Virus genome (UHGV): UHGV-1887975
Strand: one strand, 5' to 3'
DNA from: a virus
Length of the DNA stretch: 11,593 nt
Shown: positions 1-11,593 of the stretch, one piece after another
How positions within the stretch are numbered: position 1 is the first letter of the stretch
Layout: each line of letters starts with the position of its first letter
Translations under genes and position numbers: made by a program
The notes under the pieces: model-generated
Databases searched by the model: none
The model's input: the letters and a program-made list of their open reading frames with translations, nothing else
What the model was told of the DNA's origin: nothing

Positions 1-128
1 CATAAAGTAAGGTCAATTACGCCAAAAATGACATTTTCACTGATCCTGATCGTCTTGCCTTATTGAATATGATTGCTATTTGCATTTAAAATCGAGACCT
101 GGTTTTTCTACTGAAATGATTATGACTT

Positions 129-141
129 CAATGACCCTTGA
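129..141. repeat. 13-bp exact direct repeat CAATGACCCTTGA, left copy; candidate left attachment-site core
   Basis: Identical 13-mer at 129..141 and 11514..11526, the latter immediately distal to the integrase gene. A single 13-mer match in an 11.6 kb window is not by itself significant. Confidence 0.3.
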
Positions 142-258
142 ATAAAGTCTATTCGGTTTTCTTTAGATGTTCGCCTCACATAATCTTCAAGTGATGTTCC
201 TTACATCTCCCTAGAGCGTTAAGATAGTTAACTGATTGAGTTTTCAGGGTATGAAAGG

Positions 259-924
259 ATGAGCAACACTACTGATTGGGGAAGCATGATAGCCAACATA
301 GTTATGGCTACTACCGCTGTCTGGGCTGCATTCAAAGCTAATGACTGGTTTAAAACCAAGCGTCTTGAGAGTGCTGAAAACTTCTATAAAGAAGTACACA
401 ATCTCCATAAACGTTACTATTCAGCTATCCAATACGTTGAGGATTCAAGAAGAATATTTGATAGTCAGTATGGGTTGCATTCGCCAATATCTGAACCTAA
501 AGACAAGTCATTGCAATGGGAGGTTAAATCGAACTCTTACAAAATCATCGCTGAACTAGATTATCTGGCATCGTCACTACAAATGATGGATGCAATGGGT
601 AACAAACTTAGCCCTAAATCGGCTTCACTGGTTAGTGATATGATGGAAGCACATGGACGATTCTGTAATGATGTGATGAACTTCAATGACTCAGTTTGGA
701 AGGTTATAAGGGCAGGTATAACTGAAGAGAACATCCCACATACGCGAGGCTATGTGAACGGCGATTACATGGCTATCCTTACCAGTATGGATGAACCTGT
801 AAGAATATCTTTTAAGTTAAAAGAAATCAGTTTTAAAGATTTTTACTTACATGAAACTACTATGCAGTCAGTAATAACGAGGCTGAAATCGCTTATCGCC
901 AGAACAGGTAAAAACAGGACATAA
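259..924 (+). CDS. Hypothetical protein, 221 aa, with predicted N-terminal transmembrane anchor
   Basis: Uninterrupted 666-nt ORF. Residues about 10-26 (IANIVMATTAVWAAF) form a hydrophobic helix followed by a charged soluble domain. The AAAGGA purine run abuts the ATG at 259 with essentially no spacer, so the true start may be the in-frame ATG at 286. No recognisable family motif. Confidence 0.55.
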   Translation: MSNTTDWGSMIANIVMATTAVWAAFKANDWFKTKRLESAENFYKEVHNLHKRYYSAIQYVEDSRRIFDSQYGLHSPISEPKDKSLQWEVKSNSYKIIAELDYLASSLQMMDAMGNKLSPKSASLVSDMMEAHGRFCNDVMNFNDSVWKVIRAGITEENIPHTRGYVNGDYMAILTSMDEPVRISFKLKEISFKDFYLHETTMQSVITRLKSLIARTGKNRT

Positions 925-1112
925 ACAGGTTAGTACCTATGCAATTTAACGGTATTTTTCCAAGTATCTATGCAATCCTACACAGATTCTATACAGTATC
1001 GACATAGTTTCCTTTTGGTATAACTTATTGAAATATATAAAGAATCTGTGAAGCCCCTTTTCAGGGTAAACTGTATCGTGTTAGTCGTCCCTCTCTCGAC
1101 TCCTAGAAAAGT

Positions 1113-1142
1113 GCTATATACAGGGCTATATAATGCTATATA
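1113..1142. repeat. Three tandem copies of GCTATATA (starts 1113, 1125, 1135)
   Basis: Direct reading: GCTATATAcaggGCTATATAatGCTATATA, spacing 12 and 10 bp. Contains a TATAAT hexamer at 1129..1134. Confidence 0.5.
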
Positions 1143-2591
1143 GATAGTTGGTCACATGGTGTAACTATCAAACTACTTAACAGTTTCCTACGTGAAAGTT
1201 AGAAAGTGATAGTTATAGTTACCTTGTCAAATCTTCGTAGTCCATTCTTAAAAAATCACTTACAGACACCTTAATATCTATACAGATTTCATGTAGAACA
1301 CGATTAGTGCGTAGAAGAGTCATTATGTTAAAAACGAACTGTATACGTATCAGTACTGATTTATAAGGGTTTTGTGTATTTGAAGATAAGAGGCTATACA
1401 GCACCTTGAGAGCATGTCTTCTAAGTCATTGATACATAAGGTCACAGAAGTTTGTGTCTGTTACAGAGAAAACTGGATAGGACTTCACAGAACTACAAAA
1501 TGTTACAGCTATTGATAGGTGAAATCTTCTTGATAGATGCCTTGAAGTGTGGTGAAGGTTTCTTGAGGTGGAGCTAAACAGATGCTATGAAGAAAGTCAA
1601 TAGTTGGTTATAGATATTTTAACTGCTTTTGCAAAGGGGGTGCTGTATCGTGAATCTGGGGTACTTAACAGCCATCAATCATGAGGTAGATTCTACCGAA
1701 TCAACTGTGTAGATATTTTTTAAGATTATCGGTGAAGGGGGAATGCAGAGGGGGGTACTACGATTTTTATAAAAATTTTCAGAAGCCAAATAACTACTGT
1801 GTATATTTTGCACAATCCTGCCAAACCTCATAGAAAGCTCTGTAGCGAGTTTTAACCCCATTTTTAGGGGTAACCTGTAGGGATGTACCACCCACCTTAA
1901 AATAAAGGGGTAAAATCGCTTAGAATGCGTTACAGAGCGTCTGAGAAGCTATATTCACAGATTTTACTAAAGTCTCAGACTTCTAAGTAGTCTTTTTAAC
2001 GGGAGGGTTCTTTCTCATGTATCACCCTCTCTTCCCGCTAAGTAAGCTACACAGACCTAGAGAACATGCCTTCACAGCATCTATATCAGGTCAGATTTAG
2101 AGGGTTTTGATAGAATTTTCAAAGGTACTTGACAGATAACTATGAAGTTGTTAGGAAGAATTGTTTAACGGGAGGAAAGATACGATATAACCCGAAGGGA
2201 AAGTATCATCTTAACAGTGATTGTAAGAGATACCTGAAAAGCTCCTCTTAACAGAACTACCAAGAAGAGAGGGAACGATAAGACCAGAGGTAGTGACCTG
2301 TTAAATAGTTCGTTTCAAAGCTCTTAAGAGTCTGTTAAGTAAGGGCTATGTGAACAATCTTACCATTTTGTCAATGCTCTTGTCTTTGACCTAAATCAAT
2401 AAAATGTATCGTTTGATATGGTTTTAAGCAAGATGGCTAAAAATCTTTTTAGAGGGGCGCTTCGCTTGTGTCACTATGTTCTTTCTCTCCCTGTCTAAGA
2501 GGGGGGTTACAGAGGTCTTTCAAGTCTCAATAGACAAACCGAGGAACGCAGGAAACCGAGGGAAGAAAAACTATTGTGATTACCCTGAACA

Positions 2592-2625
2592 AGGTCTGTA
2601 AAGGTCGTTTAAGAGGTCGGTTAAG
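2592..2625. repeat. Three tandem AGGTC-containing units of 10-12 bp (AGGTC at 2592, 2602, 2614); iteron-like
   Basis: Direct reading: aAGGTCtgtaa / AGGTCgtttaag / AGGTCggttaag. The last two units are 12 bp and differ at one position. Confidence 0.5.
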
Positions 2626-2749
2626 AAAGGAGCTTCCCTCTCTGGGGTTGTCGCTCTTCTCTCGCTTGGTGGATTGATTAGGGGGTATGTTATACAAGCC
2701 CAACTAAGAAGACCTCTGAAGCTTACCTGTGAAGAAGCTGAACAGCTAT

Positions 2750-2900
2750 TATATTGGGTGATTACAACTCATTGAAAAATAAGCATTTTTAGAAATCACT
2801 GTTAAGGTTGCAGAGTTGTCTGTGAGGAGACTTGTCTGCTCTCTATATTGGGTGGTTACAACTTATTGAAAAATAAGAACTTTTAGAAATCACTGTCAGA
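2750..2900. repeat. Pair of 57-bp imperfect direct repeats (2750..2806 and 2844..2900), 94-bp period
   Basis: Aligned by eye: TATATTGGGTGaTTACAACTcATTGAAAAATAAGcatTTTTAGAAATCACTGT versus TATATTGGGTGgTTACAACTtATTGAAAAATAAGaacTTTTAGAAATCACTGT, roughly 50 of 57 identical. Confidence 0.6.
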
Positions 2901-2998
2901 GAGGTGAATACTTGATAGATACAGCTTTCCGGTTCTGTCAAGTCATTTTTTAATAGATAGCATAAAATGCTAAAGATACCCCTATACCATCACGTACA

Positions 2999-3030
2999 GG
3001 GGGTTTTGAAGGGGGTTTAACGGGGGTCTG
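2999..3030. repeat. Three tandem G5-tract units (GGGGG at 2999, 3011, 3022)
   Basis: Direct reading: GGGGGTTTTGAA / GGGGGTTTAAC / GGGGGTCTGTG, spacing 12 and 11 bp. Overlaps the 3' end of the - strand small ORF. Confidence 0.5.
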
Positions 3031-3193
3031 TGTGGTCATTATCCTTAAGGTCAAGCGTCCATGTACGACCGAACAGTTTAAAGACAACAAGCACTCTGAC
3101 GAGGACGTAGCGAAGTAGCAGGCCTGCAATAAGTCCAATACCTCCACCAGCCCATACATCAGGTGACCCCAATTCTGGAGGGAGATTTACCAT
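3017..3193 (-). CDS. Putative small membrane protein, 58 aa (MVNLPPELGSPDVWAGGGIGLIAGLLLRYVLVRVLVVF...)
   Basis: Internal ATG of the track ORF 3017..3235 at 3191..3193 is preceded on the - strand by AAGGA about 7 nt upstream. It encodes a strongly hydrophobic glycine-rich helix of about 23 residues. It lies within locally GC-richer sequence, antisense to all neighbouring genes. Could be spurious. Confidence 0.35.
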   Translation of the reverse strand: MVNLPPELGSPDVWAGGGIGLIAGLLLRYVLVRVLVVFKLFGRTWTLDLKDNDHTDPR

Positions 3194-3410
3194 TAAATTT
3201 CCTTGTAAGACGCTCTCAATCGCATTCTGACACAAAAAAGTACCTGACCTTATAGTTGACCTGAAGAGGCCATTTAACTCGTTACAGAGCGATTGAAGAG
3301 GTCTGTGTGCAATGCAATAACCATGTGACCACTCTCATAGCCACGCCTCATATTTTACTCTCCCCATAGAACCATTATACCACAGATGTTAATGAAATGT
3401 TAAAAAGTGC

Positions 3411-3439
3411 TTGACATTAGTCTTTGAAAATGCTAGTAT
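3411..3439 (+). promoter_or_regulatory. Sigma70-type promoter: TTGACA, 17-bp spacer, TAGTAT
   Basis: Consensus -35 TTGACA at 3411..3416, 17-nt spacer, -10 TAGTAT at 3434..3439 (4 of 6 to TATAAT), about 48 bp upstream of the ATG at 3488. A TTAACAGAGG word sits at the expected transcription start. Confidence 0.55.
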
Positions 3440-3487
3440 TGTATATAAGTTAACAGAGGATTAACAATTATAAGGACTAGCTTATGA

Positions 3488-4042
3488 ATGAACGACAGAG
3501 AATTTAGAGCGATGCTTCAGGCATCAAGAGAACGCAACAAGCACAACTCCTACGCTTACACAAACAACCCCACCAGCTACGAACTACCAGCCTTTTCCAA
3601 ATCCGAACGTAAAAGCATTGAAGCGGTCATTCGTAGCATTACGCCACGAGGCAGATATATGCCAACACGCAAAACAACAAAGAATAACTTAAAAACTTTC
3701 TTGATGAGTTTTGACAGCTACGAACAATTACCGTCACGAATTGAAGATGTAATTATCGGCACTTGTCGCAGCTTTGGAAGGGATAACTATCACCGGAAAG
3801 TTTTCTATTTGCTTCGAAGCCTTGATGAGATTAACTCAAGCACAGTGACGAGCCATCTTCAAAGACAAGCAACCAGACTTAGCCACGAGCTACCATCTGA
3901 TAAGTATTGCGCTAATTTAACCACCATTTGCAATAAAGTTATCGAGACAATCAATCATCATGTTGGGGTTGGTAATATCAGCCTTACGACCAGTGAGCCA
4001 GACTTTGAATTTGACGTATACGCACAAGCAGAGGAATTTTAA
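3488..4042 (+). CDS. Hypothetical protein, 184 aa
   Basis: First gene after the predicted promoter; AAGGA about 10 nt upstream of the ATG. Basic, Ser/Thr/Arg-rich. No motif I can recognise. Confidence 0.65.
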   Translation: MNDREFRAMLQASRERNKHNSYAYTNNPTSYELPAFSKSERKSIEAVIRSITPRGRYMPTRKTTKNNLKTFLMSFDSYEQLPSRIEDVIIGTCRSFGRDNYHRKVFYLLRSLDEINSSTVTSHLQRQATRLSHELPSDKYCANLTTICNKVIETINHHVGVGNISLTTSEPDFEFDVYAQAEEF

Positions 4043-4043
4043 A

Positions 4044-4325
4044 ATGGGAAATAAACACACACTAACCAGAGTTACAAAGACAGCCTTTGAAGAACTTAAC
4101 CGAATCAAAAACATTACAGGTCTGCCACACTCAGCAGTGATGAAGCTTGCAATTAACCGTGATATTAACGAGCAGGATTTGCTTAATAGTCGTTTAGAGG
4201 CAGCAAGACACCATATCAGGATTAAGCAAGATGACCTTGATAGTCTGAAATCTTTAAATGCTTTTGGACTGGATTTAGCAAGGTTACTAAGTATCAAAAT
4301 TCACAAATTAGCGATGGAGGTTTAA
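4044..4325 (+). CDS. Hypothetical small protein, 93 aa (start moved to the RBS-supported ATG)
   Basis: Track ORF 3960..4325 would overlap the upstream gene by about 80 nt. The in-frame ATG at 4044 is preceded by GAGGAA (4031..4036) and begins 2 nt after the upstream stop. Its stop overlaps the next start (TAATG). Confidence 0.6.
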   Translation: MGNKHTLTRVTKTAFEELNRIKNITGLPHSAVMKLAINRDINEQDLLNSRLEAARHHIRIKQDDLDSLKSLNAFGLDLARLLSIKIHKLAMEV

Positions 4326-4711
4326 TGTATGACTTTTATAAACATCGTGACCATTTGGTAAGATTTGACGGTAAAGTCTGGAAAGACGTAACACAAACCA
4401 ATAAGCCCAAGTTTACCCACCAGCAATTAGCCTCAAGATTTGATATCTGGGCTGAAGCACAAAAAGATAATGGTGATTTCGAGTTTATCAGAGGTTTTGA
4501 TTATGCTTACGAAAGCGACCTTAAAGACGCCATTGAATTAATGGAGAACTTCAACTCTATTAAAAATAGTGACAAGCACAAAGCCAACGGTAACAGATAC
4601 GATAAAGATTTAATCATTGATGCAATCACCAAAGGACAATCACAAAGTTATATTTCTGAGAAATACGGCTTATCACGTAGTCAATACTACAAGATTAAAG
4701 CGTCTGTGTAA
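4325..4711 (+). CDS. Putative DNA-binding protein with C-terminal helix-turn-helix, 128 aa; possible transcriptional activator
   Basis: The C-terminal segment DKDLIIDAITKGQSQSYISEKYGLSRSQYYKIKASV has the classic pattern of a helix-turn-helix as found in small phage activators and sigma region-4-like domains. The start is translationally coupled to the upstream gene. Family assignment is an inference. Confidence 0.6.
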   Translation: MYDFYKHRDHLVRFDGKVWKDVTQTNKPKFTHQQLASRFDIWAEAQKDNGDFEFIRGFDYAYESDLKDAIELMENFNSIKNSDKHKANGNRYDKDLIIDAITKGQSQSYISEKYGLSRSQYYKIKASV

Positions 4712-4723
4712 GTCTGTGAGAAT

Positions 4724-4792
4724 GAGTGAGACTCAAAGATGAGCTACCCTATTACTAAGGTGTCTCACTCCCTCTGTAACCCGCATGGTTAC
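4724..4792 (+). promoter_or_regulatory. Two consecutive hairpin-forming inverted repeats in the gap between genes
   Basis: Perfect 9-bp inverted repeat GAGTGAGAC (4724..4732) / GTCTCACTC (4762..4770) with a 29-nt loop, followed by a 6-bp stem GTAACC (4776..4781) / GGTTAC (4787..4792) with a 5-nt loop. No U-tract follows either, so they are not classic terminators. Confidence 0.4.
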
Positions 4793-4849
4793 TGGCCTCA
4801 GAATGGCTATTTTGGCAGATTTAAGATGTGTTTTTATAGGATTTTAAAA

Positions 4850-5173
4850 ATGAATAATTTCCCACTACAGATTTTTATTGATACCGACACCGCCATGATG
4901 ATTCAGGCTTTCACTGATGTAGGTGTTAGCATTGACTTTGATAAGTTGTTAGAGTTAATGGCTGATNATNCNGANANCATCTNTGACTTTATTCACTCGG
5001 TGGAGTTTAACGAGCCTCGAATGATGTTACCAATTACAGACAGTAATATGAAAAGATTGGTTATTGAGCAAACGAACAAATACAGTATTTCCCCAGAGCA
5101 ATTTTTGAAAGGTGCTGTGACAATCCTGTACAGCGATAATATTTTGGTTACGGATTCCGTGAGGGTTCACTAA
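4850..5173 (+). CDS. Hypothetical protein, about 107 aa (alternative start 4739 gives 144 aa); contains ambiguous bases
   Basis: Track ORF 4739..5173. The ATG at 4739 lies inside the hairpin region, so the in-frame ATG at 4850 is preferred, but neither has a strong RBS. Codons 4967..4984 include N, so several residues are undefined. Confidence 0.45.
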   Translation: MNNFPLQIFIDTDTAMMIQAFTDVGVSIDFDKLLELMADXXXXIXDFIHSVEFNEPRMMLPITDSNMKRLVIEQTNKYSISPEQFLKGAVTILYSDNILVTDSVRVH

Positions 5174-5250
5174 TGGGCTTAATAATTGCTTGGACGTTGC
5201 TTGGCTTATTTGTTGGTTGCTGGGTGGGTAACACAGTAAATAAGAATTGA
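5173..5250 (+). CDS. Candidate micro-ORF encoding a 25-aa hydrophobic peptide (MGLIIAWTLLGLFVGCWVGNTVNKN)
   Basis: Its ATG overlaps the upstream stop (TAATG at 5171..5175), suggesting translational coupling. The peptide is almost entirely one transmembrane-like helix. Below the length cut-off of the ORF track and could be fortuitous. Confidence 0.3.
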   Translation: MGLIIAWTLLGLFVGCWVGNTVNKN

Positions 5251-5468
5251 TGTTATCAATCTGTTAAAAGCTGTTGACAAATAACCTTAAGCATGAGATG
5301 ATGGTAATAGGGGGCAACTCTTCCTGAATTAAACTATTAATCATTCTACATCAATGATAGTTATTCTGAGTTGGAAAGGTGCAATGCTTTTCGTCATGGC
5401 CTATTTAGCCCACACTAGATAGGCTATCTCAAAAAGTCTTTGTTTATTCATTGAATCCTTTACAGATT

Positions 5469-5496
5469 GCCCTAATCATGAGTTAGGGCGTTTTTT
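5469..5496 (+). terminator. Rho-independent terminator
   Basis: Perfect 7-bp stem GCCCTAA (5469..5475) / TTAGGGC (5483..5489), 7-nt loop, followed by G then TTTTTT (5491..5496). Confidence 0.65.
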
Positions 5497-5667
5497 AAGA
5501 GTTTTTAAAGAAATTTCTTCACCAGCCCTTTATAGCGTTTTAGTTATCTAGGGCTTTTTCAGCTTTTAAAAAGCATACTTGGCAAACGCTTTTAAGTCTC
5601 TTCTAAGTTCGTAGGCTGTCAGGTGTGCTTTTTAAAAACTGAATATTACTTAGAAGAGGAAAAAACA

Positions 5668-6378
5668 ATGACAAACGATTTATATATTAACGGCAGAAAG
5701 ATTGATAGCTTCGGGGACTGGTCACCACAGGGTGAACATCCGCTACATACTATTCAGCGTAAAGAACACGATGAAAGAATTAAGCTTGAGCAAGAGTTAA
5801 AGATGTCACCAAAGGTAATTTCCTTTGTGTCTCCTGAGCCTCAAGAAATGCCTGATGTATGCAAAACTGAAGCACTATTTAATCTTGAGCGTGAATATTA
5901 CCCACTGCTAAAAGCACAGCGTATTAAACTAGATGACGCTTACAGCAAAGTTACCCTGATGCAATCAGCTATTGAGCCATCAGAATTTGAGATTCAGGAT
6001 GAATTGTCACAGAAACCATTTGTCTATTACAAATATGAAGACAATGATGGTTTTGGTACTTTTCCTGAGAATATCCCAGACGTGATTAATAATCTTCCTG
6101 ATGGATATCGAATTGTGAAGATGGTTAAAGCTTCAAGAGGTGCTGGTCAGTTTATTTTCATGACCGATAGGAGCGATGAAGAACTCTGTGAAATTGCTAA
6201 ACAGAACATCTTAGCATCACGTAACAAGCAACTTGAAAATGTTAAGTTGTATCTCTCAAGAGAGCTTCAGGCTATGAAAGAGCTTGTTAGTGAATATGAA
6301 TCACAGAAGAAGATTGCTATGCAGGCTGATATTGAGCAGTTAGTGAAGATTTCTCAGAAATATGCAAAGGCACTTTAA
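5668..6378 (+). CDS. Hypothetical protein, 236 aa (start moved to the RBS-supported ATG)
   Basis: Track ORF starts at 5623. The in-frame ATG at 5668 is preceded by GAGGA (5656..5660) with 7-nt spacing. Acidic, with a coiled-coil-like C-terminus. No recognisable motif. Confidence 0.65.
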   Translation: MTNDLYINGRKIDSFGDWSPQGEHPLHTIQRKEHDERIKLEQELKMSPKVISFVSPEPQEMPDVCKTEALFNLEREYYPLLKAQRIKLDDAYSKVTLMQSAIEPSEFEIQDELSQKPFVYYKYEDNDGFGTFPENIPDVINNLPDGYRIVKMVKASRGAGQFIFMTDRSDEELCEIAKQNILASRNKQLENVKLYLSRELQAMKELVSEYESQKKIAMQADIEQLVKISQKYAKAL

Positions 6379-6402
6379 CTATGAATTAAAAGGAGGTGGT
6401 GA

Positions 6403-6606
6403 ATGATTGATTTAACAGAACGCTATGAGCTTATTAAAGCAATTAGTGAACGATTGAAAGAACAACCCAACAAACCAAAACGAATCAAATCATCCACCTC
6501 TAAGCAAAAGAATAGAATCAGAAGAATCGCTAAATGGTGTCTTGATAAATTACCAAGTGATTGTCAGATTGTCGGTGAAGATGGTAATTATTATCTGGTT
6601 AGGTAA
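6403..6606 (+). CDS. Hypothetical small basic protein, 67 aa
   Basis: Strong RBS AAGGAGG (6390..6396) 6 nt upstream of the ATG. Lys/Arg-rich centre (KPKRIKSSTSKQKNRIRRIAK). Followed by a terminator. Confidence 0.65.
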   Translation: MIDLTERYELIKAISERLKEQPNKPKRIKSSTSKQKNRIRRIAKWCLDKLPSDCQIVGEDGNYYLVR

Positions 6607-6631
6607 AAAGATTGGTTGGGTAAAAATCAAC

Positions 6632-6672
6632 GGGAGAGATTATCGAGTGACATCGGTAGCTCTCCCTTTTTT
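6632..6672 (+). terminator. Rho-independent terminator
   Basis: Stem GGGAGAG (6632..6638) / CTCTCCC (6660..6666) enclosing a 21-nt loop, followed directly by TTTTTT (6667..6672). Confidence 0.6.
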
Positions 6673-6702
6673 GTATATGAGATAGTCTTCTATCGAATCC
6701 TG

Positions 6703-6801
6703 TGTGCTACGTGATGATTCGGATAAGAATTATCCTCATGAAATCTGTAAAACTAATACCCACACTGAAAAATAGAATTTACGTACAACACGCTTAAAGA
6801 G
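6703..6801 (+). promoter_or_regulatory. Upstream regulatory cassette, copy 1: GTGTGCTACGTGA, ATACCCAC-N-AAAAAT, TTTACGTA, CACGCTTAAAGAG
   Basis: The same four blocks occur in the same order upstream of the gene at 9102. This copy carries an extra palindrome GGATAAGAATTATCC (6721..6735) between the first and second blocks. Confidence 0.55.
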
Positions 6802-6812
6802 GTGAAACATGA

Positions 6813-8936
6813 ATGAGCAAATTCACAGTTGATAGTTTTATCGTTGAGCTAGGCTTCAATGAAAACGTTATTAAGGGACTGCAAAGAGTTGAAAAGGCAG
6901 CTTTGCAGTCAGCACAAAGAATTGAAAAGAACCTAAATAAAGGTTTCAGGATTAATACAAAGCAGCTTGATAGTAATTTAACGGCTTCTTTAGGGCAGCT
7001 TGAAAGGAAGTTTAATAAGGCCTTTGACAAGATTGAACAGAGAGCAAGAAATACTAAAGCTTTCCAGTTTACCACCAGATTTAATGACACTGTTAATCCT
7101 CCAAAACAACCAAGACAGCCACGAATTAGCGGAAACAGAGCAATCACAGCAGCTTACTCAGCGAATATGAGCAAGCTAAAAGGCCTTAACCCAATTGTCG
7201 AGAAATACATTAAGAGTCAGTTTTACGGGCTATCTGCTAAAGCCGGGTCAATGGATTCTTCAAAATTCAATGAGAAGTTAGCTCAGTTAAACGCTTCAGT
7301 CAGAGAAGCAATTGCTAAAGCCAGAGGTCATACATCCACCAGCATTAATGGTGACAGAGCAGCTAATAGTCTTGATAACCTGTCTTCAGCAGCAGTTAAA
7401 ACAGCAGGTGCATTTATCTCAATGCAGGCTGTATTAGCCAGTTATCAGAAGATTATGGAAATTGGTTTACAGCGTGCAAGTGCTGAACGTTCAATTGATT
7501 TCGTATTTGATAAAGATGCAGGTCAGGTAAAAGAGTTCACAAAGTCATTAGCTCAAACAACGGGTTTAGATATCGCTGAACTGCAATCACAGTTTGCTGG
7601 TTTTGGTGCTTCAGCTAAAGAGTCTATGGGTATTCAAGGTTCTGAAGAACTTTTTAAAAATATGATTGGCTATGCTCGTCTGATGGGGAGAAGTGAAGAA
7701 GAGATTAAGCGAGCACTGACAGCATTATCACAGATGGCTGGTAAGGGTCAGATTATGGCTGAAGAGCTTAAGGGGCAACTGGCTGAAGCTGTTCCTGGTA
7801 TGGTTCAGGTATTCGCTAAAGCAACCGGAAAGACTGAACAGGAATTATTTGATGCCATGAAGAAGGGGGCTTTAAAATCTGCCGATACTCTTCAGAAGGT
7901 CACTCAGGAACTGAATAAACAAATCACCGCTAAAGGTGGCTGGAAAGCCATTTCAGAAAGTACTCAGGCACAACTAGGGAACTTGAAAAACTCTTGGAAT
8001 ACCACGCTTGATAGTATCTTCAGAGGTTCTGAAAATGGTCTGCAAGATTTTACACGAAGCCTAACAACGCTTTTAAACGCTCTTGGTGGAAGTGGTAAAA
8101 GTCTTGGTGAATCTCTTGGTAGTCTCATGACTTCTATGTCACATGGTGTCGATAGTCTGACCGATATTAGTTACAAGGTGCGAGCGTTCTTTGATGAGGT
8201 GACATTAGCTTACCGTTCACTAAATGACACTCAGAGGAAAATTGTTGATGGTTTATCTGATGGGTTAATTGATGGTTTGAAGATGCTTGCTGTGGCTGTT
8301 ACTGCTCAAAAGGCTGCAAATGTAGCTGGAGGCTTGTTAAACCTTGCAAATGCTGTTACTTCATTCGGTGATGCTGTTAATAAAGCTAAAGCTGGCAAGG
8401 CTGGTTCTTCAGGTGGTGCGCTAAGTAAAGTCGGTAGAGTTGTCCTTTATGCTGAGTTGGTAAACTTTGCTCTTGATAATTTAAACCCTGAAGCAGCTAA
8501 GAATCCGAACTTACACCAATCAGGTATTGGTACAGAAACAAACTTCAATCCTGAATACAAAGGCGATTCTAAACCAAACCAAATTAATGAGGGGTGGGCT
8601 AAGATTGGTAGTTCTATCGCTGACTGGTTTAATGGTGCAGCTAATAAAATTGCTAACTTACAAGAACCGATGAATAACTTCGTAAATAACACACAATCAA
8701 CTCCACCAGCTATCGACACGGTGAATATCAATGCTCAATTAGCTATGGCTGTATCAGAGTTAGGAAGAAAGGTTGATGCTTTAACAGTAGAAGCTCGGAA
8801 GCCTTTATCAGTTAATATCAAAGGTGAAGCAATTGTTAGGCCGGATGAGCCATCTTTCTTTAATTTCAATCAATCAGCTAATGACCAGTTCACGCAGGAT
8901 ATGCTCTTAAGTTCAAGCTATCCAGAGGAAGAATGA
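6813..8936 (+). CDS. Tape-measure-domain protein, 707 aa (putative phage tail length tape-measure protein)
   Basis: The central segment GYARLMGRSEEEIKRALTALSQMAGKGQIMAEELKGQLAEAVPGMVQVFAKATGKTEQELFDAMKKGALKSADTL matches, as I recall it, the conserved tape-measure signature of lambda gpH-type proteins. N-terminus is coiled-coil-like; C-terminal third is Asn/Gln/Ser-rich low complexity. RBS AGAGGTG about 10 nt upstream. Confidence 0.75.
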   Translation: MSKFTVDSFIVELGFNENVIKGLQRVEKAALQSAQRIEKNLNKGFRINTKQLDSNLTASLGQLERKFNKAFDKIEQRARNTKAFQFTTRFNDTVNPPKQPRQPRISGNRAITAAYSANMSKLKGLNPIVEKYIKSQFYGLSAKAGSMDSSKFNEKLAQLNASVREAIAKARGHTSTSINGDRAANSLDNLSSAAVKTAGAFISMQAVLASYQKIMEIGLQRASAERSIDFVFDKDAGQVKEFTKSLAQTTGLDIAELQSQFAGFGASAKESMGIQGSEELFKNMIGYARLMGRSEEEIKRALTALSQMAGKGQIMAEELKGQLAEAVPGMVQVFAKATGKTEQELFDAMKKGALKSADTLQKVTQELNKQITAKGGWKAISESTQAQLGNLKNSWNTTLDSIFRGSENGLQDFTRSLTTLLNALGGSGKSLGESLGSLMTSMSHGVDSLTDISYKVRAFFDEVTLAYRSLNDTQRKIVDGLSDGLIDGLKMLAVAVTAQKAANVAGGLLNLANAVTSFGDAVNKAKAGKAGSSGGALSKVGRVVLYAELVNFALDNLNPEAAKNPNLHQSGIGTETNFNPEYKGDSKPNQINEGWAKIGSSIADWFNGAANKIANLQEPMNNFVNNTQSTPPAIDTVNINAQLAMAVSELGRKVDALTVEARKPLSVNIKGEAIVRPDEPSFFNFNQSANDQFTQDMLLSSSYPEEE

Positions 8937-8952
8937 TTTCTTATATATATCC

Positions 8953-9026
8953 GTGTGCTACGTGAAATCTTCTGAACGGATATACCCACTAAAAATTATT
9001 TTTTACGTAGCTCACGCTTAACAGAG
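8953..9026 (+). promoter_or_regulatory. Upstream regulatory cassette, copy 2: GTGTGCTACGTGA, ATACCCACTAAAAAT, TTTACGTA, CACGCTTAACAGAG
   Basis: Same four blocks as 6703..6801 in the same order and similar spacing, but without the palindrome insert. Ends about 75 nt upstream of the ATG at 9102. Confidence 0.55.
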
Positions 9027-9101
9027 AAAATACTTATATATCAAAGGTTTGGTTAAAAATGATTAAAATACACTAAGCCTTTGAAATCAAAGGAGAATTT
9101 A

Positions 9102-9872
9102 ATGATTTACACTAATCAGCTTCGTTACAGTGGCAAAGATGGTGTTTACTTCCATCTACAAGGCCAACCAGATAATTTCTTGTCACTATCAGCAACTGAG
9201 AACATGGAATATGACAGCCCTATGATGGTGACCACTCAAAATATGCAATCAGGGCAGACTGTAACAGATAATGTAATGCGTTCACCAAGAACTATTTCAA
9301 TCAGTGGTGTGGTTGTGGTTGGTGAATCCGGTAGTATCCTTATCTCAAGAGATAATAAGCTGGTGGAAAACTTCATAGACACTCTTGAAAACTGGCGTGA
9401 CCAGAAGCAAATTATCTCAGTTGTCTGTAAAGATGGTATTAAGATTGACGACTCAATTATTACAAGCTTTAAAGCCTCTAAAGATGTTGGTATTTCAAAC
9501 GGCCTAAGAATCCAGCTAACTTTTCAGGAAATCAACTTTAAAGCTATCGTAGGGCAAACTGATATTTCGACTGCTACTGGCAAGACCGCTACCACGAATG
9601 ATGGTGGTGCTACTTCTAAGAAGAATACAGGGAATACTACGACAAGTCTTGGAAGCCCTATGCTGACCTGTAAAGAGCTTTTTAGCTATTCGGCAAGTAA
9701 GTTATCAGATGAAGCGCTAAAAGCCCGTGTAACGTGCTCTAAGAGCGTTAGCGTTAAAAATGGTGAGAGCACCTTCACAGCCTCAGCTAATGAGCAAGCT
9801 TCAAAGGTGCTTAAGTCGGGTAATGCTTTACGGAAGTACTCTGTGAATCCGAATAAGAAGGGCACTTATTGA
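9102..9872 (+). CDS. Hypothetical protein, 256 aa; possible tail-associated structural protein by position only
   Basis: The track ORF begins at a TTG (9081). The ATG at 9102 has AAGGAG (9090..9095) at 6-nt spacing. Ser/Thr/Gly-rich. Assignment as tail-associated rests only on its position after the tape-measure-like gene. Confidence 0.65.
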
Positions 9873-9876
9873 GACA

Positions 9877-9899
9877 TAAAAAGGGGCTTCATAGCCCCT
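9877..9899. terminator. Terminator hairpin between convergent genes
   Basis: Perfect 7-bp GC-rich stem AGGGGCT (9882..9888) / AGCCCCT (9893..9899) with a 4-nt loop. AAAAA (9877..9881) on the + strand gives a U-tract after the stem for the - strand transcript (integrase); a weaker A/T stretch follows for the + strand. Confidence 0.6.
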
Positions 9900-9904
9900 G
9901 AAAA

Positions 9905-11425
9905 TTACAGTTGATAAGCGTCAATATCCAGTAGCTCTTTATCAGCAATTTCAAAGATTGGTGACCCATCATTTAGCGGTAACGGGTTTGTAGGTATGGT
10001 TATTTCAGTGTCGTTCTGTAGCGTTACAGTTACCGAATCCTTACCCAATGTCAGCCCCTTTAGATGCTTGGACAAAATCAACTGACACTCGACACGACCC
10101 GCTTTAGTTGTCAGGTCAATATCTTTAAGCTGGGGTAGTTCCTTATCAGTGAGTGAAGCCTTACGCCTCATGTTATCAATCGTGGTCTGTAGCTCTGTGC
10201 GCTTCTGGTTCAGTTCCTTAAGCTGAATTTTTAGTTCATCAATATCATCCATCTCAAGAAGTAGGGCGGTAGCTTTCTTGATTCTGGTTGTGACAATTTC
10301 AACCTCATGCTGTAGAGATGCAATCTTCCCCTCTGCTTCTCCATCATTCCCCACGTCAATCATCCCCAGAAAATTATCAATCATCCACTTATCAAACGGT
10401 TTACGCTTCAACGGAGGAACATCACAGCGACCATCAAGATGGTTATTGCACCGATAAACGCCCTGATACTTATTCTTAGTCCCTGTAGGGTGAACACTAG
10501 CCCCGCACTGACACCTAAACAGACCTTTGAAGATGTTAATCGTTAATGGATTATCACTTGCAGGTGTACGGCCTATACGGTTCTTACCAAGAATCTCTTG
10601 AGCTTTATTGAACGTTGAAGCATCTATAGCGGCTTCGTAGTAGTTCGGTATAGCGGGGCGGTCATTACGTTGTGATGCTGGTAACGTGCCTATCGTTGTC
10701 TCTGACCTTAAGATGGTGCGTACAGAGTGAACACTAAACCCGTTAGCATCTTTACGGCGACTAAACGACTTTATACCGTTGCTTTGAAGGTGACGGGCGA
10801 TGTTATGCAGACTTTCACCACTTAGCAGCAGCTTGAAAATCAGTCTTACAGTCTCAGCGTGTTCATTGAGTTTAAAAGTATCGGGGTCAATCCATCCGGG
10901 AACCATCTTTGTTAAACGTTGTTCACCAGCAAGGGCAAGTTTTGCACGTTGCTCCCATTTCTGAGAAACACGGAAAGACTTCTGCTTAGATTCCTGATGC
11001 GCTATGTAGGCTTTGACACGCTGGATGATTGAGATTCCTAAATCATCGGCTAAAGCATCCTTTGTGTAGATAAGACCATCTTGTAGCGTGTGAATCTCTA
11101 ACCCGTTGCCTAAGATGCGATTCATCAAGGCTTCTGTTTCAAGGTGTTCTAAGCGGCCTATACGGTCGATACTCTCAACAAGCAAAATCGTACCTTCTGG
11201 AAACTCCCCAGACTCAATACGGGCTAACATGTCACCAAACTGACCAGTAAGATGCTTACCTTTGTAACCGGATAGGCCTTCATCACTGAAAGACGCTACT
11301 ACTTGAGCATCGCTATTCTTCTTCAGCCACTGCTTGAACAGGTCGTTTTGTCGTCTGGTTGAATCTGCACCTTCAGCGCCTTGTATAGCTGAACTGTACC
11401 GAAGGTATGTAATTACGCTCCTCAT
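9905..11425 (-). CDS. int: Large serine recombinase (site-specific integrase), 506 aa
   Basis: N-terminal resolvase-type catalytic domain with candidate nucleophilic Ser in YLRYSSAIQ, a D-x-G-x-SG motif (SDEGLSGYKG) and LVESIDRIGR resembling the resolvase DRLGR box. A large recombinase domain follows, then a Cys-rich zinc-ribbon-like segment (CQCG...C...C) and a C-terminal coiled coil. This is the typical large-serine-recombinase architecture. GGGAG RBS upstream on the - strand. Confidence 0.9.
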   Translation of the reverse strand: MRSVITYLRYSSAIQGAEGADSTRRQNDLFKQWLKKNSDAQVVASFSDEGLSGYKGKHLTGQFGDMLARIESGEFPEGTILLVESIDRIGRLEHLETEALMNRILGNGLEIHTLQDGLIYTKDALADDLGISIIQRVKAYIAHQESKQKSFRVSQKWEQRAKLALAGEQRLTKMVPGWIDPDTFKLNEHAETVRLIFKLLLSGESLHNIARHLQSNGIKSFSRRKDANGFSVHSVRTILRSETTIGTLPASQRNDRPAIPNYYEAAIDASTFNKAQEILGKNRIGRTPASDNPLTINIFKGLFRCQCGASVHPTGTKNKYQGVYRCNNHLDGRCDVPPLKRKPFDKWMIDNFLGMIDVGNDGEAEGKIASLQHEVEIVTTRIKKATALLLEMDDIDELKIQLKELNQKRTELQTTIDNMRRKASLTDKELPQLKDIDLTTKAGRVECQLILSKHLKGLTLGKDSVTVTLQNDTEITIPTNPLPLNDGSPIFEIADKELLDIDAYQL

Positions 11426-11488
11426 GGTGATAAACTCCCATGCAATTGATTCTCATTTAAAGATAAGCTTATAACCATTATGGCTAAT

Positions 11489-11526
11489 GCTACAATGCCG
11501 AATAGCTACAATACAATGACCCTTGA
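11489..11526. repeat. Integrase-proximal repeat cluster: GCTACAATG / GCTACAAT / ACAATG, then the right copy of CAATGACCCTTGA; candidate attachment-site region
   Basis: Direct reading of 11489..11526. The 13-mer at 11514..11526 is identical to 129..141. Sequence to the right becomes GC-rich (cctcgccgcttcccctggccgacg...). Confidence 0.4.
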
Positions 11527-11593
11527 TTTACCTCGCCGCTTCCCCTGGCCGACGTTACTTTCGGTCTGCATTCATGGTGCTGTTGTGGCGGGG

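What the first reader, a model, noticed from the sequence alone, without database searches (positions are those of the whole stretch)
129..11526. 13-bp direct repeat CAATGACCCTTGA at both ends of an about 11.4 kb segment
Identical 13-mers at 129..141 and 11514..11526 could be the duplicated core of an attachment site. Caveats: by rough estimate about one chance 13-mer match is expected somewhere in a window this size. Serine integrases also need only a very short shared core. The left flank (1..128) is still AT-rich, unlike the right flank, so the real left end may lie outside the window and the element may be larger.
Basis: seen in the sequence. Interest (0 to 1): 0.45.

Follow-up and report, generated by a model that had tools for sequence, protein, structure and literature searches.

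The report
Attachment sites of tonB-inserted phage-satellite-like island
The two identical 13-base sequences are the real junctions of an 11.4-kb mobile island that a serine integrase inserted at the start codon of the E. coli tonB gene, and the island looks like an undescribed parasite ("satellite") of lytic Felix O1-type phages.

Summary
The 13-mer CAATGACCCTTGA is present exactly at 129-141 and 11514-11526. Alone it is not significant: about 1.8 repeated 13-mers are expected per shuffled window. Comparison settles it. 5193 of 5423 E. coli genomes have an uninterrupted yciI-tonB site carrying one copy of the 13-mer. That site joins window 1-141 directly to 11527-11593.

The left flank is the native tonB promoter region, so the element does not extend beyond the window. 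The core spans the tonB start codon (CA-ATG-ACC-CTT-GA). Joining the element ends gives a 44-bp imperfect palindrome centred inside the core. A complete large serine recombinase gene (9905-11425, minus strand) lies 88 bp from the right junction.

The 11,385-bp element has no capsid, terminase, sheath or tube genes. It carries a tape measure protein and a tail-tube initiator homologous to those of strictly lytic Felixounavirus phages. It also has a 2-kb ORF-poor region sharing sequence blocks and a repeated 8-mer with the ORF-free region of those phages.

The attachment-site reading is supported (about 0.9). That the element is a PLE-like satellite of Felix O1-type phages is my inference (about 0.6). 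I found no published description of it.

The parts
1..128 (+). Host DNA: yciI-tonB intergenic region with the native tonB promoter. It is now separated from tonB and points into the element.
   Evidence: Identical to empty sites. Promoter-like site TTGAAT-18-TAAAAT at 63-92. Annotation of neighbours yciI and tonB in NZ_CP157132. Fur regulation of this promoter is from established knowledge and was not tested.
129..141 (+). attL copy of the 13-bp core CAATGACCCTTGA. Here the tonB ATG opens only a 4-codon ORF (MTLE-stop).
   Evidence: The mini-ORF is read directly from the sequence.
142..163 (+). Element left end (one arm of attP) with CTATTCGG at 149-156.
   Evidence: Inverted repeat partner of CCGAATAG at 11498-11505, equidistant from the core centre. 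Conserved in all tonB-site variants.
259..924 (+). Left-end cargo ORF of 221 aa, an orphan. This position is variable between family members.
   Evidence: No Pfam, PHROG, NCBIfam or PADLOC match. Only 10 representatives among 1.84 billion proteins. Replaced by a small serine recombinase or other genes in L006, L019, L027 and L028.
930..2975 (.). ORF-poor region of about 2 kb with repeated CTGTTAAG motifs and blocks shared with the ORF-free region of Felixounavirus genomes.
   Evidence: No ORF of 60 aa or more annotated in RefSeq. Six of the seven CTGTTAAG copies lie here, against 0.56 expected for the whole window. The same 8-mer is the commonest in the phage region. Similarity to unannotated phage DNA.
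1678..1706 (+). Block A: a 29-mer ATCATGAGGTAGATTCTACCGAATCAACT containing the palindrome GGTAGAtTCTACC.
   Evidence: Identical (0 mismatches) in phages JLBYU28, pEP20 and BPS15Q2 and in element L004. Absent from other variants and from phages Si3 and heid.
2271..2298 (+). Block B: GGGAACGATAAGACCAGAGGTAGTGACC, shared with Felixounavirus ORF-free DNA.
   Evidence: 0-3 mismatches in elements L006, L017, L019 and L028 and in phages JLBYU28 and pEP20.
3017..3235 (-). Small ORF (72 aa) with a hydrophobic stretch, read leftward from a divergent promoter region. A terminator-like hairpin lies at 2979-3002.
   Evidence: Annotated as 61-62 aa hypothetical proteins in relatives.
3374..3439 (.). Divergent promoter-like sites: TTAACA-18-TATAAT on the minus strand and TTGACA-17-TAGTAT on the plus strand.
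   Evidence: The best-scoring sigma-70-like sites in the window.
3488..6606 (+). Operon of element-specific orphan genes: 184 aa, about 104-121 aa, 128 aa, 107-144 aa, 236-251 aa (mis-annotated as 'transposase') and 67 aa.
   Evidence: No significant family matches. The 184-aa and 236-aa families are restricted to Escherichia, Shigella and Salmonella. No homologues in 50,697 phage records apart from one weak hit and none in phage Si3.
6813..8936 (+). Tape measure protein of 707 aa, a mosaic homologue of the Felixounavirus TMP.
   Evidence: PF20155, E=7e-20. PDB 9NDY Bas63 gp017, E=1e-66. Versus Si3 TMP: 30% identity overall, 76% over the first 45 aa and 92% over the last 12 aa.
9081..9872 (+). 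Tail-tube initiator (Dit-like baseplate protein). In the phages this is the gene directly after the TMP gene.
   Evidence: PF21821. PDB 9NDY Bas63 gp018 'tube initiator protein', E=5e-112. 71% aa identity to Si3 gp101. 80-84% nucleotide identity to about 160 Felixounavirus records. Same gene order as in Si3.
9905..11425 (-). Large serine recombinase (integrase) of 506 aa.
   Evidence: Resolvase, Recombinase and Zn_ribbon_recom domains. PHROG 95 integrase, E=2e-77.
11488..11513 (+). Element right end (other arm of attP) with CCGAATAG at 11498-11505. It includes a candidate extended -10 element, TGCTACAAT at 11488-11496, that could drive tonB.
   Evidence: Dyad symmetry. Perfect conservation across variants, including Citrobacter. 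The promoter is my reading of the sequence only. It was not reported by the consensus scan.
11514..11526 (+). attR copy of the 13-bp core. It contains the tonB start codon at 11516-11518.
11516..11593 (+). 5' end of the intact tonB coding sequence (MTLDLPRRFPWPTLLSVCIHGAVVAG...).
   Evidence: RefSeq annotation of the identical locus and the sequence itself.

Best explanation
The two 13-mers are the attL and attR cores of an 11,385-bp integrative element. The element's own large serine recombinase (9905-11425, minus strand) inserted it into the E. coli chromosome at an attB that overlaps the tonB start codon.

Shown:
- The empty site has one copy of the core, and the junctions fall exactly at the repeat.
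- The integrase has all three domains of a large serine recombinase.
- The element ends are conserved and, when joined, form a 44-bp imperfect palindrome (CCGAATAG-N28-CTATTCGG). Its centre lies between core bases 6 and 7 (window 134|135 and 11519|11520).

Inferred:
- Strand exchange occurs at the central dinucleotide (AC).
- Because the core contains CA-ATG-ACC-CTT-GA, integration rebuilds an intact tonB reading frame at attR. It moves the native, Fur-controlled tonB promoter 11.4 kb away, where it now faces the element's left-end cargo gene.
- tonB must then be transcribed from element DNA. A candidate extended -10 element, TGCTACAAT, lies at 11488-11496.

What the element is (inferred, about 0.6): a phage satellite with the logic of the Vibrio cholerae PLEs, parasitising strictly lytic Felix O1-type (Felixounavirus/Ounavirinae) myophages.
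- It has no capsid, portal, terminase, sheath or tube genes.
- It encodes its own tape measure protein and tail-tube initiator, derived from the helper's adjacent genes. The termini that contact other tail parts are conserved and the interior has diverged.
- Its 2-kb ORF-poor region shares sequence modules and a repeated 8-mer with the helper's ORF-free region.
- On this reading, helper infection would trigger excision, and the element would be packaged in helper capsids attached to chimeric tails.
For: Attachment site:
- Exact repeat at both coordinates.
- Empty sites of 207 bp equal 141 + 79 - 13. The three-way alignment switches partner exactly at the core.
- attB is uninterrupted in 5193 of 5423 genomes. 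In the listed genomes without an intact site, the match ends at query position 141 or 145.
- Both att copies and both arms are conserved in variants that are only 81-92% identical elsewhere, and in a Citrobacter genome.
- attP dyad symmetry: 14 of 22 positions match, with the outer 8 of 8 matching, centred in the core.
- Complete large serine recombinase domain set.
- Family members with a 34%-identical recombinase sit at a different chromosomal site, so site tracks integrase.

Satellite reading:
- TMP and tube initiator match Bas63 structures 9NDY gp017 and gp018. Gene order is the same as in phage Si3.
- Identity is mosaic, with conserved termini.
- No other structural genes were found by Pfam or PHROGs.
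- The element-specific genes are absent from 50,697 phage records.
- A 29-mer is identical to phage noncoding DNA, and CTGTTAAG is enriched in both.
- The architecture is intact in about 150 genomes, and the tube-initiator gene matches in 512 of 5426 genomes.
- The host range of the family (Escherichia, Shigella, Salmonella, Citrobacter) equals that of Ounavirinae.
- There is a precedent for satellites encoding their own TMP and baseplate protein and building chimeric tails on a lytic myophage (PMC12987554).
Against: - No excised circle or attP junction was found in IMG/VR or JGI metagenome contigs. Excision is therefore not demonstrated.
- No recombination directionality factor, replication initiator, small terminase or capsid-size redirection gene could be recognised. 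AlphaFold models of two core proteins gave no informative fold match.
- The shared noncoding blocks are patchy. Block A is missing from several element variants and from phages Si3 and heid. They are therefore not a universal packaging signal.
- The position of the phage terminal repeats relative to the shared region could not be established.
- The consensus scan found no promoter for tonB at attR.
- An 11.4-kb genome is far below the 86-kb capacity of the helper capsid, and no mechanism for that mismatch was identified.
Confidence: 0.9

Rival explanations
1. The 13-mer pair is a chance repeat and the element's true boundaries lie elsewhere, possibly left of the window.
For: About 1.8 repeated exact 13-mers are expected per shuffled window, and other chance pairs exist.
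Against: Empty sites join exactly at the repeat. Bases 1-128 are native chromosome. The same junctions occur in all diverged variants and in Citrobacter.
Confidence: 0.01
2. The repeat is a target-site duplication made by a transposase, with CTATTCGG/CCGAATAG as terminal inverted repeats. RefSeq calls one ORF a 'transposase'.
For: A target-site duplication gives the same pattern as an att core: one copy in the empty site and two flanking the insert. An 8-bp inverted repeat lies near both ends. RefSeq annotates a 'transposase'.
Against: The 'transposase' has no transposase domain in Pfam, NCBIfam or PHROGs and no precomputed Pfam domain in any of 120 listed relatives. The inverted repeats start 7-8 bp inside the ends rather than at them. 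Every diverged variant with this recombinase uses the same site, whereas variants with a different serine recombinase use another site. A complete large serine recombinase lies beside attR.
Confidence: 0.02
3. The att sites are real, but the element is a decaying remnant of a prophage related to Felix O1 and no longer mobile.
For: It carries only two recognisable phage structural genes, and no excised form was found.
Against: The compact architecture has intact ORFs and identical boundaries in about 150 genomes and in another genus. The family has several integrases and sites. The element-specific genes have no counterparts in any of 50,697 phage genomes. Known Felixounaviruses are strictly lytic and lack integrases (annotation of Si3). 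TMP and tube initiator are mosaic rather than degraded.
Confidence: 0.07
4. The att sites are real and the element is an integrative defence island. Its variant TMP and tube initiator act as dominant-negative decoys that poison Felixounavirus tail assembly. The element is not itself packaged by the phage.
For: Tail-assembly interference is a known defence strategy of mobile elements (PMC11364771; Rta in PMC12987554). The conserved termini and divergent interior fit a poisoning subunit as well as a replacement subunit. The left end is a variable cargo slot. No packaging or replication genes were recognised.
Against: It does not explain the 2-kb ORF-poor region that shares modules and a repeated motif with the phage's ORF-free region. 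It also does not explain how the element spread to several sites and genera. Defence and satellite lifestyles are not exclusive: PLEs do both.
Confidence: 0.2

Closest known systems
Large serine recombinase (phage-type serine integrase) attP x attB integration, as in phiC31, Bxb1, TP901-1, A118, SPbeta SprA
   Same: Three-domain recombinase (Resolvase, Recombinase, zinc ribbon). The integrase gene lies next to the attachment site. A short core is shared by attL and attR and is present once in the empty site. The attP is roughly 44-50 bp with imperfect dyad symmetry around the crossover point. Integration is into a gene, whose coding sequence is restored.
   Different: The recombinase has no sequence match in the PDB at E<=0.001. 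The shared core (13 bp) is at the long end of what I recall for this family (from memory, not tested). The target is the start codon of tonB, which separates the gene from its promoter. No directionality factor was identified.
[quoted passage not shown]
   Same: A small island (11.4 kb here versus about 18 kb) integrated by a large serine recombinase. It is apparently associated with a strictly lytic myophage. It encodes its own TMP and a baseplate-proximal protein homologous to the helper's, but no capsid, sheath or tube genes. Most genes are orphans.
   Different: Different host (Enterobacteriaceae) and different presumed helper (Felixounavirus). No RepA_N-type initiator, TcaP-like scaffold or tail assembly chaperone was recognisable. 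It integrates in tonB rather than in Vibrio cholerae repeats. The second tail gene is a tube initiator rather than the hub BhuB. Sequence homology to PLE proteins was not tested. Satellite behaviour is not shown experimentally.
PICIs, cfPICIs and P4-like satellites of Enterobacteria
   Same: Chromosomal islands of 10-15 kb with an integrase, att repeats and a variable cargo slot. They occur in the same host species.
   Different: No tyrosine integrase, AlpA, primase/replicase, small terminase, Psu/Sid/Delta or capsid module was detected. The presumed helper is lytic, not temperate.

Membership tests
Large serine recombinase integration system | Recombinase with an N-terminal resolvase catalytic domain, a recombinase domain and a zinc-ribbon domain | tested here: met
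   PF00239 (8e-16), PF07508 (6e-16) and PF13408 (2e-6) in the 506-aa ORF. PHROG 95 integrase, 2e-77.
Large serine recombinase integration system | attL and attR share a core that occurs once in the unoccupied site, with the junctions at that core | tested here: met
   5193 of 5423 genomes have the intact site.
Large serine recombinase integration system | attP of about 40-50 bp with imperfect dyad symmetry centred on the crossover dinucleotide | tested here: met
   CCGAATAG-N28-CTATTCGG with its centre between core bases 6 and 7. The arms are conserved across variants.
Large serine recombinase integration system | Non-palindromic central dinucleotide at which 2-nt staggered cuts are made | tested here: inconclusive
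   Symmetry predicts AC at 134-135, which is non-palindromic. The cleavage position cannot be determined from sequence.
Large serine recombinase integration system | Catalysed integration and excision | not testable with these tools
   No attP junction was found in IMG/VR or JGI metagenomes. This is uninformative given how rare such junctions would be.
Phage satellite (general) | Integrated element of about 7-20 kb with an integrase but lacking a full set of virion and lysis genes | tested here: met
   11,385 bp. Only TMP, tube initiator and integrase are recognisable.
Phage satellite (general) | Specific molecular link to a helper phage (shared genes or signals) | tested here: met
   TMP and tube initiator are homologous to Felixounavirus gp017 and gp018. 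A 29-mer is identical to phage noncoding DNA, and the CTGTTAAG motif is shared.
Phage satellite (general) | Helper-dependent induction, packaging and transfer | not testable with these tools
   Requires infection experiments.
PLE (Vibrio cholerae) | Large serine recombinase, own TMP, lytic myophage helper | tested here: met
   The helper is inferred from homology only.
PLE (Vibrio cholerae) | RepA_N-family initiator with an iteron origin, TcaP capsid scaffold, tail assembly chaperone | tested here: not met
   No such domains in any ORF. The 67-aa ORF upstream of the TMP gene has no similarity to the phage chaperone.
PLE (Vibrio cholerae) | Sequence homology to PLE genes | not tested
PICI / cfPICI / P4-like satellites | Tyrosine integrase with AlpA and primase-replicase (PICI); HK97-type capsid module (cfPICI); Psu, Sid, Delta and alpha primase (P4) | tested here: not met
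   None detected by Pfam, PHROGs or NCBIfam.
DDE transposon with target-site duplication | Transposase domain and terminal inverted repeats at the very ends | tested here: not met
   The ORF annotated as 'transposase' has no domain match. The inverted repeats are internal by 7-8 bp.

The most novel reading that the evidence does not exclude
This is the first recognised member of a widespread family of satellites of strictly lytic Felix O1-type myophages. The tube-initiator gene matches in about 9% of complete E. coli genomes, and about 4% have the tonB site interrupted. The family also occurs in Shigella, Salmonella and Citrobacter. It would be an enterobacterial counterpart of the Vibrio PLEs that builds chimeric tails with its own tape measure and tube-initiator proteins. 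It carries a mimic of the helper's repeat-rich ORF-free region. On integration it rewires tonB: the Fur-regulated promoter is redirected to the satellite's cargo gene, and tonB is placed under a satellite promoter.
Probability: 0.5. Interest if true: 0.75.

Novelty: new variant of a known kind. Interest (0 to 1): 0.55.

Why it matters
The attachment-site finding itself is ordinary, and it is now firmly established. It also defines a new serine-integrase attP/attB pair with a natural target in E. coli K-12-type chromosomes, which could serve as a genome-engineering tool.

The element it delimits matters more. Satellites of lytic phages are known mainly from Vibrio. Satellite-encoded tape measure proteins and chimeric tails were first reported only recently, for PLEs (Nature 2026, PMC12987554). 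An abundant E. coli/Salmonella family aimed at Felix O1-type phages would give a tractable model for tail hijacking. Those phages are widely used for typing, biocontrol and therapy. The family could explain strain-to-strain resistance to them.

Insertion at the tonB start codon may also change iron-regulated TonB expression. That would affect sensitivity to TonB-dependent phages and colicins.

Tried and rejected
- Rfam (E<=1) and ARAGORN found no RNA family or tRNA in the window, including the 2-kb ORF-poor region.
- Pfam, PHROGs, NCBIfam and PADLOC gave nothing significant for the seven orphan ORFs. There were only weak hints: HTH_28 at 0.003 for ORF 4325-4711, and small terminase P27 at 0.013 for ORF 3960-4325.
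- tblastn of all element proteins against the complete Si3 genome found only TMP and tube initiator.
- AlphaFold2 models were made for the 184-aa protein (pLDDT 73) and the 236-aa protein (pLDDT 67). Foldseek against PDB and BFVD found no informative matches. The 184-aa protein resembles only uncharacterised phage proteins. The 236-aa protein is mostly long helices.
- The left-end cargo ORF is an orphan, with 10 representatives in 1.84 billion proteins.
- An exact-match search for the attP junction in IMG/VR and JGI metagenomes gave no hits.
- Element-length contigs (11.2-11.5 kb) that might have been circles are integrated copies at other sites, with host flanks and no terminal overlap.
- I tried to place the Felixounavirus direct terminal repeats relative to the shared noncoding region. 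The records examined are opened arbitrarily or carry only assembly overlap, and the annotated repeat_regions are short internal repeats. I therefore downgraded the idea that blocks A and B are the helper's packaging signal. The blocks are also patchy among variants and phages.
- Literature searches for a described E. coli or Felix O1 satellite, or a tonB-integrated island, found nothing.

Full report
OBSERVATION. CAATGACCCTTGA occurs exactly twice in the window, at 129-141 and 11514-11526 on the + strand. There are no further copies even allowing one mismatch. Shuffled windows contain on average 1.8 repeated exact 13-mers, and the real window holds unrelated pairs at 6702/8953 and 10569/11154. 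Only the placement is unusual: a 13-mer shared by the first and last 250 bases arose in 3 of 2000 shuffles.

WHERE THE WINDOW COMES FROM. The window is E. coli chromosome. It matches strain UTAK-18 over its full length at 99.8% identity, where the flanking genes are yciI on the left and tonB on the right. The flanks match 5423 of 5426 complete E. coli genomes, but only a few genomes hold the 11.4-kb interior.

EMPTY SITES. In records without the interior, the two flanks are contiguous over 207 bp, which equals 141 + 79 - 13. A three-way alignment shows that the empty site follows the window's left end up to and including the 13-mer. It follows the right end from the 13-mer onward. The bases immediately outside the core differ between attL and attR exactly as expected.

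With the 207-bp empty site as query, 5193 of 5423 genomes have it uninterrupted. The other roughly 230 genomes (4.2%) lack an intact site. In the two such genomes listed, the match ends at position 141 or 145, that is at or just after the end of the 13-mer. Bases 1-128 are the native yciI-tonB intergenic region, AT-rich because it is a promoter region, so the left end of the element is inside the window.

ANATOMY OF THE SITE. The core reads CA-ATG-ACC-CTT-GA, and the ATG is the tonB start codon.
- At attR the tonB reading frame is intact (MTLDLPRRFPW...).
- At attL the same ATG opens only MTLE-stop.
- Joining the element's right and left ends reconstructs attP: ...TGCCGAATAGCTACAATA-CAATGACCCTTGA-ATAAAGTCTATTCGGT....
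- The best dyad axis in attP lies between core bases 6 and 7. Fourteen of 22 positions match, and the outer octamers CCGAATAG (11498-11505) and CTATTCGG (149-156) pair perfectly.
- This is the layout expected of a large-serine-recombinase attP. It predicts crossover at the central AC (134-135 and 11519-11520). That prediction is inference.
- Both arms and both core copies are conserved in relatives that are only 81-92% identical elsewhere (L004-L006). The attR copy and right arm are also conserved in a Citrobacter genome, whose fetched locus does not reach the left end.

THE INTEGRASE. The ORF at 9905-11425 (minus strand) begins 88 bp from the core. It has the Resolvase, Recombinase and zinc-ribbon domains and matches PHROG 95 integrase. 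Family members whose serine recombinase is only 34% identical occupy a different chromosomal site (L019, L027, L028). Another member lies next to cmoA/cmoB (L017). The integration site therefore tracks the integrase.

A target-site duplication by a transposase would give the same one-copy versus two-copy pattern. It is unlikely here for three reasons. The ORF that RefSeq names 'transposase' has no transposase domain in any library. The inverted repeats are 7-8 bp inside the ends. The site is reused by diverged variants.

CONSEQUENCE FOR tonB (inferred).
- The native promoter (TTGAAT-18-TAAAAT at 63-92) is Fur-regulated according to established knowledge. It is now 11.4 kb from tonB and faces the element's first ORF (259-924).
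- tonB must be transcribed from the 88 bp between the integrase start and the core.
- The consensus scan reports no promoter there. The conserved sequence TGCTACAAT at 11488-11496 fits an extended -10 element. This is a candidate only.

WHAT THE ELEMENT IS. It is 11,385 bp long (distance between the two cores). Besides the integrase, only two genes are recognisable.
- A tape measure protein (6813-8936; PF20155).
- A Dit-like protein (9081-9872; PF21821).
- The Dit-like gene is 80-84% identical at the DNA level to about 160 Felixounavirus (Felix O1-like) phage records. Its product is 71% identical to the protein encoded directly after the TMP gene in phage Si3. It matches the Bas63 'tube initiator protein gp018' in PDB 9NDY at E=5e-112.
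- The TMP matches Bas63 gp017 at E=1e-66 and is mosaic. It is 76% identical to Si3 TMP over the first 45 residues and 92% over the last 12 (LLSSSYPEEE), but 18-34% over most of the interior and 30% overall.
- The DNA just upstream of the TMP start is also phage-like.
- The element has no capsid, portal, terminase, sheath, tube or lysis genes.

The remaining ORFs (3488-6606) are orphans.
- They have no family matches.
- They have no homologue in Si3. Apart from one weak hit, the two largest (184 aa and 236 aa) have no homologue in 50,697 phage records.
- Their relatives are found only in Escherichia, Shigella and Salmonella.

THE ORF-POOR REGION. About 2 kb (930-2975) lacks credible ORFs in this element and in its relatives. 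It is nonetheless 80-86% conserved among them. Parts of it resemble unannotated DNA of Felixounavirus genomes. Those phages have a 1.7-1.8-kb ORF-free region between convergent gene blocks (Si3 76012-77818).
- A 29-mer (1678-1706, containing the palindrome GGTAGAtTCTACC) is identical in the element and in phages JLBYU28, pEP20 and BPS15Q2.
- A second block (2271-2298) is shared with 0-3 mismatches.
- Both blocks are patchy among element variants and phages. This points to recombinational exchange rather than one universal signal.
- The 8-mer CTGTTAAG occurs 7 times in the window, 6 of them in this region, against 0.56 expected. It is also the commonest 8-mer (8 copies) in the phage ORF-free region.
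- Felixounaviruses package with direct terminal repeats (581 bp in Pr103Blw, PMC8303462). I could not establish where those repeats lie relative to this region.

DISTRIBUTION. The tube-initiator plus integrase pair is present at 80% coverage or more in 150 of 5426 complete E. coli genomes. The tube-initiator gene alone matches in 512 genomes. Related elements occur in Citrobacter and, by protein, in Salmonella, Shigella, E. albertii and E. fergusonii. These are the hosts of Ounavirinae. The left-end gene differs between members: a 221-aa orphan, a small serine recombinase, or other genes.

MECHANISM AND COMPARISON. The attachment-site and integrase part is a standard large-serine-recombinase system, and I rate it at about 0.9.

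For the element as a whole, the closest known analogue is the Vibrio cholerae PLE. PLEs are small islands integrated by a large serine recombinase. They parasitise the lytic myophage ICP1. They were recently shown to encode their own TMP, chaperone and baseplate hub and to assemble chimeric tails (PMC12987554).

The present element works like a PLE in these respects, but I do not file it as a PLE. No RepA_N initiator, TcaP scaffold or chaperone is recognisable. The host and presumed helper differ. Homology to PLE genes was not tested. It also fails the defining features of PICIs, cfPICIs and P4-like satellites.

I rate 'satellite of Felixounavirus' at about 0.6. The main rival is a defence island with decoy tail proteins (0.2), which is not exclusive of a satellite lifestyle. 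A prophage remnant is the next rival (0.07).

No paper in the searchable library describes this family. I could not search subscription-only literature.

VERDICT. The left-boundary worry is refuted. The repeat itself is an ordinary feature of a known mechanism. The element it bounds appears to be an undescribed, fairly common, PLE-like variant of phage satellite in enterobacteria, and that reading needs experimental proof.

Noticed in passing
window 4968-4984: Six ambiguous bases (n) interrupt ORF 4739-5173 (ggctgatnatncnganancatctntgac). This is a low-quality stretch in the source assembly, so the translation has X residues.
   Followed up: no
window 1176-2806 and 9017-9024; L007 2750-4471: CTGTTAAG occurs 7 times in the window against 0.56 expected. 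It is also the top 8-mer of the roughly 1.7-kb ORF-free region of Felixounavirus genomes. That region is additionally packed with CTTAAAAG, CTATAAAG and TTGTTAG. The motifs may be binding sites for an unknown phage protein.
   Followed up: partly
window 6702-6775 and 8953-9026: A module of about 74 bp (GTGTGCTACGTGA...TTTACGTA...CACGCTTAA) is repeated upstream of both the TMP gene and the tube-initiator gene. It may be a shared, perhaps helper-activated, promoter or regulatory element.
   Followed up: partly
window 2750-2802 and 2844-2896: A 53-nt direct repeat (92% identical, 94 bp apart) lies inside the ORF-poor region. Its function is unknown.
   Followed up: no
window 5668-6378: RefSeq names this 236-aa protein 'transposase', and thousands of relatives carry the same name. 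It has no transposase or any other domain. The AlphaFold model is mostly long helices. The name looks like propagated mis-annotation.
   Followed up: yes
window 63-141 and 259-924: After integration the native tonB promoter faces the element. The tonB ATG at attL opens only MTLE-stop, followed by the 221-aa cargo ORF. That gene may therefore have become iron/Fur-regulated.
   Followed up: no
L006 2204-2752; L019 629-1177; L005 3353-3877: The left-end and ORF-poor part of family members carries different cargo: a small serine recombinase (Resolvase + HTH_7) or a protein annotated as AP2/ERF family. A recent paper uses small serine recombinases as markers of defence loci (PMC13552941), so this slot may be a defence hotspot.
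   Followed up: no
L017; L019, L027, L028: Sister elements with the same core operon, TMP and tube initiator use other integration sites. One lies next to cmoA/cmoB. Another is a third site used by a 34%-identical serine recombinase. Their TMPs are mosaic relative to this one (46% identity overall, with a nearly identical N-terminal part of about 120 residues).
   Followed up: partly
L016 (as reverse complement) about 6108-8153; one search hits H32, H37: Some copies are disrupted. There is an insertion of about 2 kb in the TMP region of the Citrobacter copy. IS100/IS21, IS3 and IS4 transposases are annotated inside E. coli copies.
   Followed up: no
window 5250-5620: The intergenic region before the 236-aa gene has a strong promoter-like site (TTGACA at 5274) and a terminator-like hairpin (5468-5490). 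It also has motifs of the phage type in reverse complement: CTTTACAG, CTTTATAG, CTTTTAAG.
   Followed up: no

What the first reader, a model, noticed from the sequence alone, without database searches (positions are those of the whole stretch)
925..3487. About 2.5 kb region with no credible + strand ORF, apparently strand-biased G-tracts and dense repeats
Elements of this kind are normally tightly packed with genes, yet about 22% of this window has no + strand ORF over 60 aa. The region is not random filler. It has many purine-rich G-tracts that I find almost only on the + strand (around 1636, 1736, 1750, 1866, 1906, 2452, 2499, 2681, 2999-3026). It also holds three triple-repeat arrays, a 57-bp repeat pair and recurring 8-12 nt words. 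Two readings are plausible: a replication origin and regulatory hub with iterons, or one or more large structured noncoding RNAs transcribed left to right. Either would be the functional core of the element.
Basis: seen in the sequence. Interest (0 to 1): 0.78.

Follow-up and report, generated by a model that had tools for sequence, protein, structure and literature searches.

The report
Helper-phage genome-end mimic in satellite island
The 2.5 kb gene-poor stretch is the conserved non-coding core of an apparently undescribed E. coli island that looks like a parasite of Felix O1-type phages, and it carries rearranged copies of the DNA signals at those phages' genome ends, most likely so that the phage packages the island's DNA.

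Summary
Window 925-3487 has no + strand ORF over 60 aa. It has 8 runs of G5 or longer against 0 of C5 or longer (1.2 expected). It also holds three short triple arrays, a duplicated 53-80 bp block and recurring words.

Only one small gene lies inside it: a conserved 58-aa minus-strand ORF at 3017-3193, with terminators and divergent promoters. 925-3016 is truly non-coding and is the most widely conserved part of the island family. The region occurs in 544 of 5426 complete E. coli genomes.

The window is an ~11.4 kb island integrated at tonB. It has a large serine recombinase, and only its tape-measure and Dit genes resemble Felix O1-like phage genes. Like those phages, it has no GATC at all.

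Two elements in the region are homologous to unique sites in those phages' 581-618 bp direct terminal repeat. R (about 1590-1800) contains the motif in which the phage's physical right end falls. I (2271-2308) matches a mid-repeat site. Both sit in CTNNNNAG word arrays like the phage's.

The best reading is a cis-acting mimic of the helper's genome-end junction, used for packaging and possibly replication. Large structured RNAs are not supported. No experiment supports either reading.

The parts
130..142 (.). attL core (CAATGACCCTTGA). It repeats directly at about 11521-11533 (attR), at the 5' end of tonB, and bounds the ~11.4 kb island.
   Evidence: Direct repeat read in the window ends. The island lies between yciI and tonB in NZ_CP157132.
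901..1250 (.). Block A: the left edge of the conserved non-coding core. It has CTNNNNAG word pairs and the GCTATATA triple array (1110-1142). It directly abuts attL in relatives that lack the cargo ORF 259-924.
   Evidence: Present in 12 of 12 relatives at 78-94% identity. L005, L006 and L014 join attL to window ~901-937. TRF result. Similarity to the phage post-repeat region is not significant.
1590..1800 (+). R element: homologue of the right boundary of the helper phage's direct terminal repeat.
- GATATTTT, 1613-1620
- TTTTGCAAAG plus a G5 run, 1627-1640
- end-site motif GGGGTACT|TAACAG, 1658-1671
- AGATATTTTT, 1711-1720
- AT palindrome ATTTTTATAAAAATTTT, 1763-1779
   Evidence: blastn and local alignment to phage JH2: score 59.5 against a shuffled maximum of 17.5. 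Alignment A2 of 4 phages and 10 satellites shows invariant motif islands. The phage physical right end (GGGCTACC|AAGCAG) comes from the DTR annotations of Pr103Blw (581 bp, PhageTerm) and UAB_69 (618 bp). The motif words are single-copy in the 88.5 kb phage KMM2.
1680..1706 (+). Optional 27-nt insertion with a hairpin (CATGAGGTAGATTCTACCGAATCAACT) inside R. It is present or absent in both phages and satellites.
   Evidence: Same 27 nt in JH2 and in the window, L003, L006, L014 and L020; absent from Pr103Blw, UAB_69, nataliec and other satellites. The 24-nt core (up to 3 edits allowed) is present in 14 of 53 distinct satellite R elements.
1815..1965 (-). A ~150-nt long-hairpin element. It is an inverted copy of 3202-3305. 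In relatives the same element sits directly upstream (RBS plus ATG) of the 102-107 aa gene.
   Evidence: Inverted repeats I1, I2 and I5, alignment A4, RNA fold z = -3.2 and -2.8.
2271..2308 (+). I element: GGGAACGATAAGACCAGAGGTAGTGACCTGTTAAATAG. It is the homologue of a unique site at about positions 290-335 of the phage terminal repeat.
   Evidence: blastn to five phages, alignment A3 and nhmmer with a satellite profile against the whole KMM2 genome, which hits only R and I. The distance from the R end-site to I was measured in 31 of 53 satellites; most values lie between about 590 and 710 bp (range 172-1115).
2723..2896 (.). Tandem duplication of an ~80-bp block (53-nt core at 2750-2802 and 2844-2896).
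   Evidence: It is conserved in relatives, and the permuted metagenome contig L047 breaks near here by my coordinate estimate.
2959..3027 (.). Hairpins AGCATAAAATGCT (2959-2971) and CCCCTATACCATCACGTACAGGGG (2979-3002), which look like bidirectional terminators after the 58-aa gene. They are followed by the AGGGGGT triple array (2998-3027).
   Evidence: Terminator scan, TRF, and the only stretch with a high structure conservation index, 0.72-0.93.
3017..3193 (-). Conserved 58-aa gene (MVNLPPELGSPDVWAGGGIGLIAGLLLRYVLV...) with a hydrophobic stretch that looks like a membrane segment. It is the only conserved coding sequence inside the finding's coordinates.
   Evidence: The frame is conserved at 78-100% aa identity in all 12 relatives, with a stop in only one alignment (L006), while every other ORF of 35 aa or more is broken in several. 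It shows strong codon-position periodicity of substitutions, 98/13/55, p = 7e-15. It is called as a 58-aa gene in metagenome contigs.
3202..3305 (+). Second copy of the long-hairpin element, with a 23-nt internal deletion, between the 58-aa gene and the divergent promoters.
   Evidence: Structure conservation index about 0.8.
3374..3440 (.). Divergent sigma-70-like promoters. The minus-strand one is TTAACA-18-TATAAT (3403..3374, 11 of 12), pointing toward the 58-aa gene. The plus-strand one is TTGACA-17-TAGTAT (3411-3439, 10 of 12), pointing toward the operon that starts at 3488.
   Evidence: Consensus scan. 91-94% conserved in 12 of 12 relatives. Function is inferred.

Best explanation
**What it is.** Window 925-3487 is the cis-acting, non-coding core of a chromosomal island of about 11.4 kb that behaves like a satellite of Felix O1-like (Felixounavirus / Mooglevirus) virulent myophages.

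**What the region mimics.** Those phages package unit genomes bounded by a direct terminal repeat (DTR) of 581-618 bp. The repeat lies in a ~1.7 kb gene-free region built of CTNNNNAG words phased every ~11 bp.

**What the island carries.** It has the same word architecture, with G-runs mostly directly following words that end in AG. Embedded in it are two unique helper sites:
- R (about 1590-1800) includes the motif within which the phage genome's right end is cut. That point corresponds to window 1665|1666.
- I (2271-2308) is a mid-repeat site.

**Inferred mechanism.**
1. After helper infection the island excises by its serine recombinase and forms circles or concatemers.
2. The helper's terminase and end-processing machinery recognise I and R.
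3. Island DNA is then cut and packaged into helper particles. The island's own tape-measure and Dit proteins may contribute to those particles.

R and I are in the reverse order relative to the phage (R then I, usually about 600-700 bp apart). Nearly the whole island therefore lies between I and the next R downstream.

The same region may also recruit helper replication functions.

**Shown:** non-coding status, conservation, homology to the DTR junction, coincidence with the physical end, shared word statistics, shared GATC avoidance, and circularly permuted contigs.

**Inferred:** recognition by terminase, packaging, and any role in replication.
For: 1. **Truly non-coding but selected.** Every ORF of 35 aa or more in 925-3000 is broken in several relatives. 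Substitutions show no codon periodicity (937/943/955, p = 0.9), whereas flanking genes show it strongly. Even so, 950-1250 and 2150-3500 are present in 12 of 12 relatives. The region is 86.5% identical, against 79-83% for p184, p251 and Dit. The relatives use different integrases and insertion sites.
2. **Helper link.** Only TMP (28% aa) and Dit (65% aa; 80-84% nt) match a Felix O1-like phage.
3. **Shared GATC avoidance.** The island has 0 GATC against 49 expected. Phage KMM2 has 0 against 308. The flanking chromosome has 51 against 57. Absence of GATC is a published trait of the genus (PMC5477317, PMC4690856).
4. **Phage genome ends.** The DTR is annotated at 581 bp in Pr103Blw by PhageTerm (PMC8303462) and at 618 bp in UAB_69. 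The two agree on both boundaries. Several other records start at the same left boundary.
5. **Homology of R and I.** R and I are the only parts of the satellite profile that hit the 88.5 kb phage, and both hits lie in the DTR region. R scores 59.5 against a shuffled maximum of 17.5. The conserved motif GGGNTACYWARCAG straddles the physical right end. The R words are single-copy in the phage.
6. **Matching variants.** Satellite R variants mirror phage R variants. The same 27-nt hairpin insertion is present or absent in both.
7. **Word statistics.** CTNNNNAG occurs 47 times against 13 expected in the region (z about 10) and 63 against 12 in the phage region (z about 15). CTN3AG and CTN5AG are not enriched. 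In the region, 14 spacings fall in 9-13 bp against 3.5 expected. The phage shows 10.5-11 bp phasing.
8. **Mobility.** An 11,233-bp metagenome contig (L045) with a 55-bp terminal overlap is circularly permuted relative to the integrated form. L047 is also permuted.
Against: - There is no experimental evidence of excision, packaging or transfer.
- No homologue of the DTR left boundary is detectable.
- R and I are in a different order and spacing than in the phage, so the element is not a simple copy of a functional junction.
- No assembled contig ends at the R site.
- One paper reports headful (pac) packaging for a Felixounavirus, SEP1 (PMC13431587). That conflicts with the DTR reports.
- R plus I account for only about 250 bp of 2.1 kb. 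The rest (block A, 2370-2950, the duplicated block) has no assigned role.
- The function of the phage's own non-coding region has not been studied. R and I could be replication or regulatory sites rather than packaging sites.
- No capsid-size or terminase-related gene was recognised in the island.
Confidence: 0.55

Rival explanations
1. The region is a replication origin. R, I, the AT-rich palindrome (1763-1779) and the short arrays recruit helper-phage or island-encoded replication proteins. Their homology to the phage terminal region reflects an origin located there. This reading is not exclusive of packaging.
For: - AT-rich palindrome ATTTTTATAAAAATTTT, conserved in phages and satellites.
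- Triple arrays of 11-12 bp units.
- Strand-biased G-runs and positive GC skew across 1200-3000.
- The island must replicate to give circular or concatemeric forms.
- From general knowledge: the satellite PLE keeps its origin in a large non-coding region.
Against: - No initiator, primase or helicase was recognised among the island proteins by Pfam, PHROGs, NCBIfam, PDB sequence search or AF2 plus Foldseek on p184 and p251.
- There is no DnaA-box cluster: a single relaxed match at 1806.
- The best-conserved shared motif coincides with the physical genome end, which is a packaging landmark.
- The origin of Felix O1-like phages is unknown, so the premise is untested.
Confidence: 0.2
2. The region is a transcribed regulatory region. 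It encodes one or more non-coding RNAs or leaders, and operator sites that sense helper infection and switch the island on. The ~150-nt hairpin element and the words such as GTTACAGAG would be RNA or operator motifs.
For: - Divergent promoter-like sites at 3374-3440 and other weaker ones: 12 found against 7.6 expected.
- Bidirectional terminator hairpins at 2959-3002.
- The hairpin element at 1815-1965 / 3202-3305 folds with z about -3. In relatives it is a 5' leader directly upstream of a gene.
Against: - No Rfam family matches the region, even at E up to 1.
- MFE z-scores are mostly unremarkable over 925-2880 on both strands.
- The structure conservation index is below about 0.6 in 21 relatives, except at the terminators and the hairpin element.
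- GTTACAGAG-type words are not repeated at gene starts in the phage.
- This reading explains at most a few hundred bp. It does not explain the homology to the phage terminal repeat.
Confidence: 0.15
3. The region is decayed coding sequence or a sequencing artefact: pseudogenes or frameshift errors hide ordinary genes.
For: Relatives carry real cargo genes inserted at several points of this region: an AP2/HNH-type gene, a Dam methylase and a small recombinase. The window holds 6 ambiguous bases, but they lie at 4967-4983, outside the region.
Against: - The same gene-free layout recurs in independent complete genomes and metagenome contigs.
- There is no codon periodicity of substitutions.
- ORFs are not conserved.
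- Conservation exceeds that of neighbouring genes.
Confidence: 0.02

Closest known systems
cos site of satellite P4, a copy of helper P2's packaging site (from general knowledge, not tested here)
   Same: A satellite that encodes no terminase carries a cis-acting copy of the helper's genome-end recognition and cleavage site, so the helper's terminase packages it.
   Different: - Here the helper makes direct terminal repeats, not cohesive ends.
- Only two short sites (R and I) are shared, at 65-75% identity overall, and their order is rearranged.
- No left-boundary copy is present.
- The sites sit in about 2 kb of word arrays.
- Packaging is not demonstrated.
PLE of Vibrio cholerae, a satellite of the virulent myophage ICP1 (papers listed; details from general knowledge)
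   Same: A small chromosomal island with a large serine recombinase. It depends on a virulent myophage, most of its proteins have no known function, and it has a large non-coding region with cis-acting repeats.
   Different: - No sequence or protein homology was seen.
- No RepA-type initiator was recognised.
- The island encodes tape-measure and Dit homologues of its presumed helper.
- The non-coding region is homologous to the helper's terminal repeat rather than to a self-contained iteron origin.
Concatemer junction of T7-like phages: a terminal repeat flanked by arrays of short repeated words, with pac sites (recalled from memory, not tested)
   Same: A gene-free genome-end region built of short degenerate words around a terminal repeat of a few hundred bp. 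The cleavage and recognition sites are unique sequences among the words.
   Different: - It belongs to a different phage family.
- The words differ: CTNNNNAG at ~11 bp phasing.
- The repeat is longer (581-618 bp).
- Here the architecture is found on a satellite-like island as well as on the phage.
Iteron-type plasmid or phage origins
   Same: A non-coding block with short direct-repeat arrays and an AT-rich element.
   Different: - No Rep protein was found.
- The arrays are only 2.6-2.9 copies of 11-12 bp.
- There is no DnaA-box cluster.
- The repeats are degenerate words rather than 17-22 bp iterons.

Membership tests
Phage satellite (helper-dependent mobile island) | Integrase and att sites bounding a small island that lacks a full set of virion and replication genes | tested here: met
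   A 506-aa large serine recombinase with Resolvase, Recombinase and Zn_ribbon_recom domains. A 13-bp direct repeat at both ends, at tonB. Only TMP and Dit-like structural genes are present.
Phage satellite (helper-dependent mobile island) | Excised circular or concatemeric form exists | tested here: inconclusive
   Metagenome contig L045 (11,233 bp, 55-bp terminal overlap) is circularly permuted relative to the integrated form, and L047 is also permuted. This is assembly evidence only. There is no induction experiment.
Phage satellite (helper-dependent mobile island) | Packaged and transferred in helper-derived particles | not testable with these tools
   No particle sequencing or transduction data are available. 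No GenBank phage record contains the region.
Helper packaging-site mimic (P4 cos-like logic) | Sequence homologous to the helper's genome-end cleavage or recognition site | tested here: met
   The R element aligns across the physical right end of the DTR, and the I element aligns to a mid-DTR site.
Helper packaging-site mimic (P4 cos-like logic) | Both genome-end boundaries of the helper represented, in the helper's arrangement | tested here: not met
   No match to the left boundary: pattern search with up to 3 mismatches finds 0 hits, and local alignment does not exceed shuffles. The order R then I is the reverse of the phage order.
Iteron-type replication origin | Cognate initiator (Rep) gene next to the repeats | tested here: not met
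   No Rep, primase or helicase family hit in Pfam, PHROGs or NCBIfam. p184 and p251 have no informative PDB sequence or fold match. The other small proteins were not modelled.
Iteron-type replication origin | Three or more iterons plus an AT-rich unwinding element and DnaA boxes | tested here: inconclusive
   Short triple arrays and a 17-bp AT palindrome at 1763-1779 exist. There is only one relaxed DnaA box, and no long iterons.
Large structured non-coding RNA (Rfam families such as GOLLD, ROOL, HEARO) | Match to a covariance model | tested here: not met
   cmscan at E up to 1 finds nothing in 925-3487.
Large structured non-coding RNA (novel) | Thermodynamic stability and conserved structure beyond shuffles | tested here: not met
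   z-scores are mostly within +/-2. The structure conservation index is below about 0.6 for 925-2880 in 21 relatives. The exceptions are local hairpins. The alignment is poor over the mosaic stretch 1680-2040, so a small RNA there cannot be excluded.

The most novel reading that the evidence does not exclude
This island family would be the first recognised satellite of a virulent myophage that packages by direct terminal repeats (Felixounavirus) in E. coli. Its 2 kb non-coding core would be a rearranged decoy of the helper's concatemer junction. By placing the recognition site (I) and the termination or cleavage site (R) on either side of its whole genome, the island would make the helper's terminase package island concatemers. 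It might also titrate that terminase and so protect the host population. The shared CTNNNNAG phased words would be binding sites for an unidentified phage genome-end protein.
Probability: 0.4. Interest if true: 0.82.

Novelty: new variant of a known kind. Interest (0 to 1): 0.68.

Why it matters
Known satellite families of enterobacteria (P4-like, PICI, cfPICI) exploit temperate phages that package by cos or pac sites. A common island, present in about 10% of complete E. coli genomes, that copies the genome-end signals of Felix O1-type virulent phages would extend satellite biology to a phage group widely used in Salmonella and E. coli diagnostics and therapy.

It would also give the first functional handles on how these phages recognise and cut their terminal repeats: the R and I motifs and the CTNNNNAG arrays.

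It could explain strain-dependent failure or altered yield of such phages.

All of this is directly testable with available strains and phages.

Tried and rejected
- **Rfam and tRNA scans:** nothing in the region. A weak mir-75 hit at 5198-5293 is chance.
- **Structured-RNA hypothesis:** sliding MFE z-scores and alifold structure conservation on 21 relatives are negative, apart from local hairpins.
- **Hidden genes:** ORF conservation and codon periodicity are negative, except for the 58-aa minus-strand gene.
- **Left DTR boundary homologue:** pattern and local-alignment searches are negative. The 'AGCCCCTTTTCAGGG' at ~1050, which lies 611 bp left of the R site, was considered as a candidate left end and dropped for lack of significance.
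- **Block A (901-1250) against the phage post-repeat region:** not significant, 20.5 against shuffles up to 29.5.
- **Function of neighbouring proteins:** Pfam, PHROGs and NCBIfam, PDB sequence search and AF2 models of p184 (pLDDT 66) and p251 (pLDDT 72) with Foldseek against the PDB gave nothing informative. The NCBI name 'transposase' for p251 has no family support here.
- **Physical ends of the island in assemblies:** no contig among 49 metagenome and 4 viral loci ends at the R site. The ~11 kb contigs L012, L014 and L016 are bounded at their att sites.
- **KMM2's reported 'DTR':** it is only a 64-bp assembly overlap.
- **Literature:** no paper in the library describes a Felix O1 or Ounavirinae satellite. 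A search for descriptions of the phage's non-coding region was unproductive.
- **DnaA boxes:** absent.
- **Species-representative genome scan:** found only E. albertii fragments.
Full report
**1. Where the window comes from**

The 11,593-bp window is 99.8% identical to a stretch of the E. coli UTAK-18 chromosome between yciI and tonB. A 13-bp direct repeat, CAATGACCCTTGA, lies at about 130-142 and again at about 11521-11533, at the start of tonB. It bounds an island of about 11.4 kb.

The island encodes:
- a 506-aa large serine recombinase, on the minus strand at 9905-11425;
- a tape-measure protein at 6813-8936;
- a Dit-like tail protein at 9081-9872;
- seven small proteins with no family assignment apart from a weak HTH match.

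Only the tape-measure protein (28% aa identity) and Dit (65% aa, 80-84% nt) have homologues in a Felix O1-like phage genome.

**2. The observation**

No + strand ORF of 50 aa or more lies in 925-3487, and PGAP annotates nothing there.

There are 8 runs of G5 or longer on the + strand and no runs of C5 or longer. Simulation expects 1.2 G5+ runs, and none of 2000 simulations reached 8.

Tandem Repeats Finder confirms triple arrays at 903-930, 1110-1142 and 2998-3027. The repeat pair is 2750-2802 / 2844-2896. The recurring words are real.

**3. Is it really non-coding?**

I compared the window with 12 relatives. These were E. coli chromosomes L003-L006, metagenome contigs L012, L014 and L016, IMG/VR loci L017-L020 and E. 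albertii L022.

Every ORF of 35 aa or more in 925-3000 is interrupted in several relatives. The exception is a minus-strand frame whose ATG-initiated 58-aa product (3017-3193) is conserved at 78-100% aa identity in all 12, with a stop in only one alignment.

Substitutions show strong codon-position periodicity in p184, p251, Dit and this 58-aa gene. They show none over 925-3016 (937/943/955; p = 0.9).

The right end of the finding therefore holds a small transcription unit:
- a promoter-like site at 3403..3374 on the minus strand;
- the 58-aa gene, whose product has a hydrophobic, membrane-like stretch;
- terminator hairpins at 2959-3002.

This unit is divergent from the promoter-like site at 3411-3439 that faces the operon starting at 3488. 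The remaining ~2.1 kb is non-coding.

**4. It is the conserved core of the family**

The stretches 950-1250 and 2150-3500 are present in 12 of 12 relatives. The region is 86.5% identical, against 79-83% for p184, p251 and Dit. The relatives use different integrases and insertion sites; L014, for example, sits in wrbA.

The ORF at 259-924 is cargo. In L005, L006, L014 and L016 the non-coding core starts right after attL.

Other cargo sits at a few hotspots between conserved blocks: an AP2/HNH-type gene, a Dam methylase and a small recombinase.

Megablast finds the region in 544 of 5426 complete E. coli genomes. It is always chromosomal and never on a plasmid.

**5. What it resembles**

A distant blastn search against 50,697 phage records hit only Felix O1-like phages. 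The hits lay in unannotated DNA near the ends of many records.

These phages have a gene-free region of about 1.7 kb between convergent genes. Several lines place the genome ends there:
- Pr103Blw carries an annotated 581-bp direct terminal repeat starting at base 1, determined with PhageTerm (PMC8303462).
- UAB_69 carries an annotated 618-bp DTR.
- In alignment A1 the two annotations agree on both boundaries. The left is ...ATGCTA|GCCCCCTTAAC and the right is ...GTTAAGGGCTACC|AAGCAG.
- Other records begin at the same left boundary.
- A further announcement also reports DTRs for Felixounavirus isolates.
- One paper claims headful packaging instead. I note the conflict.

**6. Two shared unique elements**

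*R element (window about 1590-1800).* It aligns to the phage across the DTR right boundary, with a score of 59.5 against a shuffled maximum of 17.5. In A2 (4 phages and 10 satellites) the conserved islands, in order, are:
- GATATTTT;
- TTTTGCAAAG(GGGG);
- GGGNTACYWARCAG, which contains the physical end; the phage reads GGGCTACC|AAGCAG and the window reads GGGGTACT|TAACAG at 1658-1671;
- AGATATTTTT;
- TTTTATAAAAATTTT.

A 27-nt insertion with a hairpin (window 1680-1706) has the same sequence in JH2 and in several satellites. It is absent from other phages and other satellites. Among 53 distinct satellite R elements, 14 have its 24-nt core. Satellite variants thus mirror helper variants.

*I element (window 2271-2308).* Its sequence is GGGAACGATAAGAnnAGrGrTAGTGACCnTGTTAA. 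It matches a site at about 290-335 of the phage DTR that is nearly invariant among the four phages aligned.

A profile of eight satellite regions, searched with nhmmer against the whole rotated KMM2 genome, hits only these two places. The R words are single-copy in that phage.

No homologue of the DTR left boundary was found.

The order also differs. The phage has I about 290 bp before the R cut. Satellites have R first and then I, mostly about 590-710 bp later (range 172-1115).

**7. Shared word architecture**

The 8-mer CTNNNNAG occurs 47 times in 925-3487 against 13 expected (z about 10). It occurs 63 and 58 times in the phage gene-free regions against 12 expected (z about 15). CTN3AG and CTN5AG are not enriched.

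In the phage the words recur every 10-12 bp, with harmonics at 21-22, 31-33 and 43-44. In the island 14 successive spacings fall in 9-13 bp, against 3.5 expected.

Examples are CAAAG-GGGG, GTGAAG-GGGG, CAGAG-GGGGG and TACAG-GGGG-TTTTGAAG-GGGG. The right half of the phage region shows the same style (AGAGGGGCT, ATAGGGGCT), and its left half more often uses C-runs. In the 8-sequence alignment (window plus 7 relatives) most G-runs are conserved as G-rich words but vary in length from G3 to G6. Three (1867, 1907, 2681) are missing from several of those sequences.

I infer that the words are phased protein-binding sites. Which protein binds them is unknown.

**8. Other support for a satellite life-style**

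The island contains no GATC at all (49 expected). Phage KMM2 also has none (308 expected). The flanking chromosome is normal, with 51 against 57 expected. Lack of GATC is a published genus trait (PMC5477317, PMC4690856).

Metagenome contig L045 (11,233 bp, 55-bp terminal overlap) is circularly permuted relative to the integrated form. L047 is also permuted, and by my coordinate estimate it breaks near the duplicated block. This argues for an excised circular or concatemeric form.

I found no paper describing a satellite of Felix O1-like phages.

**9. The RNA reading**

Rfam gives no match in the region, even at E up to 1. Sliding 120-nt MFE z-scores are mostly unremarkable over 925-2880 on both strands. 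The alifold structure conservation index on 21 relatives is below about 0.6 over the same span.

The exceptions are local:
- the terminator hairpins at 2959-3002;
- a ~150-nt long-hairpin element at 1815-1965, which is an inverted copy of 3202-3305 (z about -3).

In relatives the hairpin element lies immediately upstream of a gene, with an RBS and ATG. It is probably a leader or operator module.

Large structured RNAs are not supported. Small transcripts cannot be excluded without RNA data.

**10. The origin reading**

No initiator was recognisable, and there is no DnaA-box cluster.

The AT palindrome and the short arrays are compatible with an origin. The island must replicate somehow. I therefore keep this as a non-exclusive rival.

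**11. Conclusion**

The best-supported explanation is a cis-acting mimic of the helper phage's terminal-repeat junction, embedded in helper-like word arrays. It forms the conserved core of an apparently undescribed satellite-like island of Felix O1-type phages.

Packaging by the helper terminase is inferred from the coincidence with the physical genome end. It has not been demonstrated.

Noticed in passing
window 143-11520 (whole island): There is no GATC at all (about 49 expected). The flanking chromosome has the normal number (51 against 57). Felix O1-like phage KMM2 also has none (308 expected), and relatives L012, L014, L016 and L045 have none either. The island shares its presumed helper's complete GATC avoidance.
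   Followed up: partly
window 5420-5640: The other intergenic gap is strongly structured on the + strand (z = -5.7 for the 221-nt stretch; z = -7.5 for 5521-5640). It has two terminator-like hairpins followed by U-runs and a ~75-nt perfect-stem hairpin that overlaps the GTG start listed for the 251-aa ORF. The real start is probably the ATG at 5668.
   Followed up: partly
L045 (metagenome contig ERZ506742 NODE_633, 11,233 bp) and L047: These contigs are circularly permuted relative to the integrated island. L045 has a 55-bp terminal overlap, which is the signature of a circular or tandem assembly.
   Followed up: partly
window 8953-9026; L012 6772-6844 and 9023-9092; L016 6703-6775 and 8954-9023: A ~70-nt intergenic sequence upstream of the Dit gene is repeated upstream of the tape-measure gene in relatives, at about 83-84% identity. 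It may be a shared promoter or regulatory site for the two tail genes.
   Followed up: no
window 5623-6378: NCBI names this protein 'transposase' in hundreds of genomes. It has no Pfam, PHROG or NCBIfam hit and no significant fold match. The AF2 model is mostly long helices with a small beta element.
   Followed up: partly
phage KMM2 coding DNA (L007/L008) and window 3488-11593: CTNNNNAG is also over-represented outside the non-coding regions: 782 against 412 expected in the phage and 78 against 36 in the island's coding part. The first-order Markov null ignores codon structure, so the meaning is unclear.
   Followed up: no
L004 2153-2677, L005 1004-1552 and 4563-4850, L006 2021-2689 and 4511-4783: Relatives carry variable cargo at fixed hotspots of the non-coding core and the operon: an AP2/HNH-type gene, HNH endonucleases, a Dam-type methylase and a small serine recombinase. 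The window's own cargo is the 221-aa ORF at 259-924.
   Followed up: partly
window 4967-4983: Six ambiguous bases (N) lie inside the ORF at 4739-5173. PGAP calls a shorter 107-aa gene at 4851-5174 in the near-identical genome.
   Followed up: no
L007/L008 (Citrobacter phage KMM2, OP902295): The 'direct terminal repeat' used to call this record complete is only a 64-bp assembly overlap. It is not the ~600-bp physical repeat of the genus.
   Followed up: yes

What the first reader, a model, noticed from the sequence alone, without database searches (positions are those of the whole stretch)
1176..3459. Recurring short words: CTTAACAG, GTTACAGAG, TTTAACGGGAGG, CGTTACAGAGCG
CTTAACAG occurs at 1176, 1664, 2210, 2247 (and again at 9017 in the cassette upstream of the 9102 gene). 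GTTACAGAG occurs at 1462, 1929, 2505, 3281. The exact 12-mers TTTAACGGGAGG (1995 and 2164) and CGTTACAGAGCG (1928 and 3280) each occur twice. For an 8-mer I would expect well under one occurrence in 11.6 kb, so four to five copies suggest a motif. Because TTAACAGAGG also sits at the predicted transcription start of the 3411 promoter, these may mark multiple start or processing sites, or binding sites of one regulator.
Basis: seen in the sequence. Interest (0 to 1): 0.5.

Follow-up and report, generated by a model that had tools for sequence, protein, structure and literature searches.

The report
Phage-terminus-like word code in satellite island
The recurring short words are real and belong to a larger family (CTNNACAG, 21 copies) filling the gene-poor part of an 11.4-kb mobile island in E. 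coli. The same words, and a sequence spanning the genome-end boundary, occur at the termini of Felix O1-type phages, so the island is probably an undescribed phage parasite copying its helper's DNA-recognition signals.

Summary
All four words occur where stated; two GTTACAGAG copies start at 1460 and 2506, not 1462 and 2505. Four 8-mers have at least 4 copies against 0.06 expected.

CTTAACAG is the commonest form of a broader motif, CTNNACAG. It has 14 plus-strand and 7 minus-strand copies in 925-3487, against 0.8 expected per strand.

The window is an 11,385-bp island with a large serine recombinase, inserted into the start of tonB. It carries Felix O1-type tape-measure and Dit-like tail genes.

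Its 2.1-2.5 kb gene-poor region shares three blocks with the ORF-free terminal-repeat region of Felix O1-like phages. One block spans the right boundary of the 613-bp direct terminal repeat. CTGTTAAG, the reverse complement of CTTAACAG, is a top repeated word there, and TGTTAR words sit 11 bp apart.

In the island the words form symmetric clusters around a phage-like core and around the 3411 promoter.

No evidence supports multiple transcription starts or a structured RNA.

Best reading: protein-recognition words of a helper-mimicking cis-acting region (packaging or replication) plus operator-like sites. Function is inferred, not shown. GTTACAGAG and TTTAACGG are island-specific and unexplained.

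The parts
129..141 (+). attL copy of the 13-bp repeat CAATGACCCTTGA (left island junction)
   Evidence: An empty-site E. coli sequence joins window 1-141 directly to 11514-11592.
142..11526 (.). Integrated island of 11,385 bp, G+C about 34-46%, satellite-like
259..924 (+). Variable cargo ORF (221 aa, no family match)
   Evidence: Absent from relatives L014 and L015. No Pfam, PHROG or PADLOC hit.
925..3016 (.). ORF-poor region holding most word copies; mosaic, with cargo genes inserted at different points in relatives
1113..1148 (+). Block C: CTATATA-rich segment similar to the phage region right of the terminal repeat
   Evidence: 83-89% over 27-36 nt in several relatives
1176..1183 (+). CTTAACAG copy
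1460..1468 (+). GTTACAGAG copy (island-specific word)
1596..1797 (+). Block A: homologue of the right boundary of the Felix O1-type direct terminal repeat plus about 140 bp beyond it. Includes a 43-bp core (1678-1720) 93% identical to 29 phages.
1664..1671 (+). CTTAACAG copy; the phage repeat boundary (GGGCTACC|AAGCAG) aligns between 1665 and 1666
1928..1939 (+). CGTTACAGAGCG; forms a local inverted repeat with 1837-1855
1995..2006 (+). TTTAACGGGAGG copy; reads TTTAACAG in three relatives
2164..2175 (+). TTTAACGGGAGG copy; its TTTAACGG 8-mer is intact in 10 of 10 relatives
2210..2339 (.). Symmetric cluster: TTAACAG (2211), TTAACAG (2248), phage-like core, CTGTTAA (2298), CTGTTAA (2332); centre about 2275
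2268..2296 (+). Block B core GGGAACGATAAGACCAGAGGTAGTGACC, homologous to the middle of the phage terminal repeat
2506..2514 (+). GTTACAGAG copy
2750..2896 (+). Two 53-nt direct repeats (2750-2802 and 2844-2896, 92% identical)
2799..2806 (-). CTGTTAAG (reverse complement of CTTAACAG)
3016..3023 (+). TTTAACGG copy
3017..3193 (-). Small conserved membrane-like ORF (58 aa, MVNLPPELGSPDVWAGGGIGLIAG...)
3280..3291 (+). CGTTACAGAGCG copy in the divergent promoter region
3374..3403 (-). Sigma-70-like promoter on the minus strand (TTAACA-18-TATAAT, 11 of 12)
3388..3466 (.). Exact dyad about 3427: TGTTAA (3388), TGTTAA (3399), promoter 3411-3439, TTAACA (3450), TTAACA (3461). Spacing within each pair is 11 bp. 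Operator-like geometry.
3488..4325 (+). 184-aa and 93-aa ORFs (unknown function). This module co-varies with the right half of the gene-poor region.
4325..6606 (+). 128-aa (weak HTH), 107-aa, 236-aa and 67-aa ORFs, all without family assignment
6813..8936 (+). Tape measure protein. First 47 aa are 70% identical to phage HY02 gp67; the rest is 29% identical.
9017..9024 (+). CTTAACAG in the cassette upstream of the Dit-like gene; intact in all 6 relatives checked
9102..9872 (+). Dit-like tail/baseplate protein, 71% aa identical to HY02 gp68, the gene next to the phage tape-measure gene
9905..11425 (-). Large serine recombinase (integrase)
11514..11526 (+). attR copy of CAATGACCCTTGA, overlapping the tonB start codon

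Best explanation
The words are reiterated protein-recognition elements in the cis-acting, gene-poor part of a satellite-like island that depends on Felix O1-type (Ounavirinae) lytic phages.

The region is a rearranged mimic of the helper's terminal-repeat region. It keeps three things:
1. A homologue of the right boundary of the helper's 613-bp direct terminal repeat, where the terminase must cut.
2. A core from the middle of that repeat.
3. The helper's word vocabulary: CTGTTAAG/CTTAACAG, TGTTAA/TTAACA, and more generally CTNNACAG.

Proposed mechanism (inferred, not shown). During helper infection, a helper DNA-binding factor that normally reads the TGTTAR/CTGTTAAG arrays in the phage terminal repeat also binds the island's copies. 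Felix O1-type phages have no recognised small terminase. Binding would mark island DNA for packaging, and possibly for replication.

The TTAACA pairs lie 11 bp apart in exact dyad symmetry around the 3411 promoter. They would act as operators coupling expression of the island's 184-aa operon to the same or a related protein.

GTTACAGAG and TTTAACGG are absent from the phage region. They are most simply sites for island-encoded proteins.
For: Shown by computation:
- The word excess is real.
- Word columns are more conserved than non-word columns in 10 relatives: 92% against 84%, P about 0.017.
- TTAACAG and GTTACAG remain top 7-mers in relatives whose 184-aa protein is only 66-79% identical.
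- The element is a discrete island with a 13-bp att repeat, a serine integrase, and phage-like G+C of about 34-46% across sliding windows.
- Its Dit-like gene is 71% aa identical to HY02 gp68, and 80-84% nt identical to Felixounavirus genes.
- Phage Ro111lw carries an exact 613-bp terminal duplication, as PhageTerm predicted (PMC6454146). This repeat lies in the 1.7-kb ORF-free region of these phages.
- Window 1596-1797 aligns across the right repeat boundary, at E down to 2e-27 in relative L025.
- Block B aligns to the middle of the repeat in seven relatives.
- 6 of HY02's 21 CTTAACAG/CTGTTAAG copies lie in that 1.7-kb region, which is the genome's top CTNNACAG hotspot.
- Words enriched in the phage region are 2.2-2.4 times denser in the island's gene-poor region than in its genes. 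P < 0.002 for k = 6 and 7; P = 0.008 for k = 8.
- Phage TGTTAR words are phased at 11 bp, in 11 of the 20 spacings of 40 bp or less. The island has the same 11-bp pairs in exact dyad symmetry around its promoter, conserved in relatives.
- CTNNACAG orientation is segregated, plus-strand copies on the left and minus-strand copies on the right, switching at block B (18 of 21, P about 0.011).
Against: - No experiment shows excision, packaging or helper dependence.
- The homologous blocks lie in a different order in the island (C, A, B) than in the phage (B, A, C).
- No counterpart of the left repeat boundary was found in the expected place, so a T7-style pair of cuts cannot be drawn.
- The dominant phage word, CTTGTTAG, is nearly absent from the island.
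- The island's words are mostly isolated, 30-230 bp apart, not phased arrays.
- The 43-bp core is missing from some phages (HY02, Ro111lw) that still package normally. It therefore cannot be essential for all of them.
- Variant islands with a 324-aa HTH_36 gene lack window 2164-3487 and have few TTAACAG copies. This argues that part of the vocabulary serves the island's own module rather than the helper.
- An 11.4-kb genome would underfill an 87-kb capsid. No capsid-remodelling gene is recognisable.
Confidence: 0.5

Rival explanations
1. All the words are operators of the island's own regulator(s). They control promoters in and around the gene-poor region, with no role in packaging or replication. 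The resemblance to the phage is shared ancestry only.
For: - TGTTAA x2 and TTAACA x2 lie in exact dyad symmetry around the sigma-70-like promoter at 3411-3439, conserved in relatives.
- CTTAACAG at 9017 lies upstream of the Dit-like gene and is intact in all 6 relatives checked.
- The right half of the region (2164-3487) is swapped together with the 184/93-aa module in variant islands. Those variants have few TTAACAG copies.
Against: - Most copies are hundreds of bases from any gene or predicted promoter.
- The island keeps a homologue of the helper's repeat boundary, which has no obvious regulatory role.
- No DNA-binding fold could be assigned to the 184-aa or 93-aa proteins.
Confidence: 0.2
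2. The words are functionless relics. They are either leftovers of an ancestral phage terminal region or microhomologies at junctions of a recombination-prone cargo hotspot.
For: - The region is a mosaic. Relatives carry an AP2-HNH gene, a Dam methylase, a small serine recombinase or other genes at five or more different points.
- Some breakpoints (about 945, 1260, 1669, 2164) coincide with word copies.
Against: - Word columns are better conserved than their flanks.
- Symmetric and strand-segregated arrangements are conserved.
- A 13- to 18-fold excess of an 8-bp pattern is hard to maintain without selection.
Confidence: 0.15
3. The words mark several transcription starts or RNA processing sites, or belong to a long structured non-coding RNA.
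For: - TTAACAGAGG begins about 3-4 nt after the expected start of the 3411 promoter.
- GTTACAGAG at 1929 follows a TAGAAT hexamer.
- One local hairpin, 1837-1855 with 1920-1938, gives z = -2.9.
Against: - Only 2 of 15 copies follow a -10-like hexamer.
- The promoter-like count is not significantly above shuffles.
- No Rfam family at E <= 1 in the region and no tRNA.
- Fold-energy z-scores are near zero over most of the region on both strands.
- Cargo genes interrupt the region at many points in relatives.
- Outside the terminal region, the phage's copies of the word lie mostly inside genes.
Confidence: 0.05
4. The recurrence is chance or base composition.
For: The region is A+T-rich (61%).
Against: - Dinucleotide shuffles and Markov simulations never reach the observed counts.
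- The same enrichment is seen in the phage terminal region.
Confidence: 0.01

Closest known systems
Short repeat arrays in and beside the terminal repeat of phage T7 (SRL/SRR, CCTAAAG-type words; Dunn & Studier 1983, from my own knowledge, not checked here)
   Same: - Many copies of a 7-8-bp word sit inside and next to a short direct terminal repeat of a lytic phage.
- The Felix O1-type region shows this directly, including CCTTAAAAG/CTATAAAG words.
- The island shares part of that vocabulary.
   Different: - The word sequence differs.
- The island's copies are dispersed and symmetric rather than tandem.
- They lie in an integrated 11.4-kb element, not at known physical DNA ends.
Satellites that copy the helper's packaging signal (P4 cos identical to P2 cos; SaPI/PICI pac strategies; PLE of Vibrio cholerae with lytic phage ICP1; PICMI with virulent vibriophages, PMC10803314)
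   Same: - A small integrative element with few recognisable genes and helper-like structural genes or signals.
- Like PLE, it has a large serine recombinase and a lytic myovirus as presumed helper.
- Its genome is about one seventh of the helper's.
   Different: - No homology to P4, PICI, cfPICI, PLE or PICMI marker genes.
- It carries a tape measure and a Dit-like gene instead of capsid-redirecting or small-terminase genes.
- Its helper is of the direct-terminal-repeat type.
- Helper dependence is not demonstrated.
Multi-site terminase recognition regions (SPP1 pacL/pacR around pacC; lambda cosB R sites), from my own knowledge
   Same: Several short protein-binding words flank a cleavage or core site, some in helical phase.
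   Different: No small terminase is known for Felix O1-type phages (PMC3185647). No binding data exist.
Iteron-type replication origins of plasmids and satellites (PLE, SaPI, P4 ori/crr)
   Same: Reiterated short words in a non-coding region next to a module of small unknown proteins, partly in inverted orientation around a core.
   Different: - The words are 8 bp and not tandem.
- No Rep, primase or helicase gene is recognisable.
- The only long direct repeats are two 53-mers.

Membership tests
Phage satellite (generic) | Discrete integrative element with its own integrase and att sites | tested here: met
   A 13-bp repeat at 129-141 and 11514-11526, an empty site in other strains, and a large serine recombinase.
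Phage satellite (generic) | Lacks a complete set of virion and packaging genes | tested here: met
   Only tape-measure and Dit-like genes are recognisable. No capsid, portal or terminase hit in Pfam or PHROGs. Six ORFs remain unassigned.
Phage satellite (generic) | Carries a packaging signal matching the helper's | tested here: inconclusive
   Sequence homology spans the helper's terminal-repeat right boundary and a mid-repeat core. No left-boundary counterpart was found, and function is untested.
Phage satellite (generic) | Induced, replicated and transferred only with a helper phage | not testable with these tools
   Needs infection and transduction experiments. The 11.4-11.5-kb contigs L037 and L038 turned out to be integrated copies with host flanks.
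PLE (Vibrio cholerae / ICP1) | Homology to PLE genes (RepA initiator with iteron ori, TcaP and others) | tested here: not met
   No family hit for any ORF other than the integrase, tape-measure and Dit-like genes. Only the serine-recombinase class is shared.
P4-like satellites | Primase/helicase alpha, sid/psu/delta, and cos identical to the helper's | tested here: not met
   None detected. The presumed helper is a terminal-repeat phage, not a cos phage (PMC6454146).
PICI / cfPICI / PICMI | Marker genes: tyrosine integrase, pri-rep or primase, small terminase or capsid genes, AlpA/Fis | tested here: not met
   The integrase is a serine recombinase. No such domains were found.
Terminal short-repeat arrays of terminal-repeat phages (T7 SRL/SRR type) | Many copies of one short word in or adjacent to the direct terminal repeat | tested here: met
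   Met for the Felix O1-type phages: 27-28 TGTTAR copies, 11-bp phasing. The island shares the word CTGTTAAG/CTTAACAG.
Terminal short-repeat arrays of terminal-repeat phages (T7 SRL/SRR type) | Located at the physical ends of packaged DNA | not testable with these tools
   No packaged form of the island is available.
Iteron origin | Tandem, phased direct repeats of about 17-22 bp next to an initiator gene and an A+T-rich unwinding element | tested here: not met
   - Tandem Repeats Finder gives only four short arrays.
- The words are 8 bp and irregularly spaced.
- No initiator gene is recognised.
Sigma-70 promoter / transcription start motif | Word at a fixed distance downstream of a -10 hexamer | tested here: not met
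   True for 2 of 15 copies only.
Known structured RNA (Rfam) | Covariance-model match or fold energy below shuffles | tested here: not met
   No Rfam match in 925-3487 at E <= 1. z-scores are mostly between -2 and +2.

The most novel reading that the evidence does not exclude
The window holds a member of a widespread, undescribed family of satellites of Felix O1-type (Ounavirinae) lytic phages. Parts of the gene-poor region occur in 485 of 5426 complete E. coli genomes.

In this reading, the CTNNACAG/TGTTAA words are the recognition code that these phages, which have no known small terminase, use to mark their direct terminal repeat for packaging. The satellite has copied the code, together with the cut-site boundary, and has wired it to its own promoter so that it senses the helper.
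Probability: 0.35. Interest if true: 0.75.

Novelty: new variant of a known kind. Interest (0 to 1): 0.6.

Why it matters
- It would add a satellite family for a group of lytic phages widely used in Salmonella and E. coli typing, biocontrol and therapy. About 9% of complete E. coli genomes would carry an element able to interfere with, or be spread by, such phages.
- It gives a concrete, testable candidate for the unknown packaging-recognition signal of Felix O1-type phages: an 11-bp-phased TGTTAR/CTGTTAAG code plus the boundary GGGCTACC|AAGCAG.
- It points to an unusual satellite strategy: carrying its own tape measure and Dit-like tail genes instead of capsid or terminase genes.
- The island sits in the first codons of tonB and replaces its promoter, which could alter TonB-dependent uptake and phage or colicin sensitivity.

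Tried and rejected
**RNA explanations**
- Rfam at E <= 1 gave only a chance miRNA hit at 5198. ARAGORN found no tRNA.
- Sliding fold-energy z-scores gave no general RNA signal.

**Promoter explanation**
- The promoter/terminator scan showed that the words do not track -10 boxes.

**Locating the phage ends**
- The UAB_Phi87 record does not start at the physical end.
- BPS15Q2 has no terminal duplication.
- KMM2 has only a 64-bp assembly overlap.
- This was settled only with Ro111lw.

**Regulatory cassette**
- The cassette upstream of the tape-measure and Dit-like genes was searched for in phage HY02 and is absent. It is not a helper late-promoter copy.

**Protein clues to a word-binding factor**
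- The 184-aa protein was modelled at pLDDT 69. Foldseek against PDB gave nothing below E = 0.95.
- The single-sequence model of the 93-aa protein is just two long helices.
- PDB sequence searches were empty.
- PADLOC was empty. NCBIfam gave only sub-threshold hits, including a faint P27-type small-terminase hit for the 93-aa ORF at E = 0.026, far below cut-off.

**Free or packaged island DNA**
- Island-sized contigs L037 and L038 carry host flanks and no terminal overlap.
- No phage record holds the island's unique genes.

**Other**
- Tandem Repeats Finder did not detect the roughly 90-bp spacing of the six plus-strand CTNNACAG copies from 1176 to 1664. A MAFFT alignment of those units shows only weak similarity beyond the word.
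- Literature: no paper in the library combines Felix O1 or Felixounavirus with phage satellites in substance.
Full report
**1. The observation**

Exact counting confirms the words.
- CTTAACAG, plus strand: 1176, 1664, 2210, 2247, 9017. Reverse complement: 2332 and 2799.
- GTTACAGAG, plus strand: 1460, 1929, 2506, 3281.
- TTTAACGGGAGG: 1995 and 2164.
- CGTTACAGAGCG: 1928 and 3280.
- TTAACAGAGG: 3450.

In 1000 dinucleotide-preserving shuffles of 925-3480, no shuffle reached the counts of CTTAACAG (expected 0.09) or GTTACAGAG (0.02). Correcting for post-hoc choice, four 8-mers have at least 4 copies against 0.06 expected, and repeated 8-mers are twice as numerous as expected.

The flanks of the copies are unrelated. 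These are therefore short words, not diverged long repeats.

**2. A broader motif**

The copies share CT-N2-ACAG. In 925-3487 this pattern occurs 14 times on the plus strand and 7 times on the minus strand, against 0.8 expected on each.
- Variants: CTTAACAG x6 counting both strands, CTATACAG x3, CTACACAG x3, CTTCACAG x4, and others.
- Density is 8.2 per kb. The remaining 9 kb of the window holds 11 copies (about 1.2 per kb), two of them in other intergenic regions.
- Orientation is segregated: plus-strand copies lie to the left of about 2290 and minus-strand copies to the right (18 of 21, permutation P about 0.011).

GTTACAGAG (4 plus, 0 minus) and TTTAACGG (4 plus, 0 minus) are separate, strictly plus-strand words.

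**3. What the window is**

The window matches E. coli chromosomes over its full length. It is an insertion between yciI and tonB.

An empty site joins window 1-141 to 11514-11592. The island is therefore 142-11526 (11,385 bp), flanked by CAATGACCCTTGA, and lies within the first codons of tonB.

Gene content:
- A large serine recombinase (9905-11425, minus strand).
- A tape measure protein (6813-8936).
- A Dit-like tail protein (9102-9872).
- Six to seven small ORFs without any family assignment.

G+C is about 34-46% across sliding windows. Felix O1 is 39% (PMC3185647).

The Dit-like gene is 80-84% identical in DNA to Felixounavirus genes and 71% identical in protein to HY02 gp68. That gene lies next to the phage tape-measure gene. 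The island's tape measure shares only its first 47 residues closely with the phage's.

No capsid, portal, terminase or replication gene is recognisable.

The family is common and mosaic:
- Parts of 1300-3480 occur in 485 of 5426 complete E. coli genomes, always on chromosomes.
- The 128-aa protein is listed in 2783 blocks of the assembly collection, and a second insertion site in yecE exists.
- Relatives occur in E. albertii, Shigella and Salmonella records.

**4. The gene-poor region**

From 925 to about 3016 there is no convincing ORF. A small conserved membrane-like ORF lies at 3193-3017 on the minus strand. Divergent sigma-70-like promoters lie at 3403-3374 (minus) and 3411-3439 (plus).

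Relatives keep the region at 75-97% identity. They carry cargo genes at different points within it: an AP2-HNH endonuclease, a Dam methylase, a small serine recombinase and others. The region is therefore a string of short modules, not one long structured unit.

Rfam, tRNA search and fold-energy scans give no RNA signal apart from one hairpin at 1837-1938.

**5. The link to Felix O1-type phages**

Window 1596-1720 is about 73-77% identical to an unannotated stretch in 39 Felixounavirus and Mooglevirus records. Its 43-bp core (1678-1720) is 93% identical in 29 of them.

The stretch lies in a 1.7-kb ORF-free region between convergent gene blocks.

Phage Ro111lw carries an exact 613-bp duplication at its two ends, as PhageTerm predicted (PMC6454146). 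Repeats of 581 and 608 bp are reported for Pr103Blw and UAB_Phi87 (PMC8303462, PMC4837284). Four other records start at the same base.

The repeat maps to HY02 14621-15202 and SP116 locus L003 3468-4068, inside the ORF-free region.
- Left end: ...AATGCTA|GCCCCCTTAACATTTTCTTAACAATTTCTTAACAA.
- Right end...GCTGTTAAGGGCTACC|AAGCAG.

The island block aligns across the right boundary. Phage GGGCTACC|AAGCAG corresponds to island GGGGTACT|TAACAG, so the CTTAACAG copy at 1664 spans the aligned cut position. In relative L025 this alignment extends to 217 nt at E = 2e-27.

Two further blocks recur in several relatives:
- Block B: core GGGAACGATAAG...TAGTGACC at window 2268-2296, matching the middle of the repeat.
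- Block C: window 1113-1148, matching a region right of the repeat.

The order of the blocks differs: C, A, B in the island and B, A, C in the phage.

**6. Shared vocabulary**

The phage region is packed with TGTTAR words, 27-28 copies. Of the 20 spacings of 40 bp or less, 11 are exactly 11 bp and most others are near 20-22 or 31-33 bp.

Of the 21 CTTAACAG/CTGTTAAG copies in the 86-kb HY02 genome, 6 lie there. Most of the others lie inside genes. The region is the genome's top CTNNACAG hotspot.

Words enriched in the phage region are 2.2-2.4 times denser in the island's gene-poor region than in its genes, and exceed Markov simulations. P < 0.002 for k = 6 and 7; P = 0.008 for k = 8, driven by CTTAACAG/CTGTTAAG.

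The dominant phage word CTTGTTAG is nearly absent from the island. GTTACAGAG and TTTAACGG are absent from the phage region.

**7. Organisation of the island's copies**

Two symmetric clusters stand out.
- TTAACAG (2211), TTAACAG (2248), block B core, CTGTTAA (2298), CTGTTAA (2332). The centre is about 2275, and the arrangement is conserved in relatives. The core and the right-hand TGTTAA words align with the phage.
- TGTTAA (3388), TGTTAA (3399), promoter 3411-3439, TTAACA (3450), TTAACA (3461). This is an exact dyad about 3427 with 11-bp spacing within each pair, conserved in relatives. It is the same word and phasing as at the phage repeat's left end.

Six plus-strand CTNNACAG copies from 1176 to 1664 are spaced 89-116 bp apart and end at the boundary homologue.

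**8. Conservation**

Across ten relatives (83-90% identical in this region), word columns are 92% identical against 84% for other columns in 925-3010 (block-permutation P about 0.017).

TTAACAG and GTTACAG remain among the top 7-mers in loci whose 184-aa protein is only 66-79% identical.

TTTAACGG at 1995 reads TTTAACAG in three relatives, which links those two words.

The relatives are not independent, so these P values are rough.

**9. Interpretation**

The best-supported reading is that the words are protein-recognition elements in a cis-acting region that imitates the helper phage's terminal-repeat region.
- Shown: the statistics, the homology to the repeat boundary and core, the shared word and phasing, the symmetric arrangements, and the element's satellite-like anatomy.
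- Inferred: that a helper factor binds them, that this directs packaging or replication of the island, and that the promoter-flanking dyads act as operators.

Variant islands replace the 184/93-aa module with a 324-aa HTH_36 protein. They also replace window 2164-3487 and have few TTAACAG copies. Part of the vocabulary may therefore serve the island's own proteins. This is the main rival reading and probably part of the truth.

**10. Novelty**

Short word arrays at terminal repeats (T7 SRL/SRR, from my own knowledge) and satellites that copy helper packaging signals (P4, PICI, PLE, PICMI; PMC10085698, PMC10803314) are known kinds.

This element shares no marker genes with those families. No paper in the searchable library links Felix O1-type phages with satellites. 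I rate it a new variant of a known kind, with function still to be demonstrated.

Noticed in passing
window 129-141 and 11514-11526: The island is inserted within the first codons of tonB. attR restores the ATG and coding sequence, but the native tonB promoter region is displaced by 11.4 kb. tonB now follows the integrase's upstream region. This could change TonB-dependent uptake and sensitivity to TonB-dependent phages and colicins.
   Followed up: partly
window 6702-6795 and 8953-9024 (also 1183 and 1289): The tape-measure and Dit-like genes share an upstream cassette: GTGTGCTACGTGA, then ACCCAC..AAAAAT, then TTTACGTA..CACGCTTAA[A/C]AGAG. The first and last parts form an inverted repeat (GTGTGCTACGTGA with TTACGTAGCTCAC). 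A weaker pair lies at 1183 and 1289. The cassette is absent from phage HY02.
   Followed up: partly
window 6813-8936: The island's tape measure keeps the helper's first 47 residues (70% identical) but is only 29% identical afterwards. The neighbouring Dit-like protein is 71% identical. This may be a decoy or replacement tail-assembly pair, which is unusual cargo for a satellite.
   Followed up: no
window 3017-3193 (minus strand): A small conserved membrane-like ORF (MVNLPPELGSPDVWAGGGIGLIAG...) is annotated in some relatives (L002, L013, L016) but not in the nearly identical RefSeq record L001.
   Followed up: partly
window 1822-1948 and 3202-3305: Long-range inverted similarity (27-30 nt arms, 77-81% complementary). 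The stretch just upstream of the small minus-strand ORF has a diverged inverted copy 1.3 kb away. Both contain GCG(T)TACAGAGCG-type sequence.
   Followed up: no
window 2750-2802 and 2844-2896: Two 53-nt direct repeats (92% identical, 94 bp apart) are conserved as a pair in relatives. They are a possible iteron-like or operator element of the 184-aa module.
   Followed up: no
window 4968-4983: The window contains several ambiguous bases (N) inside the 107-aa ORF region. They are not present in the 99.8% identical RefSeq copy.
   Followed up: no
window 5668-6378: RefSeq names the 236-aa protein 'transposase'. It has no Pfam, PHROG or NCBIfam support, so the name looks unfounded.
   Followed up: partly
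L018 1-613; L003 3468-4068; L010 14621-15202 (Felix O1-type phages): The phage terminal repeat has three CTTAACA words at its left end, then four TGTTAR words, then further TGTTAR arrays. Spacing is predominantly exactly 11 bp. I found no description of this in the papers read (PMC3185647, PMC4837284, PMC6454146).
   Followed up: partly
L026, L027, L031 (loci): Variant islands replace the 184/93-aa module and window 2164-3487 with a 324-aa HTH_36 protein plus a 98-aa ORF. Other relatives carry Dam methylase, a small resolvase/invertase, an AP2-HNH endonuclease, DUF6904 or IS elements within the gene-poor region. It behaves as a cargo hotspot.
   Followed up: partly
window 1678-1706: The 43-bp core shared with 29 phages contains the near-perfect palindrome GGTAGATTCTACC. 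It is an insertion relative to HY02 and Ro111lw, which lack about 24 nt here.
   Followed up: no
window 4044-4325: The 93-aa ORF gives a faint, sub-threshold NCBIfam hit to the P27-family small terminase (E = 0.026, 14.5 bits against a cut-off of 45.6). This is only a lead for a satellite-encoded packaging specificity factor.
   Followed up: no

What the first reader, a model, noticed from the sequence alone, without database searches (positions are those of the whole stretch)
2592..2625. Iteron-like triple AGGTC array at about helical periodicity
Three AGGTC-centred units of 10-12 bp in direct tandem, two of them near-identical 12-mers (AGGTCGTTTAAG and AGGTCGGTTAAG). Direct repeats spaced at one helical turn are the usual signature of binding-site arrays for replication initiators or oligomerising regulators. 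AGGTC also recurs nearby (2511-2518, 3297-3304).
Basis: seen in the sequence. Interest (0 to 1): 0.5.

Follow-up and report, generated by a model that had tools for sequence, protein, structure and literature searches.

The report
Repeat array in phage-mimicking island DNA
The three AGGTC repeats are real and form one of several short, evenly spaced repeat arrays in a 2.5-kb gene-free stretch of an 11.4-kb mobile island of E. coli that copies parts of the genome-end region and two tail genes of Felix O1-like viruses, so the array is most likely a protein docking site used to exploit such a virus, although no binding protein has been shown.

Summary
AGGTC starts at 2592, 2602 and 2614, and the last two 12-mers differ at one base.

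The array sits in a 2.5-kb non-coding region (925-3487) that no genetic code opens and that has no Rfam or tRNA match. Four of the window's five such phased triples lie in this region.

The window is an 11.4-kb island inserted at the tonB start codon of E. coli, with a large serine recombinase. Its tape-measure and tube-initiator genes are homologous to those of Felixounavirus.

Blocks of the non-coding region are homologous to the phage region that holds the 581-bp direct terminal repeat (DTR). That phage region is packed with TGTTA repeats spaced exactly 11 bp. The phage DTR also holds an apparent counterpart of this array.

Across 44 related loci the array is a tandem repeat of variable copy number: 2-4 units of G-G-T-C-G-G-TTAAGA(A), period 12 or 13, with a conserved TTAAGA core.

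Best reading (confidence 0.42): a phased protein-binding array in a helper-phage-mimicking control region of a candidate satellite. An island-owned replication origin, as in the Vibrio satellite PLE, and a neutral slippage repeat remain live rivals. No binder is identified.

The parts
2592..2625 (+). The finding: three AGGTC-headed units (10, 12, 12 bp). This is the window's allele of a tandem repeat of variable copy number with a G(G/T)TTAAGA core.
   Evidence: 19 alleles in 44 loci; counterpart in the phage DTR
2626..2641 (+). Block AAAGGAGCTTCCCTCT directly after the array. It overlaps the 15-nt bin 2625-2639 (GAAAGGAGCTTCCCT), which is among the best conserved of the region (0.96 identity over 24 variants). 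It can form a short hairpin.
925..3016 (.). Main part of the non-coding region. There is no ORF under any stop-codon reassignment, no Rfam family and no tRNA. It is rich in short recurrent words (ACAGA, GGGGT, AGAGG, TACAG, AGGTC, GTTAA).
903..930 (+). AACAGG x3 array, period about 11. It resembles AAATACAGGCATAAACAGG to the right of the phage DTR.
   Evidence: sequence read
1110..1142 (+). GCTATATA x3 array, period 12/10. It resembles the CTATATAG clusters of the phage non-coding region.
1596..1730 (+). Block 73-75% identical to Felixounavirus/Mooglevirus non-coding DNA. It aligns across the right boundary of the phage direct terminal repeat.
1681..1702 (+). Hairpin ATGA-GGTAG-ATT-CTACC-GAATC, one member of a hairpin family with compensatory stems.
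2259..2320 (+). Block 80-84% identical to the interior of the phage DTR (Pr103Blw 255-318).
2299..2339 (+). Four-unit degenerate TGTTA-type array (TGTTA, CGTTT, TCTTA, TGTTA at spacings 12, 11, 11).
2750..2896 (+). Two 53-nt AT-rich direct repeats (2750-2802 and 2844-2896, 92% identical).
2998..3027 (+). AGGGGGTTT x3 array, period 11-12. It overlaps the 3' end of the small minus-strand gene.
3017..3193 (-). Small gene for a 58-aa hydrophobic protein. It is well conserved (about 0.9) and annotated in some relatives.
3374..3439 (.). Divergent sigma-70-like promoters: minus strand 3403-3374 (11/12 matches) and plus strand 3411-3439 (10/12 matches), upstream of the 3488 operon.
3488..4711 (+). Only the 128-aa protein has a family hint, a weak C-terminal helix-turn-helix match.
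6716..6739 (-). Second copy of the hairpin family (GGATAA-TTC-TTATCC), upstream of the tape-measure gene.
6813..8936 (+). Tape-measure protein. Its N-terminal 478 aa are 32% identical to the Felixounavirus tape-measure protein.
9081..9872 (+). Tail tube initiator protein. It is 69% identical to the Felixounavirus gene that follows the tape-measure gene, and matches PDB 9NDY (Bas63 gp18) at E 4.8e-112.
9905..11425 (-). Large serine recombinase (integrase).
129..141 (+). Left copy of the 13-bp direct repeat CAATGACCCTTGA. The right copy is at 11514-11526, overlapping the tonB start. The island is about 142-11513.

Best explanation
The AGGTC triple is this island's allele of a short tandem repeat of variable copy number. 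The unit is about 12-13 bp, AGGTCGGTTAAGA, in 2-4 copies.

The repeat belongs to the conserved, repeat-rich non-coding region at the left end of an 11.4-kb integrative island of Escherichia. The island carries a large serine recombinase. It also carries copies of the tape-measure and tube-initiator genes of Felix O1-like virulent myoviruses. Its non-coding region shares several blocks with the phage region that holds the direct terminal repeat (DTR), including an apparent counterpart of this very array.

I infer that the array is a phased docking site for an oligomerising DNA-binding protein that also acts on the phage's terminal-repeat region. Through such sites the island would be treated like phage DNA during infection. 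I lean towards recognition for end formation and packaging, with replication as the second option.

Shown: the repeat, its family-wide variation, the homologies, and the phage DTR location.

Inferred: protein binding, the identity of the binder, and the satellite life style.
For: - The array is real and sits among four phased arrays in 2.5 kb.
- The region is non-coding under every genetic code, with no Rfam or tRNA match. RNA folding is worse than shuffles on both strands, z = +1.5, so a DNA-level role is favoured.
- The region is kept in 442 of 5426 complete E. coli genomes, at several integration sites, always with the same gene order.
- Over 24 variants the array scores 0.80-0.84 identity and the next 15 nt score 0.96, against a regional mean of 0.82.
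- 44 loci give 19 alleles with 2-4 units. All keep (G/T)TTAAGA-like cores.
- Link to the phage:
  - The tube initiator is 69% identical, and the tape-measure protein 32% identical, to the adjacent Felixounavirus genes.
  - Window 1596-1730 is 73-75% identical to phage non-coding DNA.
  - 21 of 25 BLAST hits from 14 island non-coding regions on the whole 88-kb phage Pr103Blw fall in its 2.25-kb terminal region.
  - That region holds the annotated 581-bp DTR.
  - The phage region carries 28 TGTTA in 1.67 kb, with 10 adjacent pairs spaced exactly 11 bp, against 2 such pairs on the same strand in the other 86 kb.
  - The phage DTR contains CTTTTAAGAGGTATGTTTAAGAGTTCACTAAGAAAGGA, which aligns with the island array and its 3' flank.
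Against: - No binding protein is identified, and nothing shows that the island is induced, replicated or packaged by any phage.
- The array-to-phage alignment is weak on its own: 80% over 40 nt, E 0.016 against a 6-kb subject.
- The homologous blocks are not in the same order as in the phage.
- The units score poorly against a matrix built from the phage TGTTA(A/G) sites, 3.8-5.0 bits.
- The period is 12-13 bp rather than the phage's strict 11 bp, which fits one shared binder poorly.
- The AGGTC half of the unit is enriched in the island regions but not in the phage region. This hints at an island-specific factor.
- Variation in copy number is also what slippage produces without selection.
- No homologue of the left DTR boundary was found in the islands.
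Confidence: 0.42

Rival explanations
1. The array is an iteron set of the island's own replication origin, bound by an island-encoded initiator. The parallel is the Vibrio satellite PLE, where one repeat type in a 2.7-kb non-coding region is bound by RepA.
For: - The architecture parallels PLE: a large serine recombinase, a repeat-rich non-coding region of 2.5-2.7 kb, and a virulent myovirus as partner (PMC7145576).
- Iteron number is often variable.
- AGGTC/GACCT is enriched in island non-coding regions but not in the phage region, which suggests an island-specific factor.
- Several conserved island proteins have no assigned function.
Against: - No Rep, primase or helicase family is detectable in any island protein.
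- The model of the 184-aa protein has no fold match.
- There is no perfect DnaA box, and no AT-rich stretch abuts the array; the nearest lie 130-160 bp away.
- Units of 12-13 bp are short for iterons.
- The array lies about 860 bp from the nearest operon start.
Confidence: 0.22
2. The array is a functionally neutral micro-repeat. It would have arisen by duplication and slippage inside phage-derived DNA, and would persist only because it lies next to conserved elements.
For: - Copy number varies from 2 to 4, and the period differs between alleles (12 or 13 bp).
- The first unit is not conserved in type B alleles.
- Mobile palindrome and hairpin insertions are tolerated inside the array.
- Conservation of the array is only average for the region.
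- Taken alone, the pattern arises by chance in about 1% of shuffles.
Against: - The TTAAGA core is retained in all 19 alleles, including the most diverged ones.
- At least two units are always present.
- Four phased arrays cluster in one conserved non-coding region, against about 0.04 expected.
- A similar array sits in the phage DTR.
Confidence: 0.2
3. The units are binding sites of the host response regulator ArcA, or of another OmpR/PhoB-type winged-helix protein. These proteins bind TGTTA-type direct repeats head to tail.
For: - ArcA-P binds 10-bp direct repeats with a TGTTA core at 11 bp centre-to-centre. TGTAA and TGTCA occur as natural variants, and sites hold 2-5 repeats (PMC4173790).
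- The phage terminal region fits this architecture very well.
- In the window the array can be read as TGTAA / TTTAA / GGTTA at exactly 11 + 11 bp.
Against: - The middle unit lacks the critical G of the core.
- The commonest alleles have 13-bp spacing, and ArcA-P failed to bind a repeat displaced by 1 bp.
- The island region has only one 11-bp TGTTA pair per strand.
Confidence: 0.06
4. The array is part of a structured non-coding RNA or of a transcribed regulatory leader.
For: - The region is long, conserved and non-coding.
- Strand composition is asymmetric: 10 GGGGG against 0 CCCCC on the plus strand.
- RNAalifold proposes a long-range helix AGAGGGAAG / CTTCCCTCT that encloses the array.
Against: - No Rfam family matches.
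- Folding energy is worse than shuffles on both strands, z = +1.5.
- The proposed helix shows only one-sided changes and almost no compensatory pairs.
- Units are gained and lost freely inside it.
Confidence: 0.04

Closest known systems
[quoted passage not shown]
   Same: Both are small integrative islands with a large serine recombinase. Both have a non-coding region of about 2.5 kb carrying several families of short repeats. Both are linked to a virulent myovirus rather than to a temperate phage. In PLE one repeat type is a bound iteron (PMC7145576).
   Different: No sequence homology to PLE was seen or tested beyond family searches. No RepA_N or any other initiator is recognisable here. This island carries tail genes (tape measure and tube initiator) and DNA blocks copied from its presumed helper. 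Nothing about its induction, replication or transfer is known.
TGTTA(A/G) 11-bp arrays and the TTTAAGAGGT array in the direct-terminal-repeat region of Felixounavirus/Mooglevirus phages (for example Pr103Blw, MW481326)
   Same: Both are direct repeats with a (T/G)GTTAAG or TTTAAGA core and a phasing of roughly one helical turn, in a gene-free region. The flanking blocks are homologous.
   Different: The phage arrays are much longer (about 26 units), strictly 11-bp phased, and lack the AGGTC half of the unit. The island array has 2-4 units at 12-13 bp. I found no published function for the phage arrays in the library searched.
ArcA-P direct-repeat operators of E. coli (icdA type)
   Same: Head-to-tail direct repeats with a TGTTA/TGTAA-like core, a variable number of repeats, and cooperative filling (PMC4173790).
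   Different: The cores of the finding's units are degenerate, and the spacing in most alleles is 13 bp, which ArcA-P does not tolerate.
cos/pac mimicry by phage satellites (P4 with P2 cos; cos-type PICIs) and the short-repeat arrays that flank the T7 terminal repeat
   Same: The idea that a satellite carries the helper's end or packaging region, and that phages with direct terminal repeats have arrays of short repeats next to the repeat. Both points rest on my own knowledge and were not checked here.
   Different: For this island no terminus, cleavage or packaging has been observed. The homology is patchy and rearranged rather than a clean copy of a site.

Membership tests
Replication-origin iterons | Three or more direct repeats of one sequence in tandem at regular spacing | tested here: inconclusive
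   There are 2-4 units of 12-13 bp. The first unit is degenerate or absent in type B alleles, and spacing is 10/12 or 13 bp. The units are shorter than classical 17-22-bp iterons (that range is from my own knowledge).
Replication-origin iterons | A cognate initiator gene in the same element | tested here: not met
   No Rep, primase or helicase family appears in Pfam, PHROGs, NCBIfam or PADLOC for any island protein. The 184-aa protein model has no fold match. An unrecognisable initiator cannot be excluded.
Replication-origin iterons | An adjacent AT-rich unwinding element and/or DnaA boxes | tested here: not met
   There is no perfect DnaA box in 925-3487. The nearest AT-rich 40-mers lie at 2392 and 2759, 130-160 bp from the array.
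Replication-origin iterons | Initiator binding, and dependence of replication on the repeats | not testable with these tools
   This needs a gel shift or footprint and a replication assay.
ArcA-P (OmpR/PhoB-type) direct-repeat site | TGTTA-like core in each repeat | tested here: inconclusive
   In the 11-bp register the cores are TGTAA, TTTAA and GGTTA. Only the first matches a documented variant.
ArcA-P (OmpR/PhoB-type) direct-repeat site | 11-bp (or 22-bp) centre-to-centre spacing | tested here: not met
   Spacing is 11 + 11 bp in type A alleles only. It is 13 bp between units in the commonest type B alleles. A shift of +1 bp abolished ArcA-P binding at icdA.
Phage satellite (PLE/PICI/P4 sense) | An integrase and defined ends, a size far below a phage genome, and no complete virion gene set | tested here: met
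   The island has a large serine recombinase and 13-bp flanking repeats at tonB. It is 11.37 kb. It has only tape-measure and tube-initiator genes, with no capsid or terminase genes.
Phage satellite (PLE/PICI/P4 sense) | A specific link to a helper phage | tested here: inconclusive
   Protein and DNA homologies point specifically to Felixounavirus/Mooglevirus. Homology is not dependence.
Phage satellite (PLE/PICI/P4 sense) | Helper-dependent induction, replication and packaging into virions | not testable with these tools
   None of 13 metagenome contigs checked (8.5-14.4 kb held) showed a terminal overlap that would indicate a circular form. No literature on satellites of Felix O1-like phages was found.
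Terminase recognition / genome-end region of a DTR phage | Location at, and homology to, the helper's physical genome end | tested here: inconclusive
   Island blocks match the interior and the right end of the DTR and the 130 bp beyond it (phage positions 245-709). They do not match the left boundary, and their order is rearranged.
Terminase recognition / genome-end region of a DTR phage | Cleavage or binding by terminase at the site | not testable with these tools
   This needs sequencing of virion DNA ends or biochemistry.

The most novel reading that the evidence does not exclude
The island family, present in about 8% of complete E. coli genomes, is a so-far undescribed satellite of virulent Felix O1-like myoviruses. 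It would bring its own tape-measure and tube-initiator proteins and carry a reshuffled copy of the helper's terminal-repeat region. The AGGTC/TTAAGA array and its sister arrays would be the cis-acting docking sites through which helper proteins, or the host regulator ArcA that the phage arrays resemble, replicate or package island DNA.
Probability: 0.3. Interest if true: 0.8.

Novelty: new variant of a known kind. Interest (0 to 1): 0.55.

Why it matters
Satellites of strictly virulent phages are known from very few systems, with PLE and ICP1 as the model. They have been a rich source of anti-phage mechanisms. If this island is such a satellite, three things would follow:

- There would be a tractable E. 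coli counterpart for Felix O1-like phages, which are widely used for Salmonella and E. coli typing, biocontrol and therapy.
- The repeat arrays would be the handles for finding the proteins that recognise the ends of these phage genomes, whose function is not described in the literature I searched.
- About one E. coli strain in twelve might interfere with these phages.

If the array is only a slippage repeat, it still marks a conserved, unexplained 2.5-kb non-coding region.

Tried and rejected
- **Recoded genes.** Open reading frames were listed with TAG, TGA or TAA reassigned. No long frame opens across 925-3487.
- **Known RNA or tRNA.** Rfam at E up to 1 gave only a chance miRNA hit elsewhere in the window. 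ARAGORN found nothing.
- **Structured RNA at the array.** Folding is worse than shuffles on both strands, and RNAalifold found almost no compensatory pairs.
- **Plasmid relatives.** The plasmid collection gave no match.
- **Function of the small proteins:**
  - Pfam, PHROGs, NCBIfam and PADLOC gave no significant family. The exception is a weak helix-turn-helix match in the 128-aa protein.
  - PDB sequence searches were empty or spurious.
  - The AlphaFold model of the 184-aa protein (pLDDT 62) had no fold match, best E 1.4.
  - The single-sequence model of the 93-aa protein was an uninformative pair of long helices. My reading of it as a ribbon-helix-helix protein therefore remains untested.
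  - Homologue searches returned only close Escherichia, Shigella and a few Salmonella-labelled relatives, with no annotation beyond 'transposase'.
- **SpLE2.** I guessed that the O157 copy might be Sakai element SpLE2. The papers place SpLE2 at sbcB, not yecE, so I dropped the guess.
- **Circular excised forms.** None of 13 metagenome contigs checked has a terminal overlap.
- **Phage site matrix.** A matrix built from the phage TGTTA(A/G) sites scores the finding's units only 3.8-5.0 bits. The units are not canonical members of that phage motif.
- **Hairpin in Pr103Blw.** A search for the hairpin family in that phage found none.

Full report
**1. The observation**

AGGTC starts at 2592, 2602 and 2614. 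The units are AGGTCTGTAA, AGGTCGTTTAAG and AGGTCGGTTAAG. Tandem Repeats Finder reports 2602-2626 with period 12 and score 43.

I tested chance with 500 dinucleotide-preserving shuffles of the window.
- Some 5-mer triple at 10-12 bp spacing occurs in 17% of shuffles.
- Some near-perfect tandem 10-13-mer occurs in 36%.
- Both occur at the same place in 1.2%.

The more telling result is the clustering. The window holds five such triples, against 0.19 expected per window. Four of them (903, 1113, 2592, 2999) lie in one 2.5-kb stretch. AGGTC/GACCT is also about threefold enriched there: 14 copies against about 5 expected, reached by none of 2000 shuffles. The same enrichment appears in most related islands.

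**2. What surrounds the array**

Positions 925-3487 have no long ORF under the standard code or with any single stop codon reassigned. They have no tRNA and no Rfam match. The only likely gene inside is a 58-aa hydrophobic protein on the minus strand at 3017-3193, which is annotated in some relatives.

The window is a chromosomal island of E. coli. Comparison with K-12 places it at the tonB start codon, flanked by the 13-bp direct repeat CAATGACCCTTGA at 129-141 and 11514-11526. The island is therefore about 142-11513.

Its recognisable genes are:
- a tape-measure protein (6813-8936);
- a Dit-like protein (9081-9872);
- a large serine recombinase (9905-11425, minus strand).

**3. The link to Felix O1-like phages**

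Protein evidence:
- The Dit-like protein is 69% identical to the gene that follows the tape-measure gene in Felixounavirus Pr103Blw.
- It matches the tube initiator gp18 of Felixounavirus Bas63 (PDB 9NDY) at E 4.8e-112.
- The tape-measure protein is 32% identical over 478 residues to the Felixounavirus tape-measure protein.

DNA evidence:
- Window 1596-1730 is 73-75% identical to an unannotated region of 39 phage records; the 20 listed are Felix O1-like (organism counts: Salmonella 18, Escherichia 13, Citrobacter 5, Shigella 3).
- In Pr103Blw that gene-free region lies between convergent gene blocks and contains the annotated 581-bp direct terminal repeat, determined with PhageTerm (PMC8303462).
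- The island block aligns across the right DTR boundary.
- Further blocks match the DTR interior (window 2259-2320, 80-84% identity) and the sequence just right of the DTR.
- As a specificity control, I searched the non-coding regions of 14 island variants against the whole 88-kb phage. 21 of 25 hits fell in the 2.25 kb of terminal non-coding DNA.
- The blocks are not colinear with the phage, and nothing matches the left DTR boundary.

**4. Repeat arrays in the phage region**

- TGTTA(A/G) occurs 26 times on one strand of the Pr103Blw region (1.7 expected) and 20 times in SFPB (1.3 expected).
- 44 of the 130 plus-strand copies in the whole Pr103Blw record lie in 2.5% of its length.
- Ten adjacent TGTTA pairs in Pr103Blw, and nine in SFPB, are spaced exactly 11 bp. 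The same strand has two such pairs in the remaining 86 kb.
- The island region shares these words at lower density: TGTTA(A/G) 8 + 6 copies against about 2.5 expected per strand, and CTATA(C/T)AG 4 against 0.1.
- Three of its four phased arrays resemble phage arrays by eye: AACAGG, CTATATA and TTAAGA.
- The finding's own array aligns with a three-unit array inside the phage DTR, CTTTTAAGAGGTATGTTTAAGAGTTCACTAAGAAAGGA. That match is weak taken alone (E 0.016).

**5. How the array varies**

The non-coding region occurs in 442 of 5426 complete E. coli genomes. It is found at the tonB, yecE and ymdF loci, always upstream of the same gene series. Variable cargo genes (a small recombinase, an AP2/ERF-like protein, a Dam methylase) are inserted in its left half. 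It also occurs in E. albertii and in gut metagenomes.

Between the invariant GTAAAG and GGAGCT, 44 loci give 19 alleles.
- There are 2, 3 or 4 units.
- Type A (this window) is GTCGTTTAAGA-GGTCGGTTAAGAA, with period 12.
- Type B is GGCTGGTTAAGAA-(GGTCGGTTAAGAA)n, with period 13.
- Rarer units include GATTGTCAAGAA and GACTGGTTAGGA.
- Some alleles carry a 23-nt palindrome inside the array, with or without a 26-nt hairpin.

Over 24 distinct variants the array columns are 0.80-0.84 identical to the window. The next 15 nt (GAAAGGAGCTTCCCT) reach 0.96, the 100 nt upstream reach 0.57-0.77, and the regional mean is 0.82. The core and the 3' junction are therefore kept, while number and spacing are free.

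**6. Mechanism**

RNA structure is unlikely. A DNA-level, protein-binding role fits three things: the phased arrays, the conserved cores and the variable number.

I cannot settle who binds.
- For a helper-phage factor: the homology to the terminal-repeat region.
- For an island factor: the AGGTC half of the unit is island-specific, and the PLE precedent shows a 2.7-kb repeat-rich region that holds RepA iterons (PMC7145576).
- Against an island origin: no initiator, DnaA box or adjacent AT-rich element is found.
- For the host regulator ArcA-P: the phage arrays match its published site architecture strikingly well, with a TGTTA core, 11 bp centre-to-centre and 2-5 repeats (PMC4173790).
- Against ArcA-P at this array: the 13-bp spacing of most alleles.

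I commit to helper mimicry. The array would be one of the cis sites by which the island is handled like the phage's terminal region, with packaging or end formation first and replication second. My confidence is about 0.4.

**7. Novelty**

I found no paper on the function of the Felix O1 non-coding region or on satellites of Felix O1-like phages. The array itself is a new member of a familiar class of short binding-site repeats. The element around it looks like a new variant of the phage-satellite theme. All functional steps remain inferred.

Noticed in passing
window 1681-1702 (+) and 6716-6739 (-); L005, L009, L011, L013, L014, L016, L017; phages L001 394, L002 2585: A hairpin family (C/T)ATGA-GG[stem]-loop-[stem']CC-GAATCA(A/T)C. 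Its flanks are conserved, and its stems differ between copies but are always fully complementary: GGTAG/CTACC, GGATAA/TTATCC, GGATG/CATCC, GGTTTAT/ATAAACC. Copies occur in both orientations. One sits right next to the DTR boundary of some Felix O1-like phages but is absent from Pr103Blw. In several islands a copy is inserted inside the finding's array. TGA and TCA in the flanks can pair, leaving a GAA bulge. Its function is unknown; it could be a recognition hairpin or a tiny mobile element.
   Followed up: partly
Pr103Blw terminal region (L018 1-1212, L019 2985-4022) and SFPB (L002 1545-3182): The direct-terminal-repeat region of Felix O1-like phages carries about 25 TGTTA(A/G) repeats on one strand, mostly spaced exactly 11 bp. 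This is the published binding architecture of the host anaerobic regulator ArcA-P. I found no mention of it in the papers searched.
   Followed up: partly
window 6813-8936 and 9081-9872: The island carries its own tape-measure and tube-initiator genes, in the same order as in Felixounavirus. The tape-measure C-terminal third is unrelated to the phage's. The island might remodel or sabotage helper tails.
   Followed up: partly
window 4967, 4970, 4972, 4975, 4977, 4983: Six ambiguous bases (N) lie inside ORF 4739-5173, so its translation contains X residues.
   Followed up: no
window about 1200-2160, compared with L004, L006-L017: The left half of the non-coding region is a cargo hot spot. Relatives carry a small serine recombinase or invertase, an AP2/ERF-like protein or a Dam methylase there. 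This window has no gene in that position, but has an extra 221-aa gene (259-924) at the island's left end.
   Followed up: partly
window 925-3487: There is a strong strand asymmetry of G runs: 10 GGGGG against 0 CCCCC on the plus strand. A(A/G)GGGG(G/T) recurs, including the array at 2998-3027.
   Followed up: no
window 2750-2802 and 2844-2896: Two 53-nt AT-rich direct repeats lie 94 bp apart. Copy number appears to vary between islands.
   Followed up: no
window 1821-1982 and 3202-3305; L004 11616-11777: These two stretches of the non-coding region are related to each other in inverted orientation. Both match an intergenic stretch downstream of the HNH endonuclease gene in other islands.
   Followed up: no
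window 2510-2535 and relatives: A hairpin after GTTACAG has a conserved TTTCAA(A) loop and covarying stems: GAGGT/ACCTC in some islands, CAGGGC/GCCCTG in others. It is poorly formed in this window.
   Followed up: no
L005, L013, L014, L035, L038, L040, L041, L048 (array region): A 23-nt palindromic insertion (TAGGGATTGGTAACAATACCAAT) splits the last repeat unit. In some loci it in turn hosts the 26-nt hairpin, giving nested mini-insertions.
   Followed up: no

What the first reader, a model, noticed from the sequence alone, without database searches (positions are those of the whole stretch)
2750..2900. Pair of 57-bp direct repeats separated by a short spacer
Two roughly 88%-identical 57-bp copies, 94 bp start to start. 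Each contains TTGAAAAATAAG...TTTTAGAAATCACTGT, which has -35-like (TTGAAA) and AT-rich elements, so these may be duplicated promoters or paired binding sites. The 37-bp spacer itself has an internal repeat (GTTGTCTGTGAGGAGACTTGTCTG). Long near-identical direct repeats inside noncoding DNA suggest selection for a repeated function, or recent duplication.
Basis: seen in the sequence. Interest (0 to 1): 0.5.

Follow-up and report, generated by a model that had tools for sequence, protein, structure and literature searches.

The report
Duplicated protein-docking DNA module, phage satellite
The two repeats are real: they are a tandem duplication of a roughly 94-bp non-coding DNA module, most likely a docking site for DNA-bending and DNA-binding proteins, inside the gene-free control region of an E. 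coli island that looks like a parasite ("satellite") of Felix O1-type phages.

Summary
The repeat is confirmed: 2750-2802 and 2844-2896 are 53 nt long, 92% identical and 94 bp apart. The longest chance repeat in shuffles is 17 nt.

Each copy is the conserved core of a 94-95-bp tandem unit. Across 73 related loci the unit occurs once (about 20 loci), twice (52) or three times (1).

The window is an 11.4-kb island between yciI and tonB. It encodes a large serine recombinase and diverged copies of the tape-measure and tube-initiator genes of Felix O1-like phages. It also has a 2.56-kb ORF-free region that shares sequence blocks and a CTGTNARG box family with the phage's own ORF-free region. The island has no GATC sites, and neither do the sampled phage segments.

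The units show no RNA structure, no covariation and no ORF.

The invariant core, read on the minus strand, is an A-tract, 8 nt, then TTTCAA-N4-TTG. That is the IHF consensus with one mismatch, and the variable columns fall at its degenerate positions. CTGTNARG boxes flank it.

Best reading (about 0.4): a duplicated nucleoprotein assembly module, most likely for satellite replication or packaging, analogous to the origin repeats of Vibrio PLE. Leftward weak promoters are the main rival. Nothing was tested experimentally.

The parts
2721..2814 (.). Tandem unit 1 (about 94 bp). It consists of box CTGTGAAG (2727-2734), a small inverted repeat AGCTG-aa-CAGCT (2736-2747), TATAT, the conserved core and box CTGTTAAG (2799-2806).
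   Evidence: Offset-94 comparison; family alignments.
2815..2908 (.). Tandem unit 2. It consists of box CTGTGAGG (2820-2827), the 18-bp imperfect palindrome GAGGAGACTTGTCTGCTC (2824-2841), TATAT, the conserved core and a degenerate box CTGTCAGA (2893-2900).
2750..2802 (.).
   Evidence: reference copy.
2844..2896 (.). Conserved core of copy 2, 92% identical to copy 1.
2765..2790 (-). IHF-type site in copy 1, read on the minus strand: AAAAA TGCTTATT TTTCAA TGAG TTG. This is an A-tract, 8 nt, then WATCAR-N4-TTR with one mismatch.
   Evidence: Pattern scan; consensus taken from 10.1101/382655; variable columns lie in N4 and in the spacer.
2859..2884 (-). IHF-type site in copy 2: AAAAG TTCTTATT TTTCAA TAAG TTG.
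2758..2799 (.). Inverted hexamers GTGATT (2758-2763) and AATCAC (2794-2799) bracketing the A/T-rich centre of copy 1. The same arrangement occurs in copy 2 (GTGGTT and AATCAC).
   Evidence: Sequence; the haplotype table shows no real covariation.
2903..2951 (+). Highly conserved element immediately after unit 2: GGTGAATACTTGATAGATACAGCTTTCCGGTTCTGTCAAG followed by a T-run. It is a 9-10-bp imperfect hairpin that resembles a terminator on the + strand and contains box CTGTCAAG (2935-2942).
   Evidence: Fold; 44 distinct variants in 71 loci with mixed compensatory and disruptive changes.
925..3487 (.). ORF-free control region of the island, which contains the repeats. It holds 14 of the window's 20 CTGTNARG boxes. 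Seven of the eight boxes up to 2254 are on the minus strand, all seven between 1176 and 2254; the exception is 1046 on the plus strand. All six boxes between 2332 and 2942 are on the plus strand.
1596..1730 (+). Block 73-75% identical to the ORF-free region of Felix O1-like phages. Its core is ATCATGAGGTAGATTCTACCGAATCAACT, which contains the palindrome GGTAGAtTCTACC.
2259..2289 (+). Centre of the box polarity switch. It is 84% identical over 32 nt to phage SP116 ORF-free DNA (GGGAACGATAAGA).

Best explanation
The two repeats are the conserved cores of a tandemly duplicated 94-95-bp cis-acting DNA module. It works at the DNA level, not as a gene for RNA or protein.

Each module has an A/T-rich centre that matches the binding site of the host DNA-bending protein IHF (an A-tract plus WATCAR-N4-TTR). 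Inverted hexamers bracket this centre, and CTGTNARG boxes flank it. The same box family fills the ORF-free region of the island and, in denser 11-bp-phased form, the ORF-free region of Felix O1-like phages.

Proposed mechanism (inferred, not shown): IHF bends each module so that a box-binding or hexamer-binding protein, from the helper phage or the island, can assemble a compact nucleoprotein complex. That complex would serve the satellite's replication start or DNA maturation and packaging after helper infection. This would parallel the origin repeats in the gene-proximal part of the 2.7-kb non-coding region of Vibrio cholerae PLE satellites. One module is enough, since single-copy relatives look intact. 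Duplication by unequal recombination adds sites.

Shown: the repeat, its unit structure, its copy-number variation, its conservation pattern, the absence of RNA-structure signal, and the satellite-like context. Inferred: IHF binding, box binding, and the process served.
For: - **Strong, position-specific conservation.** ATTACAACT, ATTGAAAAATAAG, TTTTAGA and CTGTGAAG are invariant or nearly so in 105 distinct units. The 2750-3450 region is more conserved than the neighbouring genes.
- **Match to the IHF consensus.** The minus-strand core is A4-5, 8-9 nt, then TTTCAA-N4-TTG. The published consensus is WATCARnnnnTTR plus an optional A-tract of 4-6 A in the other half-site. The combined pattern gives 4 hits at 3 places in the window against 0.125 expected.
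- **Variation at the degenerate positions.** The columns that vary among the 105 units are N1-N3 of the N4 and 3 nt of the spacer.
- **No coding or RNA signal.** No ORF and no Rfam hit. MFE z-scores are -0.5 and -0.05. RNAalifold finds no consensus structure on either strand. The candidate stem shows no covariation.
- **Box enrichment.** CTGTNARG occurs 20 times against 3.4 expected, with 14 in the ORF-free region and a polarity switch that is conserved in relatives. A matrix built from the phage's boxes gives 11 hits against 3.1 expected in the island's ORF-free region.
- **Satellite context.**
  - Chromosomal island between yciI and tonB.
  - Tape-measure and tube-initiator homologues of Felixounavirus.
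  - Homologous non-coding blocks shared with the phage.
  - Zero GATC sites in the islands and in the sampled phage segments.
  - An 11.2-kb metagenome contig with a 55-bp terminal overlap, which suggests a circular form.
- **PLE precedent.** PLE has a 2.7-kb non-coding region with four repeat types. [quoted passage not shown]
Against: - Only 1-3 copies of a long unit are present, whereas classical iterons are 17-30 bp in three or more copies.
- No replication initiator was identified in the island. Pfam, NCBIfam and PHROGs found nothing. Two AlphaFold models had pLDDT of about 65; the one searched (ORF 3488-4042) had no fold match in the PDB library, and the other was not searched.
- There is no DnaA box and no GATC cluster near the repeats.
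- The IHF match has one mismatch at a consensus A. It was recognised after looking at the sequence, so its statistics are post hoc.
- The boxes inside the units (CTGTGAAG, CACTGTTAAGG) score below the threshold of the phage-derived matrix.
- The units have no detectable counterpart in phage genomes, so they are not a simple mimic of a helper site.
- The same invariant positions also fit a weak leftward promoter.
Confidence: 0.4

Rival explanations
1. The reverse complement of the box at the 3' end of each unit (TTAACA in copy 1, CTGACA in copy 2) would serve as a -35. TATTTT, 18 nt downstream, would serve as a -10. The IHF-type site overlaps the spacer and would modulate the promoter. A helper-modified RNA polymerase or an activator that recognises the boxes (CTTNACAG contains a -35-like TTNACA) might fire them after infection.
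For: The scan reports exactly these two minus-strand sites, 2805-2776 and 2899-2870, each matching 9 of 12 positions. Both hexamers and the 18-nt spacing are conserved, without indels, in the 105 units. Five of the twelve promoter-like sites in the ORF-free region coincide with boxes. The region has 12 promoter-like sites against 6.6 expected.
Against: The matches are weak: a -10 of TATTTT and a suboptimal 18-nt spacer. Nothing conserved lies downstream on the minus strand. Depending on the relative, that DNA is non-coding, an oppositely oriented Dam methylase gene, or a distant HNH-AP2 gene. Most other boxes lack any -10 at the right distance (read). The predicted transcripts show no conserved fold.
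Confidence: 0.25
2. The units are transcribed rightward into a small non-coding RNA, or the 3' end of a longer RNA, that stops at the hairpin and T-run at 2911-2951 and acts as a regulatory RNA.
For: A conserved 9-10-bp hairpin followed by TTTTTT lies directly downstream on the + strand. A few variants keep the pairing: G-C to A-T once, and U.G to U-A twice. PLE satellites express abundant non-coding RNAs.
Against: There is no + strand promoter, no Rfam family, no thermodynamic signal and no consensus structure or covariation in 105 units. The hairpin has more disruptive than compensatory variants, and its loop is as conserved as its stem. No complementarity to phage genomes was found.
Confidence: 0.1
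3. The second copy is a functionally neutral tandem duplication, made by unequal recombination or replication slippage, of a sequence that is conserved for another reason. The repetition itself means nothing.
For: Copy number varies from 1 to 3, and about a quarter of the loci have a single copy in otherwise intact islands, for example L003. Internal variants are shuffled between copies, which indicates ongoing exchange. One unit carries an inverted version of the small palindrome (L101 copy 2), the kind of change that template switching would produce.
Against: Two copies persist in 52 of 73 loci across a family that has diverged to about 80-90% identity. Both cores stay nearly invariant, which argues that both copies are under constraint.
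Confidence: 0.12
4. The units are recombination sites, either res/hix-like sites for the small serine recombinase that some relatives carry in the ORF-free region, or accessory sites for the large serine recombinase.
For: Each unit holds inverted sub-repeats around a bendable centre, and a small resolvase-like gene occurs in several relatives.
Against: The window and many relatives keep the repeats but lack that gene. Where the gene is present it lies about 1.2-2 kb away. Large serine recombinases act at short att sites at the element ends and do not need IHF (established knowledge of that family, not tested here).
Confidence: 0.04

Closest known systems
Origin repeats (iterons) in the non-coding region of Vibrio cholerae PLE satellites (Barth et al., NAR 2020, PMC7145576; mSystems 2020, PMC7567579)
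   Same: Both are satellites of a virulent myovirus integrated by a large serine recombinase. Both have a 2.5-3-kb ORF-free region carrying several repeat types. In both, direct repeats lie in the quarter nearest the rightward gene clusters, and the repeats are semi-palindromic with inverted sub-repeats around a poly-A centre.
   Different: No sequence similarity was found, and no RepA_N-type or other initiator was recognised in the island. The units are about three times longer and occur in only 1-3 copies. The island also carries tail genes (tape measure and tube initiator), which were not checked for in the PLE literature read here. The function of the repeats is untested.
IHF-centred nucleoprotein sites such as lambda cosB (R3-I1-R2) and the pSC101 and R6K origins
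   Same: An IHF-type bend site lies between specific protein-binding sites, which would bring flanking sites together.
   Different: The comparison rests on my recollection of those systems. Here neither IHF binding nor a partner protein is known, and the flanking boxes are direct repeats rather than inverted.
Lambda attP H' IHF site (35-mer of PDB 1IHF)
   Same: Both have an A-tract, about 8 nt, then WATCAR-N4-TTR. The H' A-tract spacing is recalled from memory; the consensus comes.
   Different: The units read TTTCAA instead of WATCAA, with T in place of the consensus A. Their flanks (GTTGTAAT, CTTATT) are conserved beyond what IHF alone would require.
E. coli RIP/RIB elements (BIME-1: two inverted REP units around an IHF site)
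   Same: Palindromic units bracket an IHF-type site in extragenic repeated DNA.
   Different: There is no REP sequence. The units occur only inside this island family: 412 of 5,426 genomes, always on the chromosome.

Membership tests
IHF binding site | Consensus WATCARnnnnTTR | tested here: inconclusive
   Both copies read TTTCAA-N4-TTG on the minus strand, 12 of 13 positions, with the consensus A replaced by T. The relaxed pattern alone is not enriched: 11 hits against 7.2 expected.
IHF binding site | [quoted passage not shown] | tested here: met
   AAAAA (copy 1) or AAAA (copy 2) lies 8-9 nt upstream. The combined pattern gives 4 hits against 0.125 expected, but it was defined after seeing the sequence.
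IHF binding site | Sequence variation tolerated at the N positions and not at the consensus positions | tested here: met
   Among 105 distinct units, changes fall at N1-N3 and in the 3-nt spacer. One unit changes the TTR element.
IHF binding site | Binding and bending by IHF protein | not testable with these tools
   Requires a gel shift, footprint or ChIP.
   There is no + strand site in 2700-2950. Seventeen nt after TTGAAA lies ATCACT, GTTGCT or ATTACT, none with A at position 2.
Sigma-70 promoter | The same, on the minus strand | tested here: inconclusive
   TTAACA or CTGACA, 18 nt, TATTTT, matching 9 of 12 positions in each copy. The hexamers are conserved, but the match is weak and no conserved gene lies downstream.
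Iteron-type replication origin (PLE/RepA_N-like) | Several direct repeats bound by a cognate initiator encoded by the element | tested here: inconclusive
   Direct repeats are present in 1-3 copies. No initiator was found by Pfam, NCBIfam, PHROGs, PDB sequence search or fold search.
Iteron-type replication origin (PLE/RepA_N-like) | Adjacent A/T-rich unwinding region and host-factor sites (DnaA or IHF) | tested here: inconclusive
   The cores are 75-78% A+T against a window mean of 60%, and they are IHF-like. There is no DnaA box nearby (the only one is at 1806) and no GATC site anywhere in the island.
Iteron-type replication origin (PLE/RepA_N-like) | Required in cis for replication | not testable with these tools
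   Requires deletion analysis and copy-number assays after helper infection.
Phage satellite (context of the repeats) | Integrated element with its own recombinase and no complete set of virion genes | tested here: met
   The 11.4-kb island lies between yciI and tonB. It has a large serine recombinase and no annotated capsid or terminase gene; five ORFs have no family match. Its only recognised virion genes encode the tape measure and the tube initiator.
Phage satellite (context of the repeats) | Specific relationship to a helper phage | tested here: met
   The tube-initiator gene is 80-84% identical at the nucleotide level to Felixounavirus. The tape-measure protein has the phage's N- and C-termini. 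Non-coding blocks are shared. Both lack GATC entirely.
Phage satellite (context of the repeats) | Induction, packaging and transfer by the helper | not testable with these tools
   The only hint is one metagenome contig of 11,233 bp with a 55-bp terminal overlap, i.e. a circular or concatemeric form.
Structured non-coding RNA | Conserved secondary structure supported by covariation, or a match to a known family | tested here: not met
   No Rfam match at E up to 1. RNAalifold energy is about 0 on both strands. No covariation in the candidate stem. Z-scores are -0.5 and -0.05.

The most novel reading that the evidence does not exclude
The repeats are the satellite-specific origin of replication, or the packaging-initiation site, of a previously undescribed and widespread family of E. 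coli satellites that parasitise virulent Felix O1-like phages. About 7.6% of complete E. coli genomes carry the family. In this reading each unit is an IHF-bent module that recruits an unknown island or helper protein. The surrounding 2.5-kb ORF-free region would be a re-engineered mimic of the helper's box-filled ORF-free region, which several phage records place at their ends.
Probability: 0.3. Interest if true: 0.7.

Novelty: new variant of a known kind. Interest (0 to 1): 0.42.

Why it matters
Taken alone, a pair of conserved direct repeats in non-coding DNA is ordinary. The setting makes it worth a look.

The repeats are the most clearly island-specific cis element in the control region of a satellite-like island of Felix O1-type phages. 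I found no description of this island family in the searchable literature. The family is present in 412 of 5,426 complete E. coli genomes.

Felix O1-like phages are used for Salmonella typing and in phage therapy and biocontrol. An island that carries its own tape-measure and tube-initiator genes and copies the phage's non-coding signals could reduce phage yield or alter the phage particles.

If the units are the island's origin or packaging signal, they are the natural handle for testing mobilisation, for example with mini-satellites that carry only this region. They would also help explain how a satellite with no recognisable replication genes is amplified.

Tried and rejected
- **Structured RNA.** Rejected for the units: no Rfam match, single-sequence folds no better than shuffles, no RNAalifold consensus in 105 units, and pair counts for the GTGATT/AATCAC stem show independent haplotypes rather than covariation.
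- **tRNA or tmRNA.** None found.
- **Plus-strand sigma-70 promoter using TTGAAA.** No -10 at the right distance.
- **Counterpart in phages or other genera.**
  - Sensitive blastn of 2600-3100 against 50,697 phage records found only a 22-nt match in Erwinia phages, upstream of the repeats.
  - Pattern scans of species-representative genomes found true matches only in E. albertii. The other hits were single chance matches in unrelated taxa.
- **Replication initiator next to the repeats.**
  - ORF 3488-4042 and the ORF annotated as 'transposase' (5623-6378) have only close, unannotated relatives.
  - Both gave low-confidence AlphaFold models, pLDDT 64.7 and 65.6.
  - ORF 3488-4042 had no PDB sequence match and no fold match. 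The second ORF had only weak, partial PDB sequence matches.
  - The second model was not fold-searched.
- **Phage genome ends.** I fetched both ends of phage JLBYU28. The ORF-free region spans the record start, but the record shows no terminal repeat. Whether the shared block lies at the phage's terminal-repeat boundary is therefore undecided.
- **Literature.** Searches for a Felix O1 satellite, or for the function of the Felix O1 repeat-rich region, found nothing relevant.
- **Tandem Repeats Finder.** It does not report the 94-bp period.
- **Origin hallmarks.** DnaA boxes and GATC clusters are absent.

Full report
**1. The observation**

The window contains two direct copies, 2750-2802 and 2844-2896. 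They are 53 nt long, 92% identical and 94 bp apart start to start. At that offset the similarity runs without gaps for 66 nt at 80% or more. The longest 90%-identical repeat in 30 shuffles of the window was 17 nt, against 55 observed. The 20-nt core occurs nowhere else in the window, even with three mismatches allowed (expected 0.01).

The 'spacer' is not a separate element. In relatives, the sequence before copy 2 aligns with the sequence before copy 1: AGTTnnCTGTGAAG followed by a small inverted repeat and then TATAT. The object is therefore a tandem repeat of a 94-95-bp unit whose 5' third has diverged. In this window the 5' third of unit 2 is an 18-bp imperfect palindrome (2824-2841). Tandem Repeats Finder did not list the period.

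**2. Where it sits**

The window is an 11.4-kb island inserted between yciI and tonB of E. coli. It is 99.8% identical to strain UTAK-18.

Its recognisable genes are:
- a 506-aa large serine recombinase;
- a 707-aa tape-measure protein;
- a 263-aa 'baseplate' protein with a Dit-like domain.

The last gene is 80-84% identical at the DNA level to Felix O1-like phages. In those phages it directly follows the tape-measure gene. In phage Bas63 the gene after the tape measure (gp17) is the tube initiator gp18 (PMC12609058).

The island's tape-measure protein is only 29% identical to the phage protein overall. It keeps the phage's first 47 residues at 70% identity and the same C-terminal LLSSSYPEEE.

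Positions 925-3487 contain no ORF longer than 72 codons.

Relatives of the island sit at three chromosomal sites: yciI/tonB, within yecE, and ymdF/wrbA. They share the same gene order. Some carry optional genes inside the ORF-free region: a Dam methylase, an HNH-AP2 protein or a small resolvase-like recombinase.

The repeat region is present in 412 of 5,426 complete E. coli genomes, always on the chromosome.

One metagenome contig of 11,233 bp has a 55-bp terminal overlap, which suggests a circular or concatemeric free form.

The island and four relatives contain no GATC at all, against 37 expected per window. The four sampled Felix O1-like phage segments (21.6 kb from three phages) also contain none. 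The chromosomal flanks carry about five per kb.

All of this points to a satellite-like parasite of Felix O1-type phages. I found no paper describing it.

**3. The ORF-free region resembles the helper's**

Window 1596-1730 is 73-75% identical to ORF-free DNA of 39 Felix O1-like phage records.

In phage SP116 this block lies in a 1.7-kb ORF-free stretch between convergent gene blocks. That stretch is packed with TGTTAR boxes, many exactly 11 bp apart.

The island's ORF-free region carries the same box family:
- CTGTNARG occurs 20 times in the window against 3.4 expected, and 14 of the 20 lie in 925-3487.
- A matrix built from the phage boxes gives 11 hits there against 3.1 expected.
- The boxes switch strand at about 2290. 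Those between 1176 and 2254 are on the minus strand, and those between 2332 and 2942 are on the plus strand.
- The switch is conserved in relatives.
- The switch point (2259-2289) is itself similar to phage DNA.

A Felixounavirus has been reported to package DNA with 581-bp direct terminal repeats (PMC8303462). Many phage records start or end inside this ORF-free stretch. I could not establish where the phage ends lie.

**4. Anatomy and evolution of the unit**

I collected 125 units, 105 of them distinct, from 73 loci in E. coli genomes, IMG/VR and metagenomes.

Copy number is two in 52 loci, one in about 20 and three in one. Some single-copy loci are intact islands.

The order of elements in a unit is:
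- box CTGTGAAG, invariant;
- a small inverted repeat whose sequence differs between lineages (AGCTG-aa-CAGCT, ACTG-ga-CAGT, GAGACT-tgtc-AGTTCTC) and which is inverted in one unit;
- TATAT(AT)GG;
- hexamer GTGATT or CTAATT;
- ACAACTnATTGAAAAATAAG;
- three variable bases;
- TTTTAGA;
- the partner hexamer;
- CTGTTAAG in first copies, or CTGTCAGAG in last copies.

Variants inside the core are shuffled between first and last copies, so the copies exchange sequence.

Across the family, 2750-3450 is 0.87-0.95 identical. The adjacent genes at 3500-4100 are 0.70-0.88 identical.

**5. What the unit is not**

- It encodes no protein and no tRNA, and it matches no Rfam family.
- Folding either strand is no better than folding shuffles.
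- RNAalifold finds no consensus structure in 105 units on either strand.
- The one attractive stem (GTGATT/AATCAC) is made of left and right haplotypes that combine freely, and one of its six pairs is a C-C mismatch in half the units.
- The units have no counterpart in phage genomes.

**6. What it most likely is**

On the minus strand the invariant core reads TCTAAAAA-TGCTTATT-TTTCAA-TGAG-TTG. [quoted passage not shown]

The unit matches all of this except that the consensus A is a T. As I recall it, the A-tract sits at the distance seen in the lambda H' site.

The combined pattern has 0.125 expected matches in the window. It is found in both units and once more at 9027-9051. This statistic is post hoc.

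The distribution of variation is more telling. Among 105 units the substitutions in the core fall at N1-N3 of the N4 and in three spacer bases. TCAA, TTG and the A-tract are fixed.

Each unit is therefore best read as an IHF-type bend site bracketed by inverted hexamers and flanked by two boxes of the family shared with the helper.

I infer that it is a nucleoprotein assembly module. I favour a role in satellite replication or DNA maturation, for three reasons:
- the island has no recognisable replication genes;
- the unit is island-specific;
- the layout parallels V. cholerae PLE. PLE's 2.7-kb non-coding region carries four repeat types. Its origin lies in the part nearest the rightward genes. 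[quoted passage not shown]

This step is analogy, not evidence. No initiator was found. Both AlphaFold models were low-confidence, and the one fold-searched had no match. There are also no DnaA boxes or GATC clusters near the repeats.

**7. Main rival**

The same invariant positions form a weak leftward promoter in each copy: TTAACA or CTGACA, 18 nt, TATTTT, matching 9 of 12 positions. The reverse complement of the box, CTTNACAG, contains a -35-like TTNACA.

A helper-dependent promoter therefore cannot be excluded. Against it, nothing conserved lies downstream on that strand.

A rightward small RNA ending at the conserved hairpin and T-run (2911-2951) is less likely. The hairpin has mixed compensatory and disruptive variants, and its loop is as conserved as its stem.

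A neutral second copy is possible, given the 1-3 copy range. However, both cores stay under constraint in most of the family.

**8. Verdict**

The 'binding sites under selection' reading is supported, and the '+ strand promoter' and 'recent duplication' readings are not.

The feature is a new variant of a known kind: direct repeats in the control region of a phage satellite. Its interest comes mainly from the island around it.

Noticed in passing
window 150-11500 (whole island); relatives L003, L005, L069, L071, L113; phage loci L192-L195: GATC is completely absent from the island (0 sites; the window's only two are in the chromosomal flank at 42-51; 37 expected). It is also absent from four related islands and from 21.6 kb sampled from three Felix O1-like phages. 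The chromosomal flanks have about 5 per kb. Island and putative helper share total GATC avoidance.
   Followed up: partly
window 6813-8936 and 9081-9872: The island carries its own tape-measure protein and the gene that follows it in Felix O1-like phages (tube initiator, gp18 in Bas63). The tape-measure protein is 707 aa against 744 aa in phage HY02, 29% identical overall, with the phage's N-terminal 47 aa and C-terminal LLSSSYPEEE conserved. The tube-initiator gene is 80-84% identical at the DNA level. These two proteins start tail-tube assembly and set its length.
   Followed up: partly
window 1596-1730: This non-coding block is 73-75% identical to the 1.7-kb ORF-free region of Felix O1-like phages, which several phage records place at their ends. 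The conserved core ATCATGAGGTAGATTCTACCGAATCAACT contains the palindrome GGTAGAtTCTACC. It could be a packaging or replication signal copied from the helper.
   Followed up: partly
window 925-3487; L192 3023-4708: CTGTNARG boxes occur 20 times against 3.4 expected, with 14 in the ORF-free region. Their polarity switches at about 2290, and the switch is conserved in relatives. The phage's ORF-free region holds about 30-40 related TGTTAR boxes, many exactly 11 bp apart. The protein that binds them is unknown.
   Followed up: partly
window 3019-3193 (minus strand): A conserved small gene encodes a 58-aa protein with one hydrophobic helix (MVNLPPELGSPDVWAGGGIGLIAGLLLRYVLVRVLVVFKLFGRTWTLDLKDNDHTDPR). 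A strong promoter-like site lies at 3403-3374 (11 of 12 positions, with TG), giving a leader of about 170 nt, and a terminator-like hairpin lies at 3002-2979. It could be a toxin-like or exclusion peptide. It is annotated in some relatives but not in the closest genome.
   Followed up: no
window 3374-3470: Back-to-back promoter-like sites (minus strand 3403-3374, plus strand 3411-3439) are flanked by two pairs of TGTTAA boxes 11 bp apart in opposite orientation (3387 and 3398 on the plus strand; 3455 and 3466 on the minus strand). This looks like an operator arrangement controlling the island's main rightward operon.
   Followed up: no
window 6700-6800 and 8951-9025: A duplicated regulatory module of about 75-100 nt lies upstream of both tail genes: GTGTGCTACGTGA, then ATACCCAC, AAAAAT, TTTACGTA and CACGCTTAA. 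The two copies are 74% identical in alignment, with a 27-nt gap. It may be a helper-responsive promoter.
   Followed up: partly
window 9027-9051 (+): A third site resembles the repeat core and matches the IHF consensus strictly: AAAATACTTATATATCAAAGGTTTG. It is preceded by TTAACAG at 9018 and lies between the tape-measure and tube-initiator genes.
   Followed up: no
L113 (metagenome contig ERZ506742.633, 11,233 bp): This contig is a full island-like element with a 55-bp terminal overlap and no chromosomal flanks, which suggests an excised circular or concatemeric form in a natural sample.
   Followed up: partly
window 1821-1982 and 3202-3305; L004 11544-11705: Two dispersed segments of the ORF-free region both match, in opposite orientations, one intergenic segment located after the HNH gene in relatives. 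Both contain GTTACAGAGCG. This is a mobile or recombining sub-element of unknown nature.
   Followed up: no
window 2602-2626: A 12-bp tandem repeat, AGGTCGGTTAAG (2.1 copies), lies here. Twenty-two nucleotides at 2609-2630 are identical to DNA of three Erwinia phages of about 85 kb (annotated as hypothetical protein in two, unannotated in one), suggesting the box arrays may extend beyond the Felix O1-like group.
   Followed up: no
relatives L002, L004, L005, L070-L074 (region equivalent to window 1250-2700): The ORF-free region acts as a cargo slot. Different relatives carry a Dam-type adenine methylase, an HNH-AP2 protein or a small resolvase-like recombinase there. The window carries none of them.
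   Followed up: no
window 4739-5173: This ORF's translation contains X residues, so the window sequence has ambiguous bases (N) here. PGAP annotates a shorter ORF in the near-identical genome.
   Followed up: no
window 1110-1142: GCTATATA occurs three times in tandem with a 12-bp period (TRF score 45), in a part of the ORF-free region conserved among relatives.
   Followed up: no

What the first reader, a model, noticed from the sequence alone, without database searches (positions are those of the whole stretch)
3017..3193. Antisense-oriented small hydrophobic protein inside the noncoding region
This is the only candidate gene on the - strand apart from the integrase. It would encode a 58-aa protein with one glycine-rich transmembrane helix and has an AGGA RBS. 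Small single-helix membrane proteins in mobile elements are often lysis modulators, superinfection-exclusion factors or toxins. Its location in the repeat-rich region and opposite orientation suggest separate regulation.
Basis: partly seen in the sequence, partly recalled or inferred. Interest (0 to 1): 0.45.

Follow-up and report, generated by a model that had tools for sequence, protein, structure and literature searches.

The report
Conserved small membrane protein gene
The 58-codon antisense reading frame is a real, selectively maintained gene with its own promoter and terminator. It encodes a tiny single-pass inner-membrane protein of unknown role in an E. coli island that looks like a parasite of Felix-O1-type phages.

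Summary
Window 3017-3193 (- strand) encodes a 58-aa protein behind an AAGGA ribosome-binding site.

An ORF of this length is expected by chance, so the evidence that it is real is comparative:
- It is intact in all 15 full-length BLAST comparisons and 18 of 19 fetched relatives (E. coli, E. albertii, Citrobacter). Other ORFs in the same region are broken.
- The frame survives independent in-frame indels.
- Variable columns by codon position are 17/7/27, and dN/dS is 0.06-0.30.

The gene has a conserved near-consensus promoter lying back-to-back with the operon promoter, and a stem-conserved 3' hairpin.

The protein is one helix with a GxxxGxxxG glycine zipper, an acidic N-tail and a conserved cationic segment next to the membrane. 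It is the island's only clear membrane protein.

No homologues exist outside this island family, and it matches no Pfam, PHROG, NCBIfam, PADLOC or PDB entry.

The role is inferred only. I favour a self-associating membrane effector that acts during helper-phage infection: lysis timing or permeabilisation about 0.35, entry exclusion about 0.25, toxin about 0.1-0.15.

It is a new member of a known kind, of moderate interest. The island around it, carried by about 7% of E. coli genomes, appears undescribed.

The parts
3017..3193 (-). Coding sequence of the 58-aa single-pass membrane protein (stop codon included).
   Evidence: Translation. Intact in relatives L001-L019 except L013, where a C9 tract puts the ATG out of frame. 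Variable columns by codon position 17/7/27 of 63, chi-square p=0.003. dN/dS 0.06-0.30, and about 0.04 over codons 1-30. RefSeq annotates it in 8 of 14 relatives as WP_000247749, WP_000247742, WP_000247735, WP_021532079 and WP_062880863.
3200..3204 (-). Ribosome-binding site AAGGA, 6 nt upstream of the ATG.
   Evidence: Read directly. An AAGG(A/T) or AGGAA site 4-9 nt before the ATG is kept in all relatives, including those with a short 5' UTR.
3194..3366 (-). Predicted 5' UTR of about 173 nt. The transcription start is inferred about 7 nt after the -10 element.
   Evidence: Inferred from the promoter position. The fold has z = -2.1. The 5' purine tract GGGGAGA pairs with UCUCCCU in codons 4-6 in 17 of 18 variants. 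This pairing carries little information, because it is polypurine against polypyrimidine.
3205..3307 (-). 103-nt imperfectly palindromic insertion inside the 5' UTR. It is not an essential part of the gene.
   Evidence: Present in the window and in L001-L011 and L017. Absent from L012-L016, L018 and L019, where the ORF, RBS and promoter are unchanged. Paralogues lie at window 1822-1948 (+) and at about 4915-5090 in relatives. It folds on itself.
3325..3344 (-). Conserved 5' UTR hairpin GTGGCTAT-GAGA-GTGGTCAC.
   Evidence: Relatives L003, L008 and L014 carry 15-47-nt insertions in its loop while keeping the stem.
3374..3403 (-). Sigma-70 promoter of the small gene: TTAACA, 18 nt, TGgTATAAT (extended -10).
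   Evidence: 11 of 12 consensus matches plus the TG. TG(G/A)TATAATGG is found in every relative that retains the region. In L005 an IS3-family element has replaced it.
3387..3403 (-). Operator-like direct repeat TTAACA-N5-TTAACA overlapping the -35 and spacer of the small-gene promoter.
   Evidence: Perfect matches occur at only two places in the window, against 0.12 expected for the pattern with up to 1 mismatch. In L013 both units have changed together to GTAACA.
3450..3466 (+). Second operator-like repeat TTAACA-N5-TTAACA, just downstream of the operon promoter and 63 bp from the first, in inverted orientation.
   Evidence: The first unit is conserved in relatives.
3411..3439 (+). Divergent promoter of the + strand operon, TTGACA-17-TAGTAT, back-to-back with the small-gene promoter (context).
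   Evidence: Conserved in all relatives.
2979..3002 (-). 3' hairpin CCCCTGTAC-loop-GTATAGGGG followed by UAUCUUUAGCAUUUU. Probably a weak intrinsic terminator or mRNA 3' stabiliser.
   Evidence: A hairpin sits 15-20 nt after the stop codon in every variant. In L014 it is inverted with the stem kept, L004 and L007 have loop insertions, and L011, L012 and L019 have a different hairpin at the same position.

Best explanation
Window 3017-3193 (- strand) is a real, monocistronic gene. It is transcribed leftward from a near-consensus sigma-70 promoter (3403-3374) that lies back-to-back with the promoter of the island's main operon, and it ends at a hairpin (3002-2979).

It encodes a 58-aa single-pass inner-membrane protein with these features:
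- Predicted topology is N-out/C-in: an acidic 13-residue N-tail (net charge -2) and a segment of net charge +4 after the helix.
- The membrane helix carries a GxxxGxxxG glycine zipper, a motif that typically drives self-association.
- The helix runs into a strongly conserved cationic amphipathic stretch, RYxxVRxxxVFxLFGRxWxxDLKD.

Shown: the gene is real, conserved and under purifying selection; it has its own expression signals; it is the only clearly membrane-spanning protein of the island.

Inferred: it oligomerises in the inner membrane and acts on a membrane step of the helper phage's cycle.

My committed ranking of roles is:
- Membrane permeabilisation or lysis-timing effector, switched on together with the operon and working like PLE LidI or a holin: about 0.35.
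- Blocker of phage genome entry, working like HK97 gp15 or T4 Imm: about 0.25.
- Toxin for abortive infection or island maintenance: about 0.1-0.15.
- Something else: the remainder.
For: Coding:
- The ORF is intact in 15 of 15 full-length comparisons. Neighbouring chance ORFs score 0/5, 0/2, 2/14, 2/4 and 1/5.
- The frame is kept through a 3-nt deletion (L004), a 12-nt insertion (the REWSF clade), a 6-nt deletion (L012, L019) and a 15-nt duplication (P0026).
- Variable columns by codon position are 17/7/27, p=0.003. dN/dS is 0.06-0.30 at dS up to 0.5.
- A 57%-identical orthologue sits at the same position in a Citrobacter island.
- N-terminal extensions called by gene finders are not conserved, so ATG 3193 is the start.

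Expression signals:
- The promoter matches 11/12 with an extended -10 and is conserved.
- The RBS is conserved.
- The 3' hairpin stem is preserved through an inversion and through loop insertions.
- GC content is 49% against 39% for the surroundings.

Membrane protein:
- Kyte-Doolittle score 2.29. No other island protein exceeds 1.6.
- A single helix in AlphaFold2.
- Charge distribution -2 / 0 / +4 / -2 along the protein.

Favouring 'induced effector':
- One TTAACA-N5-TTAACA repeat covers the -35 and spacer of this promoter. Its twin sits just downstream of the operon promoter, 63 bp away.
- The most conserved residues lie in the membrane helix and the cytoplasmic flank, not in the periplasmic tail.
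- There is a precedent: LidI, 66 or 121 aa, was at first unannotated, is the transmembrane protein shared by all five PLEs, and disrupts the helper's lysis inhibition (PMC7182436).
Against: - There is no experimental evidence of transcription, translation, membrane location or phenotype.
- There is no homology to any characterised protein.
- The island has no endolysin or spanin partner.
- A strong sigma-70 promoter, a private terminator and deviant GC are the hallmarks of a 'moron' expressed from a quiescent element. That fits entry exclusion at least as well (PMC3594210).
- The operator reading of the TTAACA repeats is inference, and no repressor has been identified.
- The protein has two Arg residues inside the best hydrophobic window, so the exact helix boundaries and topology are uncertain.
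- RefSeq annotates the gene in only 8 of 14 relatives. That inconsistency reflects its small size rather than decay.
Confidence: 0.6

Rival explanations
1. Superinfection-exclusion 'moron'. The protein is made constitutively from the quiescent island. It sits in the inner membrane and blocks genome delivery by incoming tailed phages, for example by interfering with channel formation by their tape measure protein.
For: - The unit is self-contained: a strong sigma-70 promoter, its own 3' hairpin, and GC of 49% against 39% for the surroundings. This matches the definition of a moron (PMC3594210).
- HK97 gp15 is a small inner-membrane protein that excludes phages in a way that depends on the phage tail.
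- T4 Imm binds the tape measure protein to stop genome translocation (bioRxiv 10.64898/2026.03.06.709160).
- The island carries its own tape measure gene, only about 32% identical to that of Felixounavirus. Its Dit-like gene, by contrast, is 80-84% identical in DNA. This would allow discrimination between tape measure types.
Against: - No sequence relation to YebO/gp15, Imm or SieA.
- The periplasmic tail is only 13 residues and is less conserved across the deepest relatives than the cytoplasmic flank.
- A satellite needs its helper to enter the cell, so excluding the helper would be self-defeating.
- The operator-like repeat over the promoter argues against constitutive expression.
Confidence: 0.25
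2. Type I toxin or abortive-infection toxin. The small hydrophobic peptide depolarises the membrane when it is over-produced. It is normally held in check after transcription, and it serves island maintenance or suicide of infected cells.
For: - Size, a single helix, a cationic amphipathic segment and a glycine zipper fit pore-forming peptides.
- The 5' UTR is long and structured, about 85-200 nt, with a conserved hairpin.
- The mRNA 5' end is predicted to pair with codons 4-6 in 17 of 18 variants, reminiscent of the fold-back control of hok, tisB and zorO mRNAs (the comparison rests on my own knowledge).
- A + strand promoter-like site at 3227-3256 would give an RNA antisense to the UTR.
Against: - The antisense promoter lies in the 103-nt insertion that many relatives lack. 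Its -10 is not conserved even where the insertion is present: TATAGT, TATATG or TATGAG.
- No Rfam sRNA or toxin-antitoxin RNA was found, and there is no Hok/Gef, Ldr or other Pfam match.
- The SD and AUG are predicted mostly unpaired, 0.6-0.85.
- The 5'-to-coding-region pairing persists when the purine tract is shuffled, with a control sum of 1.3-6.3 bp, so it is largely a composition effect.
- At 58-62 aa with a conserved hydrophilic tail, it is longer than most type I toxins.
Confidence: 0.12
3. The frame is conserved for a reason other than its protein. For example, the DNA could be a regulatory or replication element, or the RNA a structured non-coding transcript, with the ORF incidental.
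For: - The ORF lies in a regulatory hub next to divergent promoters, operator-like repeats and a repeat-rich region.
- The adjacent 5' UTR is as conserved as the ORF or more so: 11 of 68 variable columns for 3194-3260, against 51 of 189 for the ORF.
- RefSeq omits the ORF in 6 of 14 relatives.
Against: - Variation is concentrated at third codon positions (17/7/27).
- All indels are multiples of three.
- Amino-acid changes are conservative (V/I, L/F, K/R, T/S).
- The start, RBS and stop are all kept, and dN/dS is well below 1.
- Neighbouring ORFs under the same DNA-level conservation are broken.
- There is no + strand ORF of 40 aa or more across 3017-3193.
Confidence: 0.05

Closest known systems
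LidI of Vibrio cholerae PLE satellites (PMC7182436)
   Same: Both are very small proteins (66 or 121 aa for LidI) with a transmembrane domain, encoded by a phage-parasitic island that carries a large serine recombinase. Both were missed by annotation, have no homology to anything else, and are the island's conspicuous membrane protein.
   Different: No sequence relationship was found. The exhaustive profile search recovered only this family. LidI lies in the same orientation as the PLE operons and is detectable only after ICP1 infection. Here the gene is divergent, with its own sigma-70 promoter. Whether Felixounavirus shows lysis inhibition was not examined.
HK97 gp15 moron (YebO-like) and T4 Imm superinfection-exclusion proteins (PMC3594210; bioRxiv 10.64898/2026.03.06.709160)
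   Same: Both are small inner-membrane proteins of a mobile element. Like a moron, this gene is an independent promoter-gene-terminator unit with deviant GC. The known examples act on tape-measure-dependent genome entry, and this island carries its own tape measure gene.
   Different: There is no Pfam match to YebO or Imm_superinfect. Imm has two helices (from my own knowledge). Expression in the quiescent state is not shown, and an operator-like repeat overlies the promoter.
Holins and pinholins (for example S21-68, whose second helix uses a glycine zipper; from my own knowledge)
   Same: Small size, a transmembrane helix with a GxxxGxxxG motif, and a charged cytoplasmic C-terminus.
   Different: No match to any holin family in Pfam or PHROGs. 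There is no endolysin or spanin gene in the island. There is one helix only.
Type I toxins (Hok/Gef, TisB, ZorO and others; from my own knowledge)
   Same: A short hydrophobic peptide on a mobile element, with a long structured 5' UTR and predicted pairing between the mRNA 5' end and the early coding region.
   Different: No conserved antisense RNA gene, no Rfam hit and no Pfam hit. The SD is predicted accessible.

Membership tests
Holin (any Pfam or PHROG holin family) | Sequence match to a holin family profile. | tested here: not met
   0 Pfam families even at E<=10 for four family members. 0 PHROGs.
Holin (any Pfam or PHROG holin family) | At least one transmembrane helix plus a charged C-terminal cytoplasmic domain. 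| tested here: met
   Kyte-Doolittle 2.29 over residues 19-37. Charge +4 over residues 28-43 and -2 over 44-58. Single helix 11-54.
Holin (any Pfam or PHROG holin family) | Encoded in a lysis cassette with an endolysin or spanin. | tested here: not met
   No endolysin or spanin among the island's proteins. The weak 'endolysin' PHROG hits belong to the Dit-like protein, whose best family is a Felixounavirus structural family.
Holin (any Pfam or PHROG holin family) | Forms membrane lesions or collapses the PMF at a programmed time. | not testable with these tools
   Needs expression and PMF or lysis assays.
Type I toxin-antitoxin system | Small hydrophobic membrane-active peptide. | tested here: met
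   Membrane activity itself was not tested.
Type I toxin-antitoxin system | Conserved antisense or divergent sRNA antitoxin gene with its own promoter and terminator. | tested here: not met
   The only + strand promoter-like site (3227-3256) lies in an insertion absent from L012-L016, L018 and L019. Its -10 varies where present. No Rfam match.
Type I toxin-antitoxin system | mRNA held translationally inert by 5' fold-back or occlusion of the RBS. | tested here: inconclusive
   The 5' purine tract pairs with codons 4-6 in 17 of 18 variants. The SD and AUG are mostly unpaired, and shuffled purine tracts pair too.
Moron-type superinfection-exclusion protein (HK97 gp15/YebO, T4 Imm) | Sequence membership in YebO or Imm_superinfect. 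| tested here: not met
   No Pfam hit. No hit in 50,697 phage records by tblastn at E<=10.
Moron-type superinfection-exclusion protein (HK97 gp15/YebO, T4 Imm) | Independent promoter-gene-terminator unit with composition unlike its surroundings. | tested here: met
   Promoter 11/12. A hairpin after the stop codon in all variants. GC 49% against 39%.
Moron-type superinfection-exclusion protein (HK97 gp15/YebO, T4 Imm) | Expressed from the quiescent element and blocks phage genome entry. | not testable with these tools
   Needs expression data and plating or DNA-entry assays.
PLE LidI | Sequence homology to LidI. | tested here: not met
   A profile search of 1.84 billion representatives returned 17 hits, 15 of them this family and two weak partial matches to larger unrelated proteins. 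LidI sequences were not compared directly.
PLE LidI | Transmembrane protein of a phage satellite, induced by helper infection, that alters lysis timing. | not testable with these tools
   Only the first clause could be checked. It is the single clear transmembrane protein of a satellite-like island.

The most novel reading that the evidence does not exclude
The island is an undescribed E. coli satellite of virulent Felix-O1-type phages. This protein is its dedicated membrane weapon, in one of two forms. It could be a gate that discriminates between the helper's tape measure protein and the island's own divergent one during genome entry. Or it could be a LidI-like trigger that forces early lysis of helper-infected cells. 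In either case it would be co-regulated with the hijacking operon through shared TTAACA operators.
Probability: 0.2. Interest if true: 0.7.

Novelty: new member of a known kind. Interest (0 to 1): 0.45.

Why it matters
Small membrane proteins are systematically missed by annotation. This one is absent from the RefSeq annotation of the window's own near-identical genome and of 6 of 14 relatives. Yet in mobile elements such proteins are often the effectors that decide phage-host outcomes, as with LidI, gp15, Imm and holins.

This gene sits at the regulatory hub of an island carried by about 7% of complete E. coli genomes. The island has borrowed tail genes from Felix-O1-type phages, which are used in therapy and biocontrol. 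If the protein changes lysis timing or phage entry, it would affect how well such phages work on carrier strains. It would also give a handle on what appears to be an uncharacterised satellite system in the best-studied bacterium.

If it does neither, it is one more conserved orphan small protein.

Tried and rejected
Searches that found nothing for the small protein:
- Profile libraries: Pfam (also at E<=10 for four members), PHROGs, NCBIfam and PADLOC.
- An exhaustive HMM search with a 7-sequence profile against 1.84 billion representatives. It gave 17 hits, 15 of them this family and two weak partial matches to larger unrelated proteins.
- A PDB sequence search at E<=10, which gave one meaningless hit.
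- tblastn against 50,697 phage records at E<=10, which gave no match.
- Rfam on the whole window, which gave no credible RNA family.

Uninformative results:
- AlphaFold2 gives one long helix. That is too trivial for a fold search, so none was run.
- The search with the neighbouring 184-aa protein listed only close E. coli relatives. It did not reach distant islands where positional conservation could have been tested.
- IMG/VR hits come from isolate-genome proviruses and say nothing about packaging.
- Four literature searches for the island or its protein accessions found no description.

Ideas rejected:
- The upstream TTG start at 3235 (72 aa). The extension is not conserved and is deleted in short-UTR relatives.
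- The overlapping 69-aa ORF at 2950-3159. It is intact in only 2 of 14 relatives.
- An upstream leader ORF starting at about 3352. Its ATG is present in only about half the variants.
- The + strand antisense promoter at 3227-3256, which is not conserved.
- A decayed recombinase or methyltransferase gene in the window's gene-free region. tblastn finds no remnant. The region is a conserved alternative module that L007 and L008 share at 83-88%.

Full report
**What the window is**

The window is a chromosomal island of about 11.4 kb in Escherichia coli. It matches strain UTAK-18 at 99.8% over its whole length, between yciI and tonB.

The 13-bp direct repeat CAATGACCCTTGA lies at 129-141 and again at 11514-11526. 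It contains the tonB start codon.

The island encodes:
- A large serine recombinase, 9905-11425 on the - strand.
- A tape measure protein, 6813-8936.
- A Dit-like baseplate protein, 9081-9872.
- Several proteins without any family.

The Dit-like gene is 80-84% identical in DNA to Felixounavirus phages. The best phage relatives of the tape measure protein are the same phages, at about 32% amino-acid identity. In those phages the two genes are adjacent, as they are here.

The element therefore looks like a satellite or parasite of Felix-O1-type virulent phages. I found no paper describing it.

Related islands occur in about 400 of 5,426 complete E. coli genomes. They use at least two integration sites. 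They also occur in E. albertii and in a Citrobacter.

**The observation**

The ORF is exactly as described. ATG is at 3193 and TAA at 3019-3017. It has 58 codons, and AAGGA lies 6 nt upstream of the ATG.

Its length alone means nothing. In 78% of shuffles of the 925-3487 region there is at least one ATG-ORF this long, and the real region holds three.

**Is it a gene?**

I fetched 19 related loci spanning 57-100% protein identity. The evidence is as follows:
- The frame is open in all of them except L013. There a run of nine C's after the ATG puts the ATG out of frame. This may be a homopolymer sequencing error.
- In the same BLAST-based test, five other ORFs of the region are intact in 0/5, 0/2, 2/14, 2/4 and 1/5 relatives, against 15/15 for this one.
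- Indels are all in frame: a 3-nt deletion, a 12-nt insertion, a 6-nt deletion and a 15-nt duplication.
- Variable alignment columns fall 17, 7 and 27 at codon positions 1, 2 and 3, with p=0.003.
- Pairwise dN/dS is 0.06-0.30 with dS up to 0.5, and about 0.04 over the first 30 codons.
- The ATG, the RBS and the TAA are conserved. The N-terminal extensions that gene callers add are not conserved.

RefSeq annotates the gene in 8 of 14 relatives as 'hypothetical protein'. It does not annotate it in the genome that matches the window.

I conclude that it is a real gene under purifying selection.

**Transcription unit**

A promoter reading TTAACA-18 nt-TGgTATAAT lies on the - strand at 3403-3374. 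It matches 11 of 12 consensus positions and has an extended -10. It is conserved in every relative that retains the region.

It lies back-to-back with the operon promoter TTGACA-17-TAGTAT at 3411-3439.

The predicted 5' UTR is about 173 nt here. Of this, 103 nt (3307-3205) is an imperfectly palindromic insertion that L012-L016, L018 and L019 lack. In those relatives the UTR is 75-120 nt, and the RBS, ATG and ORF are unchanged. Paralogues of this insertion lie at 1822-1948 in the window and at about 4915-5090 in relatives.

A hairpin follows the stop codon by 15-20 nt in all variants. Its stem is preserved in several ways:
- It is inverted in L014 with the stem kept.
- It carries loop insertions in L004 and L007.
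- A different hairpin occupies the same position in L011, L012 and L019.

The U-tract after it is poor, so termination may be partial.

GC content is 49% for the ORF against 39% for the surroundings.

Two perfect TTAACA-N5-TTAACA repeats occur in the window, against 0.12 expected. One covers the -35 and spacer of this promoter. The other lies just downstream of the operon promoter, 63 bp away and in inverted orientation. In L013 both units of the first repeat have changed together to GTAACA. I read these as operators that may co-regulate the two promoters. This is inference.

**The protein**

- AlphaFold2 predicts one helix, residues 11-54.
- The best hydrophobic window scores 2.29. No other island protein exceeds the usual 1.6 threshold.
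- Net charge is -2 for residues 1-13, 0 for 14-27, +4 for 28-43 and -2 for 44-58. By the positive-inside rule this gives an N-out/C-in topology (the rule comes from established knowledge).
- G16, G20 and G24 form a glycine zipper.
- Across the deepest relatives the best-conserved block is GGIGLxAGxLxRYxxVRxxxVFxLFGRxWxxDLKD. This covers the membrane helix and its cytoplasmic flank.

**Homology**

There is none outside the family.

**Mechanism**

Nothing computational discriminates firmly among the candidate roles.

I favour an oligomerising membrane effector that is switched on with the operon and alters permeability or lysis timing, at about 0.35. The reasons are:
- The operator-like repeat over its promoter.
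- The conservation centred on the helix and the cytoplasmic flank.
- The glycine zipper.
- The precedent of LidI.

Entry exclusion, as with HK97 gp15 or T4 Imm, gets about 0.25. It is supported by the moron-like architecture and by the island's own divergent tape measure gene.

A type I-like toxin gets about 0.1-0.15. It lacks a conserved antisense RNA. The predicted pairing between the mRNA 5' end and the coding region carries little information.

**Verdict**

The role remains open.

It is a new, orphan member of the known class of small membrane proteins of mobile elements. Interest is moderate. The surrounding island may be the more notable object.

Noticed in passing
window 129-11526 (whole island): The island looks like an undescribed satellite of virulent Felixounavirus phages. 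It has a large serine recombinase, a tape measure gene (about 32% amino-acid identity to Felixounavirus) and an adjacent Dit-like baseplate gene (80-84% DNA identity), but no capsid, terminase or lysis genes. Relatives occur in about 400 of 5,426 complete E. coli genomes, in E. albertii and in Citrobacter. No paper was found.
   Followed up: partly
window 129-141 and 11514-11526: The 13-bp att core CAATGACCCTTGA contains the tonB ATG (11516). The island is therefore inserted exactly at the tonB start codon and separates tonB from its native upstream region (window 1-128). tonB must then be transcribed from island sequence. A second integration site, next to yecN and a truncated DUF72 gene, is used by other members.
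   Followed up: partly
window 3205-3307; 1822-1948; relatives L003, L004, L008-L011, L014, L016 at about 4915-5090: A palindromic element of about 100-130 nt, with terminal inverted repeats of the type GCTCTGTAACG / CGTTACAGAGC, occurs at different places in different members of the island family. One copy is inserted in the 5' UTR of the small gene. It may be a miniature mobile element or a structured RNA module.
   Followed up: partly
window 1045, 1483, 2128, 2247, 2331, 2595, 2934, 5458, 9017, 9424: The motif CTTNACAGA occurs 10 times against 0.61 expected. None of 200 shuffles reaches that count. Seven copies are in the gene-free region, on both strands. Two lie just upstream of the genes starting at 5623 and 9081. 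It may be a promoter element or a protein-binding site, and it is unexplained.
   Followed up: partly
window 925-3487: The 2.5-kb gene-free region is not decayed genes. L007 and L008 share it at 83-88% without ORFs. Other relatives carry a small serine recombinase, an N6-adenine methyltransferase or an AP2-type gene in its place. It contains a 53-nt direct repeat (2750-2802 and 2844-2896).
   Followed up: partly
L014 (NZ_CP123024.1), homologue of window 2979-3002: The 3' hairpin of the small gene is present as its exact reverse complement apart from one base. This is a hairpin inversion that keeps the stem.
   Followed up: yes
L013 6019-6040 (GCA_047706215.1): A run of nine C's directly after the ATG of the small gene puts the ATG out of frame. 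Ten C's would restore MTPPPPEL. It is either a homopolymer sequencing error or slippage-prone phase variation.
   Followed up: no
window 4967, 4970, 4972, 4975, 4977, 4983: Six isolated N characters lie inside the 4850-5173 gene, giving X residues in its translation.
   Followed up: no
L005 (O111:H8 strains, hits H113-H118): In these genomes an IS3-family element has replaced the promoter region and the operon is gone, yet the 62-aa ORF remains intact.
   Followed up: no
window 2900-3480 versus 3488-4711: The small gene and the promoter hub are far more conserved across E. coli than the adjacent operon genes. Most hits to the hub are 90-95% identical, whereas 239 of 397 hits to the operon are 60-80% identical. 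This suggests mosaic exchange around a fixed regulatory core.
   Followed up: no

What the first reader, a model, noticed from the sequence alone, without database searches (positions are those of the whole stretch)
4325..4711. Small helix-turn-helix protein as candidate activator of the duplicated late-gene cassettes
A 128-aa protein with a C-terminal helix-turn-helix, at the end of a translationally coupled three-gene block driven by a sigma70-type promoter. This resembles the arrangement of small phage middle/late activators such as the Mor/C family of phage Mu (inference, not a demonstrated homology). The two downstream genes share an unusual non-sigma70-looking upstream cassette that such a protein could recognise.
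Basis: inference. Interest (0 to 1): 0.5.

Follow-up and report, generated by a model that had tools for sequence, protein, structure and literature searches.

The report
Accessory HTH protein of satellite-like island
The 128-aa gene is real and encodes a new two-domain protein ending in a DNA-binding helix-turn-helix, but it is an optional gene of an E. coli phage-satellite-like island, is not related to phage Mu Mor/C, and is probably not the switch for the two tail-gene cassettes.

Summary
Observation confirmed. ORF 4325-4711 is a real gene under purifying selection. It is the last of three tightly coupled cistrons behind a near-consensus sigma70 promoter. AlphaFold predicts an alpha/beta N-domain with no known fold match, followed by a C-terminal three-helix HTH. 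The shared cassettes upstream of the tape-measure (TMP) and Dit-like genes are also real.

There is no homology to Mor/C: no Pfam hit, hhalign probability 0.7-9%, and a different N-domain. The family is a narrow orphan found in Escherichia islands.

The window is an integrative island with a serine recombinase. It carries TMP and Dit genes taken from Felix O1-like phages. About 467 of 5426 complete E. coli genomes carry the Dit cassette, but only about 179 carry an orf128-family gene. Intact islands without orf128 keep the same cassettes, and the TMP cassette copy is itself optional.

orf128 instead always travels with a conserved structured element just downstream of it (4724-4815), which includes the palindrome GTAACC-N5-GGTTAC. 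This holds even in an unrelated capsid-encoding satellite.

Best reading: an accessory early-operon DNA-binding regulator that acts on this adjacent site. A direct role at the cassettes is not excluded but is disfavoured. Moderate interest.

The parts
3411..3439 (+). Early sigma70-type promoter (TTGACA-17-TAGTAT, with TG extension) for the orf184-orf93-orf128 block. It is divergent from a minus-strand promoter at 3403-3374.
3488..4042 (+). orf184, first cistron of the block. No family match. Replaced by an HTH_36 replication-type protein in some island variants.
4044..4325 (+). orf93, second cistron. Its start lies 1 nt after the orf184 stop, and its stop overlaps the orf128 start. A ribbon-helix-helix fold was suspected from the sequence pattern only and was not confirmed.
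4325..4711 (+). orf128, the finding: a 128-aa protein. N-terminal alpha/beta domain at aa 1-83 (nt 4325-4573), disordered linker at aa 81-91, C-terminal three-helix HTH at aa 94-127 (nt 4604-4705).
4724..4770 (+). Hairpin 1 of the 'type X' element. The 9-bp stem pairs GAGTGAGAC (4724-4732) with GTCTCACTC (4762-4770). Three pairs change on both sides between allele groups.
4767..4815 (+). Conserved core of the type X element: ACTCCCTCTG (4767-4776), the perfect palindrome GTAACCCGCATGGTTAC (4776-4792), then GGCCTCAGAATGGCTATTTT. It is always found downstream of HTH-bearing orf128-family genes and is the proposed cis target.
4850..5173 (+). orf107, the next gene and part of the island core. It is followed by an intrinsic terminator at 5468-5490, so the early transcript may extend to here.
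6632..6672 (+). Strong intrinsic terminator after orf67 (GGGAGAG...CTCTCCC plus a T-run), immediately upstream of the TMP cassette or the TMP ribosome-binding site.
6702..6797 (+). Cassette 1, upstream of TMP. Box A 6702-6714 is split from its AAATCT tail by a 27-nt insertion (6712-6738). The -10-like TAGAAT is at 6773-6778 and box B at 6778-6797. This is context only; it is not shown to be an orf128 target.
8953..9021 (+). Cassette 2, upstream of the Dit-like gene. Box A 8953-8970, ATACCCAC 8982-8989, -10-like TATTTT 8997-9002, box B 9002-9021. This is context only; it is not shown to be an orf128 target.

Best explanation
orf128 encodes an accessory two-domain DNA-binding protein of a mosaic family of Escherichia integrative, phage-satellite-like islands. 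The N-terminal alpha/beta domain has no known fold match. The C-terminus is a resolvase/sigma-region-4-type three-helix HTH.

The protein is made as the last cistron of the early sigma70 operon (shown from sequence). Its most likely site of action is the conserved element immediately downstream of its own gene, not the TMP/Dit cassettes. That element comprises hairpin 1, ACTCCCTCTG and the palindrome GTAACC-N5-GGTTAC, at 4724-4815. By binding there, probably as a dimer, it would set how much transcription passes from the early block into orf107 and the genes beyond (inferred). The sign of the effect, whether activation, repression or anti-termination, is unknown. Any effect on the tail-gene cassettes would be indirect or dispensable.
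For: The gene is real and constrained. The HTH is supported by AF2 and by consistent weak profile hits.

The family is confined to such islands. There are 18 clusters among 5.8 billion proteins, 7 representatives among 1.84 billion, and no hit in 50,697 phage genomes.

Co-occurrence with type X is complete. Every locus with an HTH-bearing family member and enough downstream sequence has the type X core. This covers about 60 loci and three allele classes (87-100%, 55% and 39% identity). It includes L050, an unrelated capsid-encoding satellite with a tyrosine integrase. There the protein is only 39% identical, yet ACTCCCTCTG plus a hairpin persists about 60 nt after the stop codon.

Islands lacking the HTH protein lack type X and carry a different 'type Y' element (L005, L029, L038, L119). 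L124 has a 73-aa homologue of the N-domain only (hhalign 81.6%) and also lacks type X.

Sequence just 3' of the core assorts independently of the orf128 allele. The core therefore travels with the gene rather than with orf107.

The palindrome half-sites are 11 bp apart centre to centre, which fits a dimeric HTH protein. It is a unique perfect match in the window, but a match within 2 mismatches arises in 49 of 200 shuffles, so on its own it is not significant.
Against: - Adjacency alone could produce the linkage.
- Hairpin 1 shows compensatory changes, which points to an RNA-level role rather than a DNA operator.
- Several alleles carry one-arm changes in the palindrome.
- L050 has a different, shifted hairpin.
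- No -10/-35 pair that the site would obviously control was found.
- No binding data exist.
- The HTH matches are all below the curated thresholds.
Confidence: 0.4

Rival explanations
1. First reader's model. orf128 is a Mor/C-like class II activator. It binds the shared cassettes (box A/box B) and switches on the TMP and Dit promoters.
For: - The cassettes lack a -35 but keep a TAnnnT -10-like element and conserved flanking boxes.
- TMP is preceded by a strong terminator, so it needs its own promoter or read-through.
- orf128 has a C-terminal HTH at the same relative position as in Mor/C.
- The distant relative P0019 also lies just upstream of morphogenetic genes.
Against: - There is no homology to Mor/C.
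- The cassette is far commoner than the gene: 467 or 264 genomes against 179 or 127.
- Intact orf128-less islands have identical boxes.
- The boxes are invariant across 55-100% orf128 alleles whose recognition helices differ.
- L050, which carries the relative P0019, has no cassette-like repeat.
- The TMP cassette is absent in 28 of 49 orf128-positive loci.
Confidence: 0.12
2. orf128 is directed at the helper or target phage (a Felix O1-like virus), not at the island. Its HTH would bind phage DNA, or its N-domain a phage protein, to tune helper gene expression, as some satellite proteins do.
For: - The island carries TMP and Dit genes 70-84% identical to Felixounavirus genes, so it interacts with these phages.
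- orf128 is an optional, highly mosaic accessory gene, as expected for arms-race functions.
- The N-domain can occur without the HTH.
Against: - The strict linkage to the type X element is left unexplained.
- No type X or cassette-like sequence occurs in phage HY02 or in any of 50,697 phage records.
- The family also occurs in a lambda-type-capsid satellite that presumably has a different helper.
Confidence: 0.15
3. orf128 is not a transcription factor. It would be a packaging-specificity (small-terminase-like) protein or a recombination directionality factor for the serine integrase, with the type X element as its pac/cos-like site.
For: - Small HTH proteins next to a conserved cis site are typical of TerS/pac modules.
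- HNH genes alternate in or next to the slot.
- The best weak structural matches are resolvase HTH domains.
Against: - orf128 alleles assort independently of integrase type: 29-35% against 90-100% identity to the window integrase. Islands without orf128 use the same integrases. Both argue against a directionality factor.
- The HNH genes are HNH_3 homing-type, not the terminase-associated type.
- There is no TerS profile hit.
- The HTH is C-terminal, unlike most TerS proteins.
Confidence: 0.08

Closest known systems
Phage Mu Mor and C (Pfam PF08765) middle/late activators
   Same: About 130-140 aa, with the HTH near the C-terminus. Encoded ahead of late genes whose promoters lack a -35.
   Different: No detectable sequence or profile similarity beyond 21-24 HTH columns. 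The N-domain is predicted as beta-beta-beta-alpha-beta-alpha, not a helical dimerisation bundle. The presumed target promoters exist without the gene.
AlpA-type small HTH regulators of Gram-negative PICI satellites. From my own knowledge: PICI AlpA activates the island lytic operon, and Pseudomonas AlpA acts as a processive antiterminator.
   Same: A small satellite-encoded HTH protein placed between early and morphogenetic genes. A DNA site next to the regulated unit. Terminators lie between the regulator and the late genes.
   Different: No Phage_AlpA (PF05930) or MerR-type hit. The HTH is C-terminal after an unrelated domain. The gene is optional in the island family.
Resolvase/Hin HTH_7, IS-transposase HTH_23/HTH_28 and sigma70 region 4 tri-helical HTH domains
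   Same: These are the only profile and structure similarities seen. They cover residues about 90-127.
P2 Ogr / P4 Delta late activators of the P2-P4 helper-satellite pair
   Same: The concept: a satellite-encoded factor that turns on late promoters shared by duplicated sites.
   Different: Ogr and Delta are zinc-finger proteins. orf128 has no cysteine at all (seen directly in the sequence) and gives no profile hit.
Lambda Q / qut late antitermination module
   Same: The regulator gene is directly followed by its cis site, with intrinsic terminators between it and the morphogenetic genes. In L050, a promoter and two terminators precede the capsid genes.
   Different: No Q-family profile hit. 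No promoter embedded in type X was identified. Purely an architectural analogy.

Membership tests
Mor/C family (Pfam PF08765, phage Mu) | Significant sequence or profile similarity to Mor/C | tested here: not met
   hmmscan against Pfam at E<=1 gives no Mor hit for orf128 or for 4 relatives. hhalign of the family alignment against Mu Mor gives probability 0.7%, and against Mu C 8.9%.
Mor/C family (Pfam PF08765, phage Mu) | N-terminal helical dimerisation domain (Mor crystal structure; from my own knowledge) | tested here: not met
Mor/C family (Pfam PF08765, phage Mu) | C-terminal helix-turn-helix | tested here: met
   AF2 helices 94-102, 107-114 and 118-127, plus weak HTH profile hits.
Mor/C family (Pfam PF08765, phage Mu) | Binds a dyad upstream of -35-less promoters and activates them | not testable with these tools
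   Needs gel shift and reporter assays. Comparative data argue against the cassettes as an obligate target.
Tri-helical HTH superfamily (HTH_7 / HTH_23 / HTH_28 / Sigma70_r4) | Profile match above the curated threshold | tested here: inconclusive
   Best scores are 17.9 bits (HTH_28, cut-off 25) for orf128 and 19.3 bits (Sigma70_r4_2, cut-off 25.7) for P0019. The hits are consistent across members but sub-threshold. The resolvase HTH is the best PDB similarity.
PICI AlpA (PF05930) / excisionase-type HTH | Profile match to Phage_AlpA or MerR-like HTH | tested here: not met
   No such hit at E<=1.
Ogr/Delta zinc-finger late activators | Four-cysteine zinc finger | tested here: not met
   The orf128 sequence contains no cysteine, and there is no profile hit.
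Phage satellite (the island as a whole) | Integrase, only a partial set of structural genes, and genes related to a specific helper phage | tested here: met
   Large serine recombinase (Resolvase + Recombinase + Zn_ribbon_recom). Only TMP and Dit-like structural genes. Both are homologous to the adjacent Felixounavirus genes HY02_067/068.
Phage satellite (the island as a whole) | Induction, replication and packaging dependent on a helper phage | not testable with these tools
   No experiment was possible, and no paper on this island was found.

The most novel reading that the evidence does not exclude
orf128 and the type X element form a portable 'regulator plus loading site' module shared by unrelated satellite backbones. 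The protein would act as a processive antiterminator, working like Q or AlpA but from a new protein family. It would let early transcription read through the intrinsic terminators at 5468-5490 and 6632-6672 into the stolen tail genes. This would explain why more than half of orf128-positive islands have no TMP cassette at all, with the TMP ribosome-binding site abutting the terminator.
Probability: 0.12. Interest if true: 0.65.

Novelty: new variant of a known kind. Interest (0 to 1): 0.35.

Why it matters
On its own, the protein is one more small HTH regulator of a mobile element, though it has an N-domain of unknown fold and no characterised relatives.

The context is what matters. The island belongs to a family found in about 9% of complete E. 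coli genomes, and I found no description of it in the searched literature. The family has captured the tape-measure and distal-tail genes of virulent Felix O1-like phages and placed them behind its own conserved control cassette.

Knowing which factor fires that cassette would show how a chromosomal element times tail-gene expression against a lytic phage whose own temporal regulation is still unknown. Candidates are an island protein, the host, or the phage.

Showing that orf128 is dispensable for the cassettes, and is tied to a different cis element, redirects the experiments.

Tried and rejected
Annotation searches on orf128:
- Pfam, PHROGs, NCBIfam and PADLOC scans gave only sub-threshold HTH hits.
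- A PDB sequence search with the family profile gave nothing significant.
- BFVD gave one unnamed 127-aa viral protein (A0A6G5Y9G6, E=2e-5, TM 0.51), which I could not trace.
- tblastn of orf128 and of P0019 against 50,697 phage genomes gave nothing.

Is the cassette a copy of a helper late promoter? This was rejected for now. No box or composite motif occurs in Felixounavirus HY02. No phage record matches the cassette. The Felix O1 genome paper reports no late-promoter consensus (PMC3185647).

Is the cassette a structured RNA? The box A/box B stem is significant as a fold (z = -4.7 and -3.4). However, the arms are conserved in sequence, with one-sided breaks and only G-U to G-C changes. A paired protein site is equally possible.

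Other checks:
- Recombination directionality factor was rejected because orf128 and integrase alleles assort independently.
- Rfam and tRNA scans of the window were empty.
- Pattern ACTCCCTCTG-N4-CCGCAT in IMG/VR gave only known loci plus one chance hit inside a large ORF.
- P0020 looked like an N-domain-only form but is cut by a contig end.
- orf93 as a ribbon-helix-helix protein was not confirmed by single-sequence AF2.
- PDB sequence searches for orf93, orf67 and orf184 were empty.
- Five literature searches found nothing on the island or its proteins.

Full report
**1. The observation**

The ORF at 4325-4711 exists as described: ATG, 128 codons, TAA.

- It overlaps the stop of the preceding 93-codon ORF in a TAATG and has its own GGAGG.
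- That preceding ORF starts 1 nt after the stop of a 184-codon ORF.
- A near-consensus sigma70 promoter, TTGACA-17-TAGTAT with an extended-10 TG, lies at 3411-3439.
- The gene is real. Among 45 related loci I found 40 distinct nucleotide alleles, of which 39 are intact. dN/dS against the window allele is mostly 0.1-0.4.

**2. The protein**

Profile searches give only weak hits, all over residues 93-127: HTH_28 E=0.003, HTH_7 0.04 and HTH_23 0.1. There is nothing in PHROGs, NCBIfam or PADLOC.

The family is tiny.

- There are 18 clusters among 5.8 billion proteins, all from Escherichia.
- There are 7 representatives among 1.84 billion proteins when searched exhaustively with the family profile.
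- No phage genome encodes a detectable relative.

AlphaFold2 on the family alignment (pLDDT 76) predicts three parts:

- an N-terminal beta-beta-beta-alpha-beta-alpha domain, residues 1-83;
- a disordered linker, residues 81-91;
- a three-helix bundle, helices 94-102, 107-114 and 118-127.

P0019, a 39%-identical member, has a more canonical C-terminus. It hits Sigma70_r4_2, Sigma70_r4, HTH_28 and GerE, all below threshold.

**3. The Mor/C test**

I fetched Mu mor and C and compared them with the family alignment. hhalign gave probabilities of 0.7% and 8.9%, covering only 21-24 columns of the HTH. There is no Pfam Mor hit, and the N-domain is of a different structural class. orf128 is therefore not a Mor/C family member. 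The resemblance is limited to size and to the position of the HTH.

**4. What the window is**

The window is a chromosomal island of about 11.3 kb between yciI and tonB. It is 99.8% identical to strain UTAK-18.

- It has a large serine recombinase at 9905-11425 on the minus strand.
- TMP (6813-8936) and the Dit-like protein (9102-9872) are homologues of two adjacent, overlapping genes of Felix O1-like phages. The Dit gene is 81-84% identical at the DNA level. The Dit protein is 71% identical, and the first 47 residues of TMP are 70% identical, to HY02_068 and HY02_067.
- Related islands sit at three or more attachment sites. They are extremely mosaic, with every gene present in several alleles that assort independently.
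- The invariant core is orf107-orf236-orf67-TMP-Dit-integrase.
- I found no publication on this island.

**5. The cassettes**

Aligning the regions upstream of TMP and Dit from many islands gives this consensus:

[orf67 terminator] GTGTGCTACGTGAAATCT - about 14 variable nt - ATACCCAC - AAAAAT - TAnnnT - T(T/C)ACGTA - 3 nt - CACGCTTAA - ribosome-binding site.

- There is no -35, so a factor-dependent promoter is plausible.
- Box A and box B are an inverted repeat. Folded as RNA, the z-scores are -4.7 and -3.4. The arms are conserved in sequence rather than merely in complementarity.
- Box A-like sites also cluster at 1187-1527: 5 sites against 1.1 expected, and 0 of 200 shuffles reach that count.
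- The cassette occurs only in Escherichia and Shigella.
- It is absent from phage HY02 and from all 50,697 phage records. There is therefore no evidence that it copies a helper promoter.
- Felix O1 temporal control is itself unknown (PMC3185647).

**6. Does orf128 go with the cassettes? It does not.**

Counts among 5426 complete E. coli genomes:

| Feature | Genomes |
|---|---|
| Dit cassette plus leader | 467 |
| Cassette-1 core | 264 |
| orf128 by blastn | 127 |
| Element that always accompanies orf128-family genes, including the 55% allele | 179 |

- Clonal lineages with IS-decayed islands inflate the orf128-less class (for example L005). Even so, intact islands without orf128 exist and have unchanged boxes: L029, L038, L119 and L124.
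- In those islands the slot holds other genes. These are a 71-aa ORF plus an HNH_3 endonuclease, or in L124 a 73-aa remote homologue of the N-domain alone (hhalign 81.6%).
- The boxes do not change between orf128 alleles with different recognition helices (SRSQYYKIK against SRRQYFYVK).
- The TMP cassette copy is itself facultative. It is present in 21 of 49 orf128-positive loci and 7 of 9 orf128-negative loci. The Dit copy is nearly universal. The orf128-negative sample is biased, because part of it was found through the cassette pattern.
- Where the TMP copy is missing, the TMP ribosome-binding site directly follows the strong orf67 terminator.

**7. What orf128 does go with**

Every HTH-bearing family member is followed by the same 'type X' element. 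Its parts are:

- Hairpin 1, a 9-bp stem. Three pairs change on both sides between the allele groups, and the pairing is largely kept in L050.
- ACTCCCTCTG.
- The perfect palindrome GTAACCCGCATGGTTAC at 4776-4792. It is a unique perfect match in the window, but a match within 2 mismatches arises in 49 of 200 shuffles, so it is not significant alone.
- GGCCTCAGAATGGCTATTTT.

Sequence immediately 3' of this core assorts independently of the orf128 allele.

The relative P0019 lies in a quite different satellite, L050. That element has a small resolvase, iterons, a lambda-type capsid gene and a tyrosine integrase. P0019 is nevertheless followed by ACTCCCTCTG and a hairpin with different arms. A promoter-like sequence and two terminators then precede the capsid genes.

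Islands without the HTH protein carry a different 'type Y' element before orf107.

This is the strongest comparative signal I found, and I take type X as the likeliest cis partner of the protein. Adjacency alone could produce the linkage, and the hairpin covariation could mean an RNA-level role. I therefore give this reading 0.4.

**8. Rivals**

- Direct cassette activator: 0.12.
- Action on the helper phage: 0.15.
- Packaging factor or recombination directionality factor: 0.08. The directionality factor is contradicted by the independent assortment of orf128 and integrase alleles.
- The most novel reading not excluded is a Q/AlpA-like antiterminator module: 0.12.

**9. Verdict**

- The Mor/C analogy is not a homology.
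- The proposed target is disfavoured by distribution data.
- The protein is a new variant of a familiar kind, a small HTH regulator of a mobile element.
- The surrounding island and its cassette are the more interesting objects.

Noticed in passing
window 1-11593 (island about 130-11480): The whole window is an integrative island between yciI and tonB. It has a large serine recombinase and carries TMP and Dit-like genes homologous to two adjacent, overlapping Felixounavirus genes. The family is in about 467 of 5426 complete E. coli genomes, at three or more insertion sites, and is extremely mosaic. No paper was found on it. It could be a satellite of virulent Felix O1-like phages or a tail-decoy defence element.
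   Followed up: partly
window 6632-6812; loci L047-L107: The TMP copy of the cassette is facultative: present in 28 of 58 loci, against 49 of 52 for the Dit copy. Where it is absent, the TMP ribosome-binding site abuts the orf67 terminator. This implies read-through or antitermination.
   Followed up: partly
window 6712-6738: A 27-nt insertion splits box A of cassette 1. It is flanked by TGA repeats and has an internal palindrome, GGATAAgaaTTATCC. The same insertion occurs in L029.
   Followed up: no
window 1187-1200(+), 1284-1297(-), 1514-1527(+): Three box A-like sites (CTACGTGAAA-type) lie in the ORF-free left part of the island. The window holds 5 sites in all, against 1.1 expected by chance. 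The site at 1284-1297 is conserved in L005.
   Followed up: partly
window 3017-3403 (-) and 3202-3310 (+): A strong minus-strand promoter (TTAACA-18-TATAAT with TG, 3403-3374) is divergent from the early promoter. It points at a small conserved hydrophobic ORF (3235-3017). Its leader overlaps a structured 'type Y' repeat, whose arm recurs inverted at 1922-1948. In orf128-less islands, type Y precedes orf107. A toxin/antisense-RNA arrangement is possible.
   Followed up: no
window 2750-2802 and 2844-2896: Two 53-nt direct repeats, 92% identical and 94 nt apart, lie in a region without ORFs.
   Followed up: no
window 924-3487: About 2.5 kb has no convincing ORF, no Rfam family and no tRNA. Other island variants carry an AP2/HNH-type gene, a small resolvase or a DNA adenine methyltransferase in this region.
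   Followed up: partly
window 4967-4983: Ambiguous bases (N) lie inside orf107. The near-identical L001 sequence reads through cleanly.
   Followed up: yes
L005 6146-6645; L007 8729-9001: Short HNH_3 endonuclease genes (90-95 aa) occupy or adjoin the orf128 slot in other islands. This suggests that homing-endonuclease traffic shapes this position.
   Followed up: partly
L050 1-13244: A different satellite-like element carries the orf128 relative P0019 just before a promoter, two terminators and the capsid genes. It has a small resolvase, four 23-nt palindromic iterons at 5467-5613, a Phage_cap_E capsid gene and a tyrosine integrase.
   Followed up: partly
window 5668-6378: orf236 is named 'transposase' in RefSeq annotation, but it has no Pfam, NCBIfam or PHROGs support. 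It is a core island gene with a conserved coiled-coil-like C-terminus.
   Followed up: partly

What the first reader, a model, noticed from the sequence alone, without database searches (positions are those of the whole stretch)
6703..9026. The same four-block regulatory cassette precedes both structural genes
The blocks GTGTGCTACGTGA, ATACCCAC(AC)T(G)AAAAAT, TTTACGTA and CACGCTTAA(C)AGAG occur in the same order upstream of the tape-measure-like gene and of the 9102 gene. They do not resemble a sigma70 -35/-10 pair. This looks like a dedicated promoter class for the element's structural (late) genes, probably dependent on an element- or helper-encoded activator or sigma factor. A partial CTACGTGA match also occurs at 1187..1194.
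Basis: seen in the sequence. Interest (0 to 1): 0.65.

Follow-up and report, generated by a model that had tools for sequence, protein, structure and literature searches.

The report
Shared palindromic cassette before tail genes
The repeated "four-block cassette" is real, but it is one copy of a roughly 70-base imperfect palindrome that also occurs in phage P1 and other enterobacterial phages, so it is a portable element of unresolved function and not a promoter class private to this island.

Summary
The blocks occur in the same order at 6702-6802 and 8953-9026, far beyond chance.

Blocks 1 and 3/4 are the two arms of an inverted repeat (GTGnGCTACGTGA ... TYACGTAGCnCAC). Block 2 lies in a spacer that is exactly 37 nt in 24 of 28 island copies. 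The TMP copy in this window carries a 27-nt insertion.

The window is an 11.4-kb island inserted in tonB. Its tape-measure (TMP) and Dit-like genes are related to Felixounavirus phages.

- About 460 of 5426 E. coli genomes carry the cassette and 495 carry Dit.
- At least 7 of 17 related islands lack the TMP copy; there the TMP ribosome-binding site abuts a terminator.
- The arms are 84-100% identical while Dit falls to 69%.
- Felixounavirus HY02 has no copy.

Homologous elements, with the same arms, spacing and spacer similarity, occur in P1 (nt 115-178, between loxP and cre), in diverged P1-like plasmids and in other phages. They usually sit 20-45 nt before a start codon, in either orientation.

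I favour a portable cis-acting expression cassette: a weak internal promoter bracketed by operator-like arms. An mRNA hairpin and a recombination-linker role remain serious rivals.

The parts
6632..6672 (+). Intrinsic terminator (GGGAGAG...CTCTCCC followed by T6) that closes the upstream operon. It is conserved in related islands directly before TMP or before cassette copy 1.
   Evidence: Folds at -21.1 kcal/mol, z -4.5, followed by U6. Conserved in 16 island loci.
6702..6714 (+).
6715..6741 (+). A 27-nt insertion specific to this type of copy 1. It contains its own palindrome, GGATAA-gaa-TTATCC, and shifts the left arm away from the rest.
   Evidence: Spacer is 64 nt against 37 in copies without it. 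The same insertion is present in L005 and L012.
6742..6778 (+). Copy 1 spacer. It holds ATACCCAC (6756-6763, block 2), an A-tract, and the -10-like TAGAAT (6773-6778) abutting the right arm.
6779..6802 (+). Copy 1 right arm TTACGTACAACAC (6779-6791), then GCTTAA and AGAGG (blocks 3/4). AAGAGG is the TMP ribosome-binding site.
   Evidence: sequence read.
6813..8936 (+). Tape-measure protein gene (707 aa). It is chimeric relative to Felixounavirus HY02 TMP: the first 47 aa are 70% identical, the C-terminal LLSSSYPEEE is identical, and the middle is 29% identical.
   Evidence: PF20155 and phrog_4036.
8953..8965 (+). Copy 2, left arm GTGTGCTACGTGA.
8966..9002 (+). Copy 2 canonical 37-nt spacer. 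It holds TGAACG (8973-8978, -35-like), ATACCCAC (8982-8989), an A-tract, and TATTTT (8997-9002, -10-like).
9003..9026 (+). Copy 2 right arm TTACGTAGCTCAC (9003-9015), then GCTTAACAGAG.
   Evidence: RNA fold of 8950-9025: -19.3 kcal/mol, z -3.9.
9039..9101 (+). Leader of the Dit-like gene. It has a second hairpin (TCAAAGGTTTGG...CTAAGCCTTTGA), and TCAAAGG is repeated in the ribosome-binding region (TCAAAGGAG). The leader is absent from 'type 2' Dit alleles.
   Evidence: Fold z -3.3. Deleted in L007-type loci.
9102..9872 (+). Dit-like / baseplate protein gene. It is 71% aa and 80-84% nt identical to Felixounavirus genes.
   Evidence: PF21821 and phrog_3721.
1183..1303 (-). Degenerate third copy. 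Left arm plus start of spacer at 1279-1303, right arm TTTCACGTAG at 1183-1196, 93 nt apart. No ORF lies downstream.
   Evidence: (I19). It does not fold better than shuffles. Also present in L006.

Best explanation
Each 'four-block cassette' is a copy of a horizontally exchanged imperfect palindrome of about 70 bp. Two inverted arms with an invariant TACGTRAA core are held 37 nt apart around an asymmetric spacer that is C-rich and then A-rich. I propose that in this island it acts in cis on the gene immediately downstream: always Dit, optionally TMP. The mechanism I favour is a weak internal sigma-70-type promoter. Its TAnnnT hexamer abuts the right arm, TGAACA lies 18 nt upstream in the commonest types, and transcription would start within or just past the right arm. 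The two arms would be binding sites for a factor not yet identified, which would make the promoter conditional.

Shown: the anatomy, the family membership, the conservation pattern, and the placement after a terminator and before ribosome-binding sites.

Inferred: that transcription starts inside the cassette, and that a protein binds the arms.

I put membership in the palindrome family at about 0.9, a cis-regulatory role of some kind at about 0.6, and the promoter/operator mechanism specifically at about 0.35. The confidence given for this entry is that of the specific mechanism.
For: 1. The arm-to-arm spacer is exactly 37 nt in 24 of 28 island copies, across four spacer sequence types that differ at about half their positions. 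It is also 37 nt in the copies from other phages that were recovered. Both collection scans fixed either the block 3/4 sequence or the 37-nt spacing. This is the signature of a length or geometry constraint on duplex DNA.
2. Across 22 distinct island copies the hexamer next to the right arm is always TA...T (TAGAAT, TATTTT, TAGATT, TAATTT, TAGTTT). These are the positions a -10 element conserves.
3. Copy 1 is wedged between a strong terminator and the TMP ribosome-binding site. In L013 only 8 nt separate the T-tract from the cassette.
4. The cassette is present before Dit in about 93% of carriers: 460 genomes with the cassette against 495 with Dit. Arms plus block 4 stay 84-100% identical while the Dit gene falls to 69% and the spacer to 46%.
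5. In P1 the homologous element overlaps the annotated cre promoter P3cre, whose -10 TAAAAT lies in one arm.
6. In other phages the element usually lies 20-45 nt from a start codon.
7. At the one polymorphic core position the G/A variant never occurs in both arms (0 of 44). That is odd for pure base-pairing, because an A-U pair would be fine.
Against: 1. No sigma-70 match reaches the scan threshold. The best reading is 8 of 12 with an 18-nt spacer, and types A and D have no -35 at all (sequences).
2. TMP lacks the cassette in at least 7 of 17 related loci, so it is not needed for TMP transcription.
3. The most conserved parts are the arms and the first 16 transcribed bases, not the -35/-10 region.
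4. In two other phage lineages (L041/L056/L122 and L066/L078) the asymmetric spacer points against the direction of the flanking genes.
5. The 27-nt insertion moves the left arm by 2.6 helical turns, which should upset any arm-to-arm cooperation.
6. The third copy has no gene downstream.
7. No binding factor is known. No island protein has a homologue near the copies in other phages.
8. TAGATT/CAGATT is also simply the inner extension of the palindrome, so the '-10' may be a by-product.
Confidence: 0.35

Rival explanations
1. mRNA hairpin. The cassette is transcribed as part of the TMP-Dit message, or of read-through transcripts. Its arms form a stable stem just upstream of the ribosome-binding site. 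The stem acts on the RNA as a processing site, as a 5'/3' stabiliser that uncouples the two cistrons, or as a translational operator.
For: - The arms fold stably. Copy 2 gives -19.3 kcal/mol (z -3.9), and the P1, L054, L049 and L046 copies give z -4.5 to -6.0.
- No terminator separates the TMP stop codon from copy 2, so the stem must be in any TMP transcript.
- In the islands the stem is much better conserved than the loop.
- Placement in other phages is inside late operons and independent of orientation.
- The polymorphic T/C in the right arm toggles G-U and G-C on the sense strand in the islands, L066/78, L076 and L091.
- Arms of the same copy match each other slightly better than arms of different copies: 16.25 against 15.05 paired positions, sd 0.31.
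- The 27-nt insertion sits in the loop and forms its own small hairpin.
Against: - The 8-nt core is invariant in both arms in 44 of 44 distinct copies and shows no compensatory changes. There are no A-U pairs at the variable position, but there are 8 A-C mismatches on the model strand.
- Outer-arm differences between island copies are uncompensated.
- A strictly fixed 37-nt distance is not expected of a loop.
- There is no Rfam match.
- In P1 the annotated promoter starts inside the element, so that transcript lacks one arm.
- The third copy does not fold better than shuffles.
Confidence: 0.3
2. Mobile or recombinogenic palindrome with no dedicated regulatory role. The cassette is a selfish or tolerated short element that spreads between phages, phage-plasmids and islands. 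It serves mainly as a patch of homology at which gene modules are swapped.
For: - There is clean presence/absence at the TMP site. L029 reads TTTTTTGTAT|GAGGTG, whereas L013 has the cassette between the same flanks. L014, L032 and L007 keep only a GAAC(G/A)CTTAA remnant.
- The four spacer types are shuffled between the TMP and Dit positions, and chimeric copies exist (L016, L028).
- Island type A is closer in its spacer to P1 (23/37, 0 of 20,000 shuffles) and type B to L066 (25/37) than A is to B (21/37).
- Flanks are unrelated in the different phages. BLAST of L091 against P1 aligns only the 68-nt element.
- The cassette is better conserved than the genes around it. TMP is 38-86% aa identical and the integrase only 33% in many islands.
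- The third copy is gene-less and decaying.
Against: - Copy number is very low: at most 3 per island and one per P1-like locus.
- None is found elsewhere in E. coli chromosomes by BLAST.
- No target-site duplication and no associated transposase is apparent. The neighbouring gene labelled 'transposase' has no supporting domain or fold.
- Near-fixation before Dit, and strong purifying selection on the arms while spacers diverge, argue for a function beyond hitch-hiking.
Confidence: 0.2
3. The cassette is a dedicated late-promoter class read only with a helper-encoded or island-encoded activator or sigma factor, possibly mimicking helper late promoters.
For: - There is no good -35.
- The location is before tail genes that are homologous to Felixounavirus genes.
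- How Felix O1 times its transcription is unknown, and no phage polymerase or sigma factor has been recognised (PMC3185647), so an unknown activator cannot be excluded.
Against: - No arm or cassette is found in Felixounavirus HY02.
- BLAST of copy 2 finds nothing in any record of the phage collection, which holds more than 150 Felixounavirus genomes.
- The same element sits in P1-like plasmids and unrelated phages that have nothing to do with that helper.
- Gene 4325-4711 is absent from islands that keep both cassettes.
- TMP often lacks the cassette.
Confidence: 0.1
4. A site for DNA rearrangement: an invertible promoter switch, or an attachment or resolution site for the island's serine recombinase.
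For: Inverted repeats flank a short asymmetric segment. The island encodes a large serine recombinase (9905-11425), and some relatives also encode a small one.
Against: - All 28 island copies have the spacer in the same orientation.
- The copies are in direct orientation around TMP, so recombination between them would delete it.
- The island's real junctions are at about 141/142 and 11513/11514, with an ATGACCCTTGA core unrelated to the arms.
- Islands with a 33%-identical integrase keep the same arms.
- P1-like plasmids have a separate lox site next to the element.
Confidence: 0.03

Closest known systems
PeSLs (promoter-early stem-loops), the mobile regulatory cassettes of T4-type phages (PMC2839356, PMC4122927)
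   Same: Both are short conserved intergenic cassettes combining a hairpin with promoter-like sequence. Both are repeated next to genes, are better conserved than the genes they flank, and are associated with indels and module swapping by recombination between copies.
   Different: PeSLs carry a strong sigma-70 promoter next to a stem-loop that is a working terminator, and they occur in dozens of copies in one phage. Here the promoter-like core is weak and lies inside the stem-loop. There is no U-tract. Copy number is 1-3, and the same element is shared among unrelated phages, plasmids and an island.
The unannotated palindrome between loxP and cra/cre of phage P1 (AF234173 nt 115-178), which overlaps the annotated promoter P3cre
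   Same: The arms, the 37-nt spacing and the spacer sequence all agree (23/37 with island type A). It lies just upstream of a gene start.
   Different: In P1 and relatives the arms extend to 19-20 bp and the spacer is less A/T-rich. In P1 one arm has mutated to give TAAAAT, the annotated -10, which reads into the element and not out of it. No function is annotated for the palindrome itself.
REP/BIME/REPIN intergenic palindromes of enterobacterial chromosomes (from my own knowledge)
   Same: Both are imperfect palindromes in intergenic regions, in either orientation. Both have conserved arms, a less conserved middle and a fixed length. Both can stabilise upstream mRNA.
   Different: REPs occur in hundreds of chromosomal copies and have a different sequence. 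This element is confined to phage-related DNA at 1-3 copies. No RAYT-type transposase is linked to it.
Late promoters of satellite P4 and helper P2, activated by Ogr/Delta (from my own knowledge)
   Same: The concept is the same: a satellite's morphogenetic genes sit behind promoters with a poor -35 and a dyad-symmetric upstream site.
   Different: The defining TGT-N12-ACA dyad near -55 is absent. The second arm here lies over the predicted start site. The motif is absent from the putative helper.

Membership tests
Palindrome family shared with P1-like phage-plasmids and other enterobacterial phages (unnamed) | Two inverted arms with core TACGTRAA | tested here: met
   Invariant in 44 of 44 distinct copies, including both window copies.
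Palindrome family shared with P1-like phage-plasmids and other enterobacterial phages (unnamed) | 37 nt between CTACGTGA and TYACGTA | tested here: met
   Copy 2 has 37 nt. Copy 1 has 37 + 27 inserted. 24 of 28 island copies and P1 have 37.
Palindrome family shared with P1-like phage-plasmids and other enterobacterial phages (unnamed) | Spacer homology beyond the arms | tested here: met
   Type A against the P1 reverse strand: 23/37. Type B against L066: 25/37. Both give 0 of 20,000 shuffles. nhmmer recovers P1 at 30.7 bits.
Sigma-70 promoter | TTGACA-16..18-TATAAT with at least 9 of 12 matches | tested here: not met
   No site is reported in 6700-6810 or 8950-9100. The best manual reading is TGAACG-18-TATTTT.
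Sigma-70 promoter | A conserved -10 signature (T, A ... T) at a fixed position | tested here: inconclusive
   TA...T is invariant in 22 island copies. The same bases are also the inner extension of the palindrome in other family members.
PeSL-type mobile regulatory cassette | Stem-loop that is an intrinsic terminator (hairpin plus U-tract) | tested here: not met
   The hairpin is present. It is followed by GCTTAACAGAG, not a T-run, and is not listed by the terminator scan.
PeSL-type mobile regulatory cassette | Copies mark recombination and indel boundaries | tested here: met
   Presence/absence at TMP, shuffled types and chimeras.
REP/REPIN elements | High chromosomal copy number | tested here: not met
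   594 places in 460 genomes, all at the island. The P1 type occurs once per plasmid.
Any Rfam RNA family | Covariance-model match | tested here: not met
   Only a mir-75 chance hit elsewhere in the window at E 0.69.
P2/P4 Ogr/Delta-dependent late promoter | TGT-N12-ACA dyad upstream | tested here: not met
   No match in 6680-6815 or 8935-9105.
T4-type late promoter | TATAAATA at -10 | tested here: not met
   Only TATATATA at 8942, outside the cassette.
nut/rrn-type antitermination site | boxA (GCTCTTTAACAA) next to a hairpin | tested here: not met
   No match with up to 3 mismatches. GCTTAACA lacks three bases of boxA.
Invertible promoter (inverton) | Both orientations of the segment seen among genomes | tested here: not met
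   0 of 28 island copies are inverted.
Mimic of helper (Felixounavirus) regulatory sites | Same motif in the helper genome | tested here: not met

The most novel reading that the evidence does not exclude
The arms are the operator of a still-unidentified factor, most economically a host protein of Enterobacteriaceae. Through this portable 70-bp module that factor would gate genes in very different mobile elements: cre in P1-like plasmids, packaging genes in other phages, and tail-gene decoys in a Felixounavirus-targeting island. If so, the module is a shared 'plug-in switch' that mobile elements trade among themselves.
Probability: 0.15. Interest if true: 0.8.

Novelty: new variant of a known kind. 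Interest (0 to 1): 0.6.

Why it matters
If the cassette controls expression, it is the handle for understanding when this island makes its tape-measure and baseplate proteins. The island family is apparently undescribed and is present in about 9% of complete E. coli genomes. Its tail proteins look built to fit Felix O1-like tails.

More broadly, the same element sits unannotated next to cre in P1, one of the most used pieces of phage DNA, and in several other phage lineages. A single short module is conserved better than the genes it accompanies and is exchanged between phages, plasmids and islands. That makes it a concrete, testable example of portable regulatory DNA outside the T4-like phages.

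Tried and rejected
1. Helper mimicry. Searches of Felixounavirus HY02 for the blocks, the arms and an HMM of the cassette found nothing. k-mer enrichment in HY02 intergenic regions was dominated by terminators and tRNAs and gave no shared motif. One ATAGAAT..ACGT resemblance in the HY02 divergent promoter region, seen when reading the sequence, is at chance level by my estimate.

2. Known RNA families: none found.

3. The island's 'transposase' (5668-6378) as a mobilising enzyme. It has no Pfam, NCBIfam or PADLOC hit. A single-sequence AlphaFold model (pLDDT 70.6) is a coiled coil plus a small beta domain with no significant PDB match. The label is unsupported.

4. The HTH gene 4325-4711 as activator. 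It does not co-occur with the cassette.

5. A shared neighbouring protein in all contexts: none found by tblastn.

6. Alternative sigma or activator motifs (sigma-54, T4 late, Ogr/Delta dyad, boxA): absent.

7. Attachment site or inverton: rejected on orientation, on the true island junctions and on the separate lox site.

8. Literature. I found no paper describing the island, a Felixounavirus satellite or the P1 palindrome. The P1 genome paper was not held in the library.

9. Matching the arms to E. coli transcription-factor sites from memory gave no convincing candidate. This was not a test.
Full report
**Context**

The window is an island of about 11.4 kb (window 142-11513) in the E. coli chromosome between yciI and tonB. 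It encodes:
- a large serine recombinase (9905-11425, minus strand);
- several small proteins with no family match;
- a tape-measure protein (TMP, 6813-8936);
- a Dit-like baseplate protein (9102-9872).

The Dit-like gene is 80-84% identical in DNA, and 71% in protein, to a gene of Felixounavirus (Felix O1-like) phages. In those phages it directly follows the tape-measure gene with no gap.

The island TMP shares only its first 47 residues (70%) and its last ten residues with the phage TMP. The middle is 29% identical. So the element looks like a satellite or defence island aimed at Felix O1-like phages. I found no description of it in the literature.

**The observation**

The four blocks are present in the same order at both places.
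- GTGTGCTACGTGA is exact at 6702 and 8953.
- TTTACGTAnnnCACGCTTAA is exact at 6778 and 9002, against 0.04 expected.
- ATACCCAC is exact at 6756 and 8982.

The finding is therefore confirmed.

**Anatomy**

The blocks are not four independent boxes. Block 3 plus the start of block 4 (TTACGTAGCTCAC) is the reverse complement of block 1 (GTGnGCTACGTGA). Each cassette is thus an imperfect palindrome: two arms of 13-17 nt around a spacer that holds block 2.

I collected 28 copies from 19 related islands. These came from a viral-contig scan and from E. coli genomes. The distance between CTACGTGA and TYACGTA was:
- exactly 37 nt in 24 copies;
- 38 nt in one copy;
- 64 nt in three copies.

The 64-nt form is the copy before TMP in this window. 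It carries a 27-nt insertion (6715-6741) with its own small palindrome.

The spacers fall into four sequence types that differ at roughly half their positions but keep the length. 'ATACCCAC' is not invariant. It is ACCAACAT in one type and ATATATAC in Citrobacter.

The invariant features are:
- the arm cores;
- ATA at spacer positions 15-17;
- part of an A-tract;
- a TA...T hexamer that touches the right arm;
- GCTTAA after the right arm.

A degenerate third copy lies on the minus strand at 1183-1303, in an ORF-free stretch.

**Distribution in the island family**

BLAST finds the cassette in 460 of 5426 complete E. coli genomes, always chromosomal and unannotated. The Dit-like gene is in 495 genomes. 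The cassette also precedes Dit in Citrobacter sp. ANG330 and E. albertii.

Arms plus block 4 are 84-100% identical across islands. Over the same islands, Dit genes are only 69-96% identical, spacers 46-97%, TMP proteins 38-86%, and integrases as low as 33%.

The copy before TMP, by contrast, is optional. In at least 7 of 17 loci the T-tract of the conserved terminator (6632-6672; -21.1 kcal/mol) is followed within 5-45 nt by the TMP ribosome-binding site. Three of those loci keep only a GAAC(G/A)CTTAA remnant.

Spacer types are shuffled between the TMP and Dit positions, and chimeric copies exist.

**Not a helper motif**

Neither the blocks, the arms nor a profile of the cassette match Felixounavirus HY02. 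BLAST of copy 2 finds no enterobacterial phage among 50,697 records. The Felix O1 genome paper states that the phage's temporal control is unknown and that no polymerase or sigma factor was recognised (PMC3185647).

**A much wider family**

I scanned viral contigs for CTACGTGA-N37-TYACGTA. Besides the islands, this returned many unrelated contigs carrying the same architecture. The arms are often longer (GCGCTACGTGAAATCTG ... CAGATTTCACGTAGCGC), and the spacer is similar: a central ACCC(G/A)C followed by A-rich sequence. A profile built from these copies recovers them and the P1 copy (L123) that BLAST had located.

Several of these contigs are P1-like phage-plasmids, with pacB, c1, coi and cre. 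BLAST then located the element in P1 itself, at nt 115-178 of AF234173, between loxP and cra/cre. There the annotated -10 of promoter P3cre (TAAAAT) lies in one arm, and nothing else is annotated. P1-type copies are on plasmids in 731 of 5426 E. coli genomes. In a diverged relative a separate lox-like 13-8-13 site lies 35 nt from the element, so the element is not lox.

In other phage groups the element lies:
- between terS and terL;
- between terL and the next gene;
- between lysis genes and terS;
- before a portal-like gene.

It is usually 20-45 nt from a start codon and can be in either orientation.

Spacer identity without gaps is 23/37 between island type A and P1, and 25/37 between type B and L066. 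Both give 0 of 20,000 shuffles. Between types A and B it is only 21/37. The island's cassette types therefore belong to different lineages of the wider family, which implies horizontal exchange.

**What the sequence statistics say**

In 44 distinct copies the core TACGT(G/A)AA is invariant in both arms. At the one variable core position the pairs on the model strand are:

| Pair | Count |
|---|---|
| G-C | 17 |
| G-T | 19 |
| A-C | 8 |
| A-T | 0 |

Arms of the same copy are slightly more complementary at variable positions than arms of different copies: 16.25 against 15.05, sd 0.31. All copies fold into stable hairpins, with z from -2.1 to -6.0. In several lineages the G/A polymorphism gives G-U on the sense strand.

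The evidence is therefore split:
- The invariant sequence and fixed spacing point to recognition of duplex DNA.
- The preference for stem conservation over loop conservation, the orientation independence, and the sense-strand wobble point to an RNA or single-strand hairpin.
- The presence/absence polymorphism, the shuffling and the cross-element homology point to a mobile or recombinogenic module.

**Interpretation**

I rate family membership as near certain, and some cis-regulatory role as more likely than not. The main reason is that the arms are under much stronger constraint than the genes, and the copy before Dit is nearly fixed.

For mechanism I commit to a weak internal promoter bracketed by two operator-like arms, at about 0.35. 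The reasons are:
- the fixed geometry;
- the invariant TA...T next to the right arm;
- the terminator-cassette-RBS packing at TMP;
- the P1 precedent of a promoter in the element.

The mRNA-hairpin reading (about 0.3) and a largely selfish or recombination-linker reading (about 0.2) are not excluded, and may be combined with the first.

It is weakened by four findings: the absence of the motif from the helper, the element's wide occurrence elsewhere, the dispensability of the copy before TMP, and the lack of co-occurrence with gene 4325-4711.

**Comparison with known systems**

The nearest concept is the PeSL cassette of T4-type phages (PMC2839356, PMC4122927). That is a short promoter-plus-stem-loop module which flanks genes and mediates module shuffling. 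The present element differs in four ways: the promoter-like core is weak and lies inside the stem-loop, there is no U-tract, copy number is low, and it is shared across unrelated replicons.

It fails the defining tests for a consensus sigma-70 promoter, an intrinsic terminator, REP/REPIN elements, Ogr/Delta-type and T4-type late promoters, nut sites, invertons and any Rfam family.

Noticed in passing
window 142-11513: The whole window is an apparently undescribed island carrying only two virion genes (TMP and a Dit-like baseplate protein) related to Felixounavirus. The TMP keeps the phage-like N-terminal 47 aa and the C-terminal LLSSSYPEEE but has a replaced middle, as if built to enter or poison Felix O1-type tails. 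Dit is present in about 9% (495 of 5426) of complete E. coli genomes. Relatives use different integrases (33% identity).
   Followed up: partly
window 100-141 and 11505-11530: The island is inserted in the first codons of tonB. The core ATGACCCTTGA is repeated at both junctions. This leaves the tonB ORF intact but moves its native upstream region 11.4 kb away. The new upstream sequence carries two GCTACAAT motifs.
   Followed up: partly
window 930-3480: About 2.5 kb has no ORF longer than 72 aa. It is rich in TAACAG / TTACAGAG-like motifs and contains a 53-nt direct repeat (2750 and 2844, 92%). In related islands the same position holds variable cargo: an AP2-like regulator, a Dam-type methylase or a small recombinase.
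   Followed up: no
window 6715-6741: The 27-nt insertion in cassette copy 1 contains the palindrome GGATAA-gaa-TTATCC. From memory it resembles Fur-type or RcsAB-type boxes. This was not tested.
   Followed up: no
window 9039-9101: The leader of the Dit-like gene has a 13-bp hairpin. Its 3' strand (CCTTTGA) could pair instead with the ribosome-binding region (TCAAAGGAG), giving a possible translational switch. The whole leader is missing in the other Dit allele class.
   Followed up: partly
window 6403-6606: A conserved 67-aa protein with a Lys/Arg-rich stretch (KPKRIKSSTSKQKNRIRRIAKW) is encoded immediately before the strong terminator that precedes TMP. In islands without cassette copy 1, TMP must be reached by reading through that terminator, so an N-like antiterminator is a speculation worth testing.
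   Followed up: no
window 5668-6378: This gene is named 'transposase' in RefSeq and in thousands of database entries. It has no family hit, and its predicted fold is a coiled coil plus a small beta domain with no match to a solved structure. The name appears to be propagated without basis.
   Followed up: yes
window 4967-4983: Six ambiguous bases (N) lie inside the 4739-5173 ORF.
   Followed up: no
L019 393-412 and E. coli hits H104-H110: In a subset of genomes the left arm and most of the spacer of the Dit cassette are replaced by unrelated sequence that looks like an insertion-sequence end. It joins exactly before the TAGAAT hexamer.
   Followed up: no
L054 6593-6626: A diverged P1-like phage-plasmid has a lox-like site, ATAACTCCATATA-ACACCCAT-TATATGGAGTTAT, 35 nt from the palindrome and about 110 nt before its cre homologue.
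   Followed up: no
window 3370-3440: Two divergent near-consensus sigma-70 promoters lie here: TTGACA-17-TAGTAT on the plus strand and TTAACA-18-TATAAT on the minus strand. They look like the island's early control region.
   Followed up: no

What the first reader, a model, noticed from the sequence alone, without database searches (positions are those of the whole stretch)
6813..8936. Tape-measure-domain gene in an element that otherwise lacks recognisable virion genes
Tape-measure proteins are normally embedded in a tail module (major tail protein, chaperones with a programmed frameshift, distal tail and baseplate genes). Here the gene is flanked by small unknowns and an integrase, and I cannot recognise capsid, terminase, portal or other tail genes in the window. 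Possible readings: (a) a phage satellite that supplies or modifies a tail component of a helper; (b) a decayed prophage remnant; (c) a domesticated tape-measure-like protein with a non-virion role. Satellites carrying tail components would be unusual, since known satellites mostly remodel capsids.
Basis: partly seen in the sequence, partly recalled or inferred. Interest (0 to 1): 0.7.

Follow-up and report, generated by a model that had tools for sequence, protein, structure and literature searches.

The report
Tail-gene island parasitising Felix O1-like phages
The tape-measure gene is real and sits, together with a second tail gene, in a complete 11.4-kb mobile island of E. coli that copies two tail parts of the virulent Felix O1-like phages, so it is most likely a phage satellite that builds hybrid tails, a trick so far shown only for the cholera satellite PLE.

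Summary
ORF 6813-8936 is an intact 707-aa tape measure protein (TMP). The context was partly misread: the next gene (9102-9872) is also a tail gene, the tube initiator.

The window holds a whole 11.4-kb island plus short E. coli flanks. The island is bounded by a 13-bp direct repeat in the first codons of tonB and carries a large serine recombinase. There is therefore no hidden virion module outside the window.

TMP and tube initiator are the syntenic gp17/gp18 pair of virulent Felixounavirus myophages. The tube initiator is 71% identical to the phage protein. The TMP is only about 30% identical overall, but it keeps the phage's N-terminal 45 residues and its hub-contacting C-terminal tip. Both genes are under purifying selection.

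The pair occurs in 503 of 5426 complete E. coli genomes, at several sites, always in the same small island. The island's 2.5-kb ORF-free region shares short blocks with the phage's terminal-repeat region.

Best reading (about 0.6): a PLE-like satellite of Felix O1-like phages that makes chimeric tails. Rivals: a tail-poisoning defence island, or a prophage remnant (rejected). No satellite step was shown here, neither excision, replication, packaging nor transfer.

The concept has been known since Mathur et al. 2026. I found no description of this E. coli family.

The parts
129..141 (+). attL core: 13-bp direct repeat CAATGACCCTTGA, the left island boundary inside the first codons of tonB
   Evidence: Comparison of the window ends with the empty site; exact repeat positions.
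259..924 (+). 221-aa variable cargo gene of unknown function
   Evidence: No family hit. Other genes occupy this position in related islands.
925..3487 (.). ORF-free region of 2.5 kb. Blocks at 1596-1730 and 2245-2338 resemble the non-coding terminal-repeat region of Felixounavirus genomes. Candidate cis site for packaging or replication (inferred).
3017..3193 (-). 58-aa small hydrophobic ORF transcribed leftward from the divergent control region
   Evidence: Called as a gene in related contigs. Promoter-like site on the minus strand at 3403-3374.
3374..3439 (.). Divergent sigma-70-like promoters (minus strand TTAACA-18-TATAAT; plus strand TTGACA-17-TAGTAT)
3488..5173 (+). Rightward operon of four small unknown proteins: 184 aa (3488-4042), 93 aa (4044-4325, weak DndE/RHH-like hit), 128 aa (4325-4711, weak C-terminal HTH) and 107 aa (4850-5173)
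5274..5497 (+). Conserved promoter-to-terminator unit, a candidate sRNA of about 200 nt
5668..6606 (+). 236-aa helix-rich protein (5668-6378; the PGAP label 'transposase' is unsupported) and a 67-aa basic protein (6403-6606), both conserved across the family
6702..6797 (+). Regulatory element upstream of the TMP, duplicated upstream of the tube initiator
6813..8936 (+). Tape measure protein, 707 aa. The N-terminal 45 aa and the C-terminal tip match Felixounavirus TMP gp17; the middle is diverged.
8953..9021 (+). Second copy of the regulatory element
9102..9872 (+). Tube initiator (Dit-like baseplate protein), 256 aa, 71% identical to Felixounavirus gp18
9905..11425 (-). Large serine recombinase (integrase), 506 aa
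11514..11526 (+). attR core CAATGACCCTTGA, which regenerates the tonB start ATG ACC CTT GA

Best explanation
The window is one complete member of a large family of islands of about 11.2-12 kb in Escherichia, Shigella and Citrobacter, with protein homologues named from Salmonella. The islands behave like satellites of virulent Felix O1-like (Ounavirinae) myophages.

Shown here:
- The island is a discrete unit integrated by a large serine recombinase.
- It has no capsid, portal, terminase, sheath or tube genes.
- It carries its own versions of exactly two neighbouring helper tail genes, the tape measure (helper gp17) and the tube initiator (helper gp18).
- Both are intact and under purifying selection.
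- The TMP keeps the helper-like N-terminal 45 residues and the C-terminal tip, which in Bas63 contacts the puncture device and hub. Its middle has diverged.
- Island TMPs are 16-54 residues shorter than the helper's.

Inferred:
- On infection by a helper, the island is excised and copied.
- Its TMP and tube initiator replace the helper's during tail initiation on the helper's hub, giving chimeric tails about one tube ring shorter.
- Those tails serve particles that carry island DNA, as shown experimentally for PLE and ICP1 in Vibrio cholerae.
- The ORF-free region, which shares sequence blocks with the helper's direct-terminal-repeat region, would be the cis site through which helper packaging or replication factors recognise the island.
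- Diverting tail initiation would also lower helper yield and so protect the host population.
For: Element boundaries:
- The empty site and the 13-bp repeat define the island.
- The integrase is a large serine recombinase.
- The only virion-related hits are TMP and tube initiator.

Helper link:
- TI DNA is 80-84% identical to Felixounavirus genomes only.
- The TI protein is 71% identical over its full length and matches PDB 9ndy_A at E 5e-112.
- The TMP matches 9ndy_F at E 1e-66.
- The gene order TMP then TI is the same as in the phage.

Docking ends are conserved:
- The first 40 aa are 75% identical to the phage.
- The tip DMLLSSSYPEEE compares with the phage's DILLSSSYPEEE.
- The last 30 nt are 97% identical to the phage.
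- The Bas63 structure shows that the last 25 TMP residues contact the puncture apparatus and hub (PMC12609058).

Selection and length:
- dN/dS is 0.23-0.38 for the TMP and 0.12-0.18 for the TI.
- TMP length stays at 688-726 aa in islands whose TMPs are only 40% identical. The helper's is 742 aa.

Family:
- 503 of 5426 complete E. coli genomes carry the pair, at 635 places, up to 6 per genome.
- The same architecture occurs at tonB and yecE and in Citrobacter.
- Island size is constant at 11.2-12.0 kb despite swapped cargo.
- Island GC is 39.6% against 47-48% in the flanks. Published helper GC is 38.7-39% (PMC3185647, PMC8303462).

Helper-like non-coding DNA:
- The island ORF-free region hits almost only Felixounavirus-type genomes in 2.3 Gb of phage DNA, in unannotated DNA, with E down to 1e-11.
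- 0 of 200 dinucleotide shuffles reach the observed scores.
- The best block lies inside the annotated 581-bp terminal repeat of phage Pr103Blw (DTR packaging in PMC8303462).

Precedent: PLEs, which also use large serine recombinases and a virulent myophage helper, encode TAC, TMP and a baseplate hub, make shorter chimeric tails, and need their TMP for transduction (PMC12987554).
Against: - Nothing here shows excision, replication, packaging or transfer.
- The attP junction was not found in JGI metagenome or IMG/VR contigs, while the integrated left junction is in 9 metagenome contigs.
- No replication initiator, small terminase, capsid-size factor or tail assembly chaperone is recognisable.
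- The strong terminal-repeat-like block is present only in some island lineages. It is weak in L006 and L010.
- The repeat-word density is far lower than in the phage repeat.
- The element upstream of TMP and TI is not found in the helper genome, so helper-dependent expression is not supported.
- Some copies carry IS insertions in the TMP.
Confidence: 0.6

Rival explanations
1. A defence island that poisons helper tails. The island moves by some other route or mostly vertically. Its TMP and tube initiator act as dominant-negative or decoy subunits. They enter the helper's tail-initiation complex and abort tail assembly, protecting the population, without the island being packaged.
For: - Conserved docking ends with a diverged middle are what a competitive inhibitor would also need.
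- Tail-assembly blocking is a recognised defence strategy on mobile elements: Tai (PMC11364771) and PLE11 Rta.
- No packaging or replication genes are recognisable, and no attP junction was found.
- TMP sequence diversifies quickly among islands that share a 94%-identical integrase, as expected in an arms race.
Against: - A poison need not preserve full tape-measure length, yet all intact copies are 688-726 aa.
- It need not come as a TMP plus tube-initiator pair, both under purifying selection.
- It does not explain the helper terminal-repeat-like DNA.
- It does not explain the narrow island size, the low phage-like GC, or the spread to several integration sites and genera.
- There are no PADLOC hits.
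- In PLE, defence and transduction coexist, so this is partly a sub-case of the main reading.
Confidence: 0.22
2. A decayed remnant of a prophage whose tail module has been reduced to two genes.
For: Only two structural genes remain next to an integrase. Some copies carry IS insertions.
Against: - The closest relatives of both genes are strictly lytic 85-90-kb Felixounaviruses (PMC8594841, PMC11737134).
- No other coding similarity to that phage exists.
- The boundaries are precise att repeats.
- All ORFs are intact, with dN/dS well below 1.
- The same 11-12-kb architecture recurs in hundreds of genomes at different sites.
Confidence: 0.03
3. A domesticated TMP-like protein with a non-virion role, for example an effector or scaffold for a host contractile or secretion apparatus, or an envelope-acting protein.
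For: TMP-related effectors of contractile injection systems have been reported (title and abstract of PMC13277306, listed). Most island genes are of unknown function.
Against: - No sheath, tube or hub genes lie in or next to the island.
- The nucleotide-level similarity of the TMP ends and of the TI to a circulating virulent phage points to continuing interaction with that phage's tail rather than with a host machine.
Confidence: 0.05

Closest known systems
[quoted passage not shown]
   Same: Both are small islands integrated by a large serine recombinase. In both, the helper (here inferred) is a virulent myophage. Both encode their own TMP plus a second tail-initiation protein that diverges from the helper's. 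In both, the satellite TMP is shorter than the helper's. PLEs also carry a conserved small RNA (SviR), and this island has a conserved sRNA-like unit.
   Different: - Host and helper differ: Enterobacteriaceae with Felixounavirus, against V. cholerae with ICP1.
- This island is 11.4 kb, against about 18 kb for PLE (size from my own knowledge).
- The partner gene is the tube initiator, not the baseplate hub BhuB.
- No tail assembly chaperone, RepA_N initiator, capsid-remodelling gene or nuclease gene is recognisable.
- The tube initiator is 71% identical to the helper's, against 41% for PLE11 BhuB.
- Sequence homology to PLE genes was not tested.
- Every satellite step is inferred here, whereas it was demonstrated for PLE.
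Felixounavirus tail-initiation genes (Bas63 gp17 TMP and gp18 tube initiator; PDB 9NDY; PMC12609058)
   Same: The gene order is the same. The TI is homologous over its full length. The TMP N-terminus, central TMP domain and C-terminal hub-contacting tip are homologous.
   Different: - The island pair sits in an integrative element, without the chaperones upstream or the spacer, hub and puncture genes downstream.
- The two genes are separated by about 165 nt that carries a duplicated regulatory element, whereas they overlap in the phage.
- The TMP middle and C-terminal third are diverged, and the protein is 35 aa shorter.
[quoted passage not shown]
   Same: These are satellite-type islands in which a predicted tmp gene was noted.
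   Different: cf-PICIs encode their own capsid, portal and packaging genes, and none is present here. Whether any element in that figure is this E. coli family could not be checked, because the accession numbers appear only in the figure.
P4-like satellites of P2-like phages
   Same: A common enterobacterial integrative satellite of about 11.6 kb (size from my own knowledge) that exploits a myophage helper.
   Different: As I recall them, P4 has a tyrosine integrase, the alpha primase-helicase, Sid, Psu and Delta, carries no tail genes and depends on a temperate helper. No such family was hit here.

Membership tests
Phage tail tape measure proteins (Pfam TMP_3 PF20155 / TIGR02675) | Profile match above the curated threshold | tested here: met
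   PF20155 at 71.9 bits against a cut-off of 41. TIGR02675 at 50.5 bits against 21.35. PHROG 4036 at E 8e-81.
Phage tail tape measure proteins (Pfam TMP_3 PF20155 / TIGR02675) | Homology to a TMP seen in a solved virion structure | tested here: met
   Bas63 gp17, PDB 9ndy_F, E 1e-66, including the C-terminal tip.
Phage tail tape measure proteins (Pfam TMP_3 PF20155 / TIGR02675) | Gene lies directly upstream of baseplate or tube-initiation genes | tested here: met
   The tube initiator follows the TMP, as in Felixounavirus.
Phage tail tape measure proteins (Pfam TMP_3 PF20155 / TIGR02675) | Preceded by tail assembly chaperone genes (frameshifted G/GT-like pair) | tested here: not met
   The upstream 236-aa and 67-aa proteins show no similarity to the Felixounavirus chaperones and hit no family.
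Phage tail tape measure proteins (Pfam TMP_3 PF20155 / TIGR02675) | Present in tails and sets tail length | not testable with these tools
   Needs virion proteomics and electron microscopy.
Phage satellite (operational definition) | Discrete integrative element with its own integrase and att repeats | tested here: met
   13-bp repeat, empty site and large serine recombinase.
Phage satellite (operational definition) | Lacks a complete virion module and is a fraction of helper size | tested here: met
   Only TMP and TI are virion-related. The island is 11.4 kb; the phage is 86-89 kb.
Phage satellite (operational definition) | Helper-dependent excision, replication, packaging and transfer | not testable with these tools
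   Only indirect hints: helper terminal-repeat-like DNA and the multi-site, multi-genus distribution. The attP junction was not found in contig collections.
PLE family | Large serine recombinase integrase | tested here: met
   Resolvase, Recombinase and Zn_ribbon_recom domains.
PLE family | TAC-TMP(-BhuB) tail cluster | tested here: not met
   A TMP is present, but no chaperone is detectable, and the partner gene is a tube initiator rather than a hub.
PLE family | RepA_N-type initiator with iteron origin | tested here: not met
   No Pfam, NCBIfam or PHROG replication hit in any island protein.
PLE family | Sequence homology to PLE core genes; V. cholerae host with ICP1 helper | not tested
   No PLE sequences were available in the collections used. 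The host here is E. coli.
P4-like, PICI, cf-PICI and PICMI satellites | Hallmark genes (recalled from my own knowledge, not checked against a paper): tyrosine integrase, AlpA, primase/replicase, Sid/Psu/Delta, or own capsid, portal and terS | tested here: not met
   None detected. The integrase is a serine recombinase.
Defective Felixounavirus prophage | Further remnants or pseudogenes of the phage genome in or beside the element | tested here: not met
   blastn and tblastx of the island against GEP101 3507-88372 find only TMP, TI and short non-coding blocks. The flanks are core E. coli genes.
Known anti-phage defence systems (PADLOC 2.0) | Profile match to a defence protein | tested here: not met
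   No hit with E below 0.007. The 2023 library predates Tai and Rta, so their absence is weak evidence.

The most novel reading that the evidence does not exclude
About 9% of complete E. coli genomes, together with Shigella, E. albertii, Citrobacter and probably Salmonella, carry an unrecognised family of satellites of virulent Felix O1-like myophages. These would be the first satellites of a virulent coliphage. On this reading they replace the helper's tape measure and tube initiator to build their own shorter tails. They are recognised by helper packaging or replication factors through a mimic of the helper's terminal-repeat region. They also carry a conserved small RNA, so they would be a convergent counterpart of the Vibrio PLE-ICP1 system in a tractable model organism.
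Probability: 0.45. Interest if true: 0.8.

Novelty: new variant of a known kind. Interest (0 to 1): 0.68.

Why it matters
Chimeric tails made by satellites have been demonstrated in only one system, PLE with ICP1 (2026), and why a satellite needs its own tape measure is still open.

A common E. coli family aimed at Felix O1-like phages would make that question testable with standard genetics. A solved helper structure (Bas63) is available, and the helpers are among the phages used for Salmonella and E. coli biocontrol and typing.

If the islands lower helper yield, they are a widespread, unannotated determinant of resistance to these phages. If they are transduced, they are a new route of gene flow driven by virulent phages.

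The island also displaces the native tonB promoter, which may change iron uptake and sensitivity to TonB-dependent phages and colicins.

Tried and rejected
- **Tail chaperone in the island.** BLASTP of the two ORFs upstream of the TMP against the Felixounavirus chaperones found nothing.
- **Other island proteins.** Pfam, PHROG, NCBIfam and PADLOC gave no significant hit for seven of the ten proteins.
- **236-aa protein labelled 'transposase'.**
  - It has 3125 clusters of homologues; the 120 listed have no Pfam domain.
  - AlphaFold gave mean pLDDT 69 with two long confident helices.
  - Foldseek against viral structures gave no match below E 0.06. The label is unsupported and the function remains unknown.
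- **Helper promoters upstream of TMP and TI.** The shared element is absent from phage GEP101.
- **Rfam.** No family matched in the window.
- **sRNA target search.** Complementarity of the candidate sRNA to GEP101 is no better than for shuffled sequences. A full duplex scan timed out.
- **Excised circles.**
  - The attP junction is absent from JGI metagenome and IMG/VR contigs, although the left junction occurs in 9 metagenome contigs.
  - Two Logan contigs hold just an island, and one starts exactly at the att core. The right end does not show the matching break, so this is inconclusive.
- **IMG/VR hits to the TMP.** The four hits have contig names that look like isolate-genome identifiers (my reading of the names). 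I did not take them as evidence of packaging.
- **Homing endonuclease genes in related islands.** One (AP2 type) resembles T4-like phage genes at 37-41% identity. One (HNH) has no phage match. Neither links specifically to Felixounavirus.
- **9-mer sharing between the island and phage non-coding regions.** This was too sensitive to composition to be used alone.
- **Not tested.** GEP101 bases 1-3506 against the island's coding part, and homology to PLE proteins.
Full report
**1. The observation**

ORF 6813-8936 (+) is an uninterrupted 707-codon gene. It is a tape measure protein (TMP) by four independent tests:
- Pfam TMP_3, 71.9 bits against a cut-off of 41.
- TIGR02675, 50.5 bits against 21.35.
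- PHROG 4036, E 8e-81.
- The TMP of the solved Bas63 virion, PDB 9ndy_F, E 1e-66.

One part of the description is wrong. The gene just downstream (9102-9872) is not an unknown. It matches Pfam Dit_like (E 1e-19). It also matches the 'tube initiator protein gp018' of Bas63 (PDB 9ndy_A, E 5e-112).

**2. The window is a whole mobile island**

The two ends of the window lie next to each other in nearly all complete E. coli genomes searched. They form the yciI-tonB junction.

Alignment with an empty site shows a 13-bp direct repeat, CAATGACCCTTGA, at 129-141 and 11514-11526. The island is 11,385 bp from core to core. It is inserted in the first four codons of tonB, and the right-hand repeat regenerates ATG ACC CTT GA.

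The flanks are core genes, so no virion module lies just outside the window. Island GC is 39.6%, against 47-48% in the flanks.

**3. Where the two tail genes come from**

- The tube initiator (TI) gene is 80-84% identical at DNA level to 164 phage records. Nearly all are Escherichia, Salmonella and Citrobacter phages; those listed are 85-90-kb Felixounavirus-type genomes.
- The TI protein is 71% identical over its full length to its counterpart in phage GEP101.
- The best phage matches to the TMP are also Felixounavirus TMPs, at about 32% identity over residues 1-478.
- In these phages the TMP gene is followed directly by the TI gene. These are gp17 and gp18 in Bas63 (PMC12609058). The island therefore holds the syntenic pair.
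- blastn and tblastx of the island against GEP101 3507-88372 find no other coding similarity.
- Felixounaviruses are lytic phages of 84-91 kb (PMC8594841; lytic lifestyle prediction in PMC11737134). This rules out a decayed prophage of that type.

**4. Pattern of conservation in the TMP**

- Against the phage protein, identity is 75% in the first 40 residues, 25-50% in the central TMP domain and 10-25% in the C-terminal third. It rises again at the extreme tip: DMLLSSSYPEEE in the island, DILLSSSYPEEE in the phage.
- At DNA level the 5' end, including 38 nt upstream of the start codon, is 75% identical to the phage. The last 30 nt are 97% identical.
[quoted passage not shown] The parts that must dock into a helper tail are therefore the parts that are kept.
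- Intact island TMPs are 688-726 aa, against 742 aa in the phage. This holds even though two islands with 94%-identical integrases have TMPs only 40% identical.
- dN/dS is 0.23-0.38 for the TMP, 0.12-0.18 for the TI and 0.12-0.16 for the integrase. All three genes are maintained by selection, the TMP under the weakest constraint.
- Bas63 has 26 tube discs with a rise of 38.1 (Å, as I read the garbled units). A TMP 35 residues shorter predicts a tail about one disc shorter. This is inference.

**5. A large family**

- The TMP-TI pair occurs in 503 of 5426 complete E. coli genomes, at 635 chromosomal places, up to six per genome, at 70-100% DNA identity.
- I inspected the full island in nine examples; all show the same plan. 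They comprise five at tonB, one in yecE, one in Citrobacter and two Logan contigs.
- The plan is: a variable left-hand cargo gene; an ORF-poor stretch that is much shorter in some members (UMNK88); a small leftward ORF; a rightward operon of small unknowns; a protein of about 236 aa; a protein of about 67 aa; TMP; TI; and a large serine recombinase.
- Sizes stay between 11.2 and 12.0 kb although the cargo differs. Cargo includes Dam methylase, HNH and AP2 endonucleases and a small recombinase.
- Relatives occur in Shigella, E. albertii and Citrobacter. Protein homologues are also named from Salmonella and E. fergusonii.
- Some copies have IS elements in the TMP.

**6. Non-coding DNA resembles the helper's terminal-repeat region**

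- Region 925-3487 has no ORF above 72 codons and no annotated gene.
- Searched against 2.3 Gb of phage DNA, it hits 86 records. Nearly all are Salmonella, Escherichia, Citrobacter and Shigella phages; those listed are Felixounavirus-type genomes. In the rows listed the hits lie almost always in unannotated DNA, with E down to 1e-11.
- Against the ORF-free region of GEP101, 0 of 200 dinucleotide shuffles reach the top or second score. Seven hits reach at least 29 bits, against 0.06 expected.
- In phage Pr103Blw the first 581 bp are annotated as the short direct terminal repeat. PhageTerm reports DTR packaging for this phage (PMC8303462).
- Island 2259-2320 matches positions 255-318 of that repeat at 80%. 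Smaller blocks match 451-488.
- The phage repeat region is packed with [CT]TGTTA[AG] words: 21 in about 1 kb, against a genome mean of 0.66 per 500 nt. The island region has 3.9 per kb against 1.33 elsewhere, a much weaker enrichment.
- The strong block is found in only some island lineages.
- I read this as a candidate cis site for helper packaging or replication factors. That is an inference, and the weakest link in the argument.

**7. Comparison with what is known**

Mathur et al. (Nature 2026, PMC12987554) showed the following for PLEs:
- All PLEs encode a TMP and a chaperone, and some also encode a baseplate hub. PLEs use large serine recombinases and parasitise the virulent myophage ICP1.
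- PLE11 virions contain the PLE TMP and hub in place of ICP1's.
- PLE tails are about 10 nm shorter.
- PLE transduction falls 96-99.9% without the PLE TMP.
- Predicted tmp genes also occur in PLE-like elements and in cf-PICIs.

The idea that a satellite carries tail genes is therefore no longer new. The island works like a PLE on the evidence above, but it does not pass a PLE membership test. It has no chaperone and no RepA_N initiator. Its partner gene is a tube initiator rather than a hub. It also lacks the hallmarks, as I recall them, of P4-like, PICI, cf-PICI or PICMI elements.

Only three papers in the searchable library contain both 'satellite' and 'Felixounavirus', and none concerns such an element. 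A description in a source outside the library cannot be excluded.

**8. Rival readings**

- **Defence island whose TMP and TI poison helper tails without being packaged.** This fits the conserved docking ends and the fast TMP divergence. It also has precedents in tail-targeting defences: Tai (PMC11364771) and PLE11 Rta (PMC12987554). It explains less well the preserved tape-measure length, the paired and selected TI, the helper-like non-coding DNA, the constant size and the wide spread. In PLE both roles coexist.
- **Prophage remnant.** Rejected (section 3).
- **Non-virion domesticated role.** Nothing speaks for it.

**9. Verdict**

The TMP call is correct and the coordinates are exact. The context is a complete small island with two helper-derived tail-initiation genes.

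The most likely reading (about 0.6) is a PLE-like satellite of Felix O1-like phages that assembles chimeric tails. No step of the satellite life cycle has been shown. It is a new variant of a recently established kind. It is frequent in E. coli and apparently undescribed. It is directly testable with available phages and a solved helper structure.

Noticed in passing
window 5274-5497 (+): A promoter-to-terminator unit of about 200 nt is more conserved than the neighbouring ORFs. It has TTGACA, 17 nt, then GATGAT (CATAAT in relatives), four hairpins and an intrinsic terminator. It is conserved across seven islands, including one in Citrobacter. The fold z-score is -3.0 and there is little covariation. 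Complementarity to phage GEP101 is not above chance. It is a candidate sRNA; the analogy to PLE SviR is only positional.
   Followed up: partly
window 6702-6797 and 8953-9021 (+): An element of about 70-95 nt is duplicated upstream of the TMP and of the tube initiator (GTGTGCTACGTGA ... TGAAATCT ... ATACCCAC ... TTTACGTAnnnCACGCTTAA). A degenerate inverted copy lies near 1270-1301. It is present in related islands and absent from phage GEP101. In the phage the two genes abut without a spacer.
   Followed up: partly
window 60-141 and 11426-11526: The island sits inside the first four codons of tonB. The coding sequence is restored, but the upstream tonB DNA, including whatever promoter it holds, is moved 11.4 kb away. 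No consensus sigma-70 promoter was flagged between the integrase gene and the tonB start. How tonB is expressed in carriers is therefore open.
   Followed up: partly
window 3017-3193 (-) and 3374-3439: A 58-aa hydrophobic ORF is read leftward from a strong divergent promoter pair. It is called as a gene in several related islands. It may be a small membrane protein of unknown role.
   Followed up: no
window 4967-4983: Six N characters interrupt the 107-aa ORF (4850-5173) and give X residues in the translation.
   Followed up: no
window 5668-6378; loci L001, L007, L008, L011: RefSeq names the 236-aa protein 'transposase', but no Pfam, NCBIfam or PHROG model matches. The AlphaFold model is mostly long helices and has no significant fold match. 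The protein has 3125 clusters of homologues, so a misleading name is widely propagated.
   Followed up: yes
L006 3353-3877 (-); L007 5763-6050; L008 3221-3889 and 5711-5983; L009 2908-3459: Related islands carry variable extras: an AP2-type homing endonuclease (37-41% identical to genes of T4-like phages), small HNH endonucleases, a Dam-type methylase and a small serine recombinase. Homing endonucleases are typical of virulent phage genomes.
   Followed up: partly
hits H111-H121; L025 5868-9908: In a run of human E. coli isolates with identical match statistics, the island TMP is split by IS2. In Citrobacter sp. ANG330 it is split by an insertion carrying two ORFs. Some copies are therefore being inactivated.
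   Followed up: no
L033 (Logan ERR11172911, 11,592 bp) and L034 (ERR14375776, 11,262 bp): Two assembly contigs consist of just one island. L033 begins exactly at the first base of the att core and ends 4 nt after the second core. This could reflect mixed occupied and other junctions in the sample. The two ends do not break symmetrically, so it is not evidence for an excised circle.
   Followed up: partly
one search hit table (Felixounavirus records): In most of the listed Felixounavirus records, the DNA that matches the island's non-coding region lies within about 1 kb of a record end. This fits the physical genome termini lying in that ORF-free region, as annotated for Pr103Blw.
   Followed up: partly
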